The notes under the pieces are model-generated. The model saw nothing but the letters and a program-made list of their open reading frames with translations, did no database searches and was not told where the DNA came from. From contig CAWIKF010000002.1 of NCBI GenBank assembly GCA_963836755.1, positions 1,280,001 to 1,344,000 on the forward strand: a stretch of 64,000 nucleotides of DNA. The letters are read 5' to 3'. This DNA is from an uncultured Verrucomicrobiae bacterium (GTDB lineage: Bacteria; Verrucomicrobiota; Verrucomicrobiia; Chthoniobacterales; Chthoniobacteraceae). Below are positions 1-64,000 of this stretch, in pieces. The number at the start of each line of letters is the position of its first letter. Position 1 is the stretch's first letter. The translations under genes and the position numbers were made by a program.

Positions 1-452
1 GGAAAAACCATCGCATCATAGGTCCCACGGAGTTGAACTACGCTCTGGTGCCGCACGCCGGGAAATGGGATCAAGCGCGCATTTGGTCGGCGAGTGACCG
101 CTGGAACGAGCCATTGGTCACACGTGTCATGAATTCAGGTTCCCCAGCCGGCGCTACCCGAAAATCTTTGGTGAGCGTTTCTGGAAGCGGCTATGAAATC
201 TCGGCATTATACAAAGACGGAAAGGATTTGCTGGTCCGCTTTTTCAATGCTGAAGGCGATGCCGCGCCGAGACACATCACCTTCGACGGTCATGCGGATA
301 TCATTGAAGCCGTTGGGCTGGATGGAAGTAAAATTGCGGAGCTGCCGCAGCTGAAGCAGGACGGGAAAAACACAGTCAGTCTTTCCCTGGCCAGATTAGG
401 CGTGCAAACTATTCGGCTTAGCAACTTCAGTGCTTCTACATCGCGTGACTGA
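1..452 (+). CDS. C-terminal part of a glycoside hydrolase (GH38 alpha-mannosidase-like), gene starts before the window
   Basis: Frame open from window edge; YALVPHAGKW..WNEPL and LLVRFFNAEG resemble the GH38 C-terminal region. Confidence 0.55.
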   Translation, partial: KNHRIIGPTELNYALVPHAGKWDQARIWSASDRWNEPLVTRVMNSGSPAGATRKSLVSVSGSGYEISALYKDGKDLLVRFFNAEGDAAPRHITFDGHADIIEAVGLDGSKIAELPQLKQDGKNTVSLSLARLGVQTIRLSNFSASTSRD

Positions 453-475
453 AGCGCCCAGCAATCCACCCTACC

Positions 476-586
476 ATGAAGATGAAGCCATCCTCCGAGT
501 CCCGATTAATCCTGACCGCCGCCTCGTTACTCCTCGCCAGCATCCTTGGCCACGCTCTGCCATTGCAGCTGATCTTTGCTTGTTAG
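476..586 (+). pseudogene. 5' stub of a secreted-protein gene (signal peptide only), cut off by the attC cluster
   Basis: MKMKPSSESRLILTAASLLLASILGHALP runs directly into an attC right half. Confidence 0.4.
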
Positions 587-588
587 GC
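565..588 (+). repeat. attC right half
   Basis: GCAGCTGATCTTTGCTTGTTAGGC matches the conserved 3' end of the other attC sites. Confidence 0.65.
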
Positions 589-605
589 CTCTTCGCCGCA
601 AATAG

Positions 606-1193
606 ATGAACGATCACTACTACTACTCTAACGACGGCAAAGCTGGCGAGGGCACGTTTTCGCTAGACGAGCTCCGTTCACTCATTAGGGACGGAGTAGT
701 CGCACCTGAAGCCTCAGTGCGCATCAGCGGCTCCTTGAAGCCATGGCAGCCTCTTTCAAGTTTTCCAGAACTTCGGGACGACCCTCTAATTGTTGCCGAC
801 GATGATCTTCCGGTAATCACCATTGACGGCACCGAAGCAAAAGAAGCTGTCGCGGAAGTTGCACGCGCAATGAAAGCTAAAGAGAGATTCAAGATCGTCA
901 CTTCAGACAGAGATTTCGACCCGCTCGGTTATGACCCGCATTCAGCCCATATTTGGATTGGAGCAGCGGGCGGCGGAGTGCTCATGACAATCGGCGCTGG
1001 CACGCTTGTTCTCGCCTTCCTCGATCCGGAACCGACGTCCAAGCTCACGGCATTGATAGCCGGTGGTGTCGTGATGACCTTGGCGGGCGGCGGGCTCATC
1101 GTTACCATTTTGGTCACTCGGTCTCGCTACACGTCCGCCATGCGCTTCGATCACAAGACAAAGAAGTATGAGTGGGTATTATCGCCTCACTAA
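606..1193 (+). CDS. Cassette gene: GYF_2 (DUF4339)-like domain plus two TM helices
   Basis: YYY..GTFSLDELRSLIRDG..V..WQPLSSFPEL pattern, hydrophobic C-terminus; lies between attC sites. Confidence 0.65.
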   Translation: MNDHYYYSNDGKAGEGTFSLDELRSLIRDGVVAPEASVRISGSLKPWQPLSSFPELRDDPLIVADDDLPVITIDGTEAKEAVAEVARAMKAKERFKIVTSDRDFDPLGYDPHSAHIWIGAAGGGVLMTIGAGTLVLAFLDPEPTSKLTALIAGGVVMTLAGGGLIVTILVTRSRYTSAMRFDHKTKKYEWVLSPH

Positions 1194-1232
1194 GTTCAAC
1201 TTGGTCTTTAGCTGATCTTGTTCTCGTTAGGC
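1194..1232 (+). repeat. Collapsed attC site
   Basis: GTTCAAC right after the stop codon, ending TAGCTGATCTTGTTCTCGTTAGGC. Confidence 0.65.
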
Positions 1233-1292
1233 CTAAGAATCGACCCTATATTGGTTGCCATTATTAAAGAACAAACTGCGGTTCCTGCCACA

Positions 1293-2522
1293 ATGACCGA
1301 TCTAAATCCATTCGATCCGCCTCTGCGTCGAATTAAAAGTGTGATAACGGAACTTACCGCGAAAAAAGACGCGGTTTTCGGCGAATTACAATGGTTCGAT
1401 GCAAACGACAATGCGGAGCTTACCAACCAGTTGCAGGCCAGCCGCCGTCAAGCAGAAGCTCTTAGGCACAAATACCAAGAACTCGAAACGCTGATTGCCT
1501 TGTGTCAACGTAATCACGCAGGCACTCGAACTAAGATTCGGACCTTGTTCAATCCCAAAAACTGGCTGGCCTCCGATCAGGTTCAGCTTCGTCTCACGCT
1601 AAAGGGCCTCACTAGCGCGCAGCATACGCTCGAAGCTGAGAAAAAGAATCTTTCAGACCAAATTAAAAGTATGGATCGCGATGTTCAGACAGCCGACACT
1701 ACACTCAAACGGTATTCTGCATTTGATTCGGAACGGCGCAGGGAAGAAATGCGGTCCATTGACAACGAACTTGGGTCACAACTTGCGAAGGCCAAAATTA
1801 TCGAGAAACGCAAGACTGAGGTGGATCACGCCCTAAAGCCTGTTGTTGACCAAATGCAACAATATACCGAGCACAAGCAAAGAGCTGAGAGCATTAGATC
1901 GCGCGCCACAACTCTTGAACATAAACTTTCCAATGCCGGCAACTCATATCAACGTGCTATGGTGCACAAGCAGTGCGCGGCGGAATTCAATGTTCCCAGT
2001 CCAGGCAAGGTTATCGCGCAGAGCGAGCAAGAAATCCACCGCATCGATCGTGACATTGAGAAGGTGTTGAAACGAGCCCAGGAGATTGCGCAGAGAGCCT
2101 CACGCACAATTCATACGATAGTGGTAGATGGGAATAATTTATGCTACGAAAACAGCAGATTCATAGGTCTAGCAGCACTGGACGCACTCATCCCCCTTTT
2201 GCAACTCAACTATTCGGTCATCACGGTATTCGATGCTGCCATCCGGAGGATGTTAAGGGCAGACGACAAGACAATTGTCAGTCGTTTTGGAAATCAGGTT
2301 AAGATGCATATTGTGTTGACCGGCGGCAGGGCAGACGAAACTATATTGGATATCGCGGGAACCGACAAGCACACCTATATTCTTAGTAATGACAGGTTTG
2401 GTGAATATAACGATAAGTCCGCGATCAGAGACCAGCGAATCGTTCGACATGAGATCGTCAATGGGCGCATATTAATCTATGCCTTAGGTATCGACGCTGA
2501 GTATAAACACACGCGGCCCTGA
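1293..2522 (+). CDS. Cassette gene: long coiled coil plus C-terminal NYN/PIN (Zc3h12a-like) ribonuclease
   Basis: Acidic motifs VVDGNNL, VFDA, ADETIL, LSNDRF; helical N-terminal ~270 aa. Confidence 0.75.
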   Translation: MTDLNPFDPPLRRIKSVITELTAKKDAVFGELQWFDANDNAELTNQLQASRRQAEALRHKYQELETLIALCQRNHAGTRTKIRTLFNPKNWLASDQVQLRLTLKGLTSAQHTLEAEKKNLSDQIKSMDRDVQTADTTLKRYSAFDSERRREEMRSIDNELGSQLAKAKIIEKRKTEVDHALKPVVDQMQQYTEHKQRAESIRSRATTLEHKLSNAGNSYQRAMVHKQCAAEFNVPSPGKVIAQSEQEIHRIDRDIEKVLKRAQEIAQRASRTIHTIVVDGNNLCYENSRFIGLAALDALIPLLQLNYSVITVFDAAIRRMLRADDKTIVSRFGNQVKMHIVLTGGRADETILDIAGTDKHTYILSNDRFGEYNDKSAIRDQRIVRHEIVNGRILIYALGIDAEYKHTRP

Positions 2523-2575
2523 CCATGCGATGCAGCGAACGACTCCGCCTGTAGCTGATCTCGTTCTCGTTAGGC
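2517..2575 (+). repeat. attC site (59 bp)
   Basis: CCCTGACCATGCGATGCAGCGAAC...GCCTGTAGCTGATCTCGTTCTCGTTAGGC, overlapping the stop codon. Confidence 0.85.
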
Positions 2576-2601
2576 GTAGCGTGCTCGTTGCAAACCGAAC
2601 T

Positions 2602-3021
2602 ATGAAAGTTGATCCTGATGACCTGAAACGGTGGGGGCATGACGATCTCACCAAGATTATTGACCAGCACGTTTCGACGATGCCCGACCGTCCAAAGGTT
2701 GTCGTCACAATCATTGTCAACGGACGCGATTTTGACGAGGCCAACGCCCAAGCACTGAAGCCTTTGGCTCCCCACTACTTTAATACGCAGCCGGTACTTT
2801 GGCTTGGAGCCGCATTCCGTATTATCTACCTTGGGTTTGACGCCGCCGAGTCCGATGCGTTTCTCCAGTTTTGGGCGATTGCAGCAACGATGCCCCGCCT
2901 TGATGAGATGGCGCTCTACATCGACGGCAAAGCAGAGTTTAGGATTGATCGCCTAATTCACGGGCCTCCTCCTCCCGGTTCGGATTTATACGAGGAGCCA
3001 GTCCGACCTTATGAGCCATGA
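2602..3021 (+). CDS. Cassette gene, hypothetical protein
   Basis: ORF fills the space between two attC sites. Confidence 0.6.
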   Translation: MKVDPDDLKRWGHDDLTKIIDQHVSTMPDRPKVVVTIIVNGRDFDEANAQALKPLAPHYFNTQPVLWLGAAFRIIYLGFDAAESDAFLQFWAIAATMPRLDEMALYIDGKAEFRIDRLIHGPPPPGSDLYEEPVRPYEP

Positions 3022-3058
3022 ACGTAAGTTCCGTGACTTTTCTGCTATCAGCCAACGC

Positions 3059-3152
3059 TCCTAACGATGCGCTGCAGCGAACTGCTCCGCCGCCTTCGCC
3101 CGCGCAGCCAGCGCGCCAGCCTCCGCAGTCGCTGAGCTTGGGGTCGTTAGGC
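3059..3152 (+). repeat. attC site (94 bp)
   Basis: TCCTAACGATGCGCTGCAGCGAAC...GTCGCTGAGCTTGGGGTCGTTAGGC. Confidence 0.85.
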
Positions 3153-3187
3153 CCCTCCGCATCACTTCGATTTCCTCATTGCCACCC

Positions 3188-3679
3188 ATGAAGCAAGAGA
3201 ACCGGTTCGTAGCGCACTTATTCCACTTTCTGGCTCCATTCGTGGACATGGAGCAGGATCTTTTCATCTGCGTGGACGGAGCCGCTGCTGCGCGCCACTC
3301 GGGAGCCGAGGGCGCTCGCCTCCTCGACTCCGACTTACCCGACTTGTGGCTCACGTTTTGTGGTCACACGACACCAACGGGAATTGAAGCGAAGGTCATC
3401 GAAAAGAATTCGATCAGTATTCGCCAAGCCCAGTTGAAGGCATGGTGCAGCGCCGGAACCGGTGCGTATCAGCCGACATTCTGGGTGGCCACGAACCGAG
3501 GATTGACCGAGTTCTTCTGTTGGCACCACGCTGCTTTACGGTCGCGTTTGGATTCATCCGCGAGCACCGTCCCTAACGTCTCTCTTTCCCTGTCTGCTTT
3601 TCCGCCCGCACACCGCTCCTCGAACATTGCAGAGCTTGCACTCTACATACTTACCCAACACCGAACAGCCGGGGCCTAA
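3188..3679 (+). CDS. Cassette gene: putative PD-(D/E)XK nuclease
   Basis: LPDLWLTF...GIEAK...Q..W motif; stop codon lies inside GCCTAAC. Confidence 0.6.
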   Translation: MKQENRFVAHLFHFLAPFVDMEQDLFICVDGAAAARHSGAEGARLLDSDLPDLWLTFCGHTTPTGIEAKVIEKNSISIRQAQLKAWCSAGTGAYQPTFWVATNRGLTEFFCWHHAALRSRLDSSASTVPNVSLSLSAFPPAHRSSNIAELALYILTQHRTAGA

Positions 3680-3692
3680 CCATGCGCTGCAC
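3674..3692 (+). repeat. attC left half, truncated
   Basis: GCCTAACCATGCGCTGCAC followed by unrelated sequence. Confidence 0.7.
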
Positions 3693-3854
3693 CTGAAAAG
3701 GAGCCCCGGACGCCACGGACGCCAATTTTAGAGTCCCTCTGGGATTATAGCCGTTAGAGTCACATTCCTTTTCCCTCCAACTTTAGAATAACTTCAATAT
3801 CCCCGTCCGCAGCGTCCGTAGAGCGTGTGGCTTGTTGTTCATAAGCTGACCCCT

Positions 3855-3895
3855 CCCTGAAATTCGCTCATTTCAGGGGGTATAATACCCTGAAT
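3855..3895 (+). promoter_or_regulatory. sigma70-like promoter overlapped by three CCCTGAA boxes
   Basis: TATAAT at 3881-3886; CCCTGAAAT 3855, ATTTCAGGG 3870, CCCTGAAT 3888. Confidence 0.55.
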
Positions 3896-3958
3896 CCGAT
3901 CATCCATCCGTCAGCCCGCGCTGATTTCGGCTGGTTGATCAATAAAAGGAGGTAATCC

Positions 3959-4162
3959 ATGGCGAAAGCCACGCATTACTCTCCGCGCATCTCTCGCTTT
4001 CTGGTCTCCGTCCTCTATCACGAGGCGAAACGCCGCCAGATCCCGATGACCCAGCTCACTGATGAGCTGCTCCGGCAGCAACTTGAAAGTTCTGAGAGTT
4101 GGAATCAGGCGCAGGAGTGCAGGATCGCGGAGAGTCCACCATCACATCCCTCAGATTCCTGA
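3959..4162 (+). CDS. Small putative ribbon-helix-helix-like regulator
   Basis: Strong RBS AAAGGAGG; YSPRISRFLVSVLYHEAKRRQIPMTQLTDELLRQQL strand-helix-helix pattern. Confidence 0.6.
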   Translation: MAKATHYSPRISRFLVSVLYHEAKRRQIPMTQLTDELLRQQLESSESWNQAQECRIAESPPSHPSDS

Positions 4163-4188
4163 GGGGTTCATCAAACCACCGCACAATG

Positions 4189-4214
4189 ACCGGCTCTTTG
4201 TAGCCGGTTTTTTT
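4189..4214 (+). terminator. Intrinsic terminator
   Basis: ACCGGCT-loop-AGCCGGT followed by a T run. Confidence 0.7.
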
Positions 4215-4254
4215 GTGCCCACATCACAACAACACAGAAAGGAAAAACAATCCC

Positions 4255-4740
4255 ATGGCAGTATTATTGCAAATCACCTACTCAAAGAAGCTGGGTCTTC
4301 CCAACTTCAGCAGTCACAGTTGCTCGGTCAGCGTGCAGGTTGAAATCGCTGACGTATCACAGGTGGCCGAACAAAACGAGCGGCTCTACCAAGTGCTTCA
4401 GGCATCGGTCGACAAGGAAATCCAGGCGGTCGGTTATCTTCCCGACGCAACCAAATACGGAATGAACGGTCAGCAAACCAATGGCAATGGTCATCACAGG
4501 CAGAACGACGGCGCCGGCGTTAGTGAAAAGCAGCTCGATCTCATCAACAAGATCGTGCGTGAGAACAACGCCAACAAAAGCGAGGTCGAAAACCTCGCAG
4601 TTGAAATGTTTGGTGGTGGCGTTCGCACGCTCAACCGGATGCAGGCTAGTAACTTCATTGACGCGCTCTTTGAGAAATACCCGCGCAATGGCAACGGACA
4701 GCGGAGCAAATATCCGCGACAACCGGCGAGGGCATCATGA
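4255..4740 (+). CDS. Hypothetical protein translationally coupled to the nuclease
   Basis: RBS GAAAGGA; N-terminal beta-rich region, N/G linker, C-terminal SEKQ...ASNFIDAL helical motif; ATGA overlap with next gene. Confidence 0.75.
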   Translation: MAVLLQITYSKKLGLPNFSSHSCSVSVQVEIADVSQVAEQNERLYQVLQASVDKEIQAVGYLPDATKYGMNGQQTNGNGHHRQNDGAGVSEKQLDLINKIVRENNANKSEVENLAVEMFGGGVRTLNRMQASNFIDALFEKYPRNGNGQRSKYPRQPARAS

Positions 4741-5570
4741 ACGCGCTCGAGGAACCCAAAGCTGACACTGTTCAACCCGGTGCAGCAACGCCACGGAGCA
4801 TCGATGAGCTGACAAGCACGGTGTCAGCGTCACGGCTCGTATCATTCCACCAGTGTCGGCTGAAGTTCTACTTCCGCTACGTGCTGGGCCTTTTCAGGCT
4901 CAAGTCCGCGTCGTTGCACGTCGGGAGCAGCGATCACGCGGTGCTCAAATACTGGAACAACGCACGGTGGAGAGGCGAGCAGCCAACGCTCAAGCAGTTC
5001 CACGACGTTTACGTCCAGTATTGGGCCGCTGAACAACAGCAACATCCAGTGGACTGGACTAGTGAAAACCAGGAGGAAGAAAAGAAGACTGGATGGCGCT
5101 GCCTGGAAACGTATTTCCGGGAATGCCCGATCAAACCGGATGAAAAACCGGAAGCCGTGGAAGTCTCCGTGGAAGCAGATCTATTCGAGCACGGGTTGCC
5201 CAAGCTCGTCGGCATCATTGACCTGGTTCGTCCCGGAGGAAGGATCGTTGATTTCAAGACCAGCGGGAAAACACCCGATCCACTCACGGTCGCCCATCTC
5301 AACGACACACAGCTCTCCAGCTACGGGGTGCTCTATCGCCATGCCACCGGCAAAAAGGAGTCTGGCTTAGAACTGCATCACCTGGTTAAAACCAAAAATC
5401 CCAAGCTGGTGGTAACGGAACTGCCACCTGTCAACAAGGTGCAGGAAAATCGGCTCTATCACGTCATGGAATCCTACGTGGATGGGGTTCAGAAAACGGA
5501 TTGGGTGCCAAGCCCCTCGTTCTTGTGCGGCTCGTGTGAATTCTTTAGCGAGTGTCGCGCCTGGAACTGA
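4737..5570 (+). CDS. PD-(D/E)XK nuclease, RecB/Cas4-like (PDDEXK_1)
   Basis: SAS..F..C.LKFY, GIIDL, IVDFKT, QL..Y and C-terminal CxxC-x5-C. Confidence 0.9.
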   Translation: MNALEEPKADTVQPGAATPRSIDELTSTVSASRLVSFHQCRLKFYFRYVLGLFRLKSASLHVGSSDHAVLKYWNNARWRGEQPTLKQFHDVYVQYWAAEQQQHPVDWTSENQEEEKKTGWRCLETYFRECPIKPDEKPEAVEVSVEADLFEHGLPKLVGIIDLVRPGGRIVDFKTSGKTPDPLTVAHLNDTQLSSYGVLYRHATGKKESGLELHHLVKTKNPKLVVTELPPVNKVQENRLYHVMESYVDGVQKTDWVPSPSFLCGSCEFFSECRAWN

Positions 5571-5591
5571 GGCTACAAAGAAACATCAAAC

Positions 5592-5644
5592 AAAGAGAGG
5601 TCAGCTTTCACCGAAACGGTGCGAGCTGGCCTCTTTGTATTTTA
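5592..5644 (+). terminator. Long hairpin, terminator-like
   Basis: AGAGGTCAGCT...AGCTGGCCTCT followed by TTGTATTTT. Confidence 0.55.
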
Positions 5645-5663
5645 AACGAAAGGAGCTAAAGCA

Positions 5664-5912
5664 ATGAAGCAAATCATTCTCATCGTGCTCACGTTCATCG
5701 TGATCACTTCAAGGAGTCATGCTTTGTTCGGGAGAATCGCTGCGGAAAAGCAACGCAGAATCGAAACTGAACAAAAGCTGGTTCAACAACAGGCTGTCAC
5801 CGCTCAGTGGCAGACTGCTTCGTTTGTTCTCGGGGTGGGCTGCGTCGTCACATTGTTGGCTGGCGCCGCCATTGGAAGCAAAGGGAGGCGCAATGCGAAA
5901 GCAAATGAATGA
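5664..5912 (+). CDS. Small protein with signal peptide and C-terminal TM helix
   Basis: RBS GAAAGGAG; hydrophobic N-terminus ending SHA, second hydrophobic stretch. Confidence 0.7.
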   Translation: MKQIILIVLTFIVITSRSHALFGRIAAEKQRRIETEQKLVQQQAVTAQWQTASFVLGVGCVVTLLAGAAIGSKGRRNAKANE

Positions 5913-6306
5913 CGGCAAGTTTCGACTCAAGGAACTCTTCAAATCGCCGTGGAATCCGAAACCAGTGGAGCCACCCACGGTTGACCCCAACTTGCAGGAA
6001 CTCGATCCATTGACGCGGTCTGCGGAATCGATCCGCTATTCAATCCTGAGCCTCGAGTTCTGGATCTCGCCGAAAGGACAGGTGCGGGAATGGCTCAGGA
6101 GCAACGCACGGCTGGCGATTCTGCTGGCCATTCCATCGTTTCTGGTCCTGCCGATCATTACCTTTGTCCTATGGCAATTGGTCGCGTGGCTCGTCGCCCT
6201 GACTTCAATCGCGGGGAAGCTCATCATCTTCCCGATTCTGGCCCTGCTCGCAGTAGTCATGATCACCGTCACGGTCAACATCTTCAAATTCCTGTTCAGA
6301 AGTTAA
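5893..6306 (+). CDS. Membrane protein
   Basis: RBS GGGAGG; long hydrophobic C-terminal half; overlaps upstream gene. Confidence 0.7.
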   Translation: MRKQMNDGKFRLKELFKSPWNPKPVEPPTVDPNLQELDPLTRSAESIRYSILSLEFWISPKGQVREWLRSNARLAILLAIPSFLVLPIITFVLWQLVAWLVALTSIAGKLIIFPILALLAVVMITVTVNIFKFLFRS

Positions 6307-6328
6307 CCAAAGAAAGGAGGCAGATCTT

Positions 6329-7396
6329 ATGGAGCAAACAACTCTCTACTATCGCCACGGCTCCTCTGACAAAGTCTATCAGGCGAGTATTCAACAGCAG
6401 AATGGCGGCTACGTCGTCAACTTCGCTTACGGCCGACGTGGGACAACCATGCAAACCGGAACCAAAACGCAATCTCCAGTCAACCTGGAGAGCGCACGGA
6501 CTATCTACGACAAACTCATCAAGGAGAAGACGGCCAAGGGCTACACGGTTGGTGAAGATGGCGTCCCGTTTCAGCACAGTGAGAAAGCGAACGAGGTCAG
6601 CGGCATCAGTTGTCAGCTCCTCAATCCCGTCGATGAAACCGAGGCAGCAGCACTCATCCAAAATCCTGCGTTTGCCATGCAGGAAAAGTTCGACGGCCGT
6701 CGGCTGCTCATTCGTAAAACGATCGCAGGCATCGAGGGCATCAACCGCAAAGGTTTGATCGTCTCACTGCCGTGTCCACTGGTGGAGGACGCAGAAGCAT
6801 TGTCAGGGAGCTTCATCATGGACGGAGAATCCGTCGGTGAGCACTTCATGGCATTTGACCTGTTATTGATCGATCACAAGGACATCCGCAGTTGGATGTT
6901 CCGTGACCGCTGCCTGGCACTGATGAACCTGATCGCGACGGGGCTCCCAAAGGGCGTCCGGTTTGTCGAGACCGCATTTGATGCAGTATCAAAGCTGGAC
7001 CTGGTGGAACGGCTAAAGCACTCAAACAAGGAGGGCGTGGTGTTTAAAAGAACCGCTGCTCCTTACACGGCAGGCCGACCCGCATCAGGTGGAGACCAGT
7101 TCAAGTGCAAGTTCTACGAAACCGCCTCATTCATTGTTTCCAAGATCAACGGCAAGCGCAGCGTCGAGTTGAAGTTGCGCAACCAAAAAAGACTGGTCTC
7201 GGCTGGCAATGTGACAATTCCGCCCAATCAGAGGATCCCCGAAGTCGGGGCGATTGTTGAATGTCGTTACCTCTACGCATTCAAGGAATCCGGCTCTATC
7301 TATCAGCCAGTATATCTCGGCGAGCGCGACGATATTAATCCAGCGGACTGTTCAGTTACTCAGCTCAAGTTCAAGGCGGAGGTGAGCCCATGCTGA
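6329..7396 (+). CDS. WGR-domain ATP-dependent DNA ligase
   Basis: SDKVY...YGRRG...KEKTAKGY (WGR); QEKFDGRR, MDGE, AFDLL, EGVVFK; OB-fold VECRY...YQPVYLGERDD. Confidence 0.9.
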   Translation: MEQTTLYYRHGSSDKVYQASIQQQNGGYVVNFAYGRRGTTMQTGTKTQSPVNLESARTIYDKLIKEKTAKGYTVGEDGVPFQHSEKANEVSGISCQLLNPVDETEAAALIQNPAFAMQEKFDGRRLLIRKTIAGIEGINRKGLIVSLPCPLVEDAEALSGSFIMDGESVGEHFMAFDLLLIDHKDIRSWMFRDRCLALMNLIATGLPKGVRFVETAFDAVSKLDLVERLKHSNKEGVVFKRTAAPYTAGRPASGGDQFKCKFYETASFIVSKINGKRSVELKLRNQKRLVSAGNVTIPPNQRIPEVGAIVECRYLYAFKESGSIYQPVYLGERDDINPADCSVTQLKFKAEVSPC

Positions 7397-7563
7397 TCAA
7401 TAAAAAGGCGGTCAAGGATTTCGCGTTGAGCATGGCCAAGACCCGCTCCCACAAGTTTACGAGAGTGGGTGGCGGGTTCTTTGTGAAATGCGAGGCAAAC
7501 TTGAAAAGCTTCATCCGCGAGCATGTCCAGCGTCTCCCTTCCAAGGGGAAGACGATCAACTAA
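7390..7563 (+). CDS. 57-aa basic protein, putative histone fold (absent from ORF track)
   Basis: MLINKKAVKDFALSMAKTRSHKFTRVGGGFFVKCEANLKSFIREHVQRLPSKGKTIN; RBS GGAGGT; overlaps ligase stop. Confidence 0.7.
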   Translation: MLINKKAVKDFALSMAKTRSHKFTRVGGGFFVKCEANLKSFIREHVQRLPSKGKTIN

Positions 7564-7611
7564 AAACAAGCCTGTGAAAAATCTTTCATAGGCAAAACCA
7601 ACAACAAAGAG

Positions 7612-7648
7612 AGAGCCCGTATGCCAGCAATGGTGTGCGGGCTTTTTC
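7612..7648 (+). terminator. Intrinsic terminator
   Basis: AGAGCCCGTATGCCA-GCAA-TGGTGTGCGGGCTTTTT. Confidence 0.65.
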
Positions 7649-7676
7649 ATTCCAAAAAGAAAGGAGCCACACGCTC

Positions 7677-9173
7677 ATGAGTAACATCAATCTACCTGTC
7701 GCCGAGCTGAAACCAGCTCTCATTGGTCTCGGCAAAATCATCGCGAAGCGAACCACTCTGCCTGTGCTCGGCATGATCAAACTGGAGCGCACCAAGGACG
7801 GCTGGATCACATTGACTGGCACCGATCTCGAAACATTTGTCTCCGTGCGACTGGAACAACCTGCCGAAGGTGAGCCGGTTTCGATTTTGGTGGCACACGA
7901 GGATCTAAACCGCATTACCAAACGCTGCCAGAAGGAAGAGACCATCTCAGTCGAGAAGGCAAAGGTTGACAAGGCCCTCGTGAAATACCCGATCGGAAGT
8001 CAAACCGCTGAGGAACATGTCGAATCACTCGCAACGGAGGAATATCCGCCGATGCCGAGAATTAAAAGCGAACCAGTGCCACTTAGCAACGACATCCGCT
8101 CCTCGCTGCTCGATGCCTTTGAGTGCGCGAGCATTGACTCGACACGCATCATCCTCAATGGCGCTTACATCGATGTGTCGAAACCATCCTGCCATCAAAT
8201 CGTCGGAACCGACGGCCGCCATCTGTTTGCCTCCAACTCGTTTCGCCTGCCATTGGCAGAATCCCTCATCATCCCAAGCCACAAGTTTTTGGGGTGGAAG
8301 GAATTCAATAGCGACGGCGAATGGCAACTGCGAGTCCAGAAACCTGAGAACAAAAACGATCGCGGCTTGTTGCAGATCAGCAGCCGGCGCTGGCGCTTCA
8401 TCATCCATCAGATCGAAGGGATGTATCCCAACTGGCGTCAGGTGATTCCATCTCCTGACCAGTTCAACACCACGGTCGAGTTCGAAGCAGCAGCGGCCAA
8501 AGACCTGGTGCAGACGATTAGTCAACTGCCTTCGACCGACAAAATCAATCATCGCCTCGGGATTGAAGTCATTGGCCGAAAAGTCAGCTTCATCGGCCGC
8601 ACCGATGAAAAGCCAGTAAAAGTTGAAGTGATGGAAGCCGTCGCAAAGGGCAAGGATGTCATCATCTACCTCAACCGTGACTTCCTCACCAAAGCATTGA
8701 GCTTCGGTCTCTGCAGGATGCAGATCATCGATGGTCTCTCGCCGGCACGCTTCTCAGATGATGCTGGCAGAGAAATGATCGTCATGCCAATTCGCCCTGA
8801 TGGTCCGGCACAGACACCTGTCACCGCATCAAAGACCTCGGCAACACCAGCTCCAGAGCCCAACGGAAAAGGCGAAGCCGCACCCGTTCACTCTGAAGCT
8901 TCCACCTCAACAGAAAGGAGCAACATGCCAAAAGCAACAGCAGCTACAAATGGCAACGGCCACACCAACGGTCACGCCGCCGAAACCAAAGCTTCGGTTG
9001 AAACTGCCTTGGAGAAAATCGAGACGATCAGAGGTTCGTACCGTGAAGCGATTCAAGGTTTGAACGCTTTGAGCGATATTCTCAAGCAAGTGCAGCGTGA
9101 CCAGAAGACGAGCCAGAGGGAGGTTCAATCGGTTCGCTCGACATTGGAAAAACTACAGACCGTGCGCATCTAG
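7677..9173 (+). CDS. DNA polymerase III beta sliding clamp homologue with C-terminal linker and coiled coil
   Basis: RTTLPVLG, LTGTDLE, EEYP, STR.ILNG, VGTDGRHL, IEGMYPNWRQVIP, LN..FL, IVMPIR; RBS GAAAGGAG. Confidence 0.85.
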   Translation: MSNINLPVAELKPALIGLGKIIAKRTTLPVLGMIKLERTKDGWITLTGTDLETFVSVRLEQPAEGEPVSILVAHEDLNRITKRCQKEETISVEKAKVDKALVKYPIGSQTAEEHVESLATEEYPPMPRIKSEPVPLSNDIRSSLLDAFECASIDSTRIILNGAYIDVSKPSCHQIVGTDGRHLFASNSFRLPLAESLIIPSHKFLGWKEFNSDGEWQLRVQKPENKNDRGLLQISSRRWRFIIHQIEGMYPNWRQVIPSPDQFNTTVEFEAAAAKDLVQTISQLPSTDKINHRLGIEVIGRKVSFIGRTDEKPVKVEVMEAVAKGKDVIIYLNRDFLTKALSFGLCRMQIIDGLSPARFSDDAGREMIVMPIRPDGPAQTPVTASKTSATPAPEPNGKGEAAPVHSEASTSTERSNMPKATAATNGNGHTNGHAAETKASVETALEKIETIRGSYREAIQGLNALSDILKQVQRDQKTSQREVQSVRSTLEKLQTVRI

Positions 9174-9177
9174 GATG

Positions 9178-9275
9178 ATGCAGTGCAGTGCAATCCTTAA
9201 GGATGATCGCACTACTGCACTAGATCATTGTCATCGGTGCAGAGGTGCAAACAGTGCAATTGCACCGTTGCACTA
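9178..9275. repeat. Cluster of GTGCA/TGCAC short repeats in both orientations
   Basis: About nine TGCA copies in ~95 bp, palindromes ATCCTTAAGGAT and GTGCAATTGCAC. Confidence 0.7.
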
Positions 9276-9490
9276 GAACTTCAATTTCAGGCGATGAATG
9301 GGACGCAATTCTTCGTCGCTTGAAGTCATCGCAATCCTAAATGGGACGTGGGTTGTGAATACCGGAGGGGTTGGAGCCGAGCGTTACGCAGTGCTCCAGC
9401 CCCTCTCAATCTTTTGTCAATGCCTGGCTGCAAAAGCAAAAGGCCAGGCTCGTTCTCAGCAAGTAAACAACAAACCGAAAGGAGCCAATT

Positions 9491-10276
9491 ATGGTTCAAT
9501 TACTCGATCAACCGGTGGTGCCACGCAAGCACCCCAATCTCATCCTCCACTGTGGAGCCAACAAAGTGGAGCGGCGCGACGTGGAGAAGGTGCCAACGCC
9601 AAGGGCAACCTCCACATGGACACCAATCCCACACACGCAGCTCATCGCGCGGGTGGAGAAAACACTCGCTGCCAATCATCTCACTATCGGCACCTTCGCC
9701 CACAGCCTCAGTCACGACGGCGCGCGCTACTTTGGTCTCATGGAGATCCAGAATGGCGACAGCAACGAAGACTACGCATGGGTGCTCGGCTTACGAAACT
9801 CACACGACAAAACATTCCCAGCCGGCCTTGTTGCTGGGTCCTCTGTGTTCGTTTGTGACAACTTGAGTTTCAGCGGTGAAGTCAAACTCAGCCGCAAACA
9901 CACGACCTACATCGTTCGCGATTTGCCACAGCTCGTGGAGCGTGGCATCGGCCGCATGCTGGAGAAGTGGCACGATCAGCATGTTCGCTTTGACGCATAT
10001 AAAACCAAGCGCATCAATGAAACCTCAGTGCATGATCTGATCATCCGCGCCACGGATGTTGGCGTGTGCTCGAATCGGCTCATTCCTTCGGTGCTTCATC
10101 AATGGCGTGAACCGCAGTATGAGCAATTCCAGGCGAGAAACGTTTGGTCGCTATTCAATGCTTTTACCGCTGCTCTCAAGGAGCAAAGCCTCGCTGAACT
10201 CCCAAAGAGAACGGAAGCATTGCATGGGCTGCTTGATACTCATGTGGGGCTGGCGAAGAAGTTCAGCACGAGCTGA
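9491..10276 (+). CDS. DUF932-family protein
   Basis: WTPIPH, LGLRNSHDK, VFVCDNL.F, RKHT, WSLFNAFT; RBS GAAAGGAG. Confidence 0.85.
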   Translation: MVQLLDQPVVPRKHPNLILHCGANKVERRDVEKVPTPRATSTWTPIPHTQLIARVEKTLAANHLTIGTFAHSLSHDGARYFGLMEIQNGDSNEDYAWVLGLRNSHDKTFPAGLVAGSSVFVCDNLSFSGEVKLSRKHTTYIVRDLPQLVERGIGRMLEKWHDQHVRFDAYKTKRINETSVHDLIIRATDVGVCSNRLIPSVLHQWREPQYEQFQARNVWSLFNAFTAALKEQSLAELPKRTEALHGLLDTHVGLAKKFSTS

Positions 10277-10293
10277 TTTTGATTCGAAGGGGA

Positions 10294-10322
10294 GAGTTCA
10301 GACTTCGTCTGGACTCTTTTCT
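10294..10322 (+). terminator. Intrinsic terminator
   Basis: AGAGTTCAGAC-TTC-GTCTGGACTCT followed by TTTCT. Confidence 0.65.
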
Positions 10323-10413
10323 TTAGCTAGGCGGTCTGGGTGATCATGAGTCGTTCATCGAGGATTAAGTTGACTCATCGAGATCTGCCGGGATAATGAG
10401 CGTTCCCTTCCCT

Positions 10414-10557
10414 TGCTGCTCGATGAAAATCACCGAAGACGTCCGCAAATACGCCGCCGAGCAAGGCCTCCCCGAAGATGAAGCTTTGCAAAAAGGACTC
10501 GCCGAAAAGTCTGCCGAGTTCGTGGAAAAAGGCGCGGAGGTTTACGCCAAGGCATAA
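10414..10557 (+). pseudogene. thiC: 3'-terminal fragment of thiC (phosphomethylpyrimidine synthase)
   Basis: [46 protein letters not shown] matches the ThiC C-terminus. Confidence 0.8.
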
Positions 10558-10588
10558 TTACAACAAAAACCTAATCACTCACTTCACA

Positions 10589-11731
10589 ATGGCTCATCGA
10601 GAAAAGCTATCACCCGCCGAGATTGAGAAACGTTATGACTCTGGGCAGAACCGTCTGACACAAGAGCGGAGCGACTTTCTGCTTCCTCAAATCATTGACT
10701 TTGTTCAGCAGAAAAAATGGCTCAATCTTAGGCCGGAATATCAGCGCCGACTGGTGTGGGATCGTAAAAAGAAGTCTTTATTCATCGAGTCCCTATTGAT
10801 GAACATCCCAGTGCCACCTGTATTTTTGTATGAGACCGATTTAAGTCGGTATGAGGTCATGGATGGACAGCAACGACTAAATACCATTTTGGAATTTTAT
10901 GGTAACCAACTGAAGTTAACTGGCCTCGACACTTGGTCGCCACTCAACGGGCTAACCTATTTAAAATGCCCACCTCGGATAAAGAGTGGGCTGGACCGAC
11001 GGCGCATTTCGGCAAATGTGCTTCTTGCAGAGAGCGCATCGACGCCCGCGGAGGTCAACTTCATCAGACGAACCGTTTTTGAACGCCTAAATACAGGCGG
11101 ACAGCAACTGAACGCTCAAGAACTTCGGAATTCCCTATACTCGGGACCCTTCAATGATCTGATCATTGAACTGGCTGGAAATCGCTTGTTTGATCAAATT
11201 TGGGAAATCCCGCCCTATGAAGATCATTATCGAAAAGAGGAAGGCTATATAAGCCCCGAACTCGCTGAGAATAAGCTGTTCAAACGGATGACTGATTGCG
11301 AAATCGTCCTCCGCTTTTTTACATTTCGAAATAGTTCTTCGATCAAGGGATCGGTTAGGTCAATGCTGGATAGCTGCATGGATGAGAAACGTGAAGCTGA
11401 CAAGTCGCAGATCGACGAATTGAGAACAGCTTTCACGGAAAGCCTTGAGACGGCGCACAAAATCTTCGGCGCACGCACATTTCAAGTTCGTGACCCGAAG
11501 GGTAGCTGGAAGCTTTCCCAGCCACTGTTTGACGCAGTAATGGTCGCTACAAACATTCTAATAGCGAAAAAGGACAGCTTGATTCTGAATCGCAGTAAGC
11601 TCTCGAAAGATTTGCATGATGTCCTCGCTGTGCCCGAGACCTATGACATTGTGGTGGGTAAGCCCAATACGGCTATTGCAATCCGTCAGCGGCTTTCAAT
11701 CGTTGGTGATATTTTCAAAAAGCATTCTTAA
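10589..11731 (+). CDS. DUF262 (ParB-like/GmrS-type) protein
   Basis: RPEYQRRLVW, SLFIESLLMNIPVP, VMDGQQRL, FERLNTGG..L..QELRN. Confidence 0.9.
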   Translation: MAHREKLSPAEIEKRYDSGQNRLTQERSDFLLPQIIDFVQQKKWLNLRPEYQRRLVWDRKKKSLFIESLLMNIPVPPVFLYETDLSRYEVMDGQQRLNTILEFYGNQLKLTGLDTWSPLNGLTYLKCPPRIKSGLDRRRISANVLLAESASTPAEVNFIRRTVFERLNTGGQQLNAQELRNSLYSGPFNDLIIELAGNRLFDQIWEIPPYEDHYRKEEGYISPELAENKLFKRMTDCEIVLRFFTFRNSSSIKGSVRSMLDSCMDEKREADKSQIDELRTAFTESLETAHKIFGARTFQVRDPKGSWKLSQPLFDAVMVATNILIAKKDSLILNRSKLSKDLHDVLAVPETYDIVVGKPNTAIAIRQRLSIVGDIFKKHS

Positions 11732-12513
11732 TGGCTGCAGCGTTTGCAGACGCTGGGCTTAAAGAGTTTGGCTTGGCTTTAGACGAACTGGCTGAGGACC
11801 TAGAGTTCTTGCGTTTGTCTTCGAGGCTTCGCCCACGCTTGGGAGCCTTGCTAAATTGGCAGGCTGTCGATGGCGATGCAGCCCAACTCGCAAAGGGTTT
11901 CATGAACCTCAAAACGGTAGAGCTTTCTCCGCTTTACCGAGGAATGATCGCAGTTCTTTCCGGAACCTTCGAGCAATTGGTTAGGCGGGTGGTTCAAGAA
12001 GCGGTGCTACAGATCAACAATGATGTAGATGTCTTCGATAAACTGCCGGACGGGATCAAAGTTCATAATTTATTCTTCAGTGGTCGCGCACTTTGTGCAG
12101 TTCGCGAACCTCCTGATCACGTAACGATCGATCATTACTTGCTCGTCCGTTCGTTGGCAACTTGCACACCCGGAGCGCAGAAATTCGTATTAAACGCCGA
12201 TGCTTTCGCCATGTTCATCACCAATCTTACTCCCTCACACCTTGGGGACATCTGTCACTCGATTGGTGTTTCGTTGAATTGGGACTACTTTGGAAAAGTA
12301 AACGCTTTTGAAAAACTGTTCGGATCGAAGGGAGCACGCTCATTGGGGAAGATGGTTTCCGATCGACTTGCGGATATAGTCAAATTGAGAAATCGCATAG
12401 CTCATACCGGCGCCGGCGGGGTTACGGTATCGGAGGAGGACGTCGCGTCACATATCGCGTTCCTAAGAATCCTTGGGCTAAGCTTTTCCGCTTTTATCGA
12501 GGCCGAACTCTAG
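11731..12513 (+). CDS. HEPN-domain protein (RiboL-PSP/MAE_28990-like)
   Basis: L.G.FE and LRNRIAH (Rx4H) motifs; TAATG coupling to DUF262. Confidence 0.8.
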   Translation: MAAAFADAGLKEFGLALDELAEDLEFLRLSSRLRPRLGALLNWQAVDGDAAQLAKGFMNLKTVELSPLYRGMIAVLSGTFEQLVRRVVQEAVLQINNDVDVFDKLPDGIKVHNLFFSGRALCAVREPPDHVTIDHYLLVRSLATCTPGAQKFVLNADAFAMFITNLTPSHLGDICHSIGVSLNWDYFGKVNAFEKLFGSKGARSLGKMVSDRLADIVKLRNRIAHTGAGGVTVSEEDVASHIAFLRILGLSFSAFIEAEL

Positions 12514-12516
12514 CAC

Positions 12517-12621
12517 GTGAACACCCCATTCATCCACCCCGCCGTCCGCATCGGGCATGTGCATTTGAAGGTGGCGGATTTGGAGTTGGCGATTAGGTTT
12601 TATCGGGATCCTGAACCATAA
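12517..12621 (+). pseudogene. N-terminal fragment of a VOC/catechol dioxygenase-like gene
   Basis: IHPAVRIGHVHLKVADLELAIRFYRD then premature stop. Confidence 0.7.
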
Positions 12622-12655
12622 CGCTAGCCCTACTTCTGGATTTCCGCAGCCGCTC

Positions 12656-15600
12656 ATGCCTTCCCCAAAACAAACGATCCACACCATTCTCGACCAATTT
12701 CGCGAGGAAACCACCTCCAATCGCGAACTTGGTGACCGTTTCGAGCGTCTGATCTGCCGCTACCTCGAACTCGACCCGATGTATGTAGATCGCTTCTCCA
12801 GCGTATGGATGTGGAATGAGTTCCCAAAAAAAGGAAACGTCGGAGATGTGGGCATAGATATCGTGGCGGAGGAACGCGCGACCGGAGAATACTGTGCCAT
12901 CCAGTGCAAGTTCTACTGCCTGATCACACGCTCTCGAAGGGCGAATTGGATTCCTACTTCACTGCATTGGGAAATCCCCTGTTCACCAATGGCATGATTG
13001 TCTCCACGACGGATCAATGGGGATCGAATGCGGAGCACGCGGCGGCTCATCAAACAAAACAAGTTTCTCGGCTGCGCGTCCAAGACCTCGACGAAAGTCC
13101 GGTGGACTGGGCGAAGTTCGATCTCAAGCGCCCGACAGACCTCGGTCTCCGCGCCCGTAAAAAGCCAAGGCCACATCAAGACGAAGCGATTAAGGATGTG
13201 CTCGCGGGCCTTGTCATTGCCGACCGTGGCAAACTCATTATGGCTTGCGGCACGGGCAAGACGTTCACGTCACTTTGCATCGCGAAAAACTCGCGCCGAA
13301 AGGCCATATCCTTTTTCTCGTGCCGTCGCTCTCCCTGCTGTCACAGAGCTTGCGCGAATGGACTGCGGAATCCACTCGCCCGCTCCACAGCCTTGCCGTG
13401 TGCTCAGATGCGAATATTGGCAAGAAACATACAAAGACCGATGACGATAGCGCGGACATCACCACGATAGACCTGGCGTTTCCTGCTACGACCTCCGCAA
13501 AGCAGATCGTCCGTCAGTATGAGGCAGTGCAGAGCATGGCGGAGAAAAAGAAGACCCCTCCCCAGATGACAGCGGTCTTCTCCACCTATCAATCTATCGC
13601 CGCTGTTTCCGAGGCCCAAAAGGCAGGGCTACCGGACTTCGATCTCATCATCTGCGACGAAGCGCACCGCACCACGGGCGTCACGATTAGCGGCGAGGAC
13701 GAGAGCCATTTCGTGAAAGTCCACGATGCCGCCTATATTCGTGGAAAGAAGCGTCTCTACATGACGGCCACGCCGCGCATCTATGGCGATCAAGCCAAAT
13801 TGAAGGCGCAGGAAGCGGATGCCAAACTCTGCGACATGGACGATGAGGCGATGTTTGGCCAGCAACTCCACCGTCTCGGCTTCGGCGAAGCCGTCGGTAA
13901 AGAACTGCTTTCCGACTACAAGGTGCTCGTCCTCGCCGTGGACTCGGGCTACGTCTCCAAGGCGTTCCTCACCGGCGCGACGAAAGAGATACCGCTTGAG
14001 GATGCCGCCAAGATTACCGGTTGCTGGAATGGCCTCGCCAAACATCTCGACAAAGCGGCCTCTGCCGAGGGTGGCGACACCGCTGTAGATTTGCATGGCG
14101 ATAACGCGCCCATGCGCCGTGCTGTAGCCTTTTCCCGCTCCATTAAAGACTCGAAAGCCTTCACACAGCAATTTGCCCAGATCATCGACGCCTATCGCGC
14201 CTTGCACCCGGAAAAAGATAACATCCTCCGTTGTGAGCTGGATCATGTGGACGGCACCTTTGGTGCGCTCGCACGCAATGCCCGTCTGGACTGGCTCAAA
14301 GCCGACGCCGGGGAGAATACTTGTCGTATCCTTTCAAATGCCCGCTGCCTTTCTGAAGGTGTAGATGTTCCCGCGCTGGATGCGGTGCTCTTCCTCAATC
14401 CACGTAACTCTGTCATTGATGTCGTCCAGTCCGTTGGGCGCGTCATGCGTCGGGCCGAGGGAAAAAAATACGGTTACATCCTTCTTCCTATTGTTATCCC
14501 GCCGGATGTTACGCCTGAAGAGGCGCTGAAGGACAACGAACGCTACAAAGTCGTTTGGCAAGTCCTCCAAGCACTCCGCGCCCATGACGACCGCTTCAAT
14601 GCCACCGTCAACCAGATCGAGCTAAATAAAAAACGGCCCGCCAACATCCAGGTCATCGGCGTCGGCGACCCGCTGCCGAGCCTCGAAACCCACGGCGACA
14701 GCAAACCCAAAACACAGGAGACGCAGGGCACTTTTGTCTTTCCCCACTTGGAAGATTGGAAAGATGCCATCTATGCCAAGATCGTTCTTAAATGCGGAGA
14801 TCGCCGTTATTGGGAAAGCTGGGCCAAGGATGTCGCTATCATCGCCGAGCGCCACGCCACCCGCATACGGGCATTGCTCGAAAGCGGCGAGCCTCGCCAC
14901 AAATCCGCCTTTGCCGATTTCCTCGCGGGTCTTCGCCAAAATCTCAATCCTAGCATCTCTTCCGATGACGCCATTGAAATGCTTTCCCAGCACCTGATCA
15001 CGCGCCCGGTCTTCGACGCGCTTTTTGCGAACTACGAATTTACAAAGCACAACCCCGTCTCCCTGGCCATGCAGACCATGCTTGATACCTTGCATGATCA
15101 AGACTTGGAGACGGAGGTCGGGAAGCTGGAGAAATTCTATGACAGCGTCCGCGCCCGTGCTTCAAAGATAGATAACGCCGAGGCCAGACAGCGCATCGTC
15201 ATAGAACTCTATGACAAGTTCTTTAGCACCGCTTTCCCAAAAGTGAAGGAGCGCCTCGGCATCGTCTATACCCCGGTCGAGGTCGTGGACTTCATCATCC
15301 ACAGCGTCAGCGACGCCCTCCAGAGCGAGTTCGGTTCTGCGCTCGGGGACAAGGATGTCCACATCATAGACCCCTTCACCGGCACCGGCACCTTCATCGT
15401 CCGCCTTCTGCAAAGCGGCCTCATCCCCGCCGCCGACCTCCTGCGCAAATACCAGCACGAGCTGCACGCCAACGAAATCATCCTCCTCGCCTACTACATC
15501 GCCGCTATCAATATCGAGGAGACCTTCCACGGCCTCATGCGCGAGCGCGCTGCGAAGTATCCCGGCAAAAAGCCTGCCGACGCCACCAAGGCGGACAGCT

Positions 15601-17582
15601 ACATCCCCTTCGAGGGCATCGTCCTCACCGACACCTTCCAGCTCTCGGAGACAAAGGGAGAGATGGAGGAAAAAATGTTCCCCGAGAACAACCGCCGCGT
15701 GAAGCGCCAACGGCAAAGCCCCATCCGTGTCGTCACCGGCAACCCGCCCTACTCAGCCCAGCAAGAAAGCGAGAGCGACAACAACAAGAATCTTGCCTAC
15801 CCGAGCTTGGACGCTCGCATTGCCGCGACCTACGCCGAACGCTCCAATTCCAAACTGGCGAAGAACAACTACGACTCCTATATTCGCGCTCTCCGTTGGG
15901 CCAGCGACCGCATCGAGGCAAAAGGCATCGTCGCCTTCGTAACGAGTAGTTCCTTCATCTCGAAGAACAACATGGACGGCATCCGTGCCAGCTTGGTTGA
16001 TGAGTTCAGCGCCATTTACATCTTCAATCTTCGAGGTGACGCGCGGACGCAGGGCGAACAGCGACGCATGGAAAAGGGTAACGTGTTTGGCGGAGGGAGC
16101 CGCTCTGGGATCGCCATATCGCTCCTCATCAAGAACCCCGAGAAGGTAGGGAAATGCGAACTCTACTACCACGACATCGGCGACTATCTCAGCCAAGAGG
16201 AGAAGCTCGCTCTCATCCGCAACACCCAAAGCGTCAACGGTATTCACCGAGAGAAAAAGTGGTTGCGCATCCAGCCCAACGCGAGCCATGACTGGCTCAA
16301 TCAGCGAGACCCGATTTTCAGCACATTCTTACCGCTTGGCGATAAAGACGATAAAAGCACGAAAACCGTGTTTTCTACTTACTCGCTCGGTGTAGTGACC
16401 AACCGCGACACTTGGGCCTACAACACGTCGCGGGCAGCGGTTGAAGCAAACATCCAACGACTGATAGAAGCCTACAACTCAGAGCGTGCGCGTTACCGTG
16501 ATGCTTGCATCGGCAAAGGCAAAGACGAGATACCAGAAATCGAGAGCATCATCGATTCGGATCTAAAACGTATTAGCTGGACCAGGGCGCTTAAGGCGGA
16601 CGCCAAGCGCGGTAAACCCTTGGAGTTTGAAAGCCAATCGCTCACCACGAGCATGTATCGCCCGTTCGTGAAGCAATGGCTTTATTTCAACCGCCGCCTC
16701 AATGAGATGGTTTACCAGATGCCGAAACTCTTCCCCTCTGCGGCACACAGCAATATCGTCTTATCCGCGATGGGAAGCGGCGCAACGAAGGACTTCTCGG
16801 TTCTCGCGACGAGCACCTTGCCCGACCTCGAAATGATTGCGAAAGGCCAGTGCTTCTCACTTTACGTCTATGAGAAGGACGCGCCGCAAGAGGGTGAACT
16901 TATCGGCAAGCAGCAGGAGGGCGAGCTGGTGGACGGCTACCGGCGGAGGAGCGCCATCACGGATGCGATCCTCGCGGATTTCCGCAAGGCGTATGAGGCG
17001 AAGGTCACGAAGGAGGACATCTTTTACTACGTGTATGGCGTGCTGCATTCGCCGGAGTATCGGGCGCGCTTTGCCAGCGACCTGAAGAAGATGCTGCCGC
17101 GCATCCCCTACACCCGGGAGGTGGCGGACTTCTGGAAGTTCAGCAAGTCAGGCCGCGACCTCGCCGAGTGGCATTTGAATTACGAAACCGTCGAGCCGTG
17201 GCCGATCCAGGAACATTCCAACTCTTTGTCACTCGACCCCGCAAAAGACTACCTCGTGCAGCCGAAGATGAACTTTGGCCGCAAGGACAAGCAGGTGGAC
17301 AAGACGGCCATCATCTACAACAACCGCCTCACCCTCACCGGCATCCCGCTTTCCGCCTACGACTACGTGGTGAACGGCAAGCCCGCCATCGAGTGGATCA
17401 TGGAGCGTTACCAAGTGACCGTGGACAAGGACAGCGGCATCCGCAACGACCCGAACGATTGGGCGCGCGAACACCAACAGCCGCGCTACATCGTCGATTT
17501 ACTTAAGCGGTTGGTGCGGGTGAGCATGGAGACGATGAAGATCGTGAATGACTTGCCAGCGATCAACGAGCGAATTAAATGA
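12656..17582 (+). CDS. Type ISP (LlaGI/LlaBIII-like) restriction-modification enzyme, two frameshifts near 12917 and 13285
   Basis: Mrr-like DVGID..AIQCKFY; MACGTGKT, DEAH, QSVGRVMR; DPFTGTG, NPPY; C-terminal TRD with YRPF, NDPNDW. Confidence 0.9.
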
Positions 17583-17720
17583 GTAAAGGTTATCTTCCCA
17601 GTAAGCGCAATGGTTGGAGCGGCGGCGTGTGCCAATTTCAATCGCGCCTCCAGAATCTGCCCCTCCGCCAGTCCATCCTCCAAAAAGCCTTCGGCAGCGC
17701 CTAAGAATTCCGGAAATCTA

Positions 17721-18152
17721 ATGAAATCAACTCCAGCAACTCACGCACTTGAAAAACTTGCCCGTTCCTACAGCGAGCGACATCTGGCTGTGAACGCAGA
17801 GTATCAACGGGGAGCCGCTTGGAACGTCCGCCAGCAAAGAGCTCTTATAGATTCGATTCTTCGTGGATTTGTTTTACCGATCTTCTATGTCCACGTAGTC
17901 AAAACGCCAAACCTTTTCACTGGTTTCGAAACGGTAACCGCTTGGCTTGTAGATGGTCAACAGCGGCTAAACGCAATCACTGAGTATATGCGTGGACGCT
18001 TCGCCCTAAATGATCCCAGTCTTGGAACGACAGGTTTAGCAATGGCCTACGAGCGGCTAAATCCGCCCCGATGGGCGGGCAAGCGTTTCGAGGACCTTGA
18101 AGAGTTGACATTATTGTTGTTCCTGAAAATGACCGACAGCCAGGGTGTGTAA
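17721..18152 (+). pseudogene. Truncated second DUF262 gene
   Basis: AEYQRGAAW, LIDSILRG, LVDGQQRL, GKRFEDL, then family similarity appears to end near 18105. Confidence 0.75.
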
Positions 18153-18180
18153 AACTTTTTCTACCCTGACATCGTAAGTT

Positions 18181-18521
18181 ATGTGGCTCGCAACCAAACA
18201 CTGCTTTTACTCCATCGCCCATAAGCAAGCACCTGACGACGGAAAGCCAGCAGTTTACCATGTTCGTGCTCGTGTTCGCGGAGATTTGGAGAATCTGCTT
18301 AAAGCCACAGGGATGCTCCAAGAGATCCAGGAATGGCCGAAAGCTGATTACCGCTATCGGATTATCGTGAGCCAGCAGGAGGCGTTTGAGATCATGAACC
18401 ACCTAGCTGAGAGTTTGGATTACTCCAATTTCAAATCCAAATCGCCGCCACGGACGATCAAGGTGGGAAGCTCCACGCTTACCACGAAATCTGGGTAATG
18501 GATAAACTGCAAATGCGGTGA
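18181..18521 (+). CDS. Hypothetical mobile-element protein, frameshift near 18438
   Basis: MW..K..FYSI...VRAR...DL...DYRYR...DYSNFK; continues IAATDDQ..HAYHEIW in another frame. Confidence 0.6.
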
Positions 18522-18562
18522 AGGACAACCAACAACCCGAATTATTAACAACCTATTTGAGT

Positions 18563-19342
18563 TTATTCGATGCTGCGGATAAATCGCTTCAGATGGAATG
18601 CGGCAAGTGAAACGTCTGAATGAGGTATCGAAGAAGTTCGTCCTTTGAGTGCGGCTGCAATGTTTTTCGGGTTAAGAACCCACGCATCGCCCGACTTGGC
18701 TTTCTGCTCTACATACCATCCCGGATAAACCACGATAGGCCACACAGGAAAGTCCTTTCCGGTCGATGCCTTTAAAGTTTCCTTGATGAAGCGAGCATTG
18801 GCTTTTGCCTGGTCAATCGGATTAGGTTCCACCACTCGATCGTGAATCATAATCTCCTTGCCGTCGAAATAAACCCTCTCCTCCTGACCTCCCGACTTCG
18901 ATCTCGTTTTGGTTTCAACGACGTAAACTCCAGTAGCTCCAATCAGTACATGATCAATGTTGAAGTTTCCTCCAACGATATCATGCAAAACCTCATAGCC
19001 TTGTTTCCGCAACTCATCCAGATGCTCACCAATAATTCGCTCGCCATCTCTGCCTAACAGTAAATCTTGGCGTTCTTGCCACATTCTCCGGATTTTAGGA
19101 AAACAAAAACTGCAGACTGCTATCGCAATGAAGGTATAGGGGATTGGATGCGGGTTGTCCTTGCTATACCAACGCAACCACTCCGCCGCCATATTCCAGA
19201 GAATGAACAGGCAAAGTAGGCAAAGGCCCATAAGGTCCAACGAACGGCCGTAAAGTTCCGCTGTCAACGATTGCCCAGGGGCTCGTAAAGGCTTTTCCTT
19301 AAGCGGGGATCGAATCGCTGGCTTATTTCCGATATCCATCAC
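18563..19342 (-). CDS. NERD-domain nuclease with two N-terminal TM helices
   Basis: G..GE, LHD, NIDHVLIG..GVYVVETK, PIDQA. Confidence 0.85.
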   Translation of the reverse strand: MMDIGNKPAIRSPLKEKPLRAPGQSLTAELYGRSLDLMGLCLLCLFILWNMAAEWLRWYSKDNPHPIPYTFIAIAVCSFCFPKIRRMWQERQDLLLGRDGERIIGEHLDELRKQGYEVLHDIVGGNFNIDHVLIGATGVYVVETKTRSKSGGQEERVYFDGKEIMIHDRVVEPNPIDQAKANARFIKETLKASTGKDFPVWPIVVYPGWYVEQKAKSGDAWVLNPKNIAAALKGRTSSIPHSDVSLAAFHLKRFIRSIE

Positions 19343-19383
19343 TGTGCACGTTTAGCAACCGCGCAATCCTGTTTCCGTCCTAC

Positions 19384-19803
19384 TCACCTTCCCGCATAAG
19401 ATTCTGAATGCGACAGGTGCTTGTTCCAATTTGCTGTGTACTTCGCAATCAGGTCCGGCACGTTTTTCATGATGAGCAGGTTTTCAGCGTTACTATGCTC
19501 CGCCGCCTTGGTGAAATTAAACGAGCCAGTGATCAGCGTCTCCCCATCAATGATCATGATCTTGTTATGAGCTATGGCATGCTTGCCGTCAAGCCAGGTC
19601 GGGATTTTGGCATGAGCGACAAAATCAGCCGCAGCCGAATATTTGCCTGTTGTGTTGTCCTTTTTGTCCAGGATCACCTTCACATCGACCCCTCGCTTGT
19701 GGGCATCTACCAGAGCCTTGGCAATCTCGTCACTGGTGAAGGAATATGCTTGAACCAGCACCGTCTTCTTCGCCGCGTTTAGCTCGCGCACGATCGCATC
19801 TGT
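19384..19803 (-). pseudogene. PLD-family (Nuc-like) nuclease, 5'-truncated
   Basis: AYSFT, HNKIMIID, TGSFNFT..A...NAEN; lacks the FSP motif and signal region. Confidence 0.8.
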
Positions 19804-19885
19804 TTCTAAGGTAGTGAGTTTTACCCGTCCGGGCCGTCCGGGAATTAAATACGGGCCTGCCCTGTGACAGGCAGACCCGCCGGTG

Positions 19886-20074
19886 CTATCGCTGCACCGT
19901 ATTTTTCGCCAAGAACCGCTTCAGCTCGTCCACGGAGATGACGATGTGACGAAACGCGCGGCAGACCGCGATCTCCCCACTATCGATTTTTCTCCGCACA
20001 CTGCTTTCGCTGATACTCAGCATTTGCGCCGCCTGCTTTAATTTCACAGACAGCTTCCCCTCGGTATTTTGCAC
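19886..20074 (-). CDS. Excisionase-like HTH protein
   Basis: QAAQMLSISESSVRRKIDSGEI...IS..EL..FL. Confidence 0.75.
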   Translation of the reverse strand: MQNTEGKLSVKLKQAAQMLSISESSVRRKIDSGEIAVCRAFRHIVISVDELKRFLAKNTVQR

Positions 20075-20336
20075 TGTTTTTACAATTGCTTGTGCAGCAG
20101 TTGTAACTATCGGTTTCTTATTCGGCCCAGCATCTCTGCTGACGCCTTTTTACCTGCGCCGTTTCCGGCTAATATTTCAGCACGTAGTATCTTGTCCTGT
20201 CACTACTGCCGGAAAATCGATTTTCATGGATTTTCAAGCGTCGGGACAATCCACCGCAACATCCAGTCACGCAAGCGCAAGAATGGCCATTGATTGGAGA
20301 GGCGAGAAAGATTGCCGCGAAAGCAAAACGTCCTCC

Positions 20337-20359
20337 TTTGTAACCCACTTTTGTAACCC
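20337..20359. repeat. Putative integrase arm-type direct repeats
   Basis: TTTGTAACCC twice with 13-bp period, ~130 bp from the half tRNA. Confidence 0.6.
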
Positions 20360-20487
20360 GACGATGCTAAAATGACGATATTCCTGACAACGTGAGAAAT
20401 TTGTGAATCGTCCGCAAACCCTGATGCATACTAGGTTTGAGCGGATGGGATAACATGTGAGGATGTGGGGAAAAACTGAAAATTCTC

Positions 20488-20525
20488 CGTGTGAAGCAAG
20501 CGCTCTACCACTGAGCTAATCGCGC
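20488..20525 (-). pseudogene. 5' half of tRNA-Val(CAC), att-site remnant
   Basis: GCGCGATTAGCTCAGTGGTAGAGCGCTTGCTTCACACG; no 3' anticodon strand, T arm or acceptor strand. Confidence 0.85.
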
Positions 20526-20724
20526 CAAAAGTTTTGACTTACCAACTGCGTATGATTCTGTCGCTTCATTTGCAATCACATTGGGCGATTGCTTTGGAAT
20601 ATTTGTTTGCTTGCTCATCCGTTTCCGTGACACCATTCGACGGTCGAGAAAACTCGATATCCAGAATCAAACTTTAAAGGCATTCCTATTCGACGCAACA
20701 GTTTTCGACCATTCGTCCCCGTCT

Positions 20725-21618
20725 ATGCGTAACCTCCTTCCTTTAATCGCCTCTTGTGGAGTCGTGCTGTCCACCTTCTCTGCAGTTTACGCCGCCGATA
20801 ATCCCGCGCGGTCCACATGGTGCCGTTTCGTGCCTGAGCGGATGGACGATTTCGCTTGGGAGAACGATCTGATTGCTTTTCGCGCGTATGGCCCCGGCAT
20901 CAAAGCCAGCCCGGACGGCGTGGAAAATAGTGGTATCGACTGCTGGCCGAAGCGCGTCACCTATCCGATCGTCGACAAATGGTATCGCCAGGAACATGAC
21001 GATAAGATTAGTTATCATCAGGACCACGGAGAGGGCTACGACAACTACAGCACAGGGAAGTCGCGTGGCTGCGGCGGCACAGCCATCTGGCTTTACGGCG
21101 CGATGCAACTATCCGGGCCTTACAAGACATGGAAGATTATTTCAAGAGAAGCGGCAAAGTCGGTCTTTGAGTTGACCTACAACTATGACATCGATGGGAG
21201 GAAAGTTCAGGAAGTAAAAACGATCTCAATAGAGCTAGGAAAGCGGCTTTTTGAATCGCAGTCTACCTTTACGGAAGATGGCAAGCCCGCGGACCTCGAC
21301 GTAGCCGTTGGCATCACGACGCACGATCAAAAGGGGAAGTGCACCTTTGACAAAAAAGAAGGCTGGATGTCCGTCTGGGAAATCATCGACAAGTTTGGCT
21401 TCGGAACGGGAGTTGTAATGAAGCCGAGCCGCATTAAGGAGATGCGTGAAATCAAAAGCGATGTGCATGATGAAAGCCATGCCATCTTGATCGTCCATAC
21501 CGATGTGAAGGGCAGTGAGACCCATTACGCCGGTTATGGTTGGGAGAAGGCGGGAGTCATCACGACTCAGGAAAAGTGGAATAGCTATCTCAGTGACTTT
21601 GCAGCGTCGTTGAAGTAA
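20725..21618 (+). CDS. DUF4861-family secreted protein
   Basis: Signal peptide; RFVPERMDDFAWEND.IAFR.YGP, SGIDCW.KR, YH.DHGEG.D.Y. Confidence 0.8.
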   Translation: MRNLLPLIASCGVVLSTFSAVYAADNPARSTWCRFVPERMDDFAWENDLIAFRAYGPGIKASPDGVENSGIDCWPKRVTYPIVDKWYRQEHDDKISYHQDHGEGYDNYSTGKSRGCGGTAIWLYGAMQLSGPYKTWKIISREAAKSVFELTYNYDIDGRKVQEVKTISIELGKRLFESQSTFTEDGKPADLDVAVGITTHDQKGKCTFDKKEGWMSVWEIIDKFGFGTGVVMKPSRIKEMREIKSDVHDESHAILIVHTDVKGSETHYAGYGWEKAGVITTQEKWNSYLSDFAASLK

Positions 21619-22454
21619 TGGACATGGAACTGCGGCACGCCGTCGGGAAACGCGAATACGAACGGATGACCACGTCCGAACTACGCGCTGCTTTCTTGCT
21701 GAAATCGCTGTTTAAAGACGGAGAAATACGAACCAGCTATTGGGAGACGGACCGCGCCGTAATTGGCGGGGTAGTTCCCAAAGCTAAGCCGTTGCATCTA
21801 GAGACTACCAAACAGCTGGCCTCTGAGTTTTTTAGCGAGCGAAGAGAGCTCGGTGTGCTGAACCTCGGCGGGTCGGGAAAGATCAAAGTTGACGGAACGT
21901 CCTACGATATGGGGGCGCTTGATTGTCTGTATGTCGCACGTGGCAGCCGCGAAGTCATCTTTAGCAGCGATGATCCTGCTAATCGTGCGCGGTATTTTTT
22001 GATGAGCTATCCAGCGCACGCAATCTTTCCGACGACGTTGGCGCGCCACGCGGATGCGAACAAGCTTGAGCTTGGAAGCGACGAGACTGCGAACAAGCGA
22101 ACCATCTTCCAATACATCCACGAAACCGGCATCAAGAGCTGTCAGCTGGTAATGGGCTTTACGCGTCTCGAGTCCGGCAGCGTCTGGAATACGATGCCGC
22201 CGCATACTCACTCGCGGCGTTCGGAAGTGTATCTCTACTTCGATGTTGCAGATGATGCCGCAGTCTCGCACTTCATGGGACCTCCCGAAGAATCGCGGCA
22301 TTTGTTCGTGCATAATGAACAGGCGGTCTTATCGCCGATCTGGTCCATTCATGCTGGTTGCGGAACACGCGCATATTCCTTTGTCTGGGCGATGGGAGGG
22401 GAGAACCAACTTTTTTCCGACATGGACGGTATTGCGGTGCCAGAGCTAAGATAG
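21618..22454 (+). CDS. kduI: 5-keto-4-deoxyuronate isomerase
   Basis: ERRELG, SCQLVMG, WNTMPPHTH.RR.EVY.YF, SP.WSIH.G, WAMGGENQ. Confidence 0.95.
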   Translation: MDMELRHAVGKREYERMTTSELRAAFLLKSLFKDGEIRTSYWETDRAVIGGVVPKAKPLHLETTKQLASEFFSERRELGVLNLGGSGKIKVDGTSYDMGALDCLYVARGSREVIFSSDDPANRARYFLMSYPAHAIFPTTLARHADANKLELGSDETANKRTIFQYIHETGIKSCQLVMGFTRLESGSVWNTMPPHTHSRRSEVYLYFDVADDAAVSHFMGPPEESRHLFVHNEQAVLSPIWSIHAGCGTRAYSFVWAMGGENQLFSDMDGIAVPELR

Positions 22455-22457
22455 CCG

Positions 22458-23225
22458 ATGGTTCTTGACCGATTTCGATTGGAGGAAAAGACAGCCTTGG
22501 TCACTGGCTGCAAACGCGGCATTGGCATGGCAATGGCAGTCGCCCTTGCGGAAGCGGGCGCTGACATCATAGGTGTAAGTGCTTCGCTCGAACTACAGGG
22601 GAGCGAATTGGAAAAAAAGGTCCTGAATGCCGGGCGTAAGTTCAAGGCTTATACCTGTGACTTCTCACAGCGATCAGCGCTTCTCAGCTTCATCGAACAA
22701 GTAAAAGTCGAGAACCCGCGCATCGACATCCTGGTCAATAACGCCGGAACCATTCTTCGGCAGCCGGCCGCTGAACATTCCGACGAATATTGGGACCAAG
22801 TGATGGAAGTAAACTTGAGCGCCCAATTCATTCTTAGCCGCGAGCTAGGCCGGGAAATGGTTGCGCGCGGTTCCGGTAAGATCATCTTCACTGCTTCGCT
22901 GCTCACCTTCCAAGGCGGGATCAATGTTCCAGGCTATGCTGCAAGCAAAGGCGGCATCGGACAGCTTACGATGGCTTTGTCAAACGAGTGGGCGGGCAAA
23001 GGTGTCTGTGTCAATGCCATAGCTCCTGGCTACATTGCCACTGACAACACGCAAGCTCTGCGCGATGATCCGGAGCGCAGCCAGCAAATTCTCGCGCGCA
23101 TTCCTGCCGGACGTTGGGGGCACCCGGAAGATTTCGCCGGGCCGGTGGTTTTCCTTGCGAGCGCAGCGTCCGACTACATGAGCGGACACATCATGGTTGT
23201 GGATGGCGGATGGATGGGGCGTTGA
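22458..23225 (+). CDS. kduD: 2-dehydro-3-deoxy-D-gluconate 5-dehydrogenase
   Basis: SDR; ASLLTFQGGINVPGYAASKG, RIPAGRWG, VDGGWMGR; adjacent to kduI. Confidence 0.9.
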   Translation: MVLDRFRLEEKTALVTGCKRGIGMAMAVALAEAGADIIGVSASLELQGSELEKKVLNAGRKFKAYTCDFSQRSALLSFIEQVKVENPRIDILVNNAGTILRQPAAEHSDEYWDQVMEVNLSAQFILSRELGREMVARGSGKIIFTASLLTFQGGINVPGYAASKGGIGQLTMALSNEWAGKGVCVNAIAPGYIATDNTQALRDDPERSQQILARIPAGRWGHPEDFAGPVVFLASAASDYMSGHIMVVDGGWMGR

Positions 23226-25587
23226 GTAGTTGAGAAACTTCACTGCCGGCGAGCAGGAAACATCCCAATCCGTAGTCTTCAAAGTTCGGCTTGCTGTCAA
23301 AAGTGACCGGCTGTCCATCCTTTGGTTCTTTGCCCGTTCCCTGCATGTAGGCAAGCCTGCCATCGTGTTGCAGGCCGTCATTCATCATGCCGTTCCAAGC
23401 CTTCGCGACTATTGGAATGAAGCGATCGTGATCAAGGAGGCCGTGATTGATTCCATAGGCCATGCCGTAGGTGAAAAGCGCGGTGCCGGTCAGTTCTTTG
23501 CCGCCAAAGTGCGTGGGGTCGTTGAGGCTTACATTCCAGAAACCGTCGGCGCGCTGGAGCGGTGCAAGTGCTTCGCACATTTTCACAAGAATCTTCTCAT
23601 ATTCCGCGCGATGAGGCTTGTTTGCGGGAAGTATCTGAAGGACGCGAGCCATGGCAGCAACTACCCAGCCGTTGCCGCGACTCCAATAACAATCCTTTCC
23701 GTTTGGTTCTTTGTAGGGAGGTAGAAAACTTTTGTCACGCCACCAAAGGCCAACAGTCGGATTGTAAAGGCCATGTCCGCCTTCCTGGTCACGGGTGAAT
23801 TCATACATCGCGTGCATCCGCTCGAGATAGCGATCATCGCCAGTGATTACTCCAAGCTTTGCAAATACCGGCATCGCCATCTGCAAGGCATCTATCCATG
23901 ACCAGTCATTGACTTTATCTGTCGCAAGCATCCCGTCGATTGACTCTTTGATCTGCTGCAATTGCTCCGGCTTCTTGTCGATCGCATAAAGTGCGAGATA
24001 GGTCTGTCCGCAGCATTGGTTGTCCGCATTTCGAGTGTTGGATCCACCCGACAACATCCAGTGATGACTCTCGCCCCATCGCTCCGCGTAATCGAGATAG
24101 CGCTGCTCGGGATGCACCTTGTTCAATGCCATCAGGCCTTCGTAGTAAACCGCCCGCGTCCAAACCGTGCTTGGTCTCGACTGGTCTGGCTTGCCGGGAA
24201 TGGGAATACCTTGTCCGGGATCAGGCCATTGCTTCATGAAGTAGTCATTGGCCAGCACCAGCGCCGCCATGACGTCCGTCTTCTTCGGCATAAGTTCTGA
24301 ACTCGGGAGATCGGCAGCGTCGAGGACCTTGCCGTTAATCTTCACATTCTTCAGCGTGAGTCCTTCCACGTTTTTGATCCGAACCGCAGGCTTCTGCAGC
24401 TGCGCATCGATGTCTTGAAGTGTGATGTTGCGCAACGTGCTTTCGGGCGGCCCAGCGATGATGCCAAAGCCGATCGTCGATCCCGAGATACTCGAGAGCG
24501 TGATATTCTCCACCAACTGCTTTGGCGGTGCGTTGCCCTTCAAGTCAAAATACTGCGTCCACGGCTCGATGCTGATCAAGTTCCCGTGATCGTGGAGTGT
24601 GATATTCCTGACGTGGATGTCCTCATAATGCTGCGGTGTATCGGGCCGCAGTTTTAGACGAAGCACAACATTGCTTCCATTGTTCGTCGGTCCTTCGATC
24701 CGGCAGTTCTCCATCACCACATCGCGCACCTGACAAGCTTCGCTGCCGAGCGTGAGCACGCCATGCCCGAGGCCAAACGTGCAATCGGAAATGCGGATGC
24801 GCTCCACGGGCGGACTTTCGGTATCCTGATCCGCCAGCGGTCCCTTCGTTCCTTTCAAGGCGATGTCGTCGTCATCCACTGAGATATGGCAGCCGCGGAT
24901 CGTCACATCCTGACAGCTATCCACATCGATCCCATCGGTGCTCGGCGACCCCGGCGGCGTCTGGATGTCCACCTTTTCCACCGTCACATTTTGGCAGCGG
25001 TAAAGGTGCAGGTTCCAGAACCCGGAGTCACGCAGCGAGATGCCCTGGATGAGAACATTTCGCGAGTCGGAAATGAAAAGATTGCGCGGCCGATCCACAT
25101 CGAGGTTCTTTGTTTTCCTGTCCGCGTGCAGGCGGCTCCAGAATGCTTCCCAAAAAGGTTTGCCGCCGCCTTGCACCGTGCCGTTGCCGGTGATTCGCAC
25201 GCCATCGCAATGGTCGGCATTCAACAGCGCCGGCCGCCAGACTTGCGTGTGACCTTCGATCCGCGTCGGCCTCGACGGATAGTCCTCGATGTGTGTCGAT
25301 CCCAGCAACACTCCCTTCTTTTCCAAGTGCAGGTTGACGCCCGGCTTTAAAAAAATTGCCCCAGTCAAAAATCGTCCCGCAGGAACGACTACAGTTCCGC
25401 CGCCTTGCGCGGAAAGTTGATCGATCGCCTTTTGAATCGCGACCGTGTTCAGCGTCGTCCCATCTCCCACCGCGCCGGTCGCGAGAATGGATAGCTCGTT
25501 TGCGCCAGCGGCCGATGATTGCGCGCTCGCGAAAATGGGGCCGAGCAAAAGTGAAAACAGCAGCACGCCGGGAATCGAATGAATCAC
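23191..25587 (-). CDS. Secreted GH28 + GH105/GH88 fusion
   Basis: GAVGDG, STDGID, DDD, GHG..LGSE; then YYEG, NADNQ, WIDAL.M, WSRGNGW, E..GTALF. Confidence 0.85.
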   Translation of the reverse strand: MIHSIPGVLLFSLLLGPIFASAQSSAAGANELSILATGAVGDGTTLNTVAIQKAIDQLSAQGGGTVVVPAGRFLTGAIFLKPGVNLHLEKKGVLLGSTHIEDYPSRPTRIEGHTQVWRPALLNADHCDGVRITGNGTVQGGGKPFWEAFWSRLHADRKTKNLDVDRPRNLFISDSRNVLIQGISLRDSGFWNLHLYRCQNVTVEKVDIQTPPGSPSTDGIDVDSCQDVTIRGCHISVDDDDIALKGTKGPLADQDTESPPVERIRISDCTFGLGHGVLTLGSEACQVRDVVMENCRIEGPTNNGSNVVLRLKLRPDTPQHYEDIHVRNITLHDHGNLISIEPWTQYFDLKGNAPPKQLVENITLSSISGSTIGFGIIAGPPESTLRNITLQDIDAQLQKPAVRIKNVEGLTLKNVKINGKVLDAADLPSSELMPKKTDVMAALVLANDYFMKQWPDPGQGIPIPGKPDQSRPSTVWTRAVYYEGLMALNKVHPEQRYLDYAERWGESHHWMLSGGSNTRNADNQCCGQTYLALYAIDKKPEQLQQIKESIDGMLATDKVNDWSWIDALQMAMPVFAKLGVITGDDRYLERMHAMYEFTRDQEGGHGLYNPTVGLWWRDKSFLPPYKEPNGKDCYWSRGNGWVVAAMARVLQILPANKPHRAEYEKILVKMCEALAPLQRADGFWNVSLNDPTHFGGKELTGTALFTYGMAYGINHGLLDHDRFIPIVAKAWNGMMNDGLQHDGRLAYMQGTGKEPKDGQPVTFDSKPNFEDYGLGCFLLAGSEVSQLLNAPSIRHPQP

Positions 25588-25648
25588 AAATTTTGCAACT
25601 GAGGGCAGGGGAGTTTGAGTTGGATGACCGAAACGACGGACGGATTTT

Positions 25649-28379
25649 TTAATGACTCGCAGTCGCTGCCGTCAAGCTCACCGGCCCGAGCAAACCGCAA
25701 TCGGTGAGCGGCCAGTTCGCGGCATCGAAAGGCTTGTATTTGATGTTCACGATGTTGATGTCGTAAAAAGTTTTCCACGGCACGCCGCGACGATCCACAT
25801 CGCGGATGCGATTCGCGGCGACGCTTGTGACTTCCACTTCGAGCTTGTTGCCGGTGGGCTTCAGATTTCCCACAGCCACGCGGAATGGCGGCGTGAAGAG
25901 CGTGCCGTAATCTTTGCCATTCACGCGCACGCGCGCGCTCTGCCGCACATCGCCGAGGTCGAGAAAGTAATGCGCACCCGCCGCAGCAGGCGCGTCAAAC
26001 GTTGTTTCATATTTCGCAGTCCCGGCAAAAGCCTGCGTGCTCGGGTCCGGAAAAGTTGTCCACGATGCGAGCTTTGTCCGCTTCAAAATCCGCAGGCAGC
26101 TTCGGCCCGCCATCGATGAATTTCACCATCCACGGCCCGTTGATCGCCACCGGCTCGCCATTCGCCTGCCAATAATTCCATGCAGGCCCGTCCACCTTTT
26201 CCGCGGTCAGCGCGCGGAGGATCACCGAGCCGCCTGCGACCAATTGCAGATGAATTTTTCCATTCGCATTCATCGCGGCCACGCCGGATTTGCCGGTCAT
26301 CGGATCGAGCACGACGCTCGACTTTGCCGGGCGCGCGAGCGTGATCCAGCTGTCGAAATCCTTCCCGCCTTGATTTGCGATGAAGTAATTCCAGCCGCCG
26401 TCAAAGCTGCGCCGGACAAAGGAAAGTCCGCTTTGCGTCAAAGTCTCCAGCTTCACACCCACTTGCCTCACTTGCGTTCCGCCTCCAAACAAGACCTCGC
26501 CGCTCCCGAACCTCTTTGCACGGCCACCTGTCATCGACTCCACCGCGCCCGTCGAAACAGACTCAGCCAACTTTTTAAATTCCGCGCGCCGCTTCTCCAG
26601 ATCCTTCTCGCCCGGCACATCGGACGGCAAATCTTTTACAAAAATCACCGTCGCGCCTTTCTCCGCCAGCGCGAGCAATTGCCGAAAAGTTTCCAGCGGA
26701 ATGTATTGGCACGGCGGCACGACGACCGTCTTATATTTCCCGCCGGGCACCGCGATTTTTCCATGCTCGACCTTCGCCGTCATCAACTGCGCGTCCGACA
26801 CGTAGTCAAAGGCGTAGCCGAGCTTCCACAGTTCCGCCGCCGTGTCGCCGATCGGCTGGCTCGTGAACCAATCGCGCGCGCCGATGCTGTAATGCGGCAG
26901 CATCGTTTTCCCCGGCTTCATCCAGTAATCCGCGATCGGCCAGTAGAGCAGCACGTCGTTATCCGGCTGACCCGATTGCAGGATCGCCTGGCAGCGCGCG
27001 ATGTATTCGTCGAGCGCGGGCGCGTCGTGCCAGATGGAATTGCGCGGGTTCATCTCCGCGGAGGCGTAGAAATGCCAGCCGGGCCAGCCCGCCTCATCCG
27101 GCGAGTAGCAGCAGCCGTGGTAAAAAATGTGATTGATGCCCGAGAGAAACATGTCGTCCGCGAGATATTTCAGCTCCGCGAGCGTCTCCGTGAAATGTTC
27201 CGCGAGCCACGTGCCGGTCTCCGCGGAGGTGAGGGGATGGCCAGCCACGTGCGACGCGGAGGAGGCAAACTTTGAGACCAGCTTGTTGTGATCGTCGTGA
27301 AACATTTCCGTCTCGGGAATGTCCGCATCCGCGTAAAGGTCGAGCAGATTGCCGGGCGAGCCGTGCGCTTGGTTGCGCGTCAGAAATCCGTGCGCGTGCG
27401 CCCAATCAATCCACTCCGGCTGCGATTCCCGCGCCATCACTTCCGAAACCGTCTGCCGGTAATCGCATTTCACGCGCGCGGAAAGCTCGTCCTCGCCGCT
27501 GCCGAAAAGCGCCGGCAGTTCATCCTGCAATTTGTAGCCGCGCAGCTTTTCAAATTGCGCAAATAAATCCGGCGCCCAGTTCGAGCTGTATTCGTAGGAA
27601 TCCTGATAGACCGCGCGCGGCTTTGGCCCATCGTAATTTTTGAAAGCCGCGTCAAACCATTGCAGCCAATCGCTTACGGCTTTCGGGTAAAGCGGATTCA
27701 GCATCCAACCTTCGCCGCCGGGCGCCGGCCGTTTCACACGCTGGCCGGAAGGCCCTTGAGAAATTGCATAGACCGTCCACGCTTTCGACGCGCCCGCTGG
27801 CTCGGCTCCATTTCCCGGCGGTGAAAATGAAACGTCGCCGTCCGCGCTGATGGAATCTGTCAGCTCGGTTGCCTTTCCATCCGGCCCATAAGCCACCAGC
27901 GCCTGGATTGATGCGCGGTCGAACTTTTCCTTCCACCGTTCACCCGCGCTCAAGCTGAAAGTTTTCACGACCACTTTTGCATTCGCGTCCGCGTCGGTCA
28001 CAGTCGGCCCGCCGAAACACCAGCCGGTGCCGAGCGTCATGTCCACGCCCATGCCGAGCCGATGCGCCTCGCTCACGGCCCAGCCCATCATTTCCATCCA
28101 TTGCGGCGAAAGATAGGGGATGAACTTTGATTCGAACCCCTTCGCGCCGTAGATCGGGATGATGTGAATGCCGCCGAGCCCGCCCGCGTGATAGCGCTCC
28201 AGCTCACGCGTCAGGTTCGCCTTGTCCACTGCGCTCCCCATCCACCAGTTAAACGCCCACGGCCGCGTCTGTGCCGTGATCGGCGGCCATGAAAGCGCCT
28301 CCGCTGCGCGAGCCAAAGTGCCCGCGCCGGCAAAAGCAGCGAGCGCTGCGCCGAAGATCGCGAGTTTTCTGGAGTTCAT
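25649..28379 (-). CDS. GH106 alpha-L-rhamnosidase-like protein, frameshift near 26072
   Basis: RPW..WW.GSA, LGTGWCFGGP, DSYE, QAHG.P, PETE; C-terminal LDLG.V...GLLGPV in second frame. Confidence 0.85.
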
Positions 28380-28401
28380 TGGTTACGGATATTGGGGTCG
28401 A

Positions 28402-28758
28402 TCATTCTAGTCCGCGGCTGGAAATTTGAATAGGATTTCCCTCTGGGTCTCTGGCGTTGGCAAAGGCAAAGCCGTCAACCTCATGAACCTTGCCGAACTT
28501 CAGGCCGTTGGTTGCGAACCTTCGCTTGGCGCGATGGACGTCGACGACTGCGAAAACAATCTTCGCGGGCGAACGACCACGCTCGCGGGAAGTTGTTGTT
28601 GCGCGATGCAAGGCAAGGTTGCAACCACCGGCGGATAACTCCAGCCAACCCTCTTCAAAGCTATCCAGCGGGGCGAGGCCGAAATGACGTTGATAGAAGG
28701 CGGCAACACCAGGAACGTCTCTCACGAAAAGGATAATGCGACTAATGGGAATAGTCAT
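28402..28758 (-). CDS. VOC/glyoxalase protein (probable cassette)
   Basis: LFV.D...AAFY..FG, LALH, RDPEGN.I. Confidence 0.85.
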   Translation of the reverse strand: MTIPISRIILFVRDVPGVAAFYQRHFGLAPLDSFEEGWLELSAGGCNLALHRATTTSRERGRSPAKIVFAVVDVHRAKRRFATNGLKFGKVHEVDGFAFANARDPEGNPIQISSRGLE

Positions 28759-28829
28759 CGAATGCTTTGGCTCATGGTTCGTCGCCGCACGTTGTCGACC
28801 AAGCTATAAGGCGCTCGCGCTGCCGGTCT

Positions 28830-29123
28830 TCACGTGTAGGGAATCCAAAATCTACGTGACTCGACAAGCTCAACCTCACCGCTAAACAGAATCGGAGCTG
28901 GCAGCTTTGCGTAAAAGACGAGACCTCGGTAGGGAGTCAGATATTGGTGAACCGTGCGGAATATGCCCGTGGTCGTATGGACTACCAGCGGTCTCTCGCC
29001 GCGCGAAACAATCTCCATGAACGAACGAGGGTCCACAAGCACGATGGTTCCATACGCCTTCAGTGCGTTGATCACGGTTGCTTGTGCTGCTGCCGCGCCG
29101 GGTGTTGTTGCTCCGTAGCTCAT
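28830..29123 (-). CDS. Cassette gene, hypothetical
   Basis: ORF starts just after an attC end. Confidence 0.6.
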   Translation of the reverse strand: MSYGATTPGAAAAQATVINALKAYGTIVLVDPRSFMEIVSRGERPLVVHTTTGIFRTVHQYLTPYRGLVFYAKLPAPILFSGEVELVESRRFWIPYT

Positions 29124-29143
29124 AGAGTTGCAATGATTTCAGA

Positions 29144-29205
29144 GTCGAACGCCGAAAAGCTAGGCATTCGGGCCATTCGCCGTTGGCTCCAGCGCCTTGT
29201 CAGGC
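29144..29205 (-). repeat. Degenerate attC site (62 bp)
   Basis: GCCTGACAAGGCGCTGGAGCCAAC...AGCTTTTCGGCGTTCGAC on minus strand. Confidence 0.6.
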
Positions 29206-29567
29206 CGTTCGCGCAACAATCGACGCAAGGCGGGAATGGAGACAGCCGCAAAAACGAGAGCTATGACAAGCTCGTAGATAGGATTGTCCCATTGAGTGAG
29301 CTCAGACGAGCCATGAGTTTTCACCGGCATGCCGGGAAATGACGCCGTCTTGTCGCCGGTGTCCGTGCTGACCAGCAACGCGACGATCTGCCCTGGACCG
29401 GCGGGAAATTGAATGGTGTAAACGCCACCCGCCATCGACGTAGAGATGCCGCCACCGGACTTCGCGAATGGAAGGAAAAGCAGCACCAGCGGAACGATGA
29501 AACTGATGAACCAATAGCCGACAGTGAGCCAGAGAAATGCAAGAGCGACTCGGGCGGCGCGGTTCAT
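29160..29567 (-). CDS. Cassette gene, two-TM membrane protein
   Basis: Two hydrophobic segments; reads into the attC. Confidence 0.55.
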   Translation of the reverse strand: MNRAARVALAFLWLTVGYWFISFIVPLVLLFLPFAKSGGGISTSMAGGVYTIQFPAGPGQIVALLVSTDTGDKTASFPGMPVKTHGSSELTQWDNPIYELVIALVFAAVSIPALRRLLRERPDKALEPTANGPNA

Positions 29568-29594
29568 TGACTCAGCGGTCTCATCCGTTCGTGC

Positions 29595-29617
29595 TTAGCT
29601 GCATCGCATGGTCAGAC
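29595..29617 (-). repeat. attC left half
   Basis: GTCTGACCATGCGATGCAGCTAA, 7 nt after the stop codon. Confidence 0.65.
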
Positions 29618-29624
29618 CTTGCGG

Positions 29625-29993
29625 TTATTTCTGAAGAGATTGGTTGAAGGAGAGTCGGTTGCCGAATGGGTCGGTGACTTCCATGATCTTTGCGCTCCAC
29701 GCTGTGTCCTCAATGCATGGGTTCATGTTGGGATTCGGGCGGGTGGAAAGCTCGCGGTGAAAGGCCTCAATGTCATCGAGATGAATAAAGGCCTTCGCGC
29801 CCGGACAGGCATCGCCGTAATGTTCCGTGAGATGCAAGATCGCAGAGTCGCGGGAGACTTGGACATATCGCGGCGTGGTAGGTGTGAACCGGTGTTCCCA
29901 ATCGATGCGGAAGCCCAGCCAGTCGACATAAAAAGACCTTGCAAGATCGTAGTCAAAGATGCGGAAGATCGGGATGGGTGCTTCGAGCTTCAT
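29625..29993 (-). CDS. Glyoxalase/bleomycin-resistance family protein (cassette)
   Basis: PIFRIFD, FYVDWLGF.IDWEHRF, LHLTEH.GD, DPFGNRL.F. Confidence 0.85.
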   Translation of the reverse strand: MKLEAPIPIFRIFDYDLARSFYVDWLGFRIDWEHRFTPTTPRYVQVSRDSAILHLTEHYGDACPGAKAFIHLDDIEAFHRELSTRPNPNMNPCIEDTAWSAKIMEVTDPFGNRLSFNQSLQK

Positions 29994-30024
29994 TGGATGG
30001 CATCTCCGATGTGCGAGAGCATAG

Positions 30025-30083
30025 GTCTAAGGGAACAAGATCAGCTACAGGCGGAGGCAGTTAGCTCCATCGCGTGGTCAGGC
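30025..30083 (-). repeat. attC site (59 bp), core mutated to CTTAGAC
   Basis: GCCTGACCACGCGATGGAGCTAAC...GCCTGTAGCTGATCTTGTTCCCTTAGAC. Confidence 0.8.
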
Positions 30084-30482
30084 ATTTCGCAGGGGATTGA
30101 TGCGGGTAAGGAACTGAGCCCTGTGGGTGAGGCAATAGACCAAGATAATGATGCCCACGACAGTGCCGACGGGGAAGCCACAAAGTAAGATCCCGCCATA
30201 GATGACGAGAAACCAAAAGAACCACTCTGCGCGGTAGCAACAACTGAACAATGCGATGCAAAGTAATACGAGGCCCATAAGGCCGAGCGCGAGACCAGCC
30301 GCAGTAGCACAAAGCACCACACCTATGTTCGCGCCAAGGTGCTGTGGCTCTGCGATGCCGCCGCTTCCAAGCGTCCTGAATGCCCCCATCATGCCGATCA
30401 AAGTTCCGAGAAGTCCAACCACAGGCCCAAGCTGGAGAAGTGCGCCTGTCACGGCGAGGGTCTTTCCGCTGGAGGATTCCAT
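30078..30482 (-). CDS. Cassette gene with MotA/TolQ/ExbB-like TM segment
   Basis: P..GLLGT..GM..AF..L, I...L.ATA.GL. Confidence 0.7.
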   Translation of the reverse strand: MESSSGKTLAVTGALLQLGPVVGLLGTLIGMMGAFRTLGSGGIAEPQHLGANIGVVLCATAAGLALGLMGLVLLCIALFSCCYRAEWFFWFLVIYGGILLCGFPVGTVVGIIILVYCLTHRAQFLTRINPLRNA

Positions 30483-30510
30483 ATCGTTCGATTTAGTTGC
30501 GGTTGGAAAC

Positions 30511-30662
30511 GCCTAACATCCTATTGGATCGACGTTCGGGTATCGCGTCAAAGTATGCGTCGGCGTAAGCGGGAGAATGGCGGGCGGGTTTGCCCTGTCA
30601 ATGAGAAAGGGCGCTGCGTGAAAGGGTATCGAGACTGTAGGAAGGCCTCCGGCCTCTCCAGA
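30511..30662 (-). promoter_or_regulatory. Cassette leader copy 1: TTGACA-N16-CATTCT promoter and GTTAGGC junction
   Basis: -35 at 30601-30596, -10 at 30579-30574; homologous to 35632-35850. Confidence 0.65.
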
Positions 30663-30716
30663 CAACGATAGACGAACGGAAATAGCACCCGGCACCGGGT
30701 CATCTACGCCTCCAGC

Positions 30717-30749
30717 AAAAACGCCGTCCCCTTGCGAGGACGGCGTTTG
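30717..30749 (-). terminator. Intrinsic terminator of glnII
   Basis: AAACGCCGTCC...GGACGGCGTTTTT on minus strand. Confidence 0.75.
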
Positions 30750-30772
30750 GTGGAGTGTTGCTGTGCGCTGGC

Positions 30773-31795
30773 TTACGGCTTCGGCACGGTCGCGATGGTC
30801 TGCAAAATGCGGCTCGCGATTTTGTAGGGGTCGCCTTGTGAGTTCGGCCGCCGGTCTTCGAGGTAACCTTTGTAGCCGGCGTTCACGAAGCTGTGCGGGA
30901 CGCGGACGGAGGCGCCGCGGTTGGCGATGCCGTAGTTGAATTTATCGATCGACTGCGTCTCGTGCAGGCCGGTGAGGCGCATGTGGTTATCGGGGCCGTA
31001 GACGGCGATGTGTTCGTTTTTGTATTTGTCGAACGCGGCCATCAGCGCCTCGAAGTAAGGTTTGCCGCCGGTTTCGCGCATGTATTCGGTGGAAAAGTTC
31101 GTGTGCATGCCGGAGCCGTTCCAATCGACTTCCATGCCGAGCGGTTTGCAATGCCAGTTCACGTCCACGGAGTATTTTTCGCACAGGCGCATGAGGAGGT
31201 AGCGGCCCATCCACATCTGGTCGGCAGCGGTTTTGGAGCCTTTGCCGAAGATCTGGAATTCCCACTGGCCTTTGGCGACTTCCGCGTTGATGCCTTCGTG
31301 GTTGATGCCGGCGGCGAGACAGAGGTCGAGGTGCGTGTCCACGATCTCGCGGGCGATGTCGCCGACGGATTCGTAGCCGACGCCGGTGTAGTATTTGCCC
31401 TGCGGCGCAGGGAAGCCGCCGCCACTCGGGAAGCCGAGCGGGACGCCGTCTTGATAGAGGAAATATTCCTGCTCAAAGCCGAACCATGCGCCGGGGTCGT
31501 CGAGGATGGTGGCACGGGCGTTGGTCGGGTGCGGCGAGCCGTCGGGCAGCATGACCTCGCACATGACGAGTGCGGCATCGGTTTTGGTGGCGTCGGGATA
31601 GACGGCGACCGGCTTGAGCATGCAATCGGAGCTGTGGCCTTCGGCCTGCCGGGTGGAGCTGCCGTCGAAGCCCCACATCGGGAGATCTTCGAGGTCGGGG
31701 AATTTTTTAAATTCCTTGACTTGGGTTTTGCCGCGGAGGTTGGCGACGGGCTCGTAGCCGTCGAGCCAGATGTATTCGAGTTTGTATTTTGCCAT
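30773..31795 (-). CDS. glnII: Glutamine synthetase type II
   Basis: 340 aa; [53 protein letters not shown]. Confidence 0.9.
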
Positions 31796-32005
31796 GATGG
31801 TTTTGAATTAAGCGTGTTTGGATTAAAAGGGCTCGACGCGTCAGCGGCCGAGCCTGCGACACGCTTAGCAGCCGCTATGCTAGCGACAAGAAAAAAGCGC
31901 CTTTACTCTACAAATTCGCGCCGCAAGCGCCGTTCGCGGTGCTGCCGGTGGATGAAGTCAGACAGCACGGTGGATTTTGTGCGCAAAAAGATGCAGCGCC
32001 GCATT

Positions 32006-34360
32006 TCAGAGCGACGGGAGCCGTTTCAAGCGCCATCCGGGCTTCGCGAGCGTGCCGTCGGCGACGTATTCGAGAAGTTTGCTCACGGGGAAGAGGAGCA
32101 CGCCTGGCAATCCCTGCGCGTTGAGCCGGATGTTGAAATCGATTTTATCCTCGAGGAAAAAGATCCGCCCGCCGCCGAGCATGCTGAAGCCGCTCCCCTG
32201 CACGAGAAAGTTCTGCGTCGAAATCACGCCGTCGCCCACCTCGAAGTTCGCGCCGGCGCGCCGCGCGGTGTTGTAGCCCATGCCGGGGACGATGGAATTG
32301 AGGATGCCGGAAAGCGGGCCGAGCACCGGGATGGCGAAGACGTTGCCATTGACCACGGCGACCTGGCCGCGGCCTTGCAGCGTGCGCGCATCGTCGCCGC
32401 GCCCGCGGAAGTCGAATGCGCCGCTGAGCAGGCCGCGCGAGTTTTGGTAGTTGAAATAAAGTTTCGTCAGGCTCTCGAAGTCAACATTTTCGGCGCTGAT
32501 CTTCGCCGCGTATCCGGGCGAATCGCGCTTCAGCGAAATATCGGCGTTGCCCCGCAGTCGGCCCGCGTAAAGGGTTCCTGCGAGATCGGAGATTTGCAGC
32601 CGCCCCTCGGTGAAGAGCAGATTTCCGCTCAAGCGCGGGAACGGCAGCACTTTTTTCAAAAACGTGTAATCCATCCCGCCTGGCGCGTTGACGGCGACGT
32701 TGAGCTTCGTCCGGTCGGCGCCGACGTGGCCATTGAGGACGACATCGGGCGCGCCGCGGAATCGATACGGCGCGAGGTTGCGCGGCAGGCCGAGCCCGAT
32801 CCAAGTGGCGACGTCGCCGACGTTGAGATGCGTGCGAATCTGGTCGAGCGACGCCTCGTGCTGCGCAAAATCGTAGCGAAACGTCCCGGTGCCGGTGCCC
32901 TCGTCGCGCACGACTTTGAAATCCTCGAAGCTCACGACTTTATTTTTGACGCGCATCGTCGCGCTTGCGGAATTCAGCGGCACGCCGCGCAGGCGCGTGC
33001 GGCCGAGCTTCACCGCGCCGAGCGCTTCGCATTTGTCGATGTCCGGCGTCGGTCCGCTCGCCGCGAGATCGAAGTGCGGCGATTGCACGAAATCCCAGTC
33101 GCCGAGCAGCGTCGCGGCCGGGCCGGATAAAAGCGGGAGCAGCGTGCGCGGATCGAGCGTGCTCTGCAGACGCGCGCGGAAACTGCCGGGGACTTGCAAG
33201 GCATTCAGCGCGACCGCGCCGGTGCGATTGCGCAGCGAGAAATCCCGCACATACCAGCGCGCGCCGTCGTAGGAAAAACTCGCGGACGCTCCATCGAAGA
33301 CGACCGATTTGACGGCGAACTTTTTCAGCGACGCGCGGCCTGTGAGCTGGACCTTCATCGGATCGCCGGGCAGCGCCTGCGCGGAAATTTCCAGCGCGGG
33401 CGGATCGTAAAAAACCGCCTCGTCGAGCACGTGCGGCACGCGCAGCGAATGCGCGAGCCCTTGCAAATCGAGCGTCGAGCGCAACTGGCCGTCGGCGCGC
33501 TTCGTTGCGAAATCATACGACGCGCTCGCCTCCAGCTTTCCGCGCGCATCCGTCACCGTGCAGCGCGTGAGGCTGCAGACTGCCTCGCGATAACGCAGCG
33601 TCGCCAAAATGTTTTCGATCTGATAACCGCCGCGCCGGATGTTCTGCCCGGCGATCGTCGCCTCGGCGAAAAGCGTTGCCGGCTCCGCGAGATCGCCGCT
33701 GAACTCGATCTCGATCCGCGGCGGCGTCCCGAGAAAGCTGACGGTGCGCAATTCACTGAGGATGTCCGACAGCGTTTGTTGCCGCTGCGCCGATTGTGCG
33801 TTTGGACCGCCGTCCGACCCGATTTTCCACGCCTGCGGATTCAGCAGCCGCCCACGCGCAGAAACTTGGATGCCATAGACGCGCGCCTCCGCCTCGCTCA
33901 AGTAAAGCTGCTCCGGCGGCAGCAAAAGCCGCGCGTTCAACCGCGAAATTTCCACGCGTTCGCTGTCGGGATCGCCCGGGTCGAGCGGAAGCGCGAGATT
34001 GGCATCCTGCAAATCGACTGCGTTCAAAAACGGCCCGCCGCGGATGAGATTCGAGTAGTTCAGGTCAAGCACTACGCGATTGATGACAGCGACCGCGCGT
34101 CCCGGCCGCCGCGGATCAATGATCCGCACCTCGCGCGCGACCAGTCCGTGCAGCGGATCGAGCGTCAACCGCTGCATCGAGACGTCGACGCCGCGCTTGC
34201 GAAATTCCTGCGTGACCAGCGTGCGCCATTTCCGGCTGAAGCCGTGACTCGATGCGTAAAAGCCGAGCCAGAGCACCGTCGCGAACACGAGCGCGTAGAT
34301 GCATTGGATGAGTCGATGCAGCAGACGTCGCATGAGTGCGGCGAGAGTAACCGCACGCAT
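32006..34360 (-). CDS. AsmA-like (YhdP/TamB-type) envelope protein
   Basis: N-terminal TM anchor, beta-rich repeats, AsmA_2-like C-terminus ending GTL..P.W. Confidence 0.7.
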
Positions 34361-34566
34361 CGCGCGCGGGAAGTTTTTCCGTCAGCGTGGTTCGTCCAAG
34401 CGGTCAGCCGCCGCTGGCAGGCATGCCTACTTTCAATCCCCGGCAAAGGCGGCGGCGCCTGATAAGACTCCGCATAAAAGCGGATGCCACAACTCGGACA
34501 ATGCGGGTAAGGCTGGAGCACGAGTGGCCCGCGACAGGCGCATTACACAGTTAGCATCGGTTGAAG

Positions 34567-35046
34567 TCAAAGTGTAGCTATAATCCTAGCCCGCTGTTGC
34601 TGGTATTCTTGTTCTGTGATCGATGAAGAACGCTTCATCTCGTCGAGACGTTTGAGTCGCTCCTCAGCCGTTGTGCCAGTCGGCTGCTTCTCCGCGCGCA
34701 ATCCCTCGGCGATGGCTCCTGCAACCGTGCCAACTCCAGACCGTGTCTCGGCTGCGACGTAGTTAAAGCTATCCGCCGCCACAGGTGCAGTCTCGGCAGC
34801 GGAATACCGCGCCGCTGCTCCCATGTAGCCAACCATGCAACATACTGCACCGAAAAATAGGAATGGCATTCCGACAAAGATGCACCAGAAAAGGTGCGGT
34901 GATTGAAAGCTATTCGCCGCCGAAAAGAAGTCGCCCAAACCGATTACAATAAATAGCGCGCCTATCGCTAAAAGAAAAGGCCCAGCTACTCGTAATAGCG
35001 AGCGGAGTCGTCCATGGTAAGGAGCTGCGATGGAGTTTGATTTCAT
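34567..35046 (-). CDS. Cassette gene: two TM helices plus SHOCT domain
   Basis: ERLKRLDEMK....ITEQEYQQQRARII. Confidence 0.75.
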   Translation of the reverse strand: MKSNSIAAPYHGRLRSLLRVAGPFLLAIGALFIVIGLGDFFSAANSFQSPHLFWCIFVGMPFLFFGAVCCMVGYMGAAARYSAAETAPVAADSFNYVAAETRSGVGTVAGAIAEGLRAEKQPTGTTAEERLKRLDEMKRSSSITEQEYQQQRARIIATL

Positions 35047-35061
35047 AGGGTGAGATGGATT

Positions 35062-35098
35062 GGATAACGAGAACAAGATGAGCTATAGGCGGCCAGGC
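35062..35098 (-). repeat. Collapsed attC site
   Basis: GCCTGGCCGCCTATAGCTCATCTTGTTCTCGTTATCC. Confidence 0.6.
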
Positions 35099-35691
35099 AT
35101 TTGACTGGTTTGCGACTGGCGTTCTTCGCTGGGAACTCCTAGGATGCCCAGGCCCTTTAATCGCGCGAAGATACCTTCGGAAGCAGCAGGTAAAAGGTGT
35201 GCAGGTAGTTTCGCCAACTGCAGTGCAAGCTCTGGTCCCGATGCAGCGCCGGAAGCCTCCAAAGCCTTCATCGCATACAACAATGCTCCCATGCTGTGGT
35301 CGCCCATGTGCGCGGTGGCGACAGCCTGCCCGGCAGCGCGGGCCGCTGCGATCGCGGCCTTGTCGGTGGCTTCCCGCGCTGCTGCGTGAGCAGCCAATGA
35401 CGCCTTCATCGCCACGCCTGTCTTGACTTCGCCGTTCGCCCAGGCGCGGCATACTTCCAAGGCGTTCCTTGGCCGAATGTCGTCGCACTGACGGGTGAAA
35501 AGGTGCAACACGCGCTCGGCACAATCTGCTGCCCATCGCGCAAGAAAGCGGTGACTCTCGCGATCAAGCAAGCCGCCTCGATGAACGGCTACAAATCGTC
35601 GGTCTCGCGAGGGAGTGACGATGCGCGATTGGGCTGACACACCGATCCGGCCGGCTGGCATTGACCTACGCCTCGTAGTCCGTGTCGGCAT
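35083..35691 (-). CDS. Imm5-like putative immunity protein (start uncertain)
   Basis: WAADCAERVL, D.RPR.A, AHAAAR, AARAAGQAVATAH..H. Confidence 0.75.
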   Translation of the reverse strand: MPTRTTRRRSMPAGRIGVSAQSRIVTPSRDRRFVAVHRGGLLDRESHRFLARWAADCAERVLHLFTRQCDDIRPRNALEVCRAWANGEVKTGVAMKASLAAHAAAREATDKAAIAAARAAGQAVATAHMGDHSMGALLYAMKALEASGAASGPELALQLAKLPAHLLPAASEGIFARLKGLGILGVPSEERQSQTSQMPGRL

Positions 35692-35850
35692 AAGCGGTAG
35701 AATGGTTGGCGCATTTGCCCGGTCAAGAAGAAAGGGTTGCTGTGGAAACCGAACGGCGCCGGCTTCCATGCGCATCACGGCAACTTTCGGCTCCTAGTCG
35801 CGCGCGGAAGGAGCCTGAGACTGTAGCAAGGCATTTTGGCACTCCAGATG
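35632..35850 (-). promoter_or_regulatory. Cassette leader copy 2: TTGACC-N16-CATTCT promoter and GTCAGCC junction
   Basis: -35 at 35726-35721, -10 at 35704-35699; homologous to 30511-30662. Confidence 0.6.
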
Positions 35851-36133
35851 AGCGTTTTCAGCTGCAGAACGGCGTCTGGCCTCTCCAGATGAGAATTTGA
35901 AGCTTTAAAAAGGCGTCTGGCCTCTCCAGATGAGAATTTGAAGCTTCAAAATGGCGTCTGGCCGCTCCAGATGAGAATTTGTGGCTTCAAAAAGCCGTCT
36001 GGCCGCTCCAGATGAGAATTTGTGGCTTCAAAATGCCGTCTGGCCGCGCCAGATGAGAATTTGAAGCTTCAAAAAGCCGTCTGGCCGCGCCAGATGCTGT
36101 TTTGAAGTCCCGGATTGGCATCTGGACGCTCCG
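35830..36133. repeat. 41-bp tandem repeat, about 7 copies
   Basis: GGCGTCTGGCCTCTCCAGATGAGAATTTGAAGCTTCAAAAA; unit starts 35830, 35871, 35912, 35953, 35994, 36035, 36076, partial 36117. Confidence 0.9.
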
Positions 36134-36324
36134 CGGACAATCGGGAAGGCTCAGACGAATGGCCACAGGGCCATCATCCAGAGCCTGCGCGCCGATAGTG
36201 TCTCCTTTAAATGCCAGAATCTGTCCCGACCCGAAGGCGGTTCGAGATGCTGATTCTTCCCCACTTTCCGGCAGAATATATTTCCTCCATCCGCTTCGGC
36301 AGCTAGATATGTGGCCGTGCGTCT

Positions 36325-37119
36325 ATGACTGAGTATCTCGATCTCCTCCGCCTGGTGCTGGAAAAGGGGCGGCCAAAAGGCGACCGCACCGGCACCGGAA
36401 CGCATTCGGTTTTTGGCGCGCAGGCGCGGTTCGATCTGCGGGAAAAGTTCCCGCTTTTGACCACGAAGAAGCTGCATCTCAAATCGATCATCCATGAGCT
36501 GCTCTGGTTTTTGCGCGGTGAAACAAATGTAAAATATCTGCGCGAGCGGGGCGTGACGATTTGGGACGAATGGGCGGACGCGAACGGCGACCTCGGCCCG
36601 GTGTATGGCGCGCAATGGCGCGGTTGGCGTGCCGCGGATGGGCGGGTGATCGATCAGATCGCGTGGGTGATCGGCGAGATTCGCAGGAATCCGGAGAGCC
36701 GCCGCTTGATCGTGAGCGCGTGGAATGTCGGCGAGCTCTCGCGGATGGCGCTGCCGCCGTGTCATCTGCTGTTCCAGTTTTTCGTGCAGGATGGCGAGCT
36801 CAGCTGCCAGCTTTACCAGCGGAGCGCGGATTTGTTTCTCGGCGTGCCGTTCAATCTCGCGAGCTACGCGCTGCTGACGATGATGGTGGCGCAGGTGTGC
36901 GGGCTGCGCGCTGGGGATTTCGTGCAGACGTTTGGCGATTTGCACTTGTATGACAATCATCGCGAACAGGCGCGGGAACAGCTTTCGCGAGCGCCGCGCC
37001 CGCTGCCGGTGATGCGGCTGAACCCGGCGGTGCGGGAGATCGATGATTTCAAATTCGAAGACTTCGAGCTGTGCGGCTACGATCCGCATCCGGCGATCAA
37101 GGCGCCGATCGCGGTTTGA
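36325..37119 (+). CDS. thyA: Thymidylate synthase
   Basis: [37 protein letters not shown]. Confidence 0.97.
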
Positions 37120-37565
37120 AGGCGATCGCCGCGATGTCCCTCAATCGCGTGATCGGGCGCGGCGGCAAAATCCCGTGGCATCTGCCGGCGGATTTCCGCT
37201 TTTTTAAACAAACGACGCTGGGTTGCGTGGTGCTGATGGGGCGCAAAACTTTCGAGTCGCTGGGGCGCCCGCTGCCGGGTCGCACGAATGTGGTGCTCTC
37301 GCGAAGCGGCTCCATTGCTGGCGTGGAGACGATTCGCAGCCTGGCGGACTTTGATCCGGCGCGCTACGCGAGCGAGGTTTTCGTGATCGGCGGCGCGGAG
37401 GTCTACGCGCAACTTTTACCGCGGTGCTCGGAGCTTTTTCTCAGCGTCGTGCTGCGCGAAGTGGAGGGCGACGCGTTGTTCCCGCCGTTCGAGGAGCTGT
37501 TCGAGTTCGCCGGCGTGATCGAGGCGCACGCGGAGTTTGAGGTGCGCCGCTACTGCAGGCGATAA
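37116..37565 (+). CDS. folA: Dihydrofolate reductase
   Basis: TTG start overlapping thyA stop; [28 protein letters not shown]. Confidence 0.92.
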
Positions 37566-39058
37566 ACGGCGAGGCCGGGGTGCAGGTAGATGACGGTGCC
37601 GCGCGGTCGGGACCAAAGTTTTTCGCCGCGCGCGAAGAGCTCATCGTAAAACGCGCGACGCTGCTCGTATTCGCCGCGATACTCGACGCGCGCTTTGCCG
37701 GCGCGGCGGAAGTAGCGGCCGTAGTCGCTCTCGGACGCGACGAAATAGTTGACGCCATCGCGCTTTAACTGACTGAAATCGTCGAAGTCCTTTTTGTTTT
37801 CGATCACGCGCTGCGGGATCGGCTGCTGCCACGGGAGTCGGCTCGGCCGCGCCGCGACGGGGAGGTCGGCATGGTCATCCTGCGCGATGAGCGCGTGCGC
37901 AGGAAGCTGCGCGAGAATCCACGCCGTCAGCTCGCGGCGGTCATCGTGCGCAAAGGCGACGGCGTATTTGACGAGGCTGAAAAGCTGGCACGCCGCGGCG
38001 ATGGCGAAACAGGTGGCGAGCGCGACCCGCGTGGAGATTTTCCTGCCGAAAAACTCTGCCGCCGCGACGAGGCCGAATGCAGCGTCGAGGGCAAAAAGTC
38101 CGGTCGCGGGGAGGAGGTAGCGGTCGTTCGATTTCGGCGAGCAGGCGAGCATGAGGAGATAGGCGAAGGGGAAAACAGCGACCGTCCATTCCATGAAATC
38201 GAGGCTGCGGCGGTCGCGCCAAACTTTGACGAGGAAGCACGCGAGGAAAAGCCAGAGCGCGACGTTCATGTTCTGCGCGAGGATGGAAAAGTATTCAGTG
38301 TTTGGGATGGTGTGCGTCATCCCGCGCTGCCCCTGCGCGGCGAGCGCGACCTCGCGATGAAACGATTGTTTAAACTCGGTGAAATTCGCGAAAAGTGGGT
38401 AATTCGCGCACGCTGCGACTAGCACGAAAGCCGCGAGAAAAATCGCGAAGACGCCACCGCGCGATCCGCGCGGAGCGCGCCACAACGCAGGCAGCGCGGG
38501 GATGAGGAGGACGGCGCCGATGTATTTCGCGGACAGGGCGAGCGCGCACGCGACGCCGAGAAATGCGGCAGCTGCCAGGGACTTTTTTGCGCAGAAAATC
38601 TGCAGCGCGAGAAACGTCAGCGCGACGCCCATGAAGAGCGCGGCGTCTTCCTTGAAATAATGCGCGAGCTCGAAGACTTGGTGATGCAGACCGACGAAAA
38701 GCGCGGCGGCGGCGAAGGCGAGGGGGCCACGCATCCGCCACGCGAGCAGCGCGAGCGCTGACGCGCCGGCTGCGCTGTAAATCGCGGAGAGCCAGCGGCC
38801 GGCGATGACGATGTGCTGCGGGTCGCGTGGCACGCGAAGGGCCGTCACCACTGCTTTCGCGGCCACTAGCATCATCGCGGGATGATGAAAATTCCATTTG
38901 TCCTGCAGGATTTGCGCGACTTTATCCGGCTCGTCCGGATGGTAAAAAAACGGGAAATCGTTGTGCCGCGTGTAGAGCCAAATGAGCGCGGCGAAAAGGA
39001 GCAGCGCGCACGGGACGCGGAATTTTTCCAGCGCGGCGCGCTCTGCCTGCGCGGCCAT
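37550..39058 (-). CDS. Multi-TM GT-C (PMT/ArnT-like) glycosyltransferase
   Basis: HPDE loop after TM1, many TMs, SAKY, DRYLLP. Confidence 0.7.
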   Translation of the reverse strand: MAAQAERAALEKFRVPCALLLFAALIWLYTRHNDFPFFYHPDEPDKVAQILQDKWNFHHPAMMLVAAKAVVTALRVPRDPQHIVIAGRWLSAIYSAAGASALALLAWRMRGPLAFAAAALFVGLHHQVFELAHYFKEDAALFMGVALTFLALQIFCAKKSLAAAAFLGVACALALSAKYIGAVLLIPALPALWRAPRGSRGGVFAIFLAAFVLVAACANYPLFANFTEFKQSFHREVALAAQGQRGMTHTIPNTEYFSILAQNMNVALWLFLACFLVKVWRDRRSLDFMEWTVAVFPFAYLLMLACSPKSNDRYLLPATGLFALDAAFGLVAAAEFFGRKISTRVALATCFAIAAACQLFSLVKYAVAFAHDDRRELTAWILAQLPAHALIAQDDHADLPVAARPSRLPWQQPIPQRVIENKKDFDDFSQLKRDGVNYFVASESDYGRYFRRAGKARVEYRGEYEQRRAFYDELFARGEKLWSRPRGTVIYLHPGLAVYRLQ

Positions 39059-39943
39059 TTACAGCTTCATGCGCTGGTCGATCAGGTCGGCGAGCAGCCC
39101 GATGAAAAGCATCTGAATTCCGGTCAGCACGAGCAGGATCGAGAGCAGGCCGAGACGGCCGCCAGTGCCGTGATGAAACAGATCCGCGTAGTCGATGATG
39201 CCTTTGAGAATGCCGAGAAACATCATCAGGATCGCGGGCGGGACGAAGACGTTGAGCGGCTTGAAATACGCGCAGATGCGGATGATGAGGATCGTGAAAT
39301 TCACCGTGTCGCGGATCGGGTGAATGGTCGAGGTGCCGACACGTCGATGGTAGTTGATCGACAAGAATTTCACGCGGTAATGGTTCGTCAGCATCGCGAG
39401 CGTGATCGTGGTGGTGAACGAAAAACCGTCGGGATAAAGGGAGAGAAAGCGGAGCGCGACGTCTTTGCGAAATACGCGCAGGCCGGAGTTCAGATCGGGA
39501 ATTTCCTGCTGGCTCAAATACTCCGCAAGCCGCGTGATTAGCCACTTCGCGGGCCGGCGCAGCAGCGGGATTTGCACGACCGCGCCGGTGCGCGCGCCGA
39601 CGACCATGTCGAAGTTTGGCGCGTCGGCCATGAGGCGCGGGATTTCCTCGAGCGGGTAAGTGCCGTCCGCGTCCGCGATTAAAATATAGTCGTGCTTCGC
39701 GCGCGCCATGCCGCTTTTCAAGCCGGCGCCGTAGCCGCGATTGACCGGATGCTCGATGAGTGTGACCGGCAGTGTGCGCGCGATTTCGCCAGTGCGATCT
39801 TTTGATCCGTCGTTGATGACGACGATCTCGAGATCCTTGAAATGCGAGCGCTGCTGCGCGATGAGCTCGACTGTGGACTTGATCGATTCCGCTTCGTTGT
39901 AAGCGGGGATGAGGATGCTGACGGAAAGCTCGGAAACGTCCAT
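39059..39943 (-). CDS. GT2 polyprenol-phosphate glycosyltransferase
   Basis: IPAYNE, NDGSKD, DADG.Y, D.NSG.R; C-terminal TMs. Confidence 0.9.
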   Translation of the reverse strand: MDVSELSVSILIPAYNEAESIKSTVELIAQQRSHFKDLEIVVINDGSKDRTGEIARTLPVTLIEHPVNRGYGAGLKSGMARAKHDYILIADADGTYPLEEIPRLMADAPNFDMVVGARTGAVVQIPLLRRPAKWLITRLAEYLSQQEIPDLNSGLRVFRKDVALRFLSLYPDGFSFTTTITLAMLTNHYRVKFLSINYHRRVGTSTIHPIRDTVNFTILIIRICAYFKPLNVFVPPAILMMFLGILKGIIDYADLFHHGTGGRLGLLSILLVLTGIQMLFIGLLADLIDQRMKL

Positions 39944-39953
39944 GCGACGATGT

Positions 39954-41459
39954 TTAAACGGGCTGCGCGGGATTCACAGAATTTTCTGGCCAGCGCTTTT
40001 GGATCAGGCCGGCAAGCCAGAAGATGAAGGCGATGAGCGTGCTGGCAAGTGTCCAGAACATGATCGGCACCGCTGGCAGCAGGTAGCGGTCGAGGGGGCG
40101 GCCGACGGTCGAGAGAAGGATGAGCGTGAAATAAAACATTGCCGCGCAGCCGAGCCACCAGATCTGGCGCGTGCCCCGCGAAAAATAAATCCAAAATGGC
40201 AGGAAGAGCGCCGTCAAAAATACGGGCGCAATGTAGAAGAGCCACGCCTCGCGGACGCGATGCCGATAAAAGTCGAATTGATGTTTGTCGAGCCGCTGCT
40301 CCATGACCTCGATGACATGCGCGGGCTGCATGTAGGGATCAGCGTGCGTGTAACTTTTCATCGTCCTCTCCGTCGAAGCGACGTCCGAGACGGTCGGCGA
40401 TTGATGCGGGAATGCGCATTTGAAAAGGAGTTTGTGGAGATCGGAAAGCACCTGCTTCGTGTAAGCGAGCTTGTGCGCCATGATCCCCTCGATCGCGAGA
40501 TTGCGGCAGAGCCGGTTCAAGTCGGAGGGAGTTTTGCCGAGGTGTGAAATATACGTGTTGAGCTTCGGCACGATCGTGATTTTGAGGACGAGGTTGTTGT
40601 TCAACGCCGGCAGCTGCCGGTAATCAAGCACGTCCTGCGCGATCAGCGCCTTTGCCTCGGGTGCGATGCCGCCGTCGAGCACCGTGAACTGCGCGGTGCG
40701 GCCGTAAAGGAGGATGCCGCTTTGCGGAGCCGCCGGCCGATGCATGAACCAATGACGCGAAACTTTTTCAGCAGCGATCGGCAGCGCGAATGCGATGAGA
40801 AAAATTCCGATTTGCAGCGCGGCGATTTTCGGCTGCTTGCGAAAATACCACGCGTGCAGCGCGATCAGGACGAGCGGGAAGGGAGCAAAGACGGCCTTTG
40901 TCAGTTGCATCAATCCCGTCGCCAATCCCGTCAGCCAAAGCCAGTGCGGCTGCTCGCGATCGAGCGCTACAAACCACGAGGCGAGAATGATCGACGCGAA
41001 GAAAAAGAGCAGCGTCTCGTTTCGCACCAAATGCTCCAGCGAGAGCGGCAGCGAGTAGACCGCATAACCCCAGCCGCACAAGCCGACGAGCAGAATTGCG
41101 CGTCGCCCGTGCAACATGCGCAGCACGATTGCCGCGCAAAGAATCGCGACGCCGCCGAGGATGTGCTGCGTGATCATCAACGCGTCCATCGTGCCGAAGA
41201 TTTTCAAGCAGGCCGCGATCAGCAGCGAATAGACCGGGCCACGCCGCGGATCGGTTTCCCAGACGCCGGTGTGCATCCATTGAAAGGCGCTGCCGATATA
41301 CGATCCGGCGTCGCGCGACCAAAGAATCGTCGGCACCAAATGGATGAGATAGGCGCGGATGCCAAAGATGATCGCGAAAAGCAAAATCCAGACGACGATC
41401 TCCAGTGCGCGCGGCGGCGCGACGAGGAAGCGGCGGACTTTTTCTGCAGTGGCTTTCAT
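39954..41459 (-). CDS. Multi-TM GT-C-like protein
   Basis: D..SY, QH.LG, EH...E, DRYLLP. Confidence 0.6.
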   Translation of the reverse strand: MKATAEKVRRFLVAPPRALEIVVWILLFAIIFGIRAYLIHLVPTILWSRDAGSYIGSAFQWMHTGVWETDPRRGPVYSLLIAACLKIFGTMDALMITQHILGGVAILCAAIVLRMLHGRRAILLVGLCGWGYAVYSLPLSLEHLVRNETLLFFFASIILASWFVALDREQPHWLWLTGLATGLMQLTKAVFAPFPLVLIALHAWYFRKQPKIAALQIGIFLIAFALPIAAEKVSRHWFMHRPAAPQSGILLYGRTAQFTVLDGGIAPEAKALIAQDVLDYRQLPALNNNLVLKITIVPKLNTYISHLGKTPSDLNRLCRNLAIEGIMAHKLAYTKQVLSDLHKLLFKCAFPHQSPTVSDVASTERTMKSYTHADPYMQPAHVIEVMEQRLDKHQFDFYRHRVREAWLFYIAPVFLTALFLPFWIYFSRGTRQIWWLGCAAMFYFTLILLSTVGRPLDRYLLPAVPIMFWTLASTLIAFIFWLAGLIQKRWPENSVNPAQPV

Positions 41460-42397
41460 GACCGCGACTCCCGCGGAGTGTCGTCAAAGTCCCGCATGCG
41501 CAAAAAGAATTGCTCGCGGTTATAGCGCACGATCGTGTCCAGGATGAACCCGCACACCACACTCAGCGCCGCCAGCAAATCAAGGCCGGTCGCGAGAATC
41601 GCGAGCGGCACGTGATAGACATAGCGATAGCGAAGATAGTCGGTGACTGGAAACAAGCCGACGAGGATCGAAAGCAGGAAGAGCAGAATCGCAATGACGC
41701 CAAAGAAACGGAGTGGCTTAAAATCTTTGACGACATTCACAATGACGCGCAGCACGCGAAAGCCATCCTGAAATGTGTTCAGCTTTGAAAAAGAACCTTC
41801 CGGCCGACTGCGGAAGTCAATGTCCACATCGCGCTGAACGAAGCCTTTGTCGATAGTCTGGATGGATAACTCGGTTTCTACTTCAAAGCCTGTCGCGAGC
41901 ATCGGAATGTTTTTATAGAAGGCGCGAGTAAATAAACGGTATCCCGAGAAGAGGTCGCCGCACGAAGCGTGAAAAATAGTCTCGATAAGTTTGGCGAGCG
42001 CATCGTTGGCCCAAGTATGAGTAGTCTTGAAAGCAGCCTGTTCACTGCTAACGCGCCGTCCCACCACCGTGTCTCCACCTTCTTTCTCAACGGCCGCGAC
42101 TAACTTTACTCCCTCTTCCGCCGGATAAGTGTCGTCGCCATCCACCATGATGAGATAGTCTGAATCGCACTCGCGAAAAAGTCGCTGGACTGCATAGCCT
42201 TTGCCTTTCCGGGACTCAGTGATCACCTCTGCTCCCGCCGCGCGAGCGATGGCGGATGTGGCATCTTTGCTTGCATTATCGATGACAAGGATTCGCGCAG
42301 CAGGAAATATGCGGCGGAAATCCTCGACGACTTTTTTGATCGTCAACTCTTCGTTGTAGCACGGGATCCCGATGGTAAGAGACTTGGAGGAACTCAT
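41456..42397 (-). CDS. GT2 glycosyltransferase
   Basis: IPCYNEE, DN.S.D, GKG, DGDDTY, SGYR. Confidence 0.9.
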   Translation of the reverse strand: MSSSKSLTIGIPCYNEELTIKKVVEDFRRIFPAARILVIDNASKDATSAIARAAGAEVITESRKGKGYAVQRLFRECDSDYLIMVDGDDTYPAEEGVKLVAAVEKEGGDTVVGRRVSSEQAAFKTTHTWANDALAKLIETIFHASCGDLFSGYRLFTRAFYKNIPMLATGFEVETELSIQTIDKGFVQRDVDIDFRSRPEGSFSKLNTFQDGFRVLRVIVNVVKDFKPLRFFGVIAILLFLLSILVGLFPVTDYLRYRYVYHVPLAILATGLDLLAALSVVCGFILDTIVRYNREQFFLRMRDFDDTPRESRS

Positions 42398-42430
42398 GGT
42401 TCGGCGTCAAGGTTCTCGAGTAAACAACGA

Positions 42431-44014
42431 CTAGGTCTGCGAAGCCGCTGCCACTTTTCCACGCGTGCAGAGGAACTCGATGCCGCTCCAGATCGCATCG
42501 AAGACAAAGAGAGCATAAAGGACGCAGAATGGCTCAAAGACAAAGCGATAGCGCGGATTCACAACACCTGTCAGCAGCACCACGAACCAGACTCCGAGAA
42601 GGGTAATGATCCATGAGACATGAAACCGCCAGAGCGGGGTCGGCCAGAGCATTGCCGCGATCATTCCAAGGAATGCGAGCGCGAAGAAGTAGGAAAGACC
42701 TTGCACAGTGGCTGCGGGATACCTTTGATCGGGAAACCGCGCGTGTAGAGTCAGCTTGTTCCAGTTCCGCTGGAGCGGACTGAACCAGTCAGGTTCCAGC
42801 GGTGGAGAAGTGCGCTCGATGAATGCCTGCACCTCCTGCTTGGTTTTGAGGTCTTTCCCAGTGAGACCTTTGGTCAATCCATAGAGCCACACCTTTCTAG
42901 TATAAGCCGCGAGCTGCTTGTCTTGCACCCAATACTTCGTGTAACCGCCGCTGGTGGGTCCCTTGCAACTCATGAGGAACTTATTCATCGCGATCACCGG
43001 GAGAAGGAAAGGTCTATTCAACGCTGCTTCCACGGCGAGCTTTTGACAAAAGGCGCCGGTCTCGTCGGACCCATTCCCGTTGGCGCTGTAGTATTCACGC
43101 ACCTTGTTGTAGATAGCTTTTTCGGCAGTGGTTAGTTCGGTGCGAACCGTAGGACCCTGGTCAATGTATTGCTGGCGGAGCGGCGCGACCCATGGGCTAA
43201 AGTCAGGAAGAACCTTGGACGTCTCGGGAGCCAAAGGAAGAACCGTGGCATAAAGTAAAAGTCCGGCCTGCGAGCTGCGGCTGCTCAACCAGATCAAACC
43301 GCAAGCCAGCACGGTAATGCCCATCTTTATCGCCCATCTTCTGGTCTCTCCCCAGTAAACAAGCGCCACGAGCAGAATCGCGAAAAGGACGAAGAGCTTT
43401 CCTTCCGGTCGCGAACCGGCGGTGAAAAACAGCGCGACCAGTAATCCGGCAAGGCGGCCGTTCGTCGGCTTCAAAGTCAGCATGGTTCCAACCAGTGCGA
43501 GAGTTATCGCGCAAAAGATATAGTGCGACTCCGCGAGCAGCGCATGTTCATACCAAAGCACCGCCGGATTCAATGTAGTCAGAATCGTCGCTGGAATGAT
43601 GAAGACCTTCCAGTGCCGGAACCATTCGCGCGTCAAAGCTCCAGCCATCACTGTCGTGATCATTCCGAGCAAGTGCTGGAAAAGCGGGATGATCAGCAGT
43701 GCCGGAATTTTTAATAGAAACGGCAGCGTGAAAAGAATGGGCCCGAGAAAGGCCTTTTTGCCGTGCAAAACCAGCGAGTGGTGATGAGCTTGCAACAGCC
43801 GCTGCGTGGTCAGGAGAAAATCCGCAGTGTCGGCCTGCATGTAGCCGTAGGGAAAATGAATGATCAGCCACGCCCGTGCGATGCCGCCGAGGATCAAGGC
43901 CGGCAGGCACCACCAAAGCAATTGCCGAAAGCTGTCACCGCGGATGGCCGCGACCAACGCGGCCCATTGGGTGCGGCAGGTATTGCTTATCTTTTCTTTG
44001 TAAGGTTTAGCCAT
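42431..44014 (-). CDS. Multi-TM GT-C-like protein
   Basis: D..DFL, QHLLG, EH...AE, RPEG, PRYR...EP. Confidence 0.6.
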   Translation of the reverse strand: MAKPYKEKISNTCRTQWAALVAAIRGDSFRQLLWWCLPALILGGIARAWLIIHFPYGYMQADTADFLLTTQRLLQAHHHSLVLHGKKAFLGPILFTLPFLLKIPALLIIPLFQHLLGMITTVMAGALTREWFRHWKVFIIPATILTTLNPAVLWYEHALLAESHYIFCAITLALVGTMLTLKPTNGRLAGLLVALFFTAGSRPEGKLFVLFAILLVALVYWGETRRWAIKMGITVLACGLIWLSSRSSQAGLLLYATVLPLAPETSKVLPDFSPWVAPLRQQYIDQGPTVRTELTTAEKAIYNKVREYYSANGNGSDETGAFCQKLAVEAALNRPFLLPVIAMNKFLMSCKGPTSGGYTKYWVQDKQLAAYTRKVWLYGLTKGLTGKDLKTKQEVQAFIERTSPPLEPDWFSPLQRNWNKLTLHARFPDQRYPAATVQGLSYFFALAFLGMIAAMLWPTPLWRFHVSWIITLLGVWFVVLLTGVVNPRYRFVFEPFCVLYALFVFDAIWSGIEFLCTRGKVAAASQT

Positions 44015-44095
44015 GATAAAGGGATGCGTGTGTGAAAGGGGCGAAGTCTTATCCGACTCCGCAAAAATTCCGGCGGCGCTTTTGAAGGTGGGGCG

Positions 44096-45631
44096 CTATT
44101 TGATTGCAGGTTGCCGGCGAAAAGTAACGATTTTTGTCGCGATAAAATCGCAAAGTATGCCGAGATACAGCAGCCAAAATGGCTCGAGAAAAAGTCGAAA
44201 GCGCGGCCGCACGTTTCCAGTCAGGAAGATCATCGCCGCGATCAGCGCCAGCGTGATTCCCATGCTAATATGCCACGTTTGGAACGGTGATTTGCGCACC
44301 GCTGCGATGCAAAATCCAACGAAGGCTATGGTGTAAATCTGCGGGATGGGCGGCCAGACGACGTGGTCGAACCGCCATTTCTTGCAAGGAAACGAGAACT
44401 TGCGAATCCCCTTTCTCCAATTGTCATGAAGCTTGTTGAACCAAGCCACTTCTGCGGGATAGTGACCCCTCGCGAAGGCGAGTGCCTCTGCCTCGCTGTG
44501 GAATTGACGATTGATGAGCAATTGAAAAATTGCCGGCGAGATTCTTTGGAACCGCGCAAAAAGGCGTAGTTCCTTGCCTCGCGCGACCTTCTTGTCGAGT
44601 TGCGAGCCCGGCAGGTAGTTGATCGGGCTGGCCGCTTTTTTAATGAGCACGCCCAGCGCGGCGACGGGATGCTGCAGGCATGTTTCGACGCCGATGCGAA
44701 AACAAAGTTTGCTTTCGAGCCGAAATTGTTCAGCCGCCGGCACGCCTTCCAGATGGAGATAGCTGCCGGTGACTTTTGCAAGCGCTTCACTCACGTGCAT
44801 CTGCCGCGTGGGAGGAATCTGCAGCCCATCGCTGTCATATTTTTCCCAATCTCGAACGGCCTGTGCTTTCATGGGAGCAATTACGGTTTCAAAACCGGGA
44901 GCGGTGCGAAGATGATCGGGGGTCAAATGAAGCACGGAGCTGTAAAGCAGCCTGCCACCTTCATCGCCGTGGCTCGTGAACATCACGATCAGCATCGCGA
45001 GGAAAATCGGCGTCAAAAATCCAGCCAATCGCAATGGCTGCCGCCATTCATTCAATGCGAGAAGCAGCACGGGAAACAAAATAAAGAAACGTCCCTCAGG
45101 CCGCGTCAGTGCCACGAAAAGGAACGCGACAGCCATGCAGATCGCGCTCGCACGCGTGCGAGCGGCGGCATACCAAACGCCCGTCGCCGCCAGAGCGATG
45201 ATGAAAAAAAGGTAGAACGCTTCCGCCCACATGAAGTGCTCGAAAAAAAGAAAACTGGGATTGATCGCGCAGAGGATCGTCAGCAGCGGAACGAAAACTT
45301 TCCAGAAACGAACCAGCGGCGCGATGATCAGGCCGTAGAGCAGCACCTGCGCGCAGCCGAGCAGATGCTGAACGATTGGAACGACGCCGAGAACGGGCAG
45401 ATGCAGCCCCGCGATCGCGGAGTAAAGAAGCGGCAGAAAAACCGTCTTCTTTTCGTGGATTTCAAACCCCGAATCCTTCTGCAGCGACAGCGCAGTTTTT
45501 AAAAAATCGTAAAGGTCTTCGTTGAAGCAGGCGAGCGGCGCGTCGTGCATCAGCCGGACGCGCACGAAGATCGCGACCAGCAGCGCGGGGACGCAAAAGC
45601 AGAGGACTTTTTTCGTTGGCGGGAAAGTCAT
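44096..45631 (-). CDS. Multi-TM GT-C-like protein, paralogue of 42431-44014
   Basis: D..DFL, QHLLG, EH...AE, RPEG, PRFR...EP. Confidence 0.6.
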   Translation of the reverse strand: MTFPPTKKVLCFCVPALLVAIFVRVRLMHDAPLACFNEDLYDFLKTALSLQKDSGFEIHEKKTVFLPLLYSAIAGLHLPVLGVVPIVQHLLGCAQVLLYGLIIAPLVRFWKVFVPLLTILCAINPSFLFFEHFMWAEAFYLFFIIALAATGVWYAAARTRASAICMAVAFLFVALTRPEGRFFILFPVLLLALNEWRQPLRLAGFLTPIFLAMLIVMFTSHGDEGGRLLYSSVLHLTPDHLRTAPGFETVIAPMKAQAVRDWEKYDSDGLQIPPTRQMHVSEALAKVTGSYLHLEGVPAAEQFRLESKLCFRIGVETCLQHPVAALGVLIKKAASPINYLPGSQLDKKVARGKELRLFARFQRISPAIFQLLINRQFHSEAEALAFARGHYPAEVAWFNKLHDNWRKGIRKFSFPCKKWRFDHVVWPPIPQIYTIAFVGFCIAAVRKSPFQTWHISMGITLALIAAMIFLTGNVRPRFRLFLEPFWLLYLGILCDFIATKIVTFRRQPAIK

Positions 45632-46602
45632 GCGCGCACCGGATCCTCAATCGAACTTTTACGCGAGCGGTGGAAATATTCGCCGGCGAAGGGCGCACCG
45701 CCGATCGCCGGCAAGAGATAGCGCGCCGTGCAAAGAAGACCGAGCGCCGCAGCCGTCACCGCTGGGAAAAACGGCTTGTAAAAAAACACGAGCGCTGCGT
45801 CGCGCGTGCCGACGCCGGCAAAGGTGAGCGGCAGCAAGCCCGCCAAAATCGCAAGCGGCGAAAGCGCGAGACTCGTCAGGAACGGCGTCCAGGCGCGCAG
45901 CGCGAGAATGAACATCCAGATTTGCAGCAAATGCAAAAACCAGATGAAGACTGACGTCGCCGCCACGCATATCAGTTGCACTTTGCTCTTCCAAAAATAG
46001 CCATGCATCTCGCGCCACGCTTCCTGCAGGCGCGCGAGTTTTGCTCCGACCTTTCGCGGCGCGAGGCGCACTCCGCTTTCAAAGAAGAAATGCGCGAACC
46101 GCTGCGAACCAATGAGCAAAAGTCCAAGCGCGAGCCCGCTGAAAATGCAAATCGTCATGGCCCAAAAAAGCCAGTCTTTGCGCGGATAAAGCAGCAGGCC
46201 GAAAACGCACCAGACCAGCAGCGAAAGCATGTCGCACGTCTTTTCAAAAACGACCAGCGCCAGCGAGAGTGAGCCGCTCATGTGCCCGCGCTCGCGCATG
46301 AACCAAGCCTTCGCGATGTCGCCCATTTTTGACGGAAGGATCAAATTCAGCACGCTCGCGACGAGGATCAATTTGTTCGCCTCGCCGAAGCCGAGCTGGC
46401 CTCGCGTCGGCATCAATTGCTGCAAGCGCCACGACGTGAAAAGCGTCAGCGGCACGACCATGCTAAGGCTCAGCGCCATCCACATCCGATCGCATTTCGC
46501 GAAGACCTGCCCGAGCTGCGCGAGCTGGCCGTGCTGGTTCAGCTTCCAATAAATCGCCGCGAGGATCGTGAGGCTGACGACGATGGAGATAATGCGTTTC
46601 AT
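45628..46602 (-). CDS. LPG-synthase TM / flippase-like protein
   Basis: RLQ.L, N.ILPSKMGD, EK..D, P.T.AG.GTRD. Confidence 0.85.
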   Translation of the reverse strand: MKRIISIVVSLTILAAIYWKLNQHGQLAQLGQVFAKCDRMWMALSLSMVVPLTLFTSWRLQQLMPTRGQLGFGEANKLILVASVLNLILPSKMGDIAKAWFMRERGHMSGSLSLALVVFEKTCDMLSLLVWCVFGLLLYPRKDWLFWAMTICIFSGLALGLLLIGSQRFAHFFFESGVRLAPRKVGAKLARLQEAWREMHGYFWKSKVQLICVAATSVFIWFLHLLQIWMFILALRAWTPFLTSLALSPLAILAGLLPLTFAGVGTRDAALVFFYKPFFPAVTAAALGLLCTARYLLPAIGGAPFAGEYFHRSRKSSIEDPVRA

Positions 46603-46728
46603 TCAAAAATTCGTCAGCACGGATGAACGGACATTGGGATGAATGAAAGGAAAAATATTCATTCGTCTTGATCACTGCTCTCAAGCCTTTTGGCGTAAAA
46701 CCATCGCGGCGAGCACGCGCATTTGTCT

Positions 46729-48315
46729 TTAAAAAGTGCGCTCGACGCGCAAGGGCTCCGTTGCCGGTAGGCCCCGCACTTCTTCAGTCAGATCGAGCCA
46801 CGGCTGCATCTGCCCGGCTTGGAATGTGCGACTCATCACCACGTAGATCGACGTTTGCGCCGCGCCGATTCCGGCGGCTTCCACATGCTCCCATGTCTTG
46901 GCTTTCAACGTGTCGATGACGCGGAGCTGCGCGTCACCCCACGTAATTTTTCGCTCAAAGGAAAAAGGCGCGGATTTTTTGCCCGTGATCAAAATCCCCT
47001 GCAAAAGTTTGCGGACGAGGTTCGGAAAAAATCGCCCGCCGCAAAACATGATCAGCCGCAACACCATGAGGTTAAAGGTCGTCATCTGCTTCGTCTTGGC
47101 CCAGCCGAGTTTGCCGGAGATCGTGATTTCATCGGCCTCGGCGCGGATGTTGTATTTGCCGACGAGATGGCCGACGGCGTTGCGAAGTTTTTTCCCGTCC
47201 TTCACCAGCAGCGAAAGGTGCGTGTCGGATGCGACGAGTTTTTGATCGCGAAAAAACTTCAACGCTCCGCCTTTATTTAAAGCGAGATAAAGCTCGCGGC
47301 CTTTTCCGCGCTCGATCAAAAGCCCCGCGTTTTTGAAAATTTTCGAGTCGGCCGGACGTTTGATTGCAGCTCGCTGCGCGGCAAAATTTTTCCACGCGAG
47401 AAGGTAACTCCACGTGTGATGGCCGATGATGTGATCGTCCGCGAAACAAGGCGCAAGGCCGTTTTGCAGGCCTTTGAGGATTTGGTCATTGATCGCCGTG
47501 GCCGATGGAAGCCAGCGCGCAACCAACTCGAAACCGTGCGGGAAAAAGTTGTAGGTGTTGCGGCTCGTGTATTCGCCGCCGAACGAGCCGTCGGGATGCA
47601 CAAATTCCGCGGCGAACGCGACCGCTTTTTCCAGCGCGACTTTGATTTCATCCGATGGCAGCAGCTCATAAATCTGCGCGAGCAATCCGATCGTGAGCGT
47701 GTGATAGCCGGGATCGGCACCTTCGTATTCCTGAAACCAGCCTTCGTCGTCCTGCCATTTCAGAACGCGATTCAGGCGCTTCTCCTTCGCCTTATCCCAC
47801 ACGGTGGTGCTCAACAGTCGCCCCACTTTTTCAAGGCAAAGAACGATCAGCGCCTGGTGATTTGTCAGCCGGCCGCTCTCGTGATGCCGCGCGAGCCACG
47901 TCGCGCGCAGGTGAAAAAAGCGAAGCATCTCCTCGCTGCTCAACCCGAGCAGCGTGTAACTTTCCACGCACGCGAGCAGCGAAAACGCCGCGGCGCCGCC
48001 CGCTTTTTCAAACGGAAAATAATCGTCGCAAGCGCCATCCGGATGCGCGCTGCGGGCGGCGAAAAGAATGCCCGCCTCGATCCATTCGCGCAAAACTTGG
48101 CGCTGAAAAAATGGATTTTCCGGCGCGTCGCAAGTCAGCGCCAGCGCGAGCGGCCAGACAAATTCCTGCGACATGCCACTCGGGAAATCGATGATTTTGT
48201 AATGCCAGAAATTGCGGTCGAAGCAGCCATACGTCGGGCTGTGCGCGTTCCGATCGAGCAGCGTCAAAATCTTCGGAATCTGCGCCAGCGCCTCACGCGC
48301 GAACAAATCTTTCAT
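46729..48315 (-). CDS. Hypothetical protein, probable alpha/alpha-toroid (heparinase/lyase-like)
   Basis: GCFDR..WHYK, Q..EGWF.EY.GAD.GY, HPDGS.GG; ATGA-coupled to upstream GT2. Confidence 0.65.
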   Translation of the reverse strand: MKDLFAREALAQIPKILTLLDRNAHSPTYGCFDRNFWHYKIIDFPSGMSQEFVWPLALALTCDAPENPFFQRQVLREWIEAGILFAARSAHPDGACDDYFPFEKAGGAAAFSLLACVESYTLLGLSSEEMLRFFHLRATWLARHHESGRLTNHQALIVLCLEKVGRLLSTTVWDKAKEKRLNRVLKWQDDEGWFQEYEGADPGYHTLTIGLLAQIYELLPSDEIKVALEKAVAFAAEFVHPDGSFGGEYTSRNTYNFFPHGFELVARWLPSATAINDQILKGLQNGLAPCFADDHIIGHHTWSYLLAWKNFAAQRAAIKRPADSKIFKNAGLLIERGKGRELYLALNKGGALKFFRDQKLVASDTHLSLLVKDGKKLRNAVGHLVGKYNIRAEADEITISGKLGWAKTKQMTTFNLMVLRLIMFCGGRFFPNLVRKLLQGILITGKKSAPFSFERKITWGDAQLRVIDTLKAKTWEHVEAAGIGAAQTSIYVVMSRTFQAGQMQPWLDLTEEVRGLPATEPLRVERTF

Positions 48316-49250
48316 CGCAGATCGAGACGCCGCACCCGCACTTGAATGTCCTCGAGCAGCTTGCGATTGAGCGCGATGATGTCCGCGATTACGCCAAAAA
48401 TCAGAAGCTGCACGCCGATCAAAATCAGGATCGCCGCGAGGATCAAACTCGGCACGTGCGCGCGCACCGGATCGCGCAGAAAAAGCATGATCCACCGCAC
48501 GCCAATCGCGACGCCCGCGACGAATGGCAGCGTGCCGCAGATCGTGAAAAACCGGAGCGGTTTGTAGCTGATGAAAATGCGCACGATCGTGAAAATCGAA
48601 CGCTTGATATAAGCGCCCATGCTTTTCATCAGGCGCGACGGGCGCAAAAATGGATTCGTCCGCACCGGCACCGACACGATGCGCATTCCTTTCTGCCCGG
48701 CCTGGATGATCGTCTCGAGCGTGTAGGTGTATGGGCTGAAAACATTCAGCCGCATCGCCGCGTCGCGACTCATCGCGCGGAAGCCGCTCGGCGCATCGGG
48801 AATGTCCGTGCTGCTCGCCACGCGCACGACCCAACTCCCAAGTTTTTGTAGCAATTTTTTGACCGGCGAAAAATGTTCGATCTCGCTGATCGGCCGCGCG
48901 CCGATGACGATCTCCGCCTCTCCGCGGAGAATCGGCGCGACCAACTTTGGGATGTCATCAGCGCAGTATTGATTGTCCGCGTCGGTGTTCACGATCACGT
49001 CCGCATCGGCCCGCAGAGCCGCTTCCAGCCCGGCGAGAAAACCTTTCGCGAGTCCGCGATGCCCGCCGAGATCGACCACGTGATCGACACCGTGCGCACG
49101 CGCGACGGACACGGTTTTGTCCGTGCTGCCGTCGTTGACGATCAGCCATTCCACCTTGTCAAAACCCTCGACCGCGCGCGGCAGCGCAGCGAGCGCTACG
49201 CCGAGCGTCTGCTCCTCGTTGTAGCAAGGTATTTGGATGATCAGCTTCAA
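48312..49250 (-). CDS. GT2 glycosyltransferase
   Basis: QIPCYNEE, NDGSTD, NTDADNQY, DAPSGFRA. Confidence 0.9.
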   Translation of the reverse strand: MKLIIQIPCYNEEQTLGVALAALPRAVEGFDKVEWLIVNDGSTDKTVSVARAHGVDHVVDLGGHRGLAKGFLAGLEAALRADADVIVNTDADNQYCADDIPKLVAPILRGEAEIVIGARPISEIEHFSPVKKLLQKLGSWVVRVASSTDIPDAPSGFRAMSRDAAMRLNVFSPYTYTLETIIQAGQKGMRIVSVPVRTNPFLRPSRLMKSMGAYIKRSIFTIVRIFISYKPLRFFTICGTLPFVAGVAIGVRWIMLFLRDPVRAHVPSLILAAILILIGVQLLIFGVIADIIALNRKLLEDIQVRVRRLDLR

Positions 49251-49376
49251 ATGTCCCGAGGAAAATTGGGTCGCTGATTATTGTGAAATTGCACGGACCG
49301 CAAAGCTTTTTCCAAGCGGTAACGGAGCGTTAAAAACTTGCCGCAGCCGTGACGCGCGATTAGTCACGCCGCTGTC

Positions 49377-50900
49377 GTGAACCTTGCCCGCACTCAGTTT
49401 TCCCGATGGCTGCCGTTGCTCTCCGTCGCCTTTTGTGTCGCGACTTTCCCGCTCATTTTCGTGAAAGCGATGCTGGAGGGCATCAATCACGACGAGCACC
49501 AATTCATCGCGCCCGCGGTGCTGCTCGCGCGTCACGGATTGCAGCCGTATCGCGACTTTCCGCTCTTTCATCTGCCGGTGCTCACGTTCATTTTCGCCGC
49601 GCTCGACAAAGTTGGCAGCATGCCCTTTTTGCTCGCGCGATCGTTTAACGCTTTGTGCGCCGCGCTTGGTGTTTGCGCCGTCTTTCTTTACGCGAAAAAA
49701 TGTTTGGTCGCGCAAAATCCGGCGTTCCGATTTCTAATTTCACTCGGCTTCGCGCTCATCTTTCTGACGTCAAAACTTTTCGTTTCGACGAACGGTAAAG
49801 CATGGAATCACGACCTGCCGATGCTGCTGACAGTCTGTGCAGTTTGCTTGCACATTCATGCCGTCGTTTCGCGCGAACCCGCATGGATACTGGTCTTGAG
49901 CGGAATCTGCATCGGACTCGCGATTGGCGCGCGATTGACTTACGCGCCGCTGGTCGCGCCGTTCTTCCTGACAATTTTTCTGTTCCCGCAGACGTTGCGG
50001 CAGAGATTCATTTTCGCCGCATGGTTCAGCGCAGCCGTCGCGATCGCGCTGTTGCCGGTCTGGTGGTATTTCGCCACGGTTCGCGAGCAATTTCTTTTCG
50101 ATAACTTTCAATTTCCGCGTTTACGTCTTCTCGATCCGACGGACGAGCGAGCGCATAAAACCGTGAAGCTTTGGCGAAAATTTCGGTTCTTCGCGAAGGA
50201 AGTTGTCTGCAAAGATCCGGCCGTTTTTCTCGCATTCGCGCTCGGACTGCCCGGCCTCCTCCGCGGCGTTCGCTCGCGTGATTTTTCGAGTCTGCTGTTT
50301 GCGAGTTTACTGCCGTTCGTGCTCTATGGCTGCTTCGCGCCGACTCGCTATCAATACCAGCACTTTTACGTCATCGCACCGTTTTGCATCATGGCTGCGG
50401 CGCGCGGTTTTGCGCTCTGGCCATGGCCGCGAGTGCAAAATTGGGTCGCGGGAACTTTGCTTGCACTCGCAATTTGGTCGGTCTCGATGCACGCGCGCTA
50501 TCGCGAAGTCCTTTCAAAATTCGCACATCCGAATGAGTGGGTGACCGTGCAGACGCATCAACTCGGCGTGAAACTCCGCACGTTTGCTGGGGAGGGGAAA
50601 GTGATGACTTTTGCGGCAATCATTCCGCTCGAAGGCGGTCTCGACATTTATCCGGAATTCGCTACGGGGCCTTTCGCGATGCGGCTTGCGCACCTTGTCC
50701 CACCGGCGCGTCGGCTGCAAATGGACCTCGTGGCGCGCGACGACCTCACACGTTTTCTGGATGCGGATCCACCGGTCGCAATTCTGCTGGGGTTCGAGCC
50801 GGAGTTGGAACGGTCGCTAAAAACTTACGCGCGCCGTCACCATTTTCATCTCGCGTTTAAAGATCGCGGCCAGGAATTTTGGATCGCGCCGCCGCGCTGA
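49377..50900 (+). CDS. Multi-TM GT-C-like glycosyltransferase
   Basis: NHDE loop, PY.DF...H.P, many TMs. Confidence 0.65.
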   Translation: MNLARTQFSRWLPLLSVAFCVATFPLIFVKAMLEGINHDEHQFIAPAVLLARHGLQPYRDFPLFHLPVLTFIFAALDKVGSMPFLLARSFNALCAALGVCAVFLYAKKCLVAQNPAFRFLISLGFALIFLTSKLFVSTNGKAWNHDLPMLLTVCAVCLHIHAVVSREPAWILVLSGICIGLAIGARLTYAPLVAPFFLTIFLFPQTLRQRFIFAAWFSAAVAIALLPVWWYFATVREQFLFDNFQFPRLRLLDPTDERAHKTVKLWRKFRFFAKEVVCKDPAVFLAFALGLPGLLRGVRSRDFSSLLFASLLPFVLYGCFAPTRYQYQHFYVIAPFCIMAAARGFALWPWPRVQNWVAGTLLALAIWSVSMHARYREVLSKFAHPNEWVTVQTHQLGVKLRTFAGEGKVMTFAAIIPLEGGLDIYPEFATGPFAMRLAHLVPPARRLQMDLVARDDLTRFLDADPPVAILLGFEPELERSLKTYARRHHFHLAFKDRGQEFWIAPPR

Positions 50901-50903
50901 AAA

Positions 50904-51785
50904 TCAATATTCGCGGTTCAGCAAATGGTCGGCGAGCAGCAGCAGCGTCTCGCTTTTTTTCCCGAATATCTGCACGGATTCTCGCGCTTGATTCGTGAGC
51001 CGCTTCGCCTCGCTGCGAGATTTTTCCAAGCCGAACACCGCCGGGTAAGTCGCCTTTTGTGCGGTGACATCCTTGCCCGCGCTTTTGCCGAGCTTTGCGG
51101 AGGTTTGTGTGACGTCAAGGATGTCGTCGATGATTTGAAATGCGAGGCCGAGCGATTGGCCGAACGTCGTCAGCGCTGCGAGTTTCTTCTCGTTCGCGTT
51201 TGCGCTCATCGCGCCGAGCCGAATCGCCGTGGTCAAAAGCGCGGCGGTTTTTGACCGATGAATAAACTGGAGATCACGCGGTGCGATTTTTTTTCCTTCG
51301 CCTTCCAGGTCAAGAACCTGGCCGGCGATGAGCCAGCGGCTTCCGGCGGCAACGGAGAGCTCGCGGAGCAACGCGGGCATCCGATAGCGCGGCCAACCCT
51401 CCGCTTGCGCCAAAATTTCAAACGCAATCGTCAGCAGCGCGTCGCCGGCGAGCACTGCAATTCCTTCGCCGAAAACTTTGTGACAGGTCGGTCGACCGCG
51501 GCGCAAATCGTCGTCGTCCATGCACGGGAGATCGTCGTGGATCAGCGAATATGTGTGAACGCACTCGACCGCGCACGCGAGTGGCATCGCCTGCGAAGCC
51601 GCTCCACCACAAGCTTCGGCGGCGGCGAGACACAATATTGGGCGCAGCCGTTTCCCACCGGCAAAGAGGCTGTAGCGCATTGCCTCGTGCAAGGTCGCGG
51701 GCTTTGTTGAAGCCTTCGGCAAAAAGCGATGGAGCGCCTTGTCCACGAGCGCTGAGTTGTCCGCGAGATATTTTTCGAGGGGCAT
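50904..51785 (-). CDS. ispA: Farnesyl/geranylgeranyl diphosphate synthase
   Basis: GGKRLRP, SLIHDDLPCMDDDDLRRG, FQI.DD. Confidence 0.92.
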   Translation of the reverse strand: MPLEKYLADNSALVDKALHRFLPKASTKPATLHEAMRYSLFAGGKRLRPILCLAAAEACGGAASQAMPLACAVECVHTYSLIHDDLPCMDDDDLRRGRPTCHKVFGEGIAVLAGDALLTIAFEILAQAEGWPRYRMPALLRELSVAAGSRWLIAGQVLDLEGEGKKIAPRDLQFIHRSKTAALLTTAIRLGAMSANANEKKLAALTTFGQSLGLAFQIIDDILDVTQTSAKLGKSAGKDVTAQKATYPAVFGLEKSRSEAKRLTNQARESVQIFGKKSETLLLLADHLLNREY

Positions 51786-51876
51786 GAAGAGCGCGCACTT
51801 TGGAAATTCGCGCCTTCTTTTTCAACCGCAAAAAAGGTGAACGTCTGCGCAACGTGTTAACGGGCTGCTGAATCCA

Positions 51877-52314
51877 CTATTTCTTCGCCGAACTTTCAGC
51901 CGCGTTCGACTTTGACTCCAGAACCTCGATCCGCACGTTCATGCGGCCTTTTCCGATTAGGTGAATTTTCGCCGCGGCGTCATGACATAAATCGATCGTG
52001 TGCTTTCTGTGCACGCCCCTATCGGTGATGCGGACGACCACGCTGGTTCCGCTTTTCTCATCGGTCACGCGCACGAGCGCGTCGAGCGGTAGAGAGTCCG
52101 ATGCGGCGGTCAGCTCGCCCGGCGCGCGCTCGGCCGCAAGTGAATTTCGGGGAACGTCATACCAAGTCGCGATGGCCTTTTGACTGCGCGTCGGCTCATT
52201 TTCAGAACTCGGTTTGCCGCCCGCCGCGACCGTCGGATTCAAAATGATGGCAACGCTTCCGGCAAGGGCGACGAATGCAGTCAATGTTTTCCAGGCTCTA
52301 ATCAGCGATCGCAT
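51877..52314 (-). CDS. RlpA-like double-psi beta-barrel protein
   Basis: ATWY, TAA..LP, VVVRITDRG, IDL...AA. Confidence 0.8.
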   Translation of the reverse strand: MRSLIRAWKTLTAFVALAGSVAIILNPTVAAGGKPSSENEPTRSQKAIATWYDVPRNSLAAERAPGELTAASDSLPLDALVRVTDEKSGTSVVVRITDRGVHRKHTIDLCHDAAAKIHLIGKGRMNVRIEVLESKSNAAESSAKK

Positions 52315-54472
52315 AAGAAGGGCGCGAGGCGAGCAGGTCGCGCACCCGCTGCGCGAGCACGTGCGGCGCAAAAGGTTTTTGCAGAACCTCGATTTCGAAT
52401 TCCTTCGGCGCGTGTAATTCCTCCTCCGAGTAGCCGGAAACGTAGAGCACGCGCGTTTCTGGGCGCACCAGCGTCAAGCGCCGCGCCAGCTCGGGGCCGC
52501 TCATTTCCGGCATCACGACGTCGGTGATCAGGAGGTGAATCGGCCCGGCCGTTTCCGCGGCCATTCGCAAAGCTTCGCTGCCGCGCTCCGCGCACAAAAC
52601 GCGATAGCCATATTTTTCCAACACGTCGCAAACCAGCTTGCGCACGATTTCTTCGTCCTCGACGACGAGCAGCGTCTCGCACTTTTTCGTCGGAGCCACG
52701 GAGTCGACCGCGGCTCGTGGCGGGTCCACAGGCGCATGCTCGCGCGGCAGATAAATGCGAAAACTGGTGCCGTGTCCGACGGCGCTCTCGACGGAAATGC
52801 CGCCGCCGCTTTGTTTAACGATACCATACACAGTGGCAAGTCCGAGCCCCGTCCCCTTGCCGGGATTTTTCGTCGTGAAAAACGGCTCGAAGATGTGCTG
52901 CTGTGTCTCCTTGCTCATTCCTTCACCGGTGTCCGACACGGCGATCAGGACGTATTCGCCTTTCGACAATCCGGCCTGCACGCGACTGGAATCGTCGCCG
53001 AGATCCGCGAGCGCCGTGCGGATCGTCAGCACGCCGCCTTGGGGCATGGCGTCGCGCGCGTTGACGCCGAGATTGAGCAGCACCTGCTCCAGCTGACCCG
53101 GATCGGCTTTGATGCGCGCATCTTTGGCATCAATAATGGTCCGCAATTCAATGTGCTCGCCGATGAGCCGGCGCAGCAATTTCTCCATGTTCGTGACAAG
53201 TGCGCTGACCTCGAGCACACGCGGCTGCAGGATTTGCTTGCGGCTGAAAGCGAGCAATTGGCGCGTGAGCGACGCGGCCTGGTCGCCCGCCATGCGCACC
53301 ATTTCCGCGCACTGCAGGCTTACGCGATCGCCTCGCACGCGATCGAGAAGCAGATCGGAGTAGCCGATAATCGCGGTCAACAAATTGTTAAAATCGTGCG
53401 CGACGCCGCCTGCGAGTTGTCCGACCGCCTCCATTTTTTGCGACTGTCGCAATTGCTCCTCGCTCCGCTCCAGCGCTGCCTCCGCGCCGCGCCGTTCCTC
53501 CATTTCATTAATCAGCGCGGTGCGTTGCTCGAAAAAATGGTGGATCAATTGCGCGATCGTGCCGAACTCGCTCGACTCGTTTTTGAGGTGGCGAAGCGGC
53601 GCAACGTTTCGCTGGTTGAGCGAATCCGCGATCAACTTCAGCGGTAGGCTGACCCAGAAAAACAACGCTCCCGCCAGCAACGCGAGCAGCACGAGAGCGA
53701 ATCCGATGACCCACAGAAAAAGGCTCTCGGTGAAGCTATTCAGCTCCGCCACCGCAGGCGCGTCGTTTTTCACCGCGAGATACGCGAGCGGTCGGCCGTC
53801 CCAGCCATCGAGTTCGCGGGAAAACGAAACGGTGCCGGATGCCGCCGATCCCGCGGGCGGTGGCTCGCCGGTGAGACGCACATCGTTGCCGGTAAAAAGC
53901 GCCATCTCGCGGACGCTTTCATTGCTCCAAAGTTGGCCCGCAAAAAGATAGCCCCGAGCTGGCGTGGTGCGCGAGCTGTCTTGCGACGGATGGACGGTCG
54001 CGCCGCGGATTTCCATCAATCCCTGCGGCGTCCGCACAAAGAAATGGCAGAACTTTTGTGCGGCGAAAAGCGACGGAATCGCACTCCTCGGCATCGGCAC
54101 CTCGGTCAAGTTTGACGCGTAAAGATTGTTGTGCGCGTAGAAAGGCGAAAGGTCGGCGCGCAAGATCCAGAGCGCATTCGCGCCGTAAGTGTTCAGCGGC
54201 GTGTCGCCCAAATTATTCGCGACCCAGTCGCGATCCTGCGATGCGAGCGAGCGGACGAGATCGTCCCAATAGGTGAAATCCTTCGTCATCATTTCCAGCG
54301 GCGCGCCGCGATGCCGCATGAATCCGTCGAAGGAAGCGATTCGCTCCTTTGCGCGCACCGCGAGGATGCGATCAAAGTTTCTTTTTTCGACCTGCTTCGC
54401 GATCGAAAGCGCGGCGACGAAGATAACGACCGTCGCCGCGAGCAGCAGGAAGATGCGAGTTTGGACTTTCAT
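52298..54472 (-). CDS. Hybrid sensor histidine kinase (CHASE4-like sensor, receiver)
   Basis: YWDD, AHDFNNLL, NARDAM, FEPFFTTK..G.GLGL, TDVVMP..SG. Confidence 0.92.
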   Translation of the reverse strand: MKVQTRIFLLLAATVVIFVAALSIAKQVEKRNFDRILAVRAKERIASFDGFMRHRGAPLEMMTKDFTYWDDLVRSLASQDRDWVANNLGDTPLNTYGANALWILRADLSPFYAHNNLYASNLTEVPMPRSAIPSLFAAQKFCHFFVRTPQGLMEIRGATVHPSQDSSRTTPARGYLFAGQLWSNESVREMALFTGNDVRLTGEPPPAGSAASGTVSFSRELDGWDGRPLAYLAVKNDAPAVAELNSFTESLFLWVIGFALVLLALLAGALFFWVSLPLKLIADSLNQRNVAPLRHLKNESSEFGTIAQLIHHFFEQRTALINEMEERRGAEAALERSEEQLRQSQKMEAVGQLAGGVAHDFNNLLTAIIGYSDLLLDRVRGDRVSLQCAEMVRMAGDQAASLTRQLLAFSRKQILQPRVLEVSALVTNMEKLLRRLIGEHIELRTIIDAKDARIKADPGQLEQVLLNLGVNARDAMPQGGVLTIRTALADLGDDSSRVQAGLSKGEYVLIAVSDTGEGMSKETQQHIFEPFFTTKNPGKGTGLGLATVYGIVKQSGGGISVESAVGHGTSFRIYLPREHAPVDPPRAAVDSVAPTKKCETLLVVEDEEIVRKLVCDVLEKYGYRVLCAERGSEALRMAAETAGPIHLLITDVVMPEMSGPELARRLTLVRPETRVLYVSGYSEEELHAPKEFEIEVLQKPFAPHVLAQRVRDLLASRPSYAIAD

Positions 54473-54529
54473 GCGAACGCGCTGGTTAACAGCCTGTTAA
54501 CGTAATCGCGTTCCGGCCGAAAGGCAGTC

Positions 54530-55276
54530 TCATTTTACCGCACGCACGCGCTGCTCGCGCATGGAGACGATCTTAAAATTCGTGCCATCGGGTTTGAGCA
54601 TGAAAACATTGTCGGTCATTCCGCTGACGCTGTGTTCCGCGTTTTTGACCGAAAAGCGAATCCGGAACTTTGTCTCGATTTGCCCCGGATGCTTCTCGCT
54701 GGGCGCCGCGGCGAAGCTGGTTAATTCGTATTTCCGCGTCGGCCAGCGCTTGTAATAATTCTGCACATCGCGCTCGACAAAACGGAGATCGACGATCCCC
54801 TGGTCAAAGTAATCGACTGGCTCCGCGTAGTAGCTCATCTCGGTTTGCAAATGATTCGTCTCGGCATCGCGCAGATAGCTTTCGATGAAATCGCGCACGC
54901 TTTTTTCCGAGAATTGCGCCGGCGGCACGGGCTCTTCGGAGATTGGCGCCGGCGTCGATTCCGTCTTCGCTTCGCGCGCCCTGTCGCTTTTCAAAACCAT
55001 CACATCCGGCCAATCCGGCTCGGCTTTTTGCGGCCCCGGCGGACCGAGATCGAGCGAGTGCAAAGTCTCCGGATTCAGATCCCCATCGGCCTGGAAGCCC
55101 TTTCGTTCCTGATATTTGCGGATCGCCGCAGTCAGCTCCGGAGTTTGACGCCCGTCAATTTCGCCGAAGAAAAGATTCCGCTGCCGCAGTTCCTCCTGCA
55201 CCTGCCGCACTTGCTGGTCGGCCAGCAGCGAAGTCGCGCAAATCAGCCACGCGAGCAGGCACGCCAGTTTTTTCAT
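54530..55276 (-). CDS. Secreted peptidoglycan-binding-domain protein
   Basis: Signal peptide; VQ..L......G.IDG....AIR.YQ...G....G. Confidence 0.8.
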   Translation of the reverse strand: MKKLACLLAWLICATSLLADQQVRQVQEELRQRNLFFGEIDGRQTPELTAAIRKYQERKGFQADGDLNPETLHSLDLGPPGPQKAEPDWPDVMVLKSDRAREAKTESTPAPISEEPVPPAQFSEKSVRDFIESYLRDAETNHLQTEMSYYAEPVDYFDQGIVDLRFVERDVQNYYKRWPTRKYELTSFAAAPSEKHPGQIETKFRIRFSVKNAEHSVSGMTDNVFMLKPDGTNFKIVSMREQRVRAVK

Positions 55277-55337
55277 CGGTATCTAATCGCACGGAGTTTT
55301 CCGTTTGGTTTCGTGCGGCGAAAAAAGACCGCCGCGG

Positions 55338-56591
55338 TCAGCCGTTGAATTCTTTCGCGACCAGCGTGGCGTTGTGGCCGCCGAACCCGAACGAGTTATT
55401 CACGGCCACGCGCACTTTTTTCTCGCGCGCGACTTGCGGCACAAAGTCGAGGTCGCACTCCTCATCGGGATTTTCGAGGTTGATCGTCGGCGGCACGATG
55501 CCATCGCGGATCGCCATGATGCACGCCGCCATCTCGACCGCGCCGGCCGCGCCGAGCAAATGCCCGGTCATCGATTTCGTGGAGCTGACGAGCATCCCGT
55601 TTCTCGCGTGATCTCCGAAAACCGCCTTGATCGCGCGGACTTCCGCCACGTCGCCGATCGGCGTGCTCGTGCCGTGCGCGTTGACGTAATCAACATCATC
55701 CAGCGCGACGCCCGCCTCGGCCACGGCGATTCTCATGCTCCGCTGCGCCTCCTCGTGGTTCGGCAGCGGCGCGCTCATGTGATACGCGTCCGCCGTCAAT
55801 CCGTAGCCAGCCAGCTCGCAATAAATCCGCGCGCCGCGCTTTTTCGCGTGCTCGAGTTCTTCCAAAACCAAAACGCCCGCGCCTTCGCCCATCACGAATC
55901 CGTCGCGATCCTTGTCCCACGGGCGCGACGCGCGCTGCGGCTCATCGTTGCGCGTGCTCATCGCTTTCATCGCTGCGAATCCGCCGATGCCGAGCGGCAC
56001 CACGGTCGCCTCCGCGCCACCTGCGAGAAACGCATCCGCTTCGTTGAAACGGATCATCCGCCATGCTTCGCCGATCGCGTGGCAAGCCGTCGCGCACGCG
56101 GAAACGGTGGCAAAGTTTGGCCCGCGCAATCCGAATTCCATCGAGACCAAACCGCTCGCCATGTTGGAAATCATCATTGGGATCATGAACGGCGAAATGC
56201 GTCCCGGCCCTTTGGTCATCAGGATCGTGTGCTGATCTTCGAGCGTCCGCAGTCCGCCGATGCCGCTGCCGATGATCACGCCGAAGCGCGTCGGATCTTC
56301 ATAGCTCGCGAGGTCCGCGCCCGCATCGGCCACCGCCATTTTCGCCGCGGCCATCGCGAATTGCGTGTAGCGATCGCTCCGCCGCACATCCTTCGGGTTT
56401 TTAAAAAAAGGCCCGGGCTGGAAATCCTTCACCTCGCCCGCGATCTGGCAGTCGTAGCCGGTCACGTCGAACGCCGTGATCCGATCCACGCCGCTCACGC
56501 CGTTTTTGCAGTTCTCCCAGAATGTCGGCAGATCCTTGCCGATGGGTGTGATGACTCCGATGCCGGTGATTACGACTCTGCGCTCGTTCAT
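55338..56591 (-). CDS. fabF: 3-oxoacyl-ACP synthase II
   Basis: RVVITG.G, SACA, GFVMGEGAG, NAHGTST, STKSMTGH, NSFGFGGHN. Confidence 0.95.
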   Translation of the reverse strand: MNERRVVITGIGVITPIGKDLPTFWENCKNGVSGVDRITAFDVTGYDCQIAGEVKDFQPGPFFKNPKDVRRSDRYTQFAMAAAKMAVADAGADLASYEDPTRFGVIIGSGIGGLRTLEDQHTILMTKGPGRISPFMIPMMISNMASGLVSMEFGLRGPNFATVSACATACHAIGEAWRMIRFNEADAFLAGGAEATVVPLGIGGFAAMKAMSTRNDEPQRASRPWDKDRDGFVMGEGAGVLVLEELEHAKKRGARIYCELAGYGLTADAYHMSAPLPNHEEAQRSMRIAVAEAGVALDDVDYVNAHGTSTPIGDVAEVRAIKAVFGDHARNGMLVSSTKSMTGHLLGAAGAVEMAACIMAIRDGIVPPTINLENPDEECDLDFVPQVAREKKVRVAVNNSFGFGGHNATLVAKEFNG

Positions 56592-56730
56592 AAAGAGCCC
56601 TCCAAAACAGCGGGAAACGCGCGGAGGAGCAATGGGAAACTTCCGCATCCTCGCCGCCGCGCAAAGGAAAAAAATTGCCGCGGCGATTTTTCATCGCGGT
56701 CGCGCACGGCCCGGCGTATTTGCATGGGCC

Positions 56731-59700
56731 ATGCTTCAGCCCCTGCAGGACCAGCCGGCGCGCGACCGCTTTATTATAGAGCTCGGGCAAAACTTTTGCG
56801 TCTCGGCTGGTGCGGGCGTCGGCAAGACCACCGCAATCGTCCAGCGCATCGGGCAGATCGCGCTGGAGAAACCGGAGTGGCTCTCGCGGCTCGTCGTCGT
56901 CACTTATACAAAGGCCGCCGCCGAGGAATTGCGCGTCCGCGCGCGCTCGCTCGTGCTCGATGGACTCGGCGCCTCCGCGCATCGGCGTCAAAGTTTGATC
57001 TCGGAATTGCGCCGCGCATTCTTCGGGACGATCCACAGCTTTTGTTTAAAACTTGTGCGCGAGCAGGGGCGCCATCTCGGTCTGCCGCAAAGCTTCGATC
57101 TCCTCGAGGACGACGATCAGGCGGAACTTTGGGCGCGCTTTTGCGAAAGCACCGCACTCGATGCGATCCCGCTGCCGGCGCATGTGCTGCGCGCCGTCCT
57201 CCGCTTTTTGACTTTTGAAGATCTCCTCGGCCTCGCGCAGCAGATCAATCCGGGCGATGCGGAAAAAGTTCTCGCCGAAGAATTCTCGGCCGATCCGCCG
57301 CGCCTCACCTTTGCCGATGCGCTCGCAGCTTCGGGCAAGAACGCACCGCAGAGGACGTTGGAAAATCAAAAGAAGCTCCGCGAATGGCTCGCCGAGTTTG
57401 ATTCCGAATCGGACTTTCTCGAGCTGCCCGCATTCACGACCGGCAGCGGCGCATTCAAGGAAGCGTTCGCGCGCGAGCTCAATGAATTCACGGCCTGGCT
57501 CAGCGATGCAGCCGTGCGGATCGCCGCGCAGATCGCGCTCGGGTTCCGCGATTATCGTCGCGACGAATGCCTCATGACTTACGCGGATCAAATCGCGTGG
57601 GCGCGGCAATTGGTCGCCGATCCACACATCCTCGACCGGCTCCGCGCGCGCGATTTCATCATCATTCTCGACGAGGCGCAGGACACCGATGCCGACATGT
57701 TTTCCGTGCTCGCCGAGATCGTGCGCCCGCGCGGCGCGCTGGGTCGGCGAATGGCCGCGAAACAAGGCCGCAAGCGGGCCGGAGCCCGGTCGCTTCTGTT
57801 TCGTGGGCGATGAACAGCAGGCGATTTACGCGTCGCGCGCGAGCCTCGGCACGTATCGCGAATACGTCGATGCCTTCGCCGCGCACAGCGGCGGCGAGCC
57901 GCTGGAATTTTCTGTGACGATGCGCTGCCCGCGTCGCGTGATCGATGCCGTCAACGCCGTTTTCGCCAGCCCGCGCCTGCGCCAGACGCATCTCGATTTT
58001 CGCGAACTTTTACCCAAACCCGACGCGGCGGATGGCGGCGCGTGGCTGCAACCCATCGAGCCCCTCGCGGATGAGCAGCCGCTCGACGCGCTCTTCCGCG
58101 CCGAGTGCGCGCAGGTCGCGCGCGTGCTCAGCGACTTTGGTCCGCACGGGTTCGGCGTGCAGCGCTGGAGCGAAATCGCAATCCTTTGTCCGCGCCACAA
58201 CTGGCTCCGGCTTGCCGCGAGCACATTCATGCATGCGGGGCTCTCATGCCGGCTCGTCGTCGAGAAAAAGATTCAGCTCGAGCTGGCCGCATGCAGCTGG
58301 CCCTCGGCGCTGTTTTACCTGCTCGCGAATCCGTGGGATCGCTTCGAGATGATCGGCGTTTTGCGCGAGATTTTCGCCGTCTCGGATGTCGAGCTCGCGG
58401 ATGCGCAAGCCGTTAACAAACCGCTGGCACTTTGGTCGCGCGAGGGACTTTCACCGCGGCTCGACGCTGCGTTGACATTGTTGCGCAGGTTGCATGATGC
58501 GCGGCCGCGCGACGGCTCGGGAACTTTGAGCCGCTTCGTCGATCTGGTCTTCGAGGAAACGCGGCTCGGCGCGCGGCTGGAGGCCGTGGGCGAATCGGCC
58601 GCCGGGCTGCAATCCTTTCGCCATAAGGCTTTGCAGGCGGAGTGCGATGGCGCGGACTTCCGCGCGTGGGCGACCGATTGCTGCCGCTGCCTCGCGAAAA
58701 GCGCTGAGGGTTTCGCCGATTCCGCCGATGAATTGCAGGTGCTCACCTGCCATAAAGCGAAGGGGCTCGAATGGCCGGTCGTCATTCCGCTCGGGCTCGG
58801 CCGCGACATCCGCAAGTTCTCGCAGGCATTCCCGCGGCTCGTTCATGAGCAGGGAAAAATCCGCATTCATTTCTCCGCATCGGCGGGCGACGAGGCCTTC
58901 AAGGAAGAAGCGGCGCGGCAGACGGCGGAGGAGCATCAACGCTTGTTTTACGTTACTTTGACGCGCGCGAAATCGCTTCTCGTCCTGCCGGATAGCACGC
59001 CGCTTTACGCGAAGAAAGGAAGCTTTCTCGCGCTGTCGCGATGGAGCGAGCTCGACGCCGCGACTTTCCTGCAAAGCCCGTCCCGCCTTGTTCCGCAGGC
59101 GATGGAGGAAAAAGTTCCCGCTCCCGCGTTGCATGCCGCGCTCGACCCGGCGGTCGTGGCGCGCGCGGTGGAAAATTCCCGCAAAATCCCGCGGCGAACT
59201 TTGCCGAGCGAACTCGGCCACGACGTGAGCGGCGAATTGCCGGAGGGCGAACCGGTGACGGAAATCGGCGGCCGCGATTACGGCACCTGGTGGCACGCGA
59301 CGATGCAATATTTCCCGTGGCAGAAGAGTGCGGCGGTGCGCCGCGATTATCTGCGCGACAAAGTTTCTGCCGCCGCCGCGACTTTCCGGAAGCGCGCGGA
59401 AGCGGAGCTGCGCGCCTCCGCAAAGTTCCGCGACGAGCTTTGCGCGGATGGCGAAAAGTTCCTCGCCGAAGTCCCATTCAGCCATCCGCGCTCGGCGGAG
59501 GAATGGATGGACGGCGTCATCGATCTCGTGGTCGCGATGCGCGGCGGCGCGCTCTGGATCATCGATTGGAAGACCGACCGGCGATTCCTCGCGGAGAGCG
59601 CCGATGCTTTTGCGAAGCGGCTTCGCGACGCATACGGCGCGCAGCTCGCCGCTTATGCCGAGGTGCTCCAGCGCGGCATGGGGCGCGACGTGGAGCGGCT

Positions 59701-59740
59701 GATTTTGTATTCCACCGAGCTCGGCTCAGCGGTGGGCTGA
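56731..59740 (+). CDS. UvrD/AddA-like helicase-nuclease, frameshift near 57740
   Basis: AGAGVGKT, TIHSF, DEAQDT, VGD..QAIY, T.HKAKGLE, YV..TRA, G.ID..IIDWKT. Confidence 0.88.
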
Positions 59741-60157
59741 CGCCGCGTGGCCGTCCGCGCGGTCGCACAACTTTTTCGTGAGCACCAGCTCCGTGCCGCG
59801 CTCTTTTAAAACATAATCGACCTCGTCAAAAACCGACTTGATCAAGTGCAGCCCGAGCCCGCCCGGCTGCACCTCATCGAGCGCGCGCCTCGGCAGCGGC
59901 GTCTCCGTCTGCTCGCCGTAATCGCGCACGCGGAAGCAGACGCCGCCCGTCACACACTCGCAGCTCAGCGCCATTAAATGCGTTTCCTCATGTTTATACA
60001 CGTGTCGAATGACGTTTGTGCACGCCTCATCCACGCCGAGCACCAGCAGATCGCTCTGCTTCGTCTCGAAGCCGCACTCCGCGGAAAATTTCCGCACGAG
60101 ATCGCGCACCAGCGAGAGATTCGCGGGATGGCTGGCAAACTCGATGTGATGCTTCAT
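59726..60157 (-). CDS. RsbW-like anti-sigma factor (HATPase_c_2)
   Basis: DEACTNVIRH.Y, VRD.G, GGLGL.LI...FDEV. Confidence 0.85.
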   Translation of the reverse strand: MKHHIEFASHPANLSLVRDLVRKFSAECGFETKQSDLLVLGVDEACTNVIRHVYKHEETHLMALSCECVTGGVCFRVRDYGEQTETPLPRRALDEVQPGGLGLHLIKSVFDEVDYVLKERGTELVLTKKLCDRADGHAASAHR

Positions 60158-60884
60158 TAGGAAAAATAAAACGTAGCACGTTTGCCGCGGTGCGCGTATC
60201 GGGTTTTTGACGCGTGGTTGCATTCGTGGAAAAGCGACCGCCGAAGCGGGTGGGGGAGAGCCGAGCCGCAACAGCCGCCGCGCCCTTGCGCAAAAAAGAG
60301 CGGCAGCCCCTCCCAAAACGCTGCCGCTCCCACTCAACGCCAAAATTTTTACGCCGTTATTTGCGCGCGGGTTCGAGCTGATGCTCGGGTGGCCATTCGC
60401 ATGACCGTTGCTCGCGATTGCACGCGGCGTCAGCGCCGTTGGGTCAACAGCGGGCGACTCCGCCTTTGGCTCCAGCGCGGCAGCGGGCGGGATCGTCACC
60501 ACGATCGGCTCACTCGCCAGCCCCTGGCGACCCGCACTGCGTTTATTCCGCATGCACACAATGTGCGGCGGAGCTTGGGTGAAGTAGCAGCACCAGTGCC
60601 AGCCCTCGCAAAGTCGCAAAAATATTTGCTCGGCGAGCATCGATTTGAAAAAACGTGACCTCAAAAAAGATTTTCCTGCCCGGTTCTGAAAAAATCCGGC
60701 CTCAAATAAGTTCCGCGAGCCCCGATTTAAAAAAATCCCGCCTCCACGAGCTTCGGCGCCACCTACTTAGGACGCAGAGCTCATGATCGAGAGCGTTTAT
60801 GCTTGCCCCCGCACGCCGCAAGCGATAGCCAATCGGCCATGCCACGAGCACGGGCGGCAGCGTGGCGGAAAGCAAACATTTTCG

Positions 60885-60995
60885 GATTAGGCTCAATCGC
60901 GCAGATTTTACTCCGATGAAAAACAACCTCCGCCCGATTAGACTCAATAAATGCGCATTATATTACGCATTTTTGGGGCCTAATTCTCGTTAGGC
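60885..60995 (+). promoter_or_regulatory. attI-like head of cassette array
   Basis: GATTAGRCTCAAT direct repeats (60885, 60936), AAATGCG..CGCATTT inverted repeat, GCCTAATTCTCGTTAGGC core. Confidence 0.45.
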
Positions 60996-61012
60996 CTCAA
61001 AGCACGCGCTCT

Positions 61013-61468
61013 ATGAAACTCATCGCGTTTCTTTTCACATTCCTTGCAGCATCACTTTTCTGTCGCGGTGAGACGACCGTTTCAGGGACTCAGGATGGCC
61101 GTCCCTTGAGCGTCATCGGCAGTCAGGCACCGCAGGTTGAGAAGCTCGCTACAGCACTCCTCGTTTCATCTGACTACGAAGCGCCAGGTCGCATTGCCAC
61201 GGAAGCACGGTGGAAACAGGTATTGGGAGCATCTCACATTCACATCGTCTTTTCGGAGCCTCGCAAGTTCTCGTTTCGATTCAGCACGTCAGGGCCAGCG
61301 AGAGTCCAAGAGGTTTCTGCCGAAGAGGTTCTTATTCCCATTTCTCACGAGAATTCGCCGGATTATGTCTTTGTTAGATTCCACGATCATGTTCGTGCGT
61401 TCGCCAAGTTTAGTTGCGACGCTGGCACAGCTTTACAGAAGATGCTTCCACCACGTTCACATCAATGA
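61013..61468 (+). CDS. Cassette gene, secreted hypothetical protein
   Basis: Signal peptide; bounded by GTTAGGC and attC. Confidence 0.7.
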   Translation: MKLIAFLFTFLAASLFCRGETTVSGTQDGRPLSVIGSQAPQVEKLATALLVSSDYEAPGRIATEARWKQVLGASHIHIVFSEPRKFSFRFSTSGPARVQEVSAEEVLIPISHENSPDYVFVRFHDHVRAFAKFSCDAGTALQKMLPPRSHQ

Positions 61469-61469
61469 G

Positions 61470-61587
61470 GCCTAACCATGCGATGCAGCTAACGGCCTCC
61501 GTCTGTCACACTGGCTGCTCCCCGGAGATCCGCCACGGCAGCTACCGCGCCGCGGTCCGCCTGTAGCTGATCTTGTTCTCGTTAGGC
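61470..61587 (+). repeat. attC site (118 bp)
   Basis: GCCTAACCATGCGATGCAGCTAAC...GCCTGTAGCTGATCTTGTTCTCGTTAGGC. Confidence 0.9.
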
Positions 61588-61608
61588 GACTCAGACCACG
61601 TTTTCCCA

Positions 61609-62418
61609 ATGAACACCGAAGACCATACCAAACACACACACACCTCCCGCAGCATCGACCTCCGCCCCATCGGCGCCGTGGCTCTCGCCATCGCCATCGT
61701 CTGGTCCACGGCCATTGCTGCCGGTGCTTGGCGCGAAGTCCGCAAACGCCCGGAAAGGCACAACATCCGCGTCACGGGCTCGGCCAAGAAGCGGATCGTC
61801 TCCGACCTCATCCAATGGGAGGCAATCATTGAGGGTCGCGCACCTGAGCGCACTGCTGCTTACAGGACGCTGCGTGAGGGCCGTGACAAGGCAGTGGCGT
61901 TCCTTCTCGCCCAAGGCATCAAGCCCGACGAGATCCAGCCACAGTCCACCACCTTCCAGGAGGTGTTCGAGACGGTCACTGAAGACAAGGTGCTACCCGG
62001 AACCACCGTTCCCGTCCACACCGTAAAGAAGGTCTCCAACGGATTCTTGACCCGCGAGTCAATCGTAGTGCGCTCGACGGACGTGGCGCGCATCGAGAAG
62101 GCCTCGCGCGAGATCACTTCCCTGCTTGACGAAGGCGTGTCAGTGAACTCCGAGAACCCGAATTACTTCTACACGCGACTCGGAGAGCTAAAGCTCGAGA
62201 TGCTGGCATCGGCAGCCAAAGATGCCCGCGACCGCGCCGACAACATCCTTCGCTCCGCGGGCAATGCCGCCATCGGCAAGTTGGTTGTCGCCGACATGGG
62301 AATCATCAACATCAATCCCGCCAACTCCACCAGAACCTCCGAAGAAGGCAACAACGATACAACCTCTCTCGACAAAGACATCATTACTATTATTCACGCC
62401 GAGTTCGAGGTGAAGTGA
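61609..62418 (+). CDS. Cassette gene, SIMPL (DUF541) domain protein
   Basis: I.VTGSA....SD...W, K.EML..A..DA..RA, K.I......F. Confidence 0.8.
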   Translation: MNTEDHTKHTHTSRSIDLRPIGAVALAIAIVWSTAIAAGAWREVRKRPERHNIRVTGSAKKRIVSDLIQWEAIIEGRAPERTAAYRTLREGRDKAVAFLLAQGIKPDEIQPQSTTFQEVFETVTEDKVLPGTTVPVHTVKKVSNGFLTRESIVVRSTDVARIEKASREITSLLDEGVSVNSENPNYFYTRLGELKLEMLASAAKDARDRADNILRSAGNAAIGKLVVADMGIININPANSTRTSEEGNNDTTSLDKDIITIIHAEFEVK

Positions 62419-62447
62419 TCCTATCCCATGCTACAAAACTCCAAGTC

Positions 62448-62629
62448 GCCTAACCATGCGATGCAGCTAACAGGCTCCGTCCGTCACGGTAGCTGCTCCC
62501 CGCAGACCTGGCTCGCAGCCACCGCGCCGCGTTGATGAGCATTGCCATGCTCACCCTTCCGGCTGGCTTTCAGCCAATCTATCTCGCTCCGCTCGGTTCC
62601 GCCTGTAGCTGATCTTGTTTTCGTTCGGT
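62448..62629 (+). repeat. attC site (182 bp)
   Basis: GCCTAACCATGCGATGCAGCTAAC...GCCTGTAGCTGATCTTGTTTTCGTTCGGT. Confidence 0.85.
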
Positions 62630-62669
62630 CTATATGGGGCCTTGCCTTAATGTTTTTTCACTCACAACA

Positions 62670-62907
62670 GACACAAGCGTTTTCAGAAACCGACCAGTAT
62701 GAAGATCTCAAAAGCAACAACGTGCCGACGTTGATTATCCACGGTGACGCCGATCAGATCGTGCCGATCGAAAACTCGGGAAAGCTCCAGGCGAAATTGG
62801 TGAAGAACGCGCAATTGAAAATCTATGAAGGCGCTCCGCATGGCCTTTGCACGACTGACAAGGTCAAAGTAAATGACGACTTGCTTGAGTTTATCCAAAA
62901 GACCTAA
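62670..62907 (+). pseudogene. C-terminal fragment of a non-heme haloperoxidase-type alpha/beta hydrolase in a cassette
   Basis: [37 protein letters not shown]-terminal part absent. Confidence 0.8.
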
Positions 62908-62961
62908 CCAAGCGATGCAGCTAACAGGCTTCGCCTGTAGCTGATCTTGTTCTCGTCAGGC
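62902..62961 (+). repeat. attC site (60 bp)
   Basis: ACCTAACCAAGCGATGCAGCTAAC...GCCTGTAGCTGATCTTGTTCTCGTCAGGC. Confidence 0.88.
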
Positions 62962-62999
62962 CACTCTGCCGCGCGCCCGCCAGCAAAAGCATTCAAGAT

Positions 63000-63536
63000 A
63001 TGACAGCCAAAGGAGATGACCGAATTCTCGACTTCGCTGCCACTGGTATGTGGTGGGAGATTACCAAGTCTACCGCCGACACCGGCGGAGACTATTTTGA
63101 GGCCATAAATGTCATTGCGCCGGGTTTTGCCGGCCCGCCGTTGCACATTCATCCGCACGCCGAAGAGAGCTATCATGTCATGGAGGGCACGCTGGACGTG
63201 TGTGTGGGTGGTGAGTGGCGAGAGTTAGGCCCGGGTGACTCGGCGACCGTTCCAACCGGAACGGCCCACACCCTGAAGAATCCACATCCGATCGAGGCGC
63301 GGCTACGCAACGTGCATAAGCCGGCGCTCGCCTTTGAGCGTTTCTTCCGGCGGATGCATACTTTGGTTGCAGACGGCAAGCTGACGCTCCCGCCGAAGAA
63401 CTTTGGTTCGCTCATCCGTATCTCGATGCTTTTTGTGGAGCACGAGAACGAGATCAAGTCGGCCGTGCCGCCTCACGCAGTGATGGTCGCGCTGGCTTTC
63501 ATTGGGAAGCTCCTTGGATACAAGTTGCCGTCATGA
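63000..63536 (+). CDS. Cassette gene, cupin-domain protein
   Basis: PPLHIHP..EE.Y.V.EG, GD...VP.G..H...N. Confidence 0.85.
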   Translation: MTAKGDDRILDFAATGMWWEITKSTADTGGDYFEAINVIAPGFAGPPLHIHPHAEESYHVMEGTLDVCVGGEWRELGPGDSATVPTGTAHTLKNPHPIEARLRNVHKPALAFERFFRRMHTLVADGKLTLPPKNFGSLIRISMLFVEHENEIKSAVPPHAVMVALAFIGKLLGYKLPS

Positions 63537-63558
63537 GCGCCGTCATAACATCCAAGTG

Positions 63559-63688
63559 GCCTAACCATGCGCTGCAGCGAACGGCTCCGTGCGTCACGAG
63601 CCATGCTCCGCCACCTTTCCCCCAGCCACCTTCGCCCGCGCGTGGCTCGCGCCGCGCTCCGGAGTCGCTGAGCTTGGGGTCGTTAGGC
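63559..63688 (+). repeat. attC site (130 bp)
   Basis: GCCTAACCATGCGCTGCAGCGAAC...GAGTCGCTGAGCTTGGGGTCGTTAGGC. Confidence 0.9.
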
Positions 63689-63699
63689 CAGTTTCGCAT

Positions 63700-64000
63700 A
63701 TGTCGATTTCAACGCTTTTCATTCTGATCTTCGTGGTTGTCGGCCTGGGCATCGCGGCGTTTGGAGCACGCAGCCTGATTCACGCTCGCGCGAGTTCGAC
63801 ATGGCCTCACGTTCCCGGCGAGATTAAGCATTCGGAGATCAACCAAAGCTCTGACAGCGACGGCACTTCATATTCGCCACTGGTTCGCTACTCGTATTCT
63901 GTCAGCGGCCAGTCTTTCACCGGTGAACGGATCTGCTTCGGCCTCGCCAAGATGTCTGCCGGATACCAATTTGCGCAGGCCTACATCGAGCGTTATCGCG
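63700..64000 (+). CDS. Cassette gene, DUF3592-like membrane protein (runs off window)
   Basis: MSISTLFILIF...ASSTWP.V.G.I..S...Y.P.VRYSYSV.G..F. Confidence 0.75.
   Translation, partial: MSISTLFILIFVVVGLGIAAFGARSLIHARASSTWPHVPGEIKHSEINQSSDSDGTSYSPLVRYSYSVSGQSFTGERICFGLAKMSAGYQFAQAYIERYR

What the first reader, a model, noticed from the sequence alone, without database searches (positions are those of the whole stretch)
7390..7563. Unannotated 57-aa putative histone-fold protein between ligase and clamp
Seen: an ORF below the track cutoff, with a GGAGGT RBS and overlapping the ligase stop: MLINKKAVKDFAL-SMAKTRSHKF-TRVG-GGFFVKCEANLKSFIREHVQRL-PSKGKTIN. Known: prokaryotic histones have short helix 1, an RV(S/G) loop, long helix 2 and a (R)KT(I/V) loop, and some bacterial/phage histones have a truncated helix 3. 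Inference: a minimal helix-3-less histone carried by a mobile element, perhaps coating DNA against nucleases.
Basis: partly seen in the sequence, partly recalled or inferred. Interest (0 to 1): 0.8.

Follow-up and report, generated by a model that had tools for sequence, protein, structure and literature searches.

The report
Two-helix mini-histone on a mobile island
A mobile DNA island in a bacterial chromosome carries a real, conserved 57-amino-acid gene whose product is predicted to fold and pair like a histone although it stops before the third helix that known histones keep, and it likely bends the island's own DNA for the ligase and other DNA-handling enzymes encoded beside it.

Summary
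The ORF is real: ribosome site, purifying selection (pN<pS in 495 of 496 pairs), 896 relatives at 50% clustering, no Pfam, PHROG or NCBIfam match. A family profile hits only the histone HTkC among solved structures (E 3e-5). The AlphaFold model (two helices) ranks HTkC, HLp and HBb first. A histone-type antiparallel homodimer is predicted (0.80 against best control 0.00). The DNA-contact motifs RV and KT-hydrophobic are kept, but the chain stops about two residues later (99 of 113 locus copies): helix 3 and the R-D clamp are gone. The gene sits in a conserved exonuclease, WGR-ligase, histone, sliding-clamp operon of a 42.9-kb element integrated in tRNA-Val. It occurs in 3 of 401 genomes of the phylum and also on tailed phages. 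Ten phage-type relatives are fused to a signal-like segment plus a known or likely cell-wall hydrolase. Best reading: a dimeric, non-specific DNA bender for the element's DNA. DNA binding is untested, and nuclease shielding is less likely. This scan reported what reads as the same family three times before, on phages. New variant of a known kind; interest 0.6.

The parts
7390..7563 (+). 57-aa helix-3-less histone-fold gene (helix 1 residues 5-16, long L1 ending in RV, helix 2 residues 28-48, L2 ending in KT-hydrophobic, stop)
7378..7383 (+). Shine-Dalgarno site inside the ligase 3' end; start overlaps the ligase stop
7609..7648 (+). 18-bp RNA-type hairpin with G-U pairs followed by a U-rich stretch (terminator-like or processing/stabilising element); a 10-bp hairpin precedes it at 7570-7593
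3857..3886 (+). sigma-70-like promoter match heading the operon (consensus match only; 3 found, 3.2 expected by chance)
3959..4162 (+). 67-aa small protein, weak CcdA-like hit (E 0.016, below cut-off); found in 8 related loci
4255..4740 (+). conserved protein of no known family; found in 21 related loci
4737..5570 (+). PD-(D/E)XK exonuclease (PF12705; PHROG exonuclease)
5664..6306 (+). two small hydrophobic ORFs (5664-5912, 5890-6306), variably present in relatives
6329..7396 (+). WGR domain + ATP-dependent DNA ligase
7677..9173 (+). beta sliding-clamp-like protein with C-terminal extension
9491..10276 (+). DUF932 protein
19886..20074 (-). HTH_17 excisionase-like gene near the right end of the element
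20488..20525 (.). right att copy: 38-bp direct repeat of the 5' part of tRNA-Val(CAC); the left copy lies upstream of the window at G000:C2:1257551-1257588, next to the integrase

Best explanation
The ORF is a conserved gene of a tRNA-integrated mobile element, and its product is predicted to be a two-helix histone-fold homodimer that likely binds and bends DNA without sequence preference for the element's own DNA-processing operon. Shown from sequence: the gene, its conservation, its place in the element, the retained L1 RV and L2 KT-hydrophobic motifs, and the absence of helix 3 and of the R-D clamp. Predicted by models: the fold and the antiparallel handshake dimer. Inferred: DNA is gripped by the paired L1-L2 loops (R25, K54, T55) and the basic start of helix 1 (K5, K9); without helix 3 the known nucleosomal and face-to-face tetramer contacts cannot form, so it would act as an HBb/HU-like bender. 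It would be made with the exonuclease, ligase and clamp when the element excises or enters a host, probably in excess because a strong hairpin closes the gene, and would shape element DNA so that ends are joined, recombined and replicated.
For: The profile of 132 relatives matches only HTkC (9F2C) among 177,635 PDB sequences, E 3.4e-5. AlphaFold pLDDT 95. VIA-align top three: HTkC Z 5.9, rmsd 1.9, 52 aligned; HLp 5.6, 2.1, 50; HBb 5.5, 1.9, 51; the first 24 rows are histones or histone-fold complexes by entry title. The 10 best named Atlas clusters share the PF00808 family or clan, at scores 0.85-0.87, a lead only. Homo-oligomer score 0.80 against best control 0.00 (mark reached by 20 of 30 solved pairs and 1 of 23 single chains; runs agree in at least 88% of contacts; pLDDT at least 84), with contacts 38-38, 41-34, 45-30 and 42-11/12, and with L1 and L2 in the interface. 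R25 98%, V26 95%, T55 100%, I/L56 98%, K/R9 98% over 132 sequences; pI 10.8. These are the motifs named as the histone DNA-binding signature in PMC13260811 (section read). Ligase directly upstream in 31 of 34 and clamp downstream in 30 of 35 related genome loci with enough flank. HBb promotes ligase-mediated circularisation. In phages the family often lies near recombination genes (RecT, Erf, Sak4, exonucleases), and it fills the same slot as an HTH domain in DNA-binder + signal + hydrolase fusions.
Against: No binding, expression or phenotype data. Z values are under 8, where the tool warns of common helical arrangements, and the dimer pass may reflect likeness to solved histone dimers. The ligase link is confined to one clade: the two other histone hits in the phylum sample have no ligase or clamp nearby, three other genomes hold the WGR-ligase with neither histone nor clamp downstream, and only 2 of 91 viral and metagenome loci show the ligase. 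The synteny count is biased to close relatives. Loss of the R-D clamp, which holds L2 in its DNA-binding shape in other histones, could weaken or change binding.
Confidence: 0.5

Rival explanations
1. It coats the element's or phage's DNA densely, like the Bd0055 nucleohistone filament, and shields it from host nucleases.
For: Strongly basic (13 K+R against 3 D+E). One Bd0055 structure encases straight DNA (PMC10627809, passage). The family is patchy (3 of 401 genomes) and tied to mobile DNA.
Against: The same protein (HBb/Bd0055) gave no MNase protection and behaved as a bender (PMC11317129). The element carries its own type ISP restriction-modification enzyme and a GmrSD-like pair.
Confidence: 0.2
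2. The fold is used mainly as a protein-protein module, as in TAFs or NC2, binding the element's clamp or ligase or a host protein, with DNA contact secondary.
For: TAF4, TFIID and NC2 chains rank among the structural matches. A family-specific, highly conserved L1 insertion (R19 95%, F23 96%) and P50-S51 (98%, 96%) are not in HTkC. Tight linkage to ligase and clamp in one clade.
Against: Most contexts have no clamp or ligase, while the DNA-contact residues are the best conserved positions.
Confidence: 0.13
3. It is a regulator that reshapes or silences promoter DNA, of the element's early operon or of the host, rather than an aid to recombination and ligation.
For: In phages it lies in arrays of small early-type genes near integrases and HTH genes, and it is interchangeable with an excisionase-type HTH in hydrolase fusions.
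Against: No sequence-reading element is evident. HBb and HLp bind non-specifically (PMC11317129, PMC12701072).
Confidence: 0.1
4. It poisons a host histone by forming mixed dimers that lack helix 3.
For: A helix-3-less partner would break tetramer contacts (inference from the interfaces in PMC11390915 and PMC12701072).
Against: No PF00808 histone was found in this 96%-complete host genome, and only one copy of the family is present.
Confidence: 0.05

Closest known systems
HTkC of Thermococcus kodakarensis (PDB 9F2C) and HLp of Leptospira perolatii (9QT0): face-to-face alpha3-truncated histones (PMC11390915, PMC12701072)
   Same: Only sequence match among solved structures (E 3.4e-5) and best fold matches; short helix 1, RV(S/G) loop, shortened helix 2, G-x-K-T end; about the same size.
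   Different: No helix-3 turn, no RxTxxxxD motif and no R-D clamp; the clamp arginine is deleted in the profile alignment. L1 is about 5-6 residues longer (RxHKF). Helix 2 is capped by an almost invariant Pro-Ser. No tetramer interface was listed. Mobile, not chromosomal.
HBb/Bd0055 of Bdellovibrio bacteriovorus (PDB 8CMP), 'bacterial dimer' histone and its viral look-alikes (BBVH)
   Same: Predicted dimer without confident higher assembly; KT motif in L2; third fold match (Z 5.5, rmsd 1.9, 51 aligned). Probably works like it, as a bender.
   Different: HBb keeps one turn of helix 3 and the R51-D58 clamp; 12% identity; HBb is a chromosomal chromatin protein.
'Phage histones' (PMC11390915) and viral VTTH, VHHH, VFFH, VKH clusters (PMC13681535)
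   Same: Alpha3-type histone folds in tailed phages; phage histones also lack RxTxxxxD.
   Different: Those carry a C-terminal tetramerisation helix, a tail or a KOW domain, or keep the helix-3 turn. This family ends after KT-hydrophobic, and its motifs were not found in the readable alignment file of PMC13681535.
Integrative elements with tyrosine integrase and prim-pol/D5 primase-helicase (PICI- or IME-like islands; label from my own knowledge)
   Same: att repeat in a tRNA gene, integrase, P4-family primase, excisionase-like HTH, defence cargo.
   Different: 42.9 kb, with an exonuclease-ligase-histone-clamp-DUF932 operon; no capsid, terminase or conjugation family among the 43 element ORFs scanned against Pfam.

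Membership tests
Histone-fold superfamily | helix 1 - L1 - long helix 2 - L2 arrangement homologous to histones | tested here: met
   profile hit to HTkC E 3.4e-5; helices 5-16 and 28-48; first 24 VIA rows histone-fold entries, best Z 5.9, rmsd 1.9, 52 aligned
Histone-fold superfamily | antiparallel handshake dimer with paired L1-L2 | tested here: met
   predicted only: 0.80 against best control 0.00, contacts 38-38, 41-34, 45-30, 42-11/12; may be from likeness to solved dimers
Histone-fold superfamily | L1 RV motif and L2 (R)KT-hydrophobic motif | tested here: met
   R25 98%, V26 95%, K54 82%, T55 100%, I/L56 98% of 132; the leading R of RKT is absent
Histone-fold superfamily | third helix and R-D clamp | tested here: not met
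   99 of 113 distinct locus copies with a real stop end within 2 residues of the Thr; 324 of 356 proteins likewise, and Asp at +4/+5 in 2 of 356
Histone-fold superfamily | binds DNA | not testable with these tools
   needs EMSA or a structure with DNA
Face-to-face (FtF) alpha3 histones | RxTxxxxD motif, conserved R/N dimer-dimer residues and 3-4-residue helix 3 | tested here: not met
   against the definition read
Face-to-face (FtF) alpha3 histones | torus-shaped homotetramer | tested here: inconclusive
   four copies were folded; the confident interface listed joins two copies only
Bacterial dimer histones (HBb/Bd0055) | RKTxxxD motif with one turn of helix 3 | tested here: not met
Phage histones / VTTH | C-terminal helical tetramerisation domain | tested here: not met
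   chain ends after L2
The 17 categories of PMC11390915 | match to the published category HMMs | not testable with these tools
   the readable source-data file lists accessions and scores, not sequences or HMMs
Pfam PF00808 CBFD_NFYB_HMF | score over the curated cut-off | tested here: not met
   no hit for the query or among the 25 families listed for 132 members; own genome 0 hits

The most novel reading that the evidence does not exclude
A large, uncatalogued family of true two-helix histones, the smallest histone fold so far and the first without helix 3 and the R-D clamp, lives only on phages and integrative elements. It organises incoming mobile DNA for joining and recombination. Phages have repeatedly grafted it onto exported cell-wall hydrolases, where the DNA-binding dimer could tether or time the export of the enzyme.
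Probability: 0.35. Interest if true: 0.8.

Novelty: new variant of a known kind. Interest (0 to 1): 0.6.

Why it matters
A 2026 survey (PMC13260811) describes the R-D clamp as strongly conserved even where helix 3 is rudimentary. This family drops both while keeping the DNA-contact loops, so it is a natural test of the minimum histone needed to dimerise and bind DNA. It is large (896 clusters at 50% identity), is missed by Pfam, PHROGs and NCBIfam, and was seen here only on mobile DNA. It would add a histone to the early toolkit of phages and islands, and at 57 residues it is easy to make and assay. The repeated fusion to exported cell-wall hydrolases is an architecture I did not find in print.

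Tried and rejected
No hit: single-sequence PDB search, Foldseek against PDB and BFVD (57 residues is short for it), Pfam, PHROGs, NCBIfam and PADLOC for the query. No match in GenBank phages for relative P0144 or in PLSDB plasmids for the query. The tandem double P0167 did not fold as a confident pseudo-dimer (pTM 0.48); its second half again matched HTkC (Z 5.7) and its first half gave generic helical hits, so it is inconclusive. No RNA holder was listed; DNA contigs of two runs covered parts only. RNAalifold on a misregistered alignment of 21 hairpins gave no consensus, and Rfam gave one chance-level hit, so covariation is untested; the z-scores are on hand-picked windows and only one search is unbiased. 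Rejected: chance ORF; core chromatin protein of the host (3 of 401 genomes); real ligase-histone fusion (P0176, P0376, P0379 look like frameshift read-throughs of the overlapping genes). The tree of 214 cores of 58 residues is weakly resolved and was not used to claim an order of events. Literature searches that found no description of this family; DUF932 searches gave no function in the listing. Subscription papers are not covered. Supplement files that could not be read (MOESM1 and the picture-only MOESM3 of PMC11390915; mmc1 and mmc4 of PMC13681535) may hold members.

Full report
OBSERVATION. The ORF is at 7390-7563(+), 57 aa, as quoted. GGAGGT (7378-7383) lies 6 nt before the ATG, which overlaps the ligase stop (7394-7396). 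It is a real gene. All 130 candidates of a single-sequence search scored E<=0.01. A profile of 120 close relatives found 896 of 1.84 billion 50%-identity representatives at E<=0.001, 183 at E<=1e-10. A broader profile gave 2,386 hits among 5,435 candidates. Over 38 indel-free codons in 32 copies, pN<pS in 495 of 496 pairs. The query has no Pfam, PHROG, NCBIfam or PADLOC match, and no family was matched by more than 1 of 132 members. The nearest ESM Atlas clusters (0.96) are unnamed and 75-90% viral.

FOLD. The single sequence found nothing among solved structures. The close profile gave HTkC (9F2C) at E 0.039 and the 132-sequence profile at E 3.4e-5, the only match among 177,635 sequences. AlphaFold2 gives two helices, 5-16 and 28-48, mean pLDDT 95. 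Against 48,161 solved chains, VIA-align ranks HTkC (Z 5.9, rmsd 1.9, 52 aligned), HLp (5.6, 2.1, 50) and HBb (5.5, 1.9, 51) first. The first 24 rows are histones or histone-fold complexes by title (which TFIID or SAGA chain is a histone fold is my knowledge). Z is under 8, so this counts through the uniformity of the list and its agreement with the sequence hit. Foldseek found nothing. Four copies folded together scored 0.80 against a best control of 0.00; the mark was reached by 20 of 30 solved pairs and 1 of 23 single chains, runs agreed in at least 88% of contacts, pLDDT at least 84. The listed interface joins two copies, with helix 2 crossing antiparallel (38-38, 41-34, 45-30), helix 1 packing on the partner's helix 2 (11/12-42), and both loops included. 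That is handshake geometry. The pass may come from likeness to solved histone dimers, and no tetramer contact was listed.

WHAT IS KEPT AND LOST. PMC13260811 (section 10 read) names the L1 RV motif, the L2 RKT-hydrophobic motif and the R-D clamp as histone signatures, the clamp holding even where helix 3 is rudimentary. Over 132 sequences R25 is 98%, V26 95%, K54 82%, T55 100%, I/L56 98% and K/R9 98% conserved; the protein has 13 K+R against 3 D+E, pI 10.8. The chain then stops. Of 356 proteins with the L2 motif (of 375 held), 324 end within 2 residues of the Thr and 2 have Asp at the clamp position. Of 113 distinct copies with a stop read from DNA, 99 end within 2 residues. The clamp arginine is deleted too. 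Family-specific features are a 5-6-residue longer helix 1/L1 with R19 (95%) and F23 (96%), and P50-S51-x-G53 (98, 96, 99%) capping helix 2. So it fails the motif tests for face-to-face, bacterial-dimer and phage histones as defined in PMC11390915 (sections 6, 7 and passages read), while it probably works like the dimeric ones.

CONTEXT. The gene lies in a 42.9-kb element bounded by a 38-bp direct repeat of the 5' part of tRNA-Val(CAC) (G000:C2:1257551-1257588 and window 20488-20525); GC is 52% against 58% for the genome. A tyrosine integrase and a prim-pol/D5 P4-type primase lie at the left end and an HTH_17 gene at the right. Cargo includes a type ISP restriction-modification enzyme and a GmrSD-like + HEPN pair. 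None of 43 element ORFs scanned against Pfam hit a capsid, terminase or conjugation family. The operon at 3959-10276 runs: small protein, unknown conserved protein, PD-(D/E)XK exonuclease, two hydrophobic ORFs, WGR-ligase, histone, beta-clamp, DUF932. Among 37 GTDB loci, mostly titled Verrucomicrobiota (hence the likely host phylum), the ligase is directly upstream in 31 of 34 with enough flank and the clamp downstream in 30 of 35. These loci were found with patterns from close relatives, so the count describes one clade. In an even sample of the phylum the family is in 3 of 401 genomes, this one included, and the host has one copy and no PF00808 histone. Against an obligate partnership: the two other hits have no ligase or clamp nearby, and three other genomes carry the WGR-ligase without histone or clamp in the 1.3-5 kb read downstream. 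A stem of 12 bp or more lies within 128 nt after the stop in 20 of 33 copies on the coding strand, 2 of 33 on the opposite strand, 0 of 28 coding controls and 0 of 660 shuffles, with G-U pairs and a U-rich tail. That points to an RNA-level signal; a terminator or processing site raising histone output over the clamp is inferred.

PHAGE MEMBERS AND FUSIONS. Fifteen IMG/VR loci and 76 metagenome loci were fetched. In the subset of neighbours scanned against PHROGs (118 and 66 proteins), terminases lie near the gene in L008, L009, L010, L012 and L059, integrases in L008, L009, L012, L014 and L052, and recombination pairs in L142 (RecT + exonuclease), L154 (Sak4 + exonuclease) and L059 (Erf + exonuclease). 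Many other neighbours are small and unknown. By tblastn with the window's genes, 10 of 91 such loci hold the exonuclease, 3 DUF932 and 2 the ligase. Ten relatives run on after KT into a hydrophobic stretch (best 11-residue mean 2.3-2.9 for the nine proteins scored) and a further domain: Hydrolase_2 (P0151, P0153, P0257), DPBB (P0181, P0389), SLT (P0248) and Peptidase_M15 (P0384) by Pfam. P0388 (50% identical to P0151), P0385 and L059:8001-8672 had no family hit and are assigned by likeness only. They come from the best 150 rows, the 56 hits. The five looked up are single-member clusters, two seen on 3 and 6 contigs. L108 shows the unfused state: histone stop overlapping the start of a hydrophobic-leader hydrolase. 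L014 has an excisionase-type HTH in the same slot before a transglycosylase. The fusions are scattered on a weak tree. No signal-peptide predictor was run.

MECHANISM. Best reading (0.5 overall; fold about 0.95, DNA binding about 0.8): a homodimeric, non-specific DNA bender serving the element's DNA during excision, entry and repair. HBb, the nearest dimeric model, bends DNA, gives no MNase protection and promotes ligase-mediated circularisation (PMC11317129, section 21 and passages), which suits a gene coupled to a ligase. HLp needs the end of helix 2, L2 and helix 3 to tetramerise and wrap (PMC12701072, abstract and sections 6, 7, 9), contacts this protein lacks. Rivals are nuclease shielding (0.2; one Bd0055 structure encases DNA, PMC10627809 passages), protein adaptor (0.13), regulator (0.1) and host-histone poison (0.05).

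NOVELTY. Seven searches found no description of this family. The viral survey (bioRxiv 10.1101/2024.12.06.627149, parts 1-3 of 5 read; PMC13681535 supplements searched) describes six clusters with other architectures, and its alignment file lacks the family's motifs, though gaps could split them. The published category HMMs could not be tested. Three earlier AI notes of this scan describe what reads as the same family on phages; I reached my reading before seeing them, and they are not independent support. Added here are the integrative-element operon, the hairpin after the gene and the hydrolase fusions. Verdict: new variant of a known kind, interest 0.6.

Noticed in passing
L059:8001-8672; P0151, P0153, P0181, P0248, P0257, P0384, P0385, P0388, P0389: Histone domain fused to a hydrophobic signal-like segment and a cell-wall hydrolase of at least four Pfam families; unfused neighbour state in L108; an HTH in the same slot in L014:4978-5592.
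   Followed up: partly
window 4188-4209, about 5594-5636, 7570-7593, 7609-7648, 9170-9490, about 10286-10325: Long near-perfect hairpins in most spacers of the operon, several followed by U-rich tails and a ribosome site; five stacked hairpins lie between the clamp and DUF932 genes.
   Followed up: partly
L054:16961-17365 (-), about 3 kb upstream of the window: 134-aa very basic protein with repeated ARWA motifs, no Pfam or NCBIfam hit, also in L024 and L033; a possible second nucleoid-type protein of the same element.
   Followed up: no
P0167: Tandem double of the two-helix histone in one 140-aa chain; the model did not give a confident pseudo-dimer.
   Followed up: partly
window 4255-4740: Conserved protein of no known family next to the exonuclease in 21 related loci; unnamed Atlas clusters of Verrucomicrobiota and phages; could be the annealing partner, untested.
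   Followed up: partly
window 12656-17582: Type ISP restriction-modification gene is split over three overlapping frames (12656, 12904, 13245); possibly frameshifted.
   Followed up: no
window about 19384-19803: A 420-bp stretch holding the PLD-like nuclease gene has a 98.8% identical copy at G000:C2:401148-401567.
   Followed up: no
L029, L046, L031, L051, L052: tRNA genes (Gly, Thr, Glu) lie within 10 kb of the histone gene in these relatives, possibly other integration sites.
   Followed up: no
L054:7000-14800: Run of short, co-oriented, mostly signal-peptide-like unknown ORFs in the element, resembling a gene-cassette array.
   Followed up: no

Follow-up and report, generated by a model that had tools for sequence, protein, structure and literature searches.

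Orphan attI heads in a Verrucomicrobiae genome are probably relics of a lost integron class

The window analysed here, a 64-kb stretch (G000:C2:1280001-1344000) of a 3.18-Mb Verrucomicrobiae genome (58% GC, 96% complete; most Atlas neighbours of one of its proteins are from the Verrucomicrobiota), contains two clusters of cassette-like genes which open with the same leader, raising the question of what this leader is and what it does for the genes behind it. An earlier note, made from the sequence of the window, had regarded it as a dispersed, integrase-free equivalent of a cassette promoter plus attI site (Pc+attI) that captures and expresses cassettes. Both copies, referred to as A and B, lie on the minus strand, and the shared leader, the 16-nt promoter spacers, the common upstream block and the distances from the -10 box to the cassette junction (57 nt in A, 61 nt in B) were all confirmed (Table 1). 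Ungapped, the cores of A and B are identical at 53 of 68 positions, with ACGCCGAC starting at 30566 in A and ATGCCGAC at 35691 in B. When the 68-nt core of A was compared with both strands of the genome, the only other sites above the background maximum of 38 scored 52 and 45. Genome-wide, the upstream GAGACTGTAG.AAGGC block has exactly two occurrences, which lie at window positions 30631 and 35817; while indeed shared, it does not belong to the promoter module and is instead the final, degenerate repeat of a 41-nt tandem array. Rfam models gave no match at E<=1 between positions 28000 and 36500.

In A, the crossover would fall at the 30517/30516 boundary. The junction of B receives separate support from its first gene, three homologues of which begin with (M/V)RDRRF; two of these three loci have a GTTAGGG box ~23-30 nt ahead of that start, and B has GTCAGCC 28 nt ahead of the matching codon. 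An alternative register for B, reading GTCAGCC as a hairpin arm plus L box, was rejected because it would require an insertion of 19 nt and agrees less well with the homologues.

Table 1. Features of copies A and B and of the other heads in this genome. Positions without a contig prefix (C1, C2) are those of the window.
Feature	Position	Strand	Details
Copy A, putative promoter-like site (Pc)	30574..30601	-	-35 TTGACA 30596-30601, 16-nt spacer, -10 CATTCT 30574-30579
Copy A, leader ORF position	30513..30566	-	17 codons; starts with ACG, not ATG, 7 nt past the -10, in frame with TAG of G/TTAG
Copy A, attI simple site	30511..30529	-	L box ATCCAAT, 5-nt spacer AGGAT, R box G/TTAGGC (GTTAGGC 30511-30517)
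Copy A, upstream block	30631..30662	-	isolated end-unit of the 41-nt repeat family, degenerate; ~110 nt beyond the glnA stop
A cassette 1, MotA/TolQ/ExbB-domain ORF	30078..30482	-	134 aa; Pfam PF01618
attC of A cassette 1	30025..30083	-	59 nt; R' box mutated (CTTAGAC)
A cassette 2, glyoxalase-superfamily ORF plus attC	29594..29993	-	ORF 29625-29993; attC left half only, R'' GTCTGAC fits the TTAGAC start
Three more small ORFs of array A	28402..29567	-	135, 97 and 118 aa (last, glyoxalase); attC remnant after the first only
Copy B, putative promoter-like site (Pc)	35699..35726	-	-35 TTGACC 35721-35726, 16-nt spacer, -10 CATTCT 35699-35704
Copy B, degenerate attI	35632..35650	-	R box G/TCAGCC (GTCAGCC 35632-35638); L box unrecognisable
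Copy B, fusion ORF	35083..35691	-	202 aa; from leader ATG 7 nt past the -10 through attI into Imm5-like gene (PF21805), whose own start position reads TCG
Copy B, upstream block	35817..35848	-	end-unit of the 41-nt array
41-nt tandem array	35842..36096	.	~6 copies; matches the array 3' of the resident intI (C2:764695-765011) in family and in orientation to the cassettes
attC of B cassette 1	35062..35085	-	right half only; R' GTTATCC
B cassette 2	34567..35049	-	160-aa ORF; weak SHOCT match, below cut-off
Type-3 orphan head	60916..60995 (60989)	+	25-codon leader ORF ending at G/TTAG; 6/9 att elements intact
Copy C	C2:887528-887655		found by leader profile
Copy D	C2:1774501-1774625		found by leader profile
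Copy E	C2:1052747-1052818		found by leader profile; partial, without promoter
Type-1 orphan head	C2:1426383		3/5 att elements intact
Type-2 orphan heads (three)	C1:703701, C2:1267117, C2:1471654		

Counted genome-wide with a leader profile, this head type is present in four full copies (A to D) and one partial copy (E), the next match having an E value of 1.1, and each copy heads a different cassette-type gene. The outcome that would have spoken against cassette heads, one conserved ordinary gene behind the copies, was not seen: no two of 24 first-cassette regions matched each other (tblastx E<1e-3; 11 regions of this genome, 13 of other records). A promoter pattern derived from A to D occurs exactly four times in the genome, and conservation among the four copies is concentrated where a promoter and a start site would be, with invariant columns at 5/6 positions of the -35, 5/6 of the -10 and 7/8 of the start-plus-GCCGAC block, compared to 4/16 in the spacer. 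A stock promoter scan scored all four sites below its threshold and called none, and CATTCT matches TATAAT at three of six positions; it is from the conserved boxes only that we infer expression of the first cassettes. The L box, 5-nt spacer and R box (GTTRRRY) of an attI simple site are present in A, C and D, with both boxes intact, and degenerate in B and E. The junction lies at the same position in all four full copies. Aligned over the core, the copies are only 58-74% alike.

Outside this genome, the core YAATAGGATGTTMGRY was found in 5 of 150 other genomes of the family (reversed control, 0), and a looser core in 22 of 398 genomes of the order (reversed control, 1). Of 27 non-self loci inspected in this order-wide scan, 13 were accepted as the head type of A to E, and 14 (12 outside the family, plus L114 and L061) were set aside as chance or unclear. 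Three of the 13 accepted heads, in genomes G011, G024 and G156, directly adjoin a full, divergently oriented intI, and the layout is shared: TTGAC-16/17-(-10)-ATG ... YAATMRGAT-G/TTAGGC. The head of G024, for instance, reads TTGACT, 17 nt, CAGCCT, ATG, TAGGCCGAG, TCGGC, YAAT, five bases and G/TTAGGC, as in A and B. In addition, such a head adjoins a 44-50-codon 5' stump of intI in L091, one of four metagenome matches, and at locus L110 of G025. A profile of the four leaders scores the intI-adjacent sites weakly (E 0.035 and 0.11), and a BLAST search with leader A of 60 relatives gave one 20-nt match only; since the full leader was not recovered there, the homology rests on core and layout.

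Given a neighbouring intI that is full in three genomes and reduced to a 5' stump in two records, the A-type leader is, by homology, an integron Pc+attI. As regards the earlier proposal, the heads are dispersed and without an adjacent integrase gene as described, but rather than an equivalent they would represent a real attI and Pc that lost intI. The A-type heads show the sequence features expected of an attI and, with no intI next to them, do not make up complete integrons. Among heads of the clade to which the resident integrase belongs, 5' intI stumps of this kind occur in G001 and G015; the latter genome also carries four full copies of intI, every one with a head of its own. Thus, full intI, 5' stump and no trace of intI all occur in this family. 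In further searches, four matches to a hairpin-plus-core pattern in genome contigs were all judged chance on inspection, viral contigs gave no match in the head search, and the pattern for the type-2 core was found in 1 of 103 family genomes.

We consider it likely that the copies are stranded heads of a lost integron class, still expressing their first cassettes. The leader would correspond to the intI-attI intergenic head of one integron class of this bacterial family, consisting of a sigma-70-type cassette promoter, a short and probably leaderless ORF across attI, and an attI simple site of L box, 5 nt and R box. GCCGAC/TAGRC repeats in the head may be extra integrase sites; their spacing presumably resembles that of DR1/DR2 in attI1. 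Each copy would be either a complete integron with intI eroded from its 3' end or a later duplicate of a stripped head, its cassettes having been loaded by attC x attI recombination. Such heads may have been retained for transcribing the first cassettes and feeding ribosomes to them. The series of stumps and the placement of the 41-nt array count for a spread of copies by intI loss.

The suggestion that the heads feed ribosomes to cassettes concerns the leader ORF. Most heads have an ATG 7-8 nt past the -10-like box that shares its frame with the TAG in G/TTAG, a stop codon which the first cassette would supply. Open ATG frames beginning 34-110 nt upstream were found in the TAG frame of 23 of 33 heads, compared to 10 and 3 in the other two frames; in this count, the entry for B comes from an ATG upstream of its presumed start, and a few intI-side heads were placed with short anchors. 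Collapsed to 20 genome/type groups, the counts are 12.9, 5.0 and 2.0. In controls, an open ATG in the TAG frame was seen at ~19% of random sites and at none of 49 attC R' boxes. Given its start 7-8 nt past the -10, the ORF is probably leaderless. Among A to D it is intact only in D: A has an ACG start, and in both B and C the frame is off by one base. The shift in B lets the leader ATG read on into the Imm5-like gene in its proper frame; that gene reads SRDRRF from a TCG where its homologues begin with (M/V)RDRRF. Since the start codon of this gene is lost, its product would be made only as a 202-aa fusion with the leader ORF, and copy B may exemplify how a captured gene without a start can persist.

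Turning to the genes behind the heads, the cassette ORFs in the window differ from flanking genes in GC3 (0.51-0.67 versus 0.74-0.82). Behind nine heads, the bases following G/TT pair better with the far end of their own first cassette than with those of other cassettes (61 matches versus 48.3 permuted, p=0.00035), strongly in A (8/9) and weakly in C (5/9) and D (3/9). By pattern, arrays A and D contain several attC sites or halves, and B and C one half each; these attC remnants are of the same sequence family as the attC sites of the resident integron. The first attC of array A has lost its G/TT. Behind C, the first gene is a 110-aa ORF with no NCBIfam match; D is followed by a 93-nt remnant and then carbonic anhydrase. 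Overall, 2 of 15 att elements are intact behind the head type of A to E, compared to 25 of 46 behind types 1 to 3 (Fisher p=0.007), counts which derive from a crude pattern and from arrays that are not independent. Comparison of 20 array regions yielded a single cassette-length match (80% identity), none involving the head type of A to E. Among the sequencing runs listed, one contained this strain, probably from the source sample, and none was an RNA run. In that run, no alternative cassette was seen at either crossover among the matches listed, at a depth of 2-5. Of the loose read ends listed from it, two (29619 and 30082) match attC sites elsewhere in this genome, and a third (30033) is absent from the assembly; none lies at a crossover, which at this depth is uninformative on activity.

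Is there an integrase that could serve these heads? The description as integrase-free is correct next to the heads but fails for the genome, which carries a single full intI at C2:765050-766066 (338 aa; TIGR02249 475 bits, above cut-off; catalytic motifs present) with its own attI, of type 1. An IntI profile found no match within 1.5 kb upstream of A to E, the only intI being ~545 kb away, and remnants of intI were detected neither within 1.5 kb upstream of any orphan head nor elsewhere in the genome, a point against the preferred account, in which deletion of intI at these particular loci is presumed. In total, the genome carries nine full orphan heads of four types. In a midpoint-rooted tree of few sequences (n=11), two IntIs with an A-type attI split from the resident IntI with support of 100/99, and the latter groups with six other IntIs carrying type 1-3-like heads. 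IntIs with an A-type attI share 55-61% identity with the resident IntI; that of G156 is 88% identical to that of G024 and 61% to the resident one, and the intI stump of L091 is closest to IntIs with an A-type attI. Because of this grouping, the head type of A to E would stem from an integron class of which no integrase was detected in this genome; with the genome 96% complete, the cognate intI could be absent from the assembly. The box TGTTC-N4-GAACA is absent at intI and at every head.

Since the cognate integrase class was not found and the arrays are decaying, copies A to E are probably frozen expression heads. Present-day capture, as implied by the earlier note, is not supported, given a resident IntI of another clade with another attI type and the more decayed arrays behind A-type heads. 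As judged from their sequences, the A-type heads read best as relics still driving expression, rather than as proven active landing pads.

An array of the 41-nt family flanks the resident intI on its 3' side. B has one immediately upstream, with its orientation unchanged, and A is preceded by a single end-unit. The resident integron shares the array beside B but has another attI type, a combination for which simple deletion from a duplicate fails to account.

A different route to dispersed heads, which we regard as possible but improbable, is that the head is a discrete 130-175-nt module copied or moved whole, through integrase side reactions or tandem-repeat duplication, instead of arising by repeated intI loss. 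The orphan heads of G138 and G156 have exactly 130 nt in common at 86% identity in unrelated flanks, and in four orphans from three genomes the likeness to the cognate head stops at ~175 nt, the position of the intI start codon in G024; sharp boundaries of this kind would also be expected if only the functional part were conserved. (The same G138 and G156 heads, at L115 and L118, were the best pair in a search for orthologous orphan heads with different cassettes in two species, but have the unrelated flanks just mentioned.) Other arrays enclose or immediately precede heads D and E and one of type 2, with D and E joined to a cut attC, and four of the nine full orphan heads lie <=700 nt from a 21/41/42-nt tandem array (background 1.7%). 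In G025 (67% complete, no full intI found), there are seven leader-type heads, each with a different cassette behind it, and four in-array junctions ending in the same core. Against whole-module movement, the copies of the present genome have diverged as described above, with no shared ends or target duplication seen, and the 5' intI stumps together with the four full intI copies of G015 offer a simpler route.

As for present activity, the resident IntI might act on the heads in trans and use them as live landing pads, with up to nine or ten dispersed docking sites, which we think unlikely. This reading is compatible with the account of origin given above. The integrase appears complete, the attC remnants behind A-type heads belong to its sequence family, and A, C and D retain both boxes. 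Moreover, the type-1 orphan is of the cognate type, with three of its five att elements intact, and G156 possesses a cognate intI along with an orphan head of the type of A to E. On the other side stand the different clade and attI type of the resident IntI, the decay of the A-type arrays, the single cassette-length match among the 20 array regions with none for the A-type, and the degenerate L box of B.

A bolder reading, likewise doubtful, is that the family's integron head is a mobile or readily duplicated module, with heads of several classes loaded in trans by whichever IntI is present. Were this so, heads would have become scattered along the chromosome, frequently at the ends of 21/41/42-nt tandem arrays and within existing arrays, creating a distributed integron with many first positions, each equipped with a promoter and a ribosome-loading ORF, and many CALINs would be working satellite platforms.

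It is very improbable that the leader is a non-coding promoter cassette or an inverted attC. The opposite strand of the core does resemble the left half of an attC, a GCCGAC/GTCGGC hairpin can be drawn in C, D and E, and similar cores end in-array junctions in G025; yet inspection revealed neither a partner R' or R'' box that would complete an attC nor, in A to D, a GTTRRRY start upstream of the promoter, and the intI-adjacent homologues sit at the position of attI. Finally, an ordinary duplicated promoter ending in an attG-like hotspot, onto which cassettes landed off-target, has experimental precedent near resident promoters (10.1101/2022.09.11.507474) and agrees with glnA 3' flanks free of leader and cassettes in two genomes of the same genus, but is hardly credible and largely refuted by the core and layout beside intI in three genomes, with the conserved L-5-R simple site and leader ORF frame and the constant junction also against it.

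The preferred reading, stranded heads of a lost integron class, bears on an open question, namely the origin of CALINs and the expression of promoterless CALIN genes. One reason why it is open is that, beyond a few clinical classes, there is no means of searching for attI. The attI search of IntegronFinder is an exact match to class 1-3 sites and its CALIN definition ignores attI (PMC4889954), and in the sources consulted attI was not searched for outside classes 1-3 (PMC4889954; PMC8618304). The present genome offers nine CALIN-like arrays with a recognisable head, and its relatives a graded series from full intI to 5' stump to no trace. The genome also provides a natural panel, in which a single intact IntI coexists with orphan attI sites of four types, cognate as well as non-cognate.

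How do these heads compare with known systems? With the integron platforms of class 1 (attI1) and class 2 they share a promoter facing the array, the L-5 nt-R simple site, the G/TT crossover and cassettes with attC. As with Pc2A of class 2, whose Pc lies in the attI region (PMC8876359), the promoter is outside the intI coding region. Unlike in class 1-3 platforms, there is no adjacent intI, one type occurs in four to five copies and one genome holds four head types; by inspection, the head sequence is unrelated to class 1-3 attI. ORF-11 of attI1, which helps translation of the first cassette, likewise spans attI as a short ORF and stops at the TAG formed by positions 3-5 of GTTRRRY in the first cassette (PMC8876359). 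In contrast to ORF-11, for which a Shine-Dalgarno site is described (PMC8876359), the leader ORF here has 17-33 codons, begins 7-8 nt past the -10 and is probably leaderless. Its frame conservation suggests that translational coupling of the ORF-11 type may be widespread and not a peculiarity of class 1.

Clusters of attC without a neighbouring intI are known as CALINs or SALINs (Cury et al. 2016, PMC4889954; Loot et al., 10.1101/2022.09.11.507474). The origins listed for CALINs in these two papers include intI loss, 95% having no recognisable intI pseudogene nearby, and off-target attG insertion is another route (10.1101/2022.09.11.507474). In Xanthomonas, intI has been inactivated or deleted, leaving frozen or decaying arrays and CALINs at several loci (10.1101/2025.06.18.660453); the similarity ends with the single ancestral platform at ilvD, and attI heads at the extra CALINs are not described in the passages covered. 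For archaeal integrons, putative attI sites were placed only beside intI, as far as the portion consulted reports (10.1101/2022.02.06.479319). In the literature searched, mainly non-subscription main texts, we found no survey of multi-copy orphan attI heads. What is already known, in the sources as consulted, is CALINs, frozen integrons and one CALIN headed by an attI. The last is prophage M16-3 of Shewanella (Qi et al. 2023, PMC9892861), where a CALIN opens with its own attI on a replicon that also has a complete integron. As described, it is a single case whose attI matches the resident integron, whereas here there are nine full orphan heads and the A-type does not match the resident class. 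Compared to CALINs at large, the clusters in this genome retain their promoter and attI.

In the related genome G098, two type-2-like orphan heads (integron promoter Pc plus attI docking site, without an adjacent integrase gene intI) are near-identical and have differing first cassettes (loci L092 and L094). Several hundred bases upstream of the two are also shared, and a full intI, looked for in G098, was not found. Next to the type-1 orphan head of the source genome, short TCAGTAG-type repeats stand immediately upstream (contig C2, about 1426150-1426250).

Two further cassette arrays of the window are listed in the table together with a pair of protein genes found beside intI or a head; for the array near the window start, no head was recognised. 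Some 450 nt upstream of the type-3 head we noted a 50-codon piece that matches the C-terminal end of an FN3-like gene (C2:1470103-1471140) at 92% identity, and a stretch of the type-3 array (C2:1344770-1345340) has an 80% identical counterpart in a cassette of the complete integron (C2:766638-767200).

Cassette arrays and 346-348-aa protein genes
Feature	Position	Strand	Remark
Cassette array	window about 550-3700	+	starts with attC right half
Type-3 orphan head and array	window 60916-60995, array running past 64000	+	array largely intact
346-348-aa protein gene	L016:493-1536	-	described below
346-348-aa protein gene	G000:C2:1470103-1471140	-	the FN3-like gene named above

Both 346-348-aa protein genes are preceded by a 41-nt array and a motif resembling a sigma-54 site, and then comes intI or a type-2 head. 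A Pfam search with one protein of the pair gave no match; their Atlas neighbours are Verrucomicrobiota hypotheticals, and in one of these clusters 18% of the members carry fn3. Genome-wide, the source genome carries about fifty tandem arrays with a period of 21, 41 or 42 nt, which represent many unrelated sequences and are mostly 100-350 nt long. Arrays of such periods also directly adjoin orphan heads in G138 and G157.

At the resident integron, the intI start codon and the ATG of the leader ORF, a short frame across attI, share a palindromic CATG, each being read from its own strand, and CATG or a similar sequence occupies the same position in several relatives; the loci concerned are L010, L032, L033, L035 and L051. 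IntI-like genes at L054 and L056 (G002 and G036), scoring under the TIGR02249 cut-off, have phage-like gene neighbours.

In G025, whose assembly is 67% complete, in-array junctions at four loci (L062, L067, L077 and L078) consist of a near-symmetric, attC-like hairpin and then about 40 nt ending in the attI core, and at L073-L074 a unit of FN3-like gene end, leader, attI and cassette recurs in tandem with differing cassettes. These junctions and tandem units could be relevant to the multiplication of heads or to the origin of attC sites.
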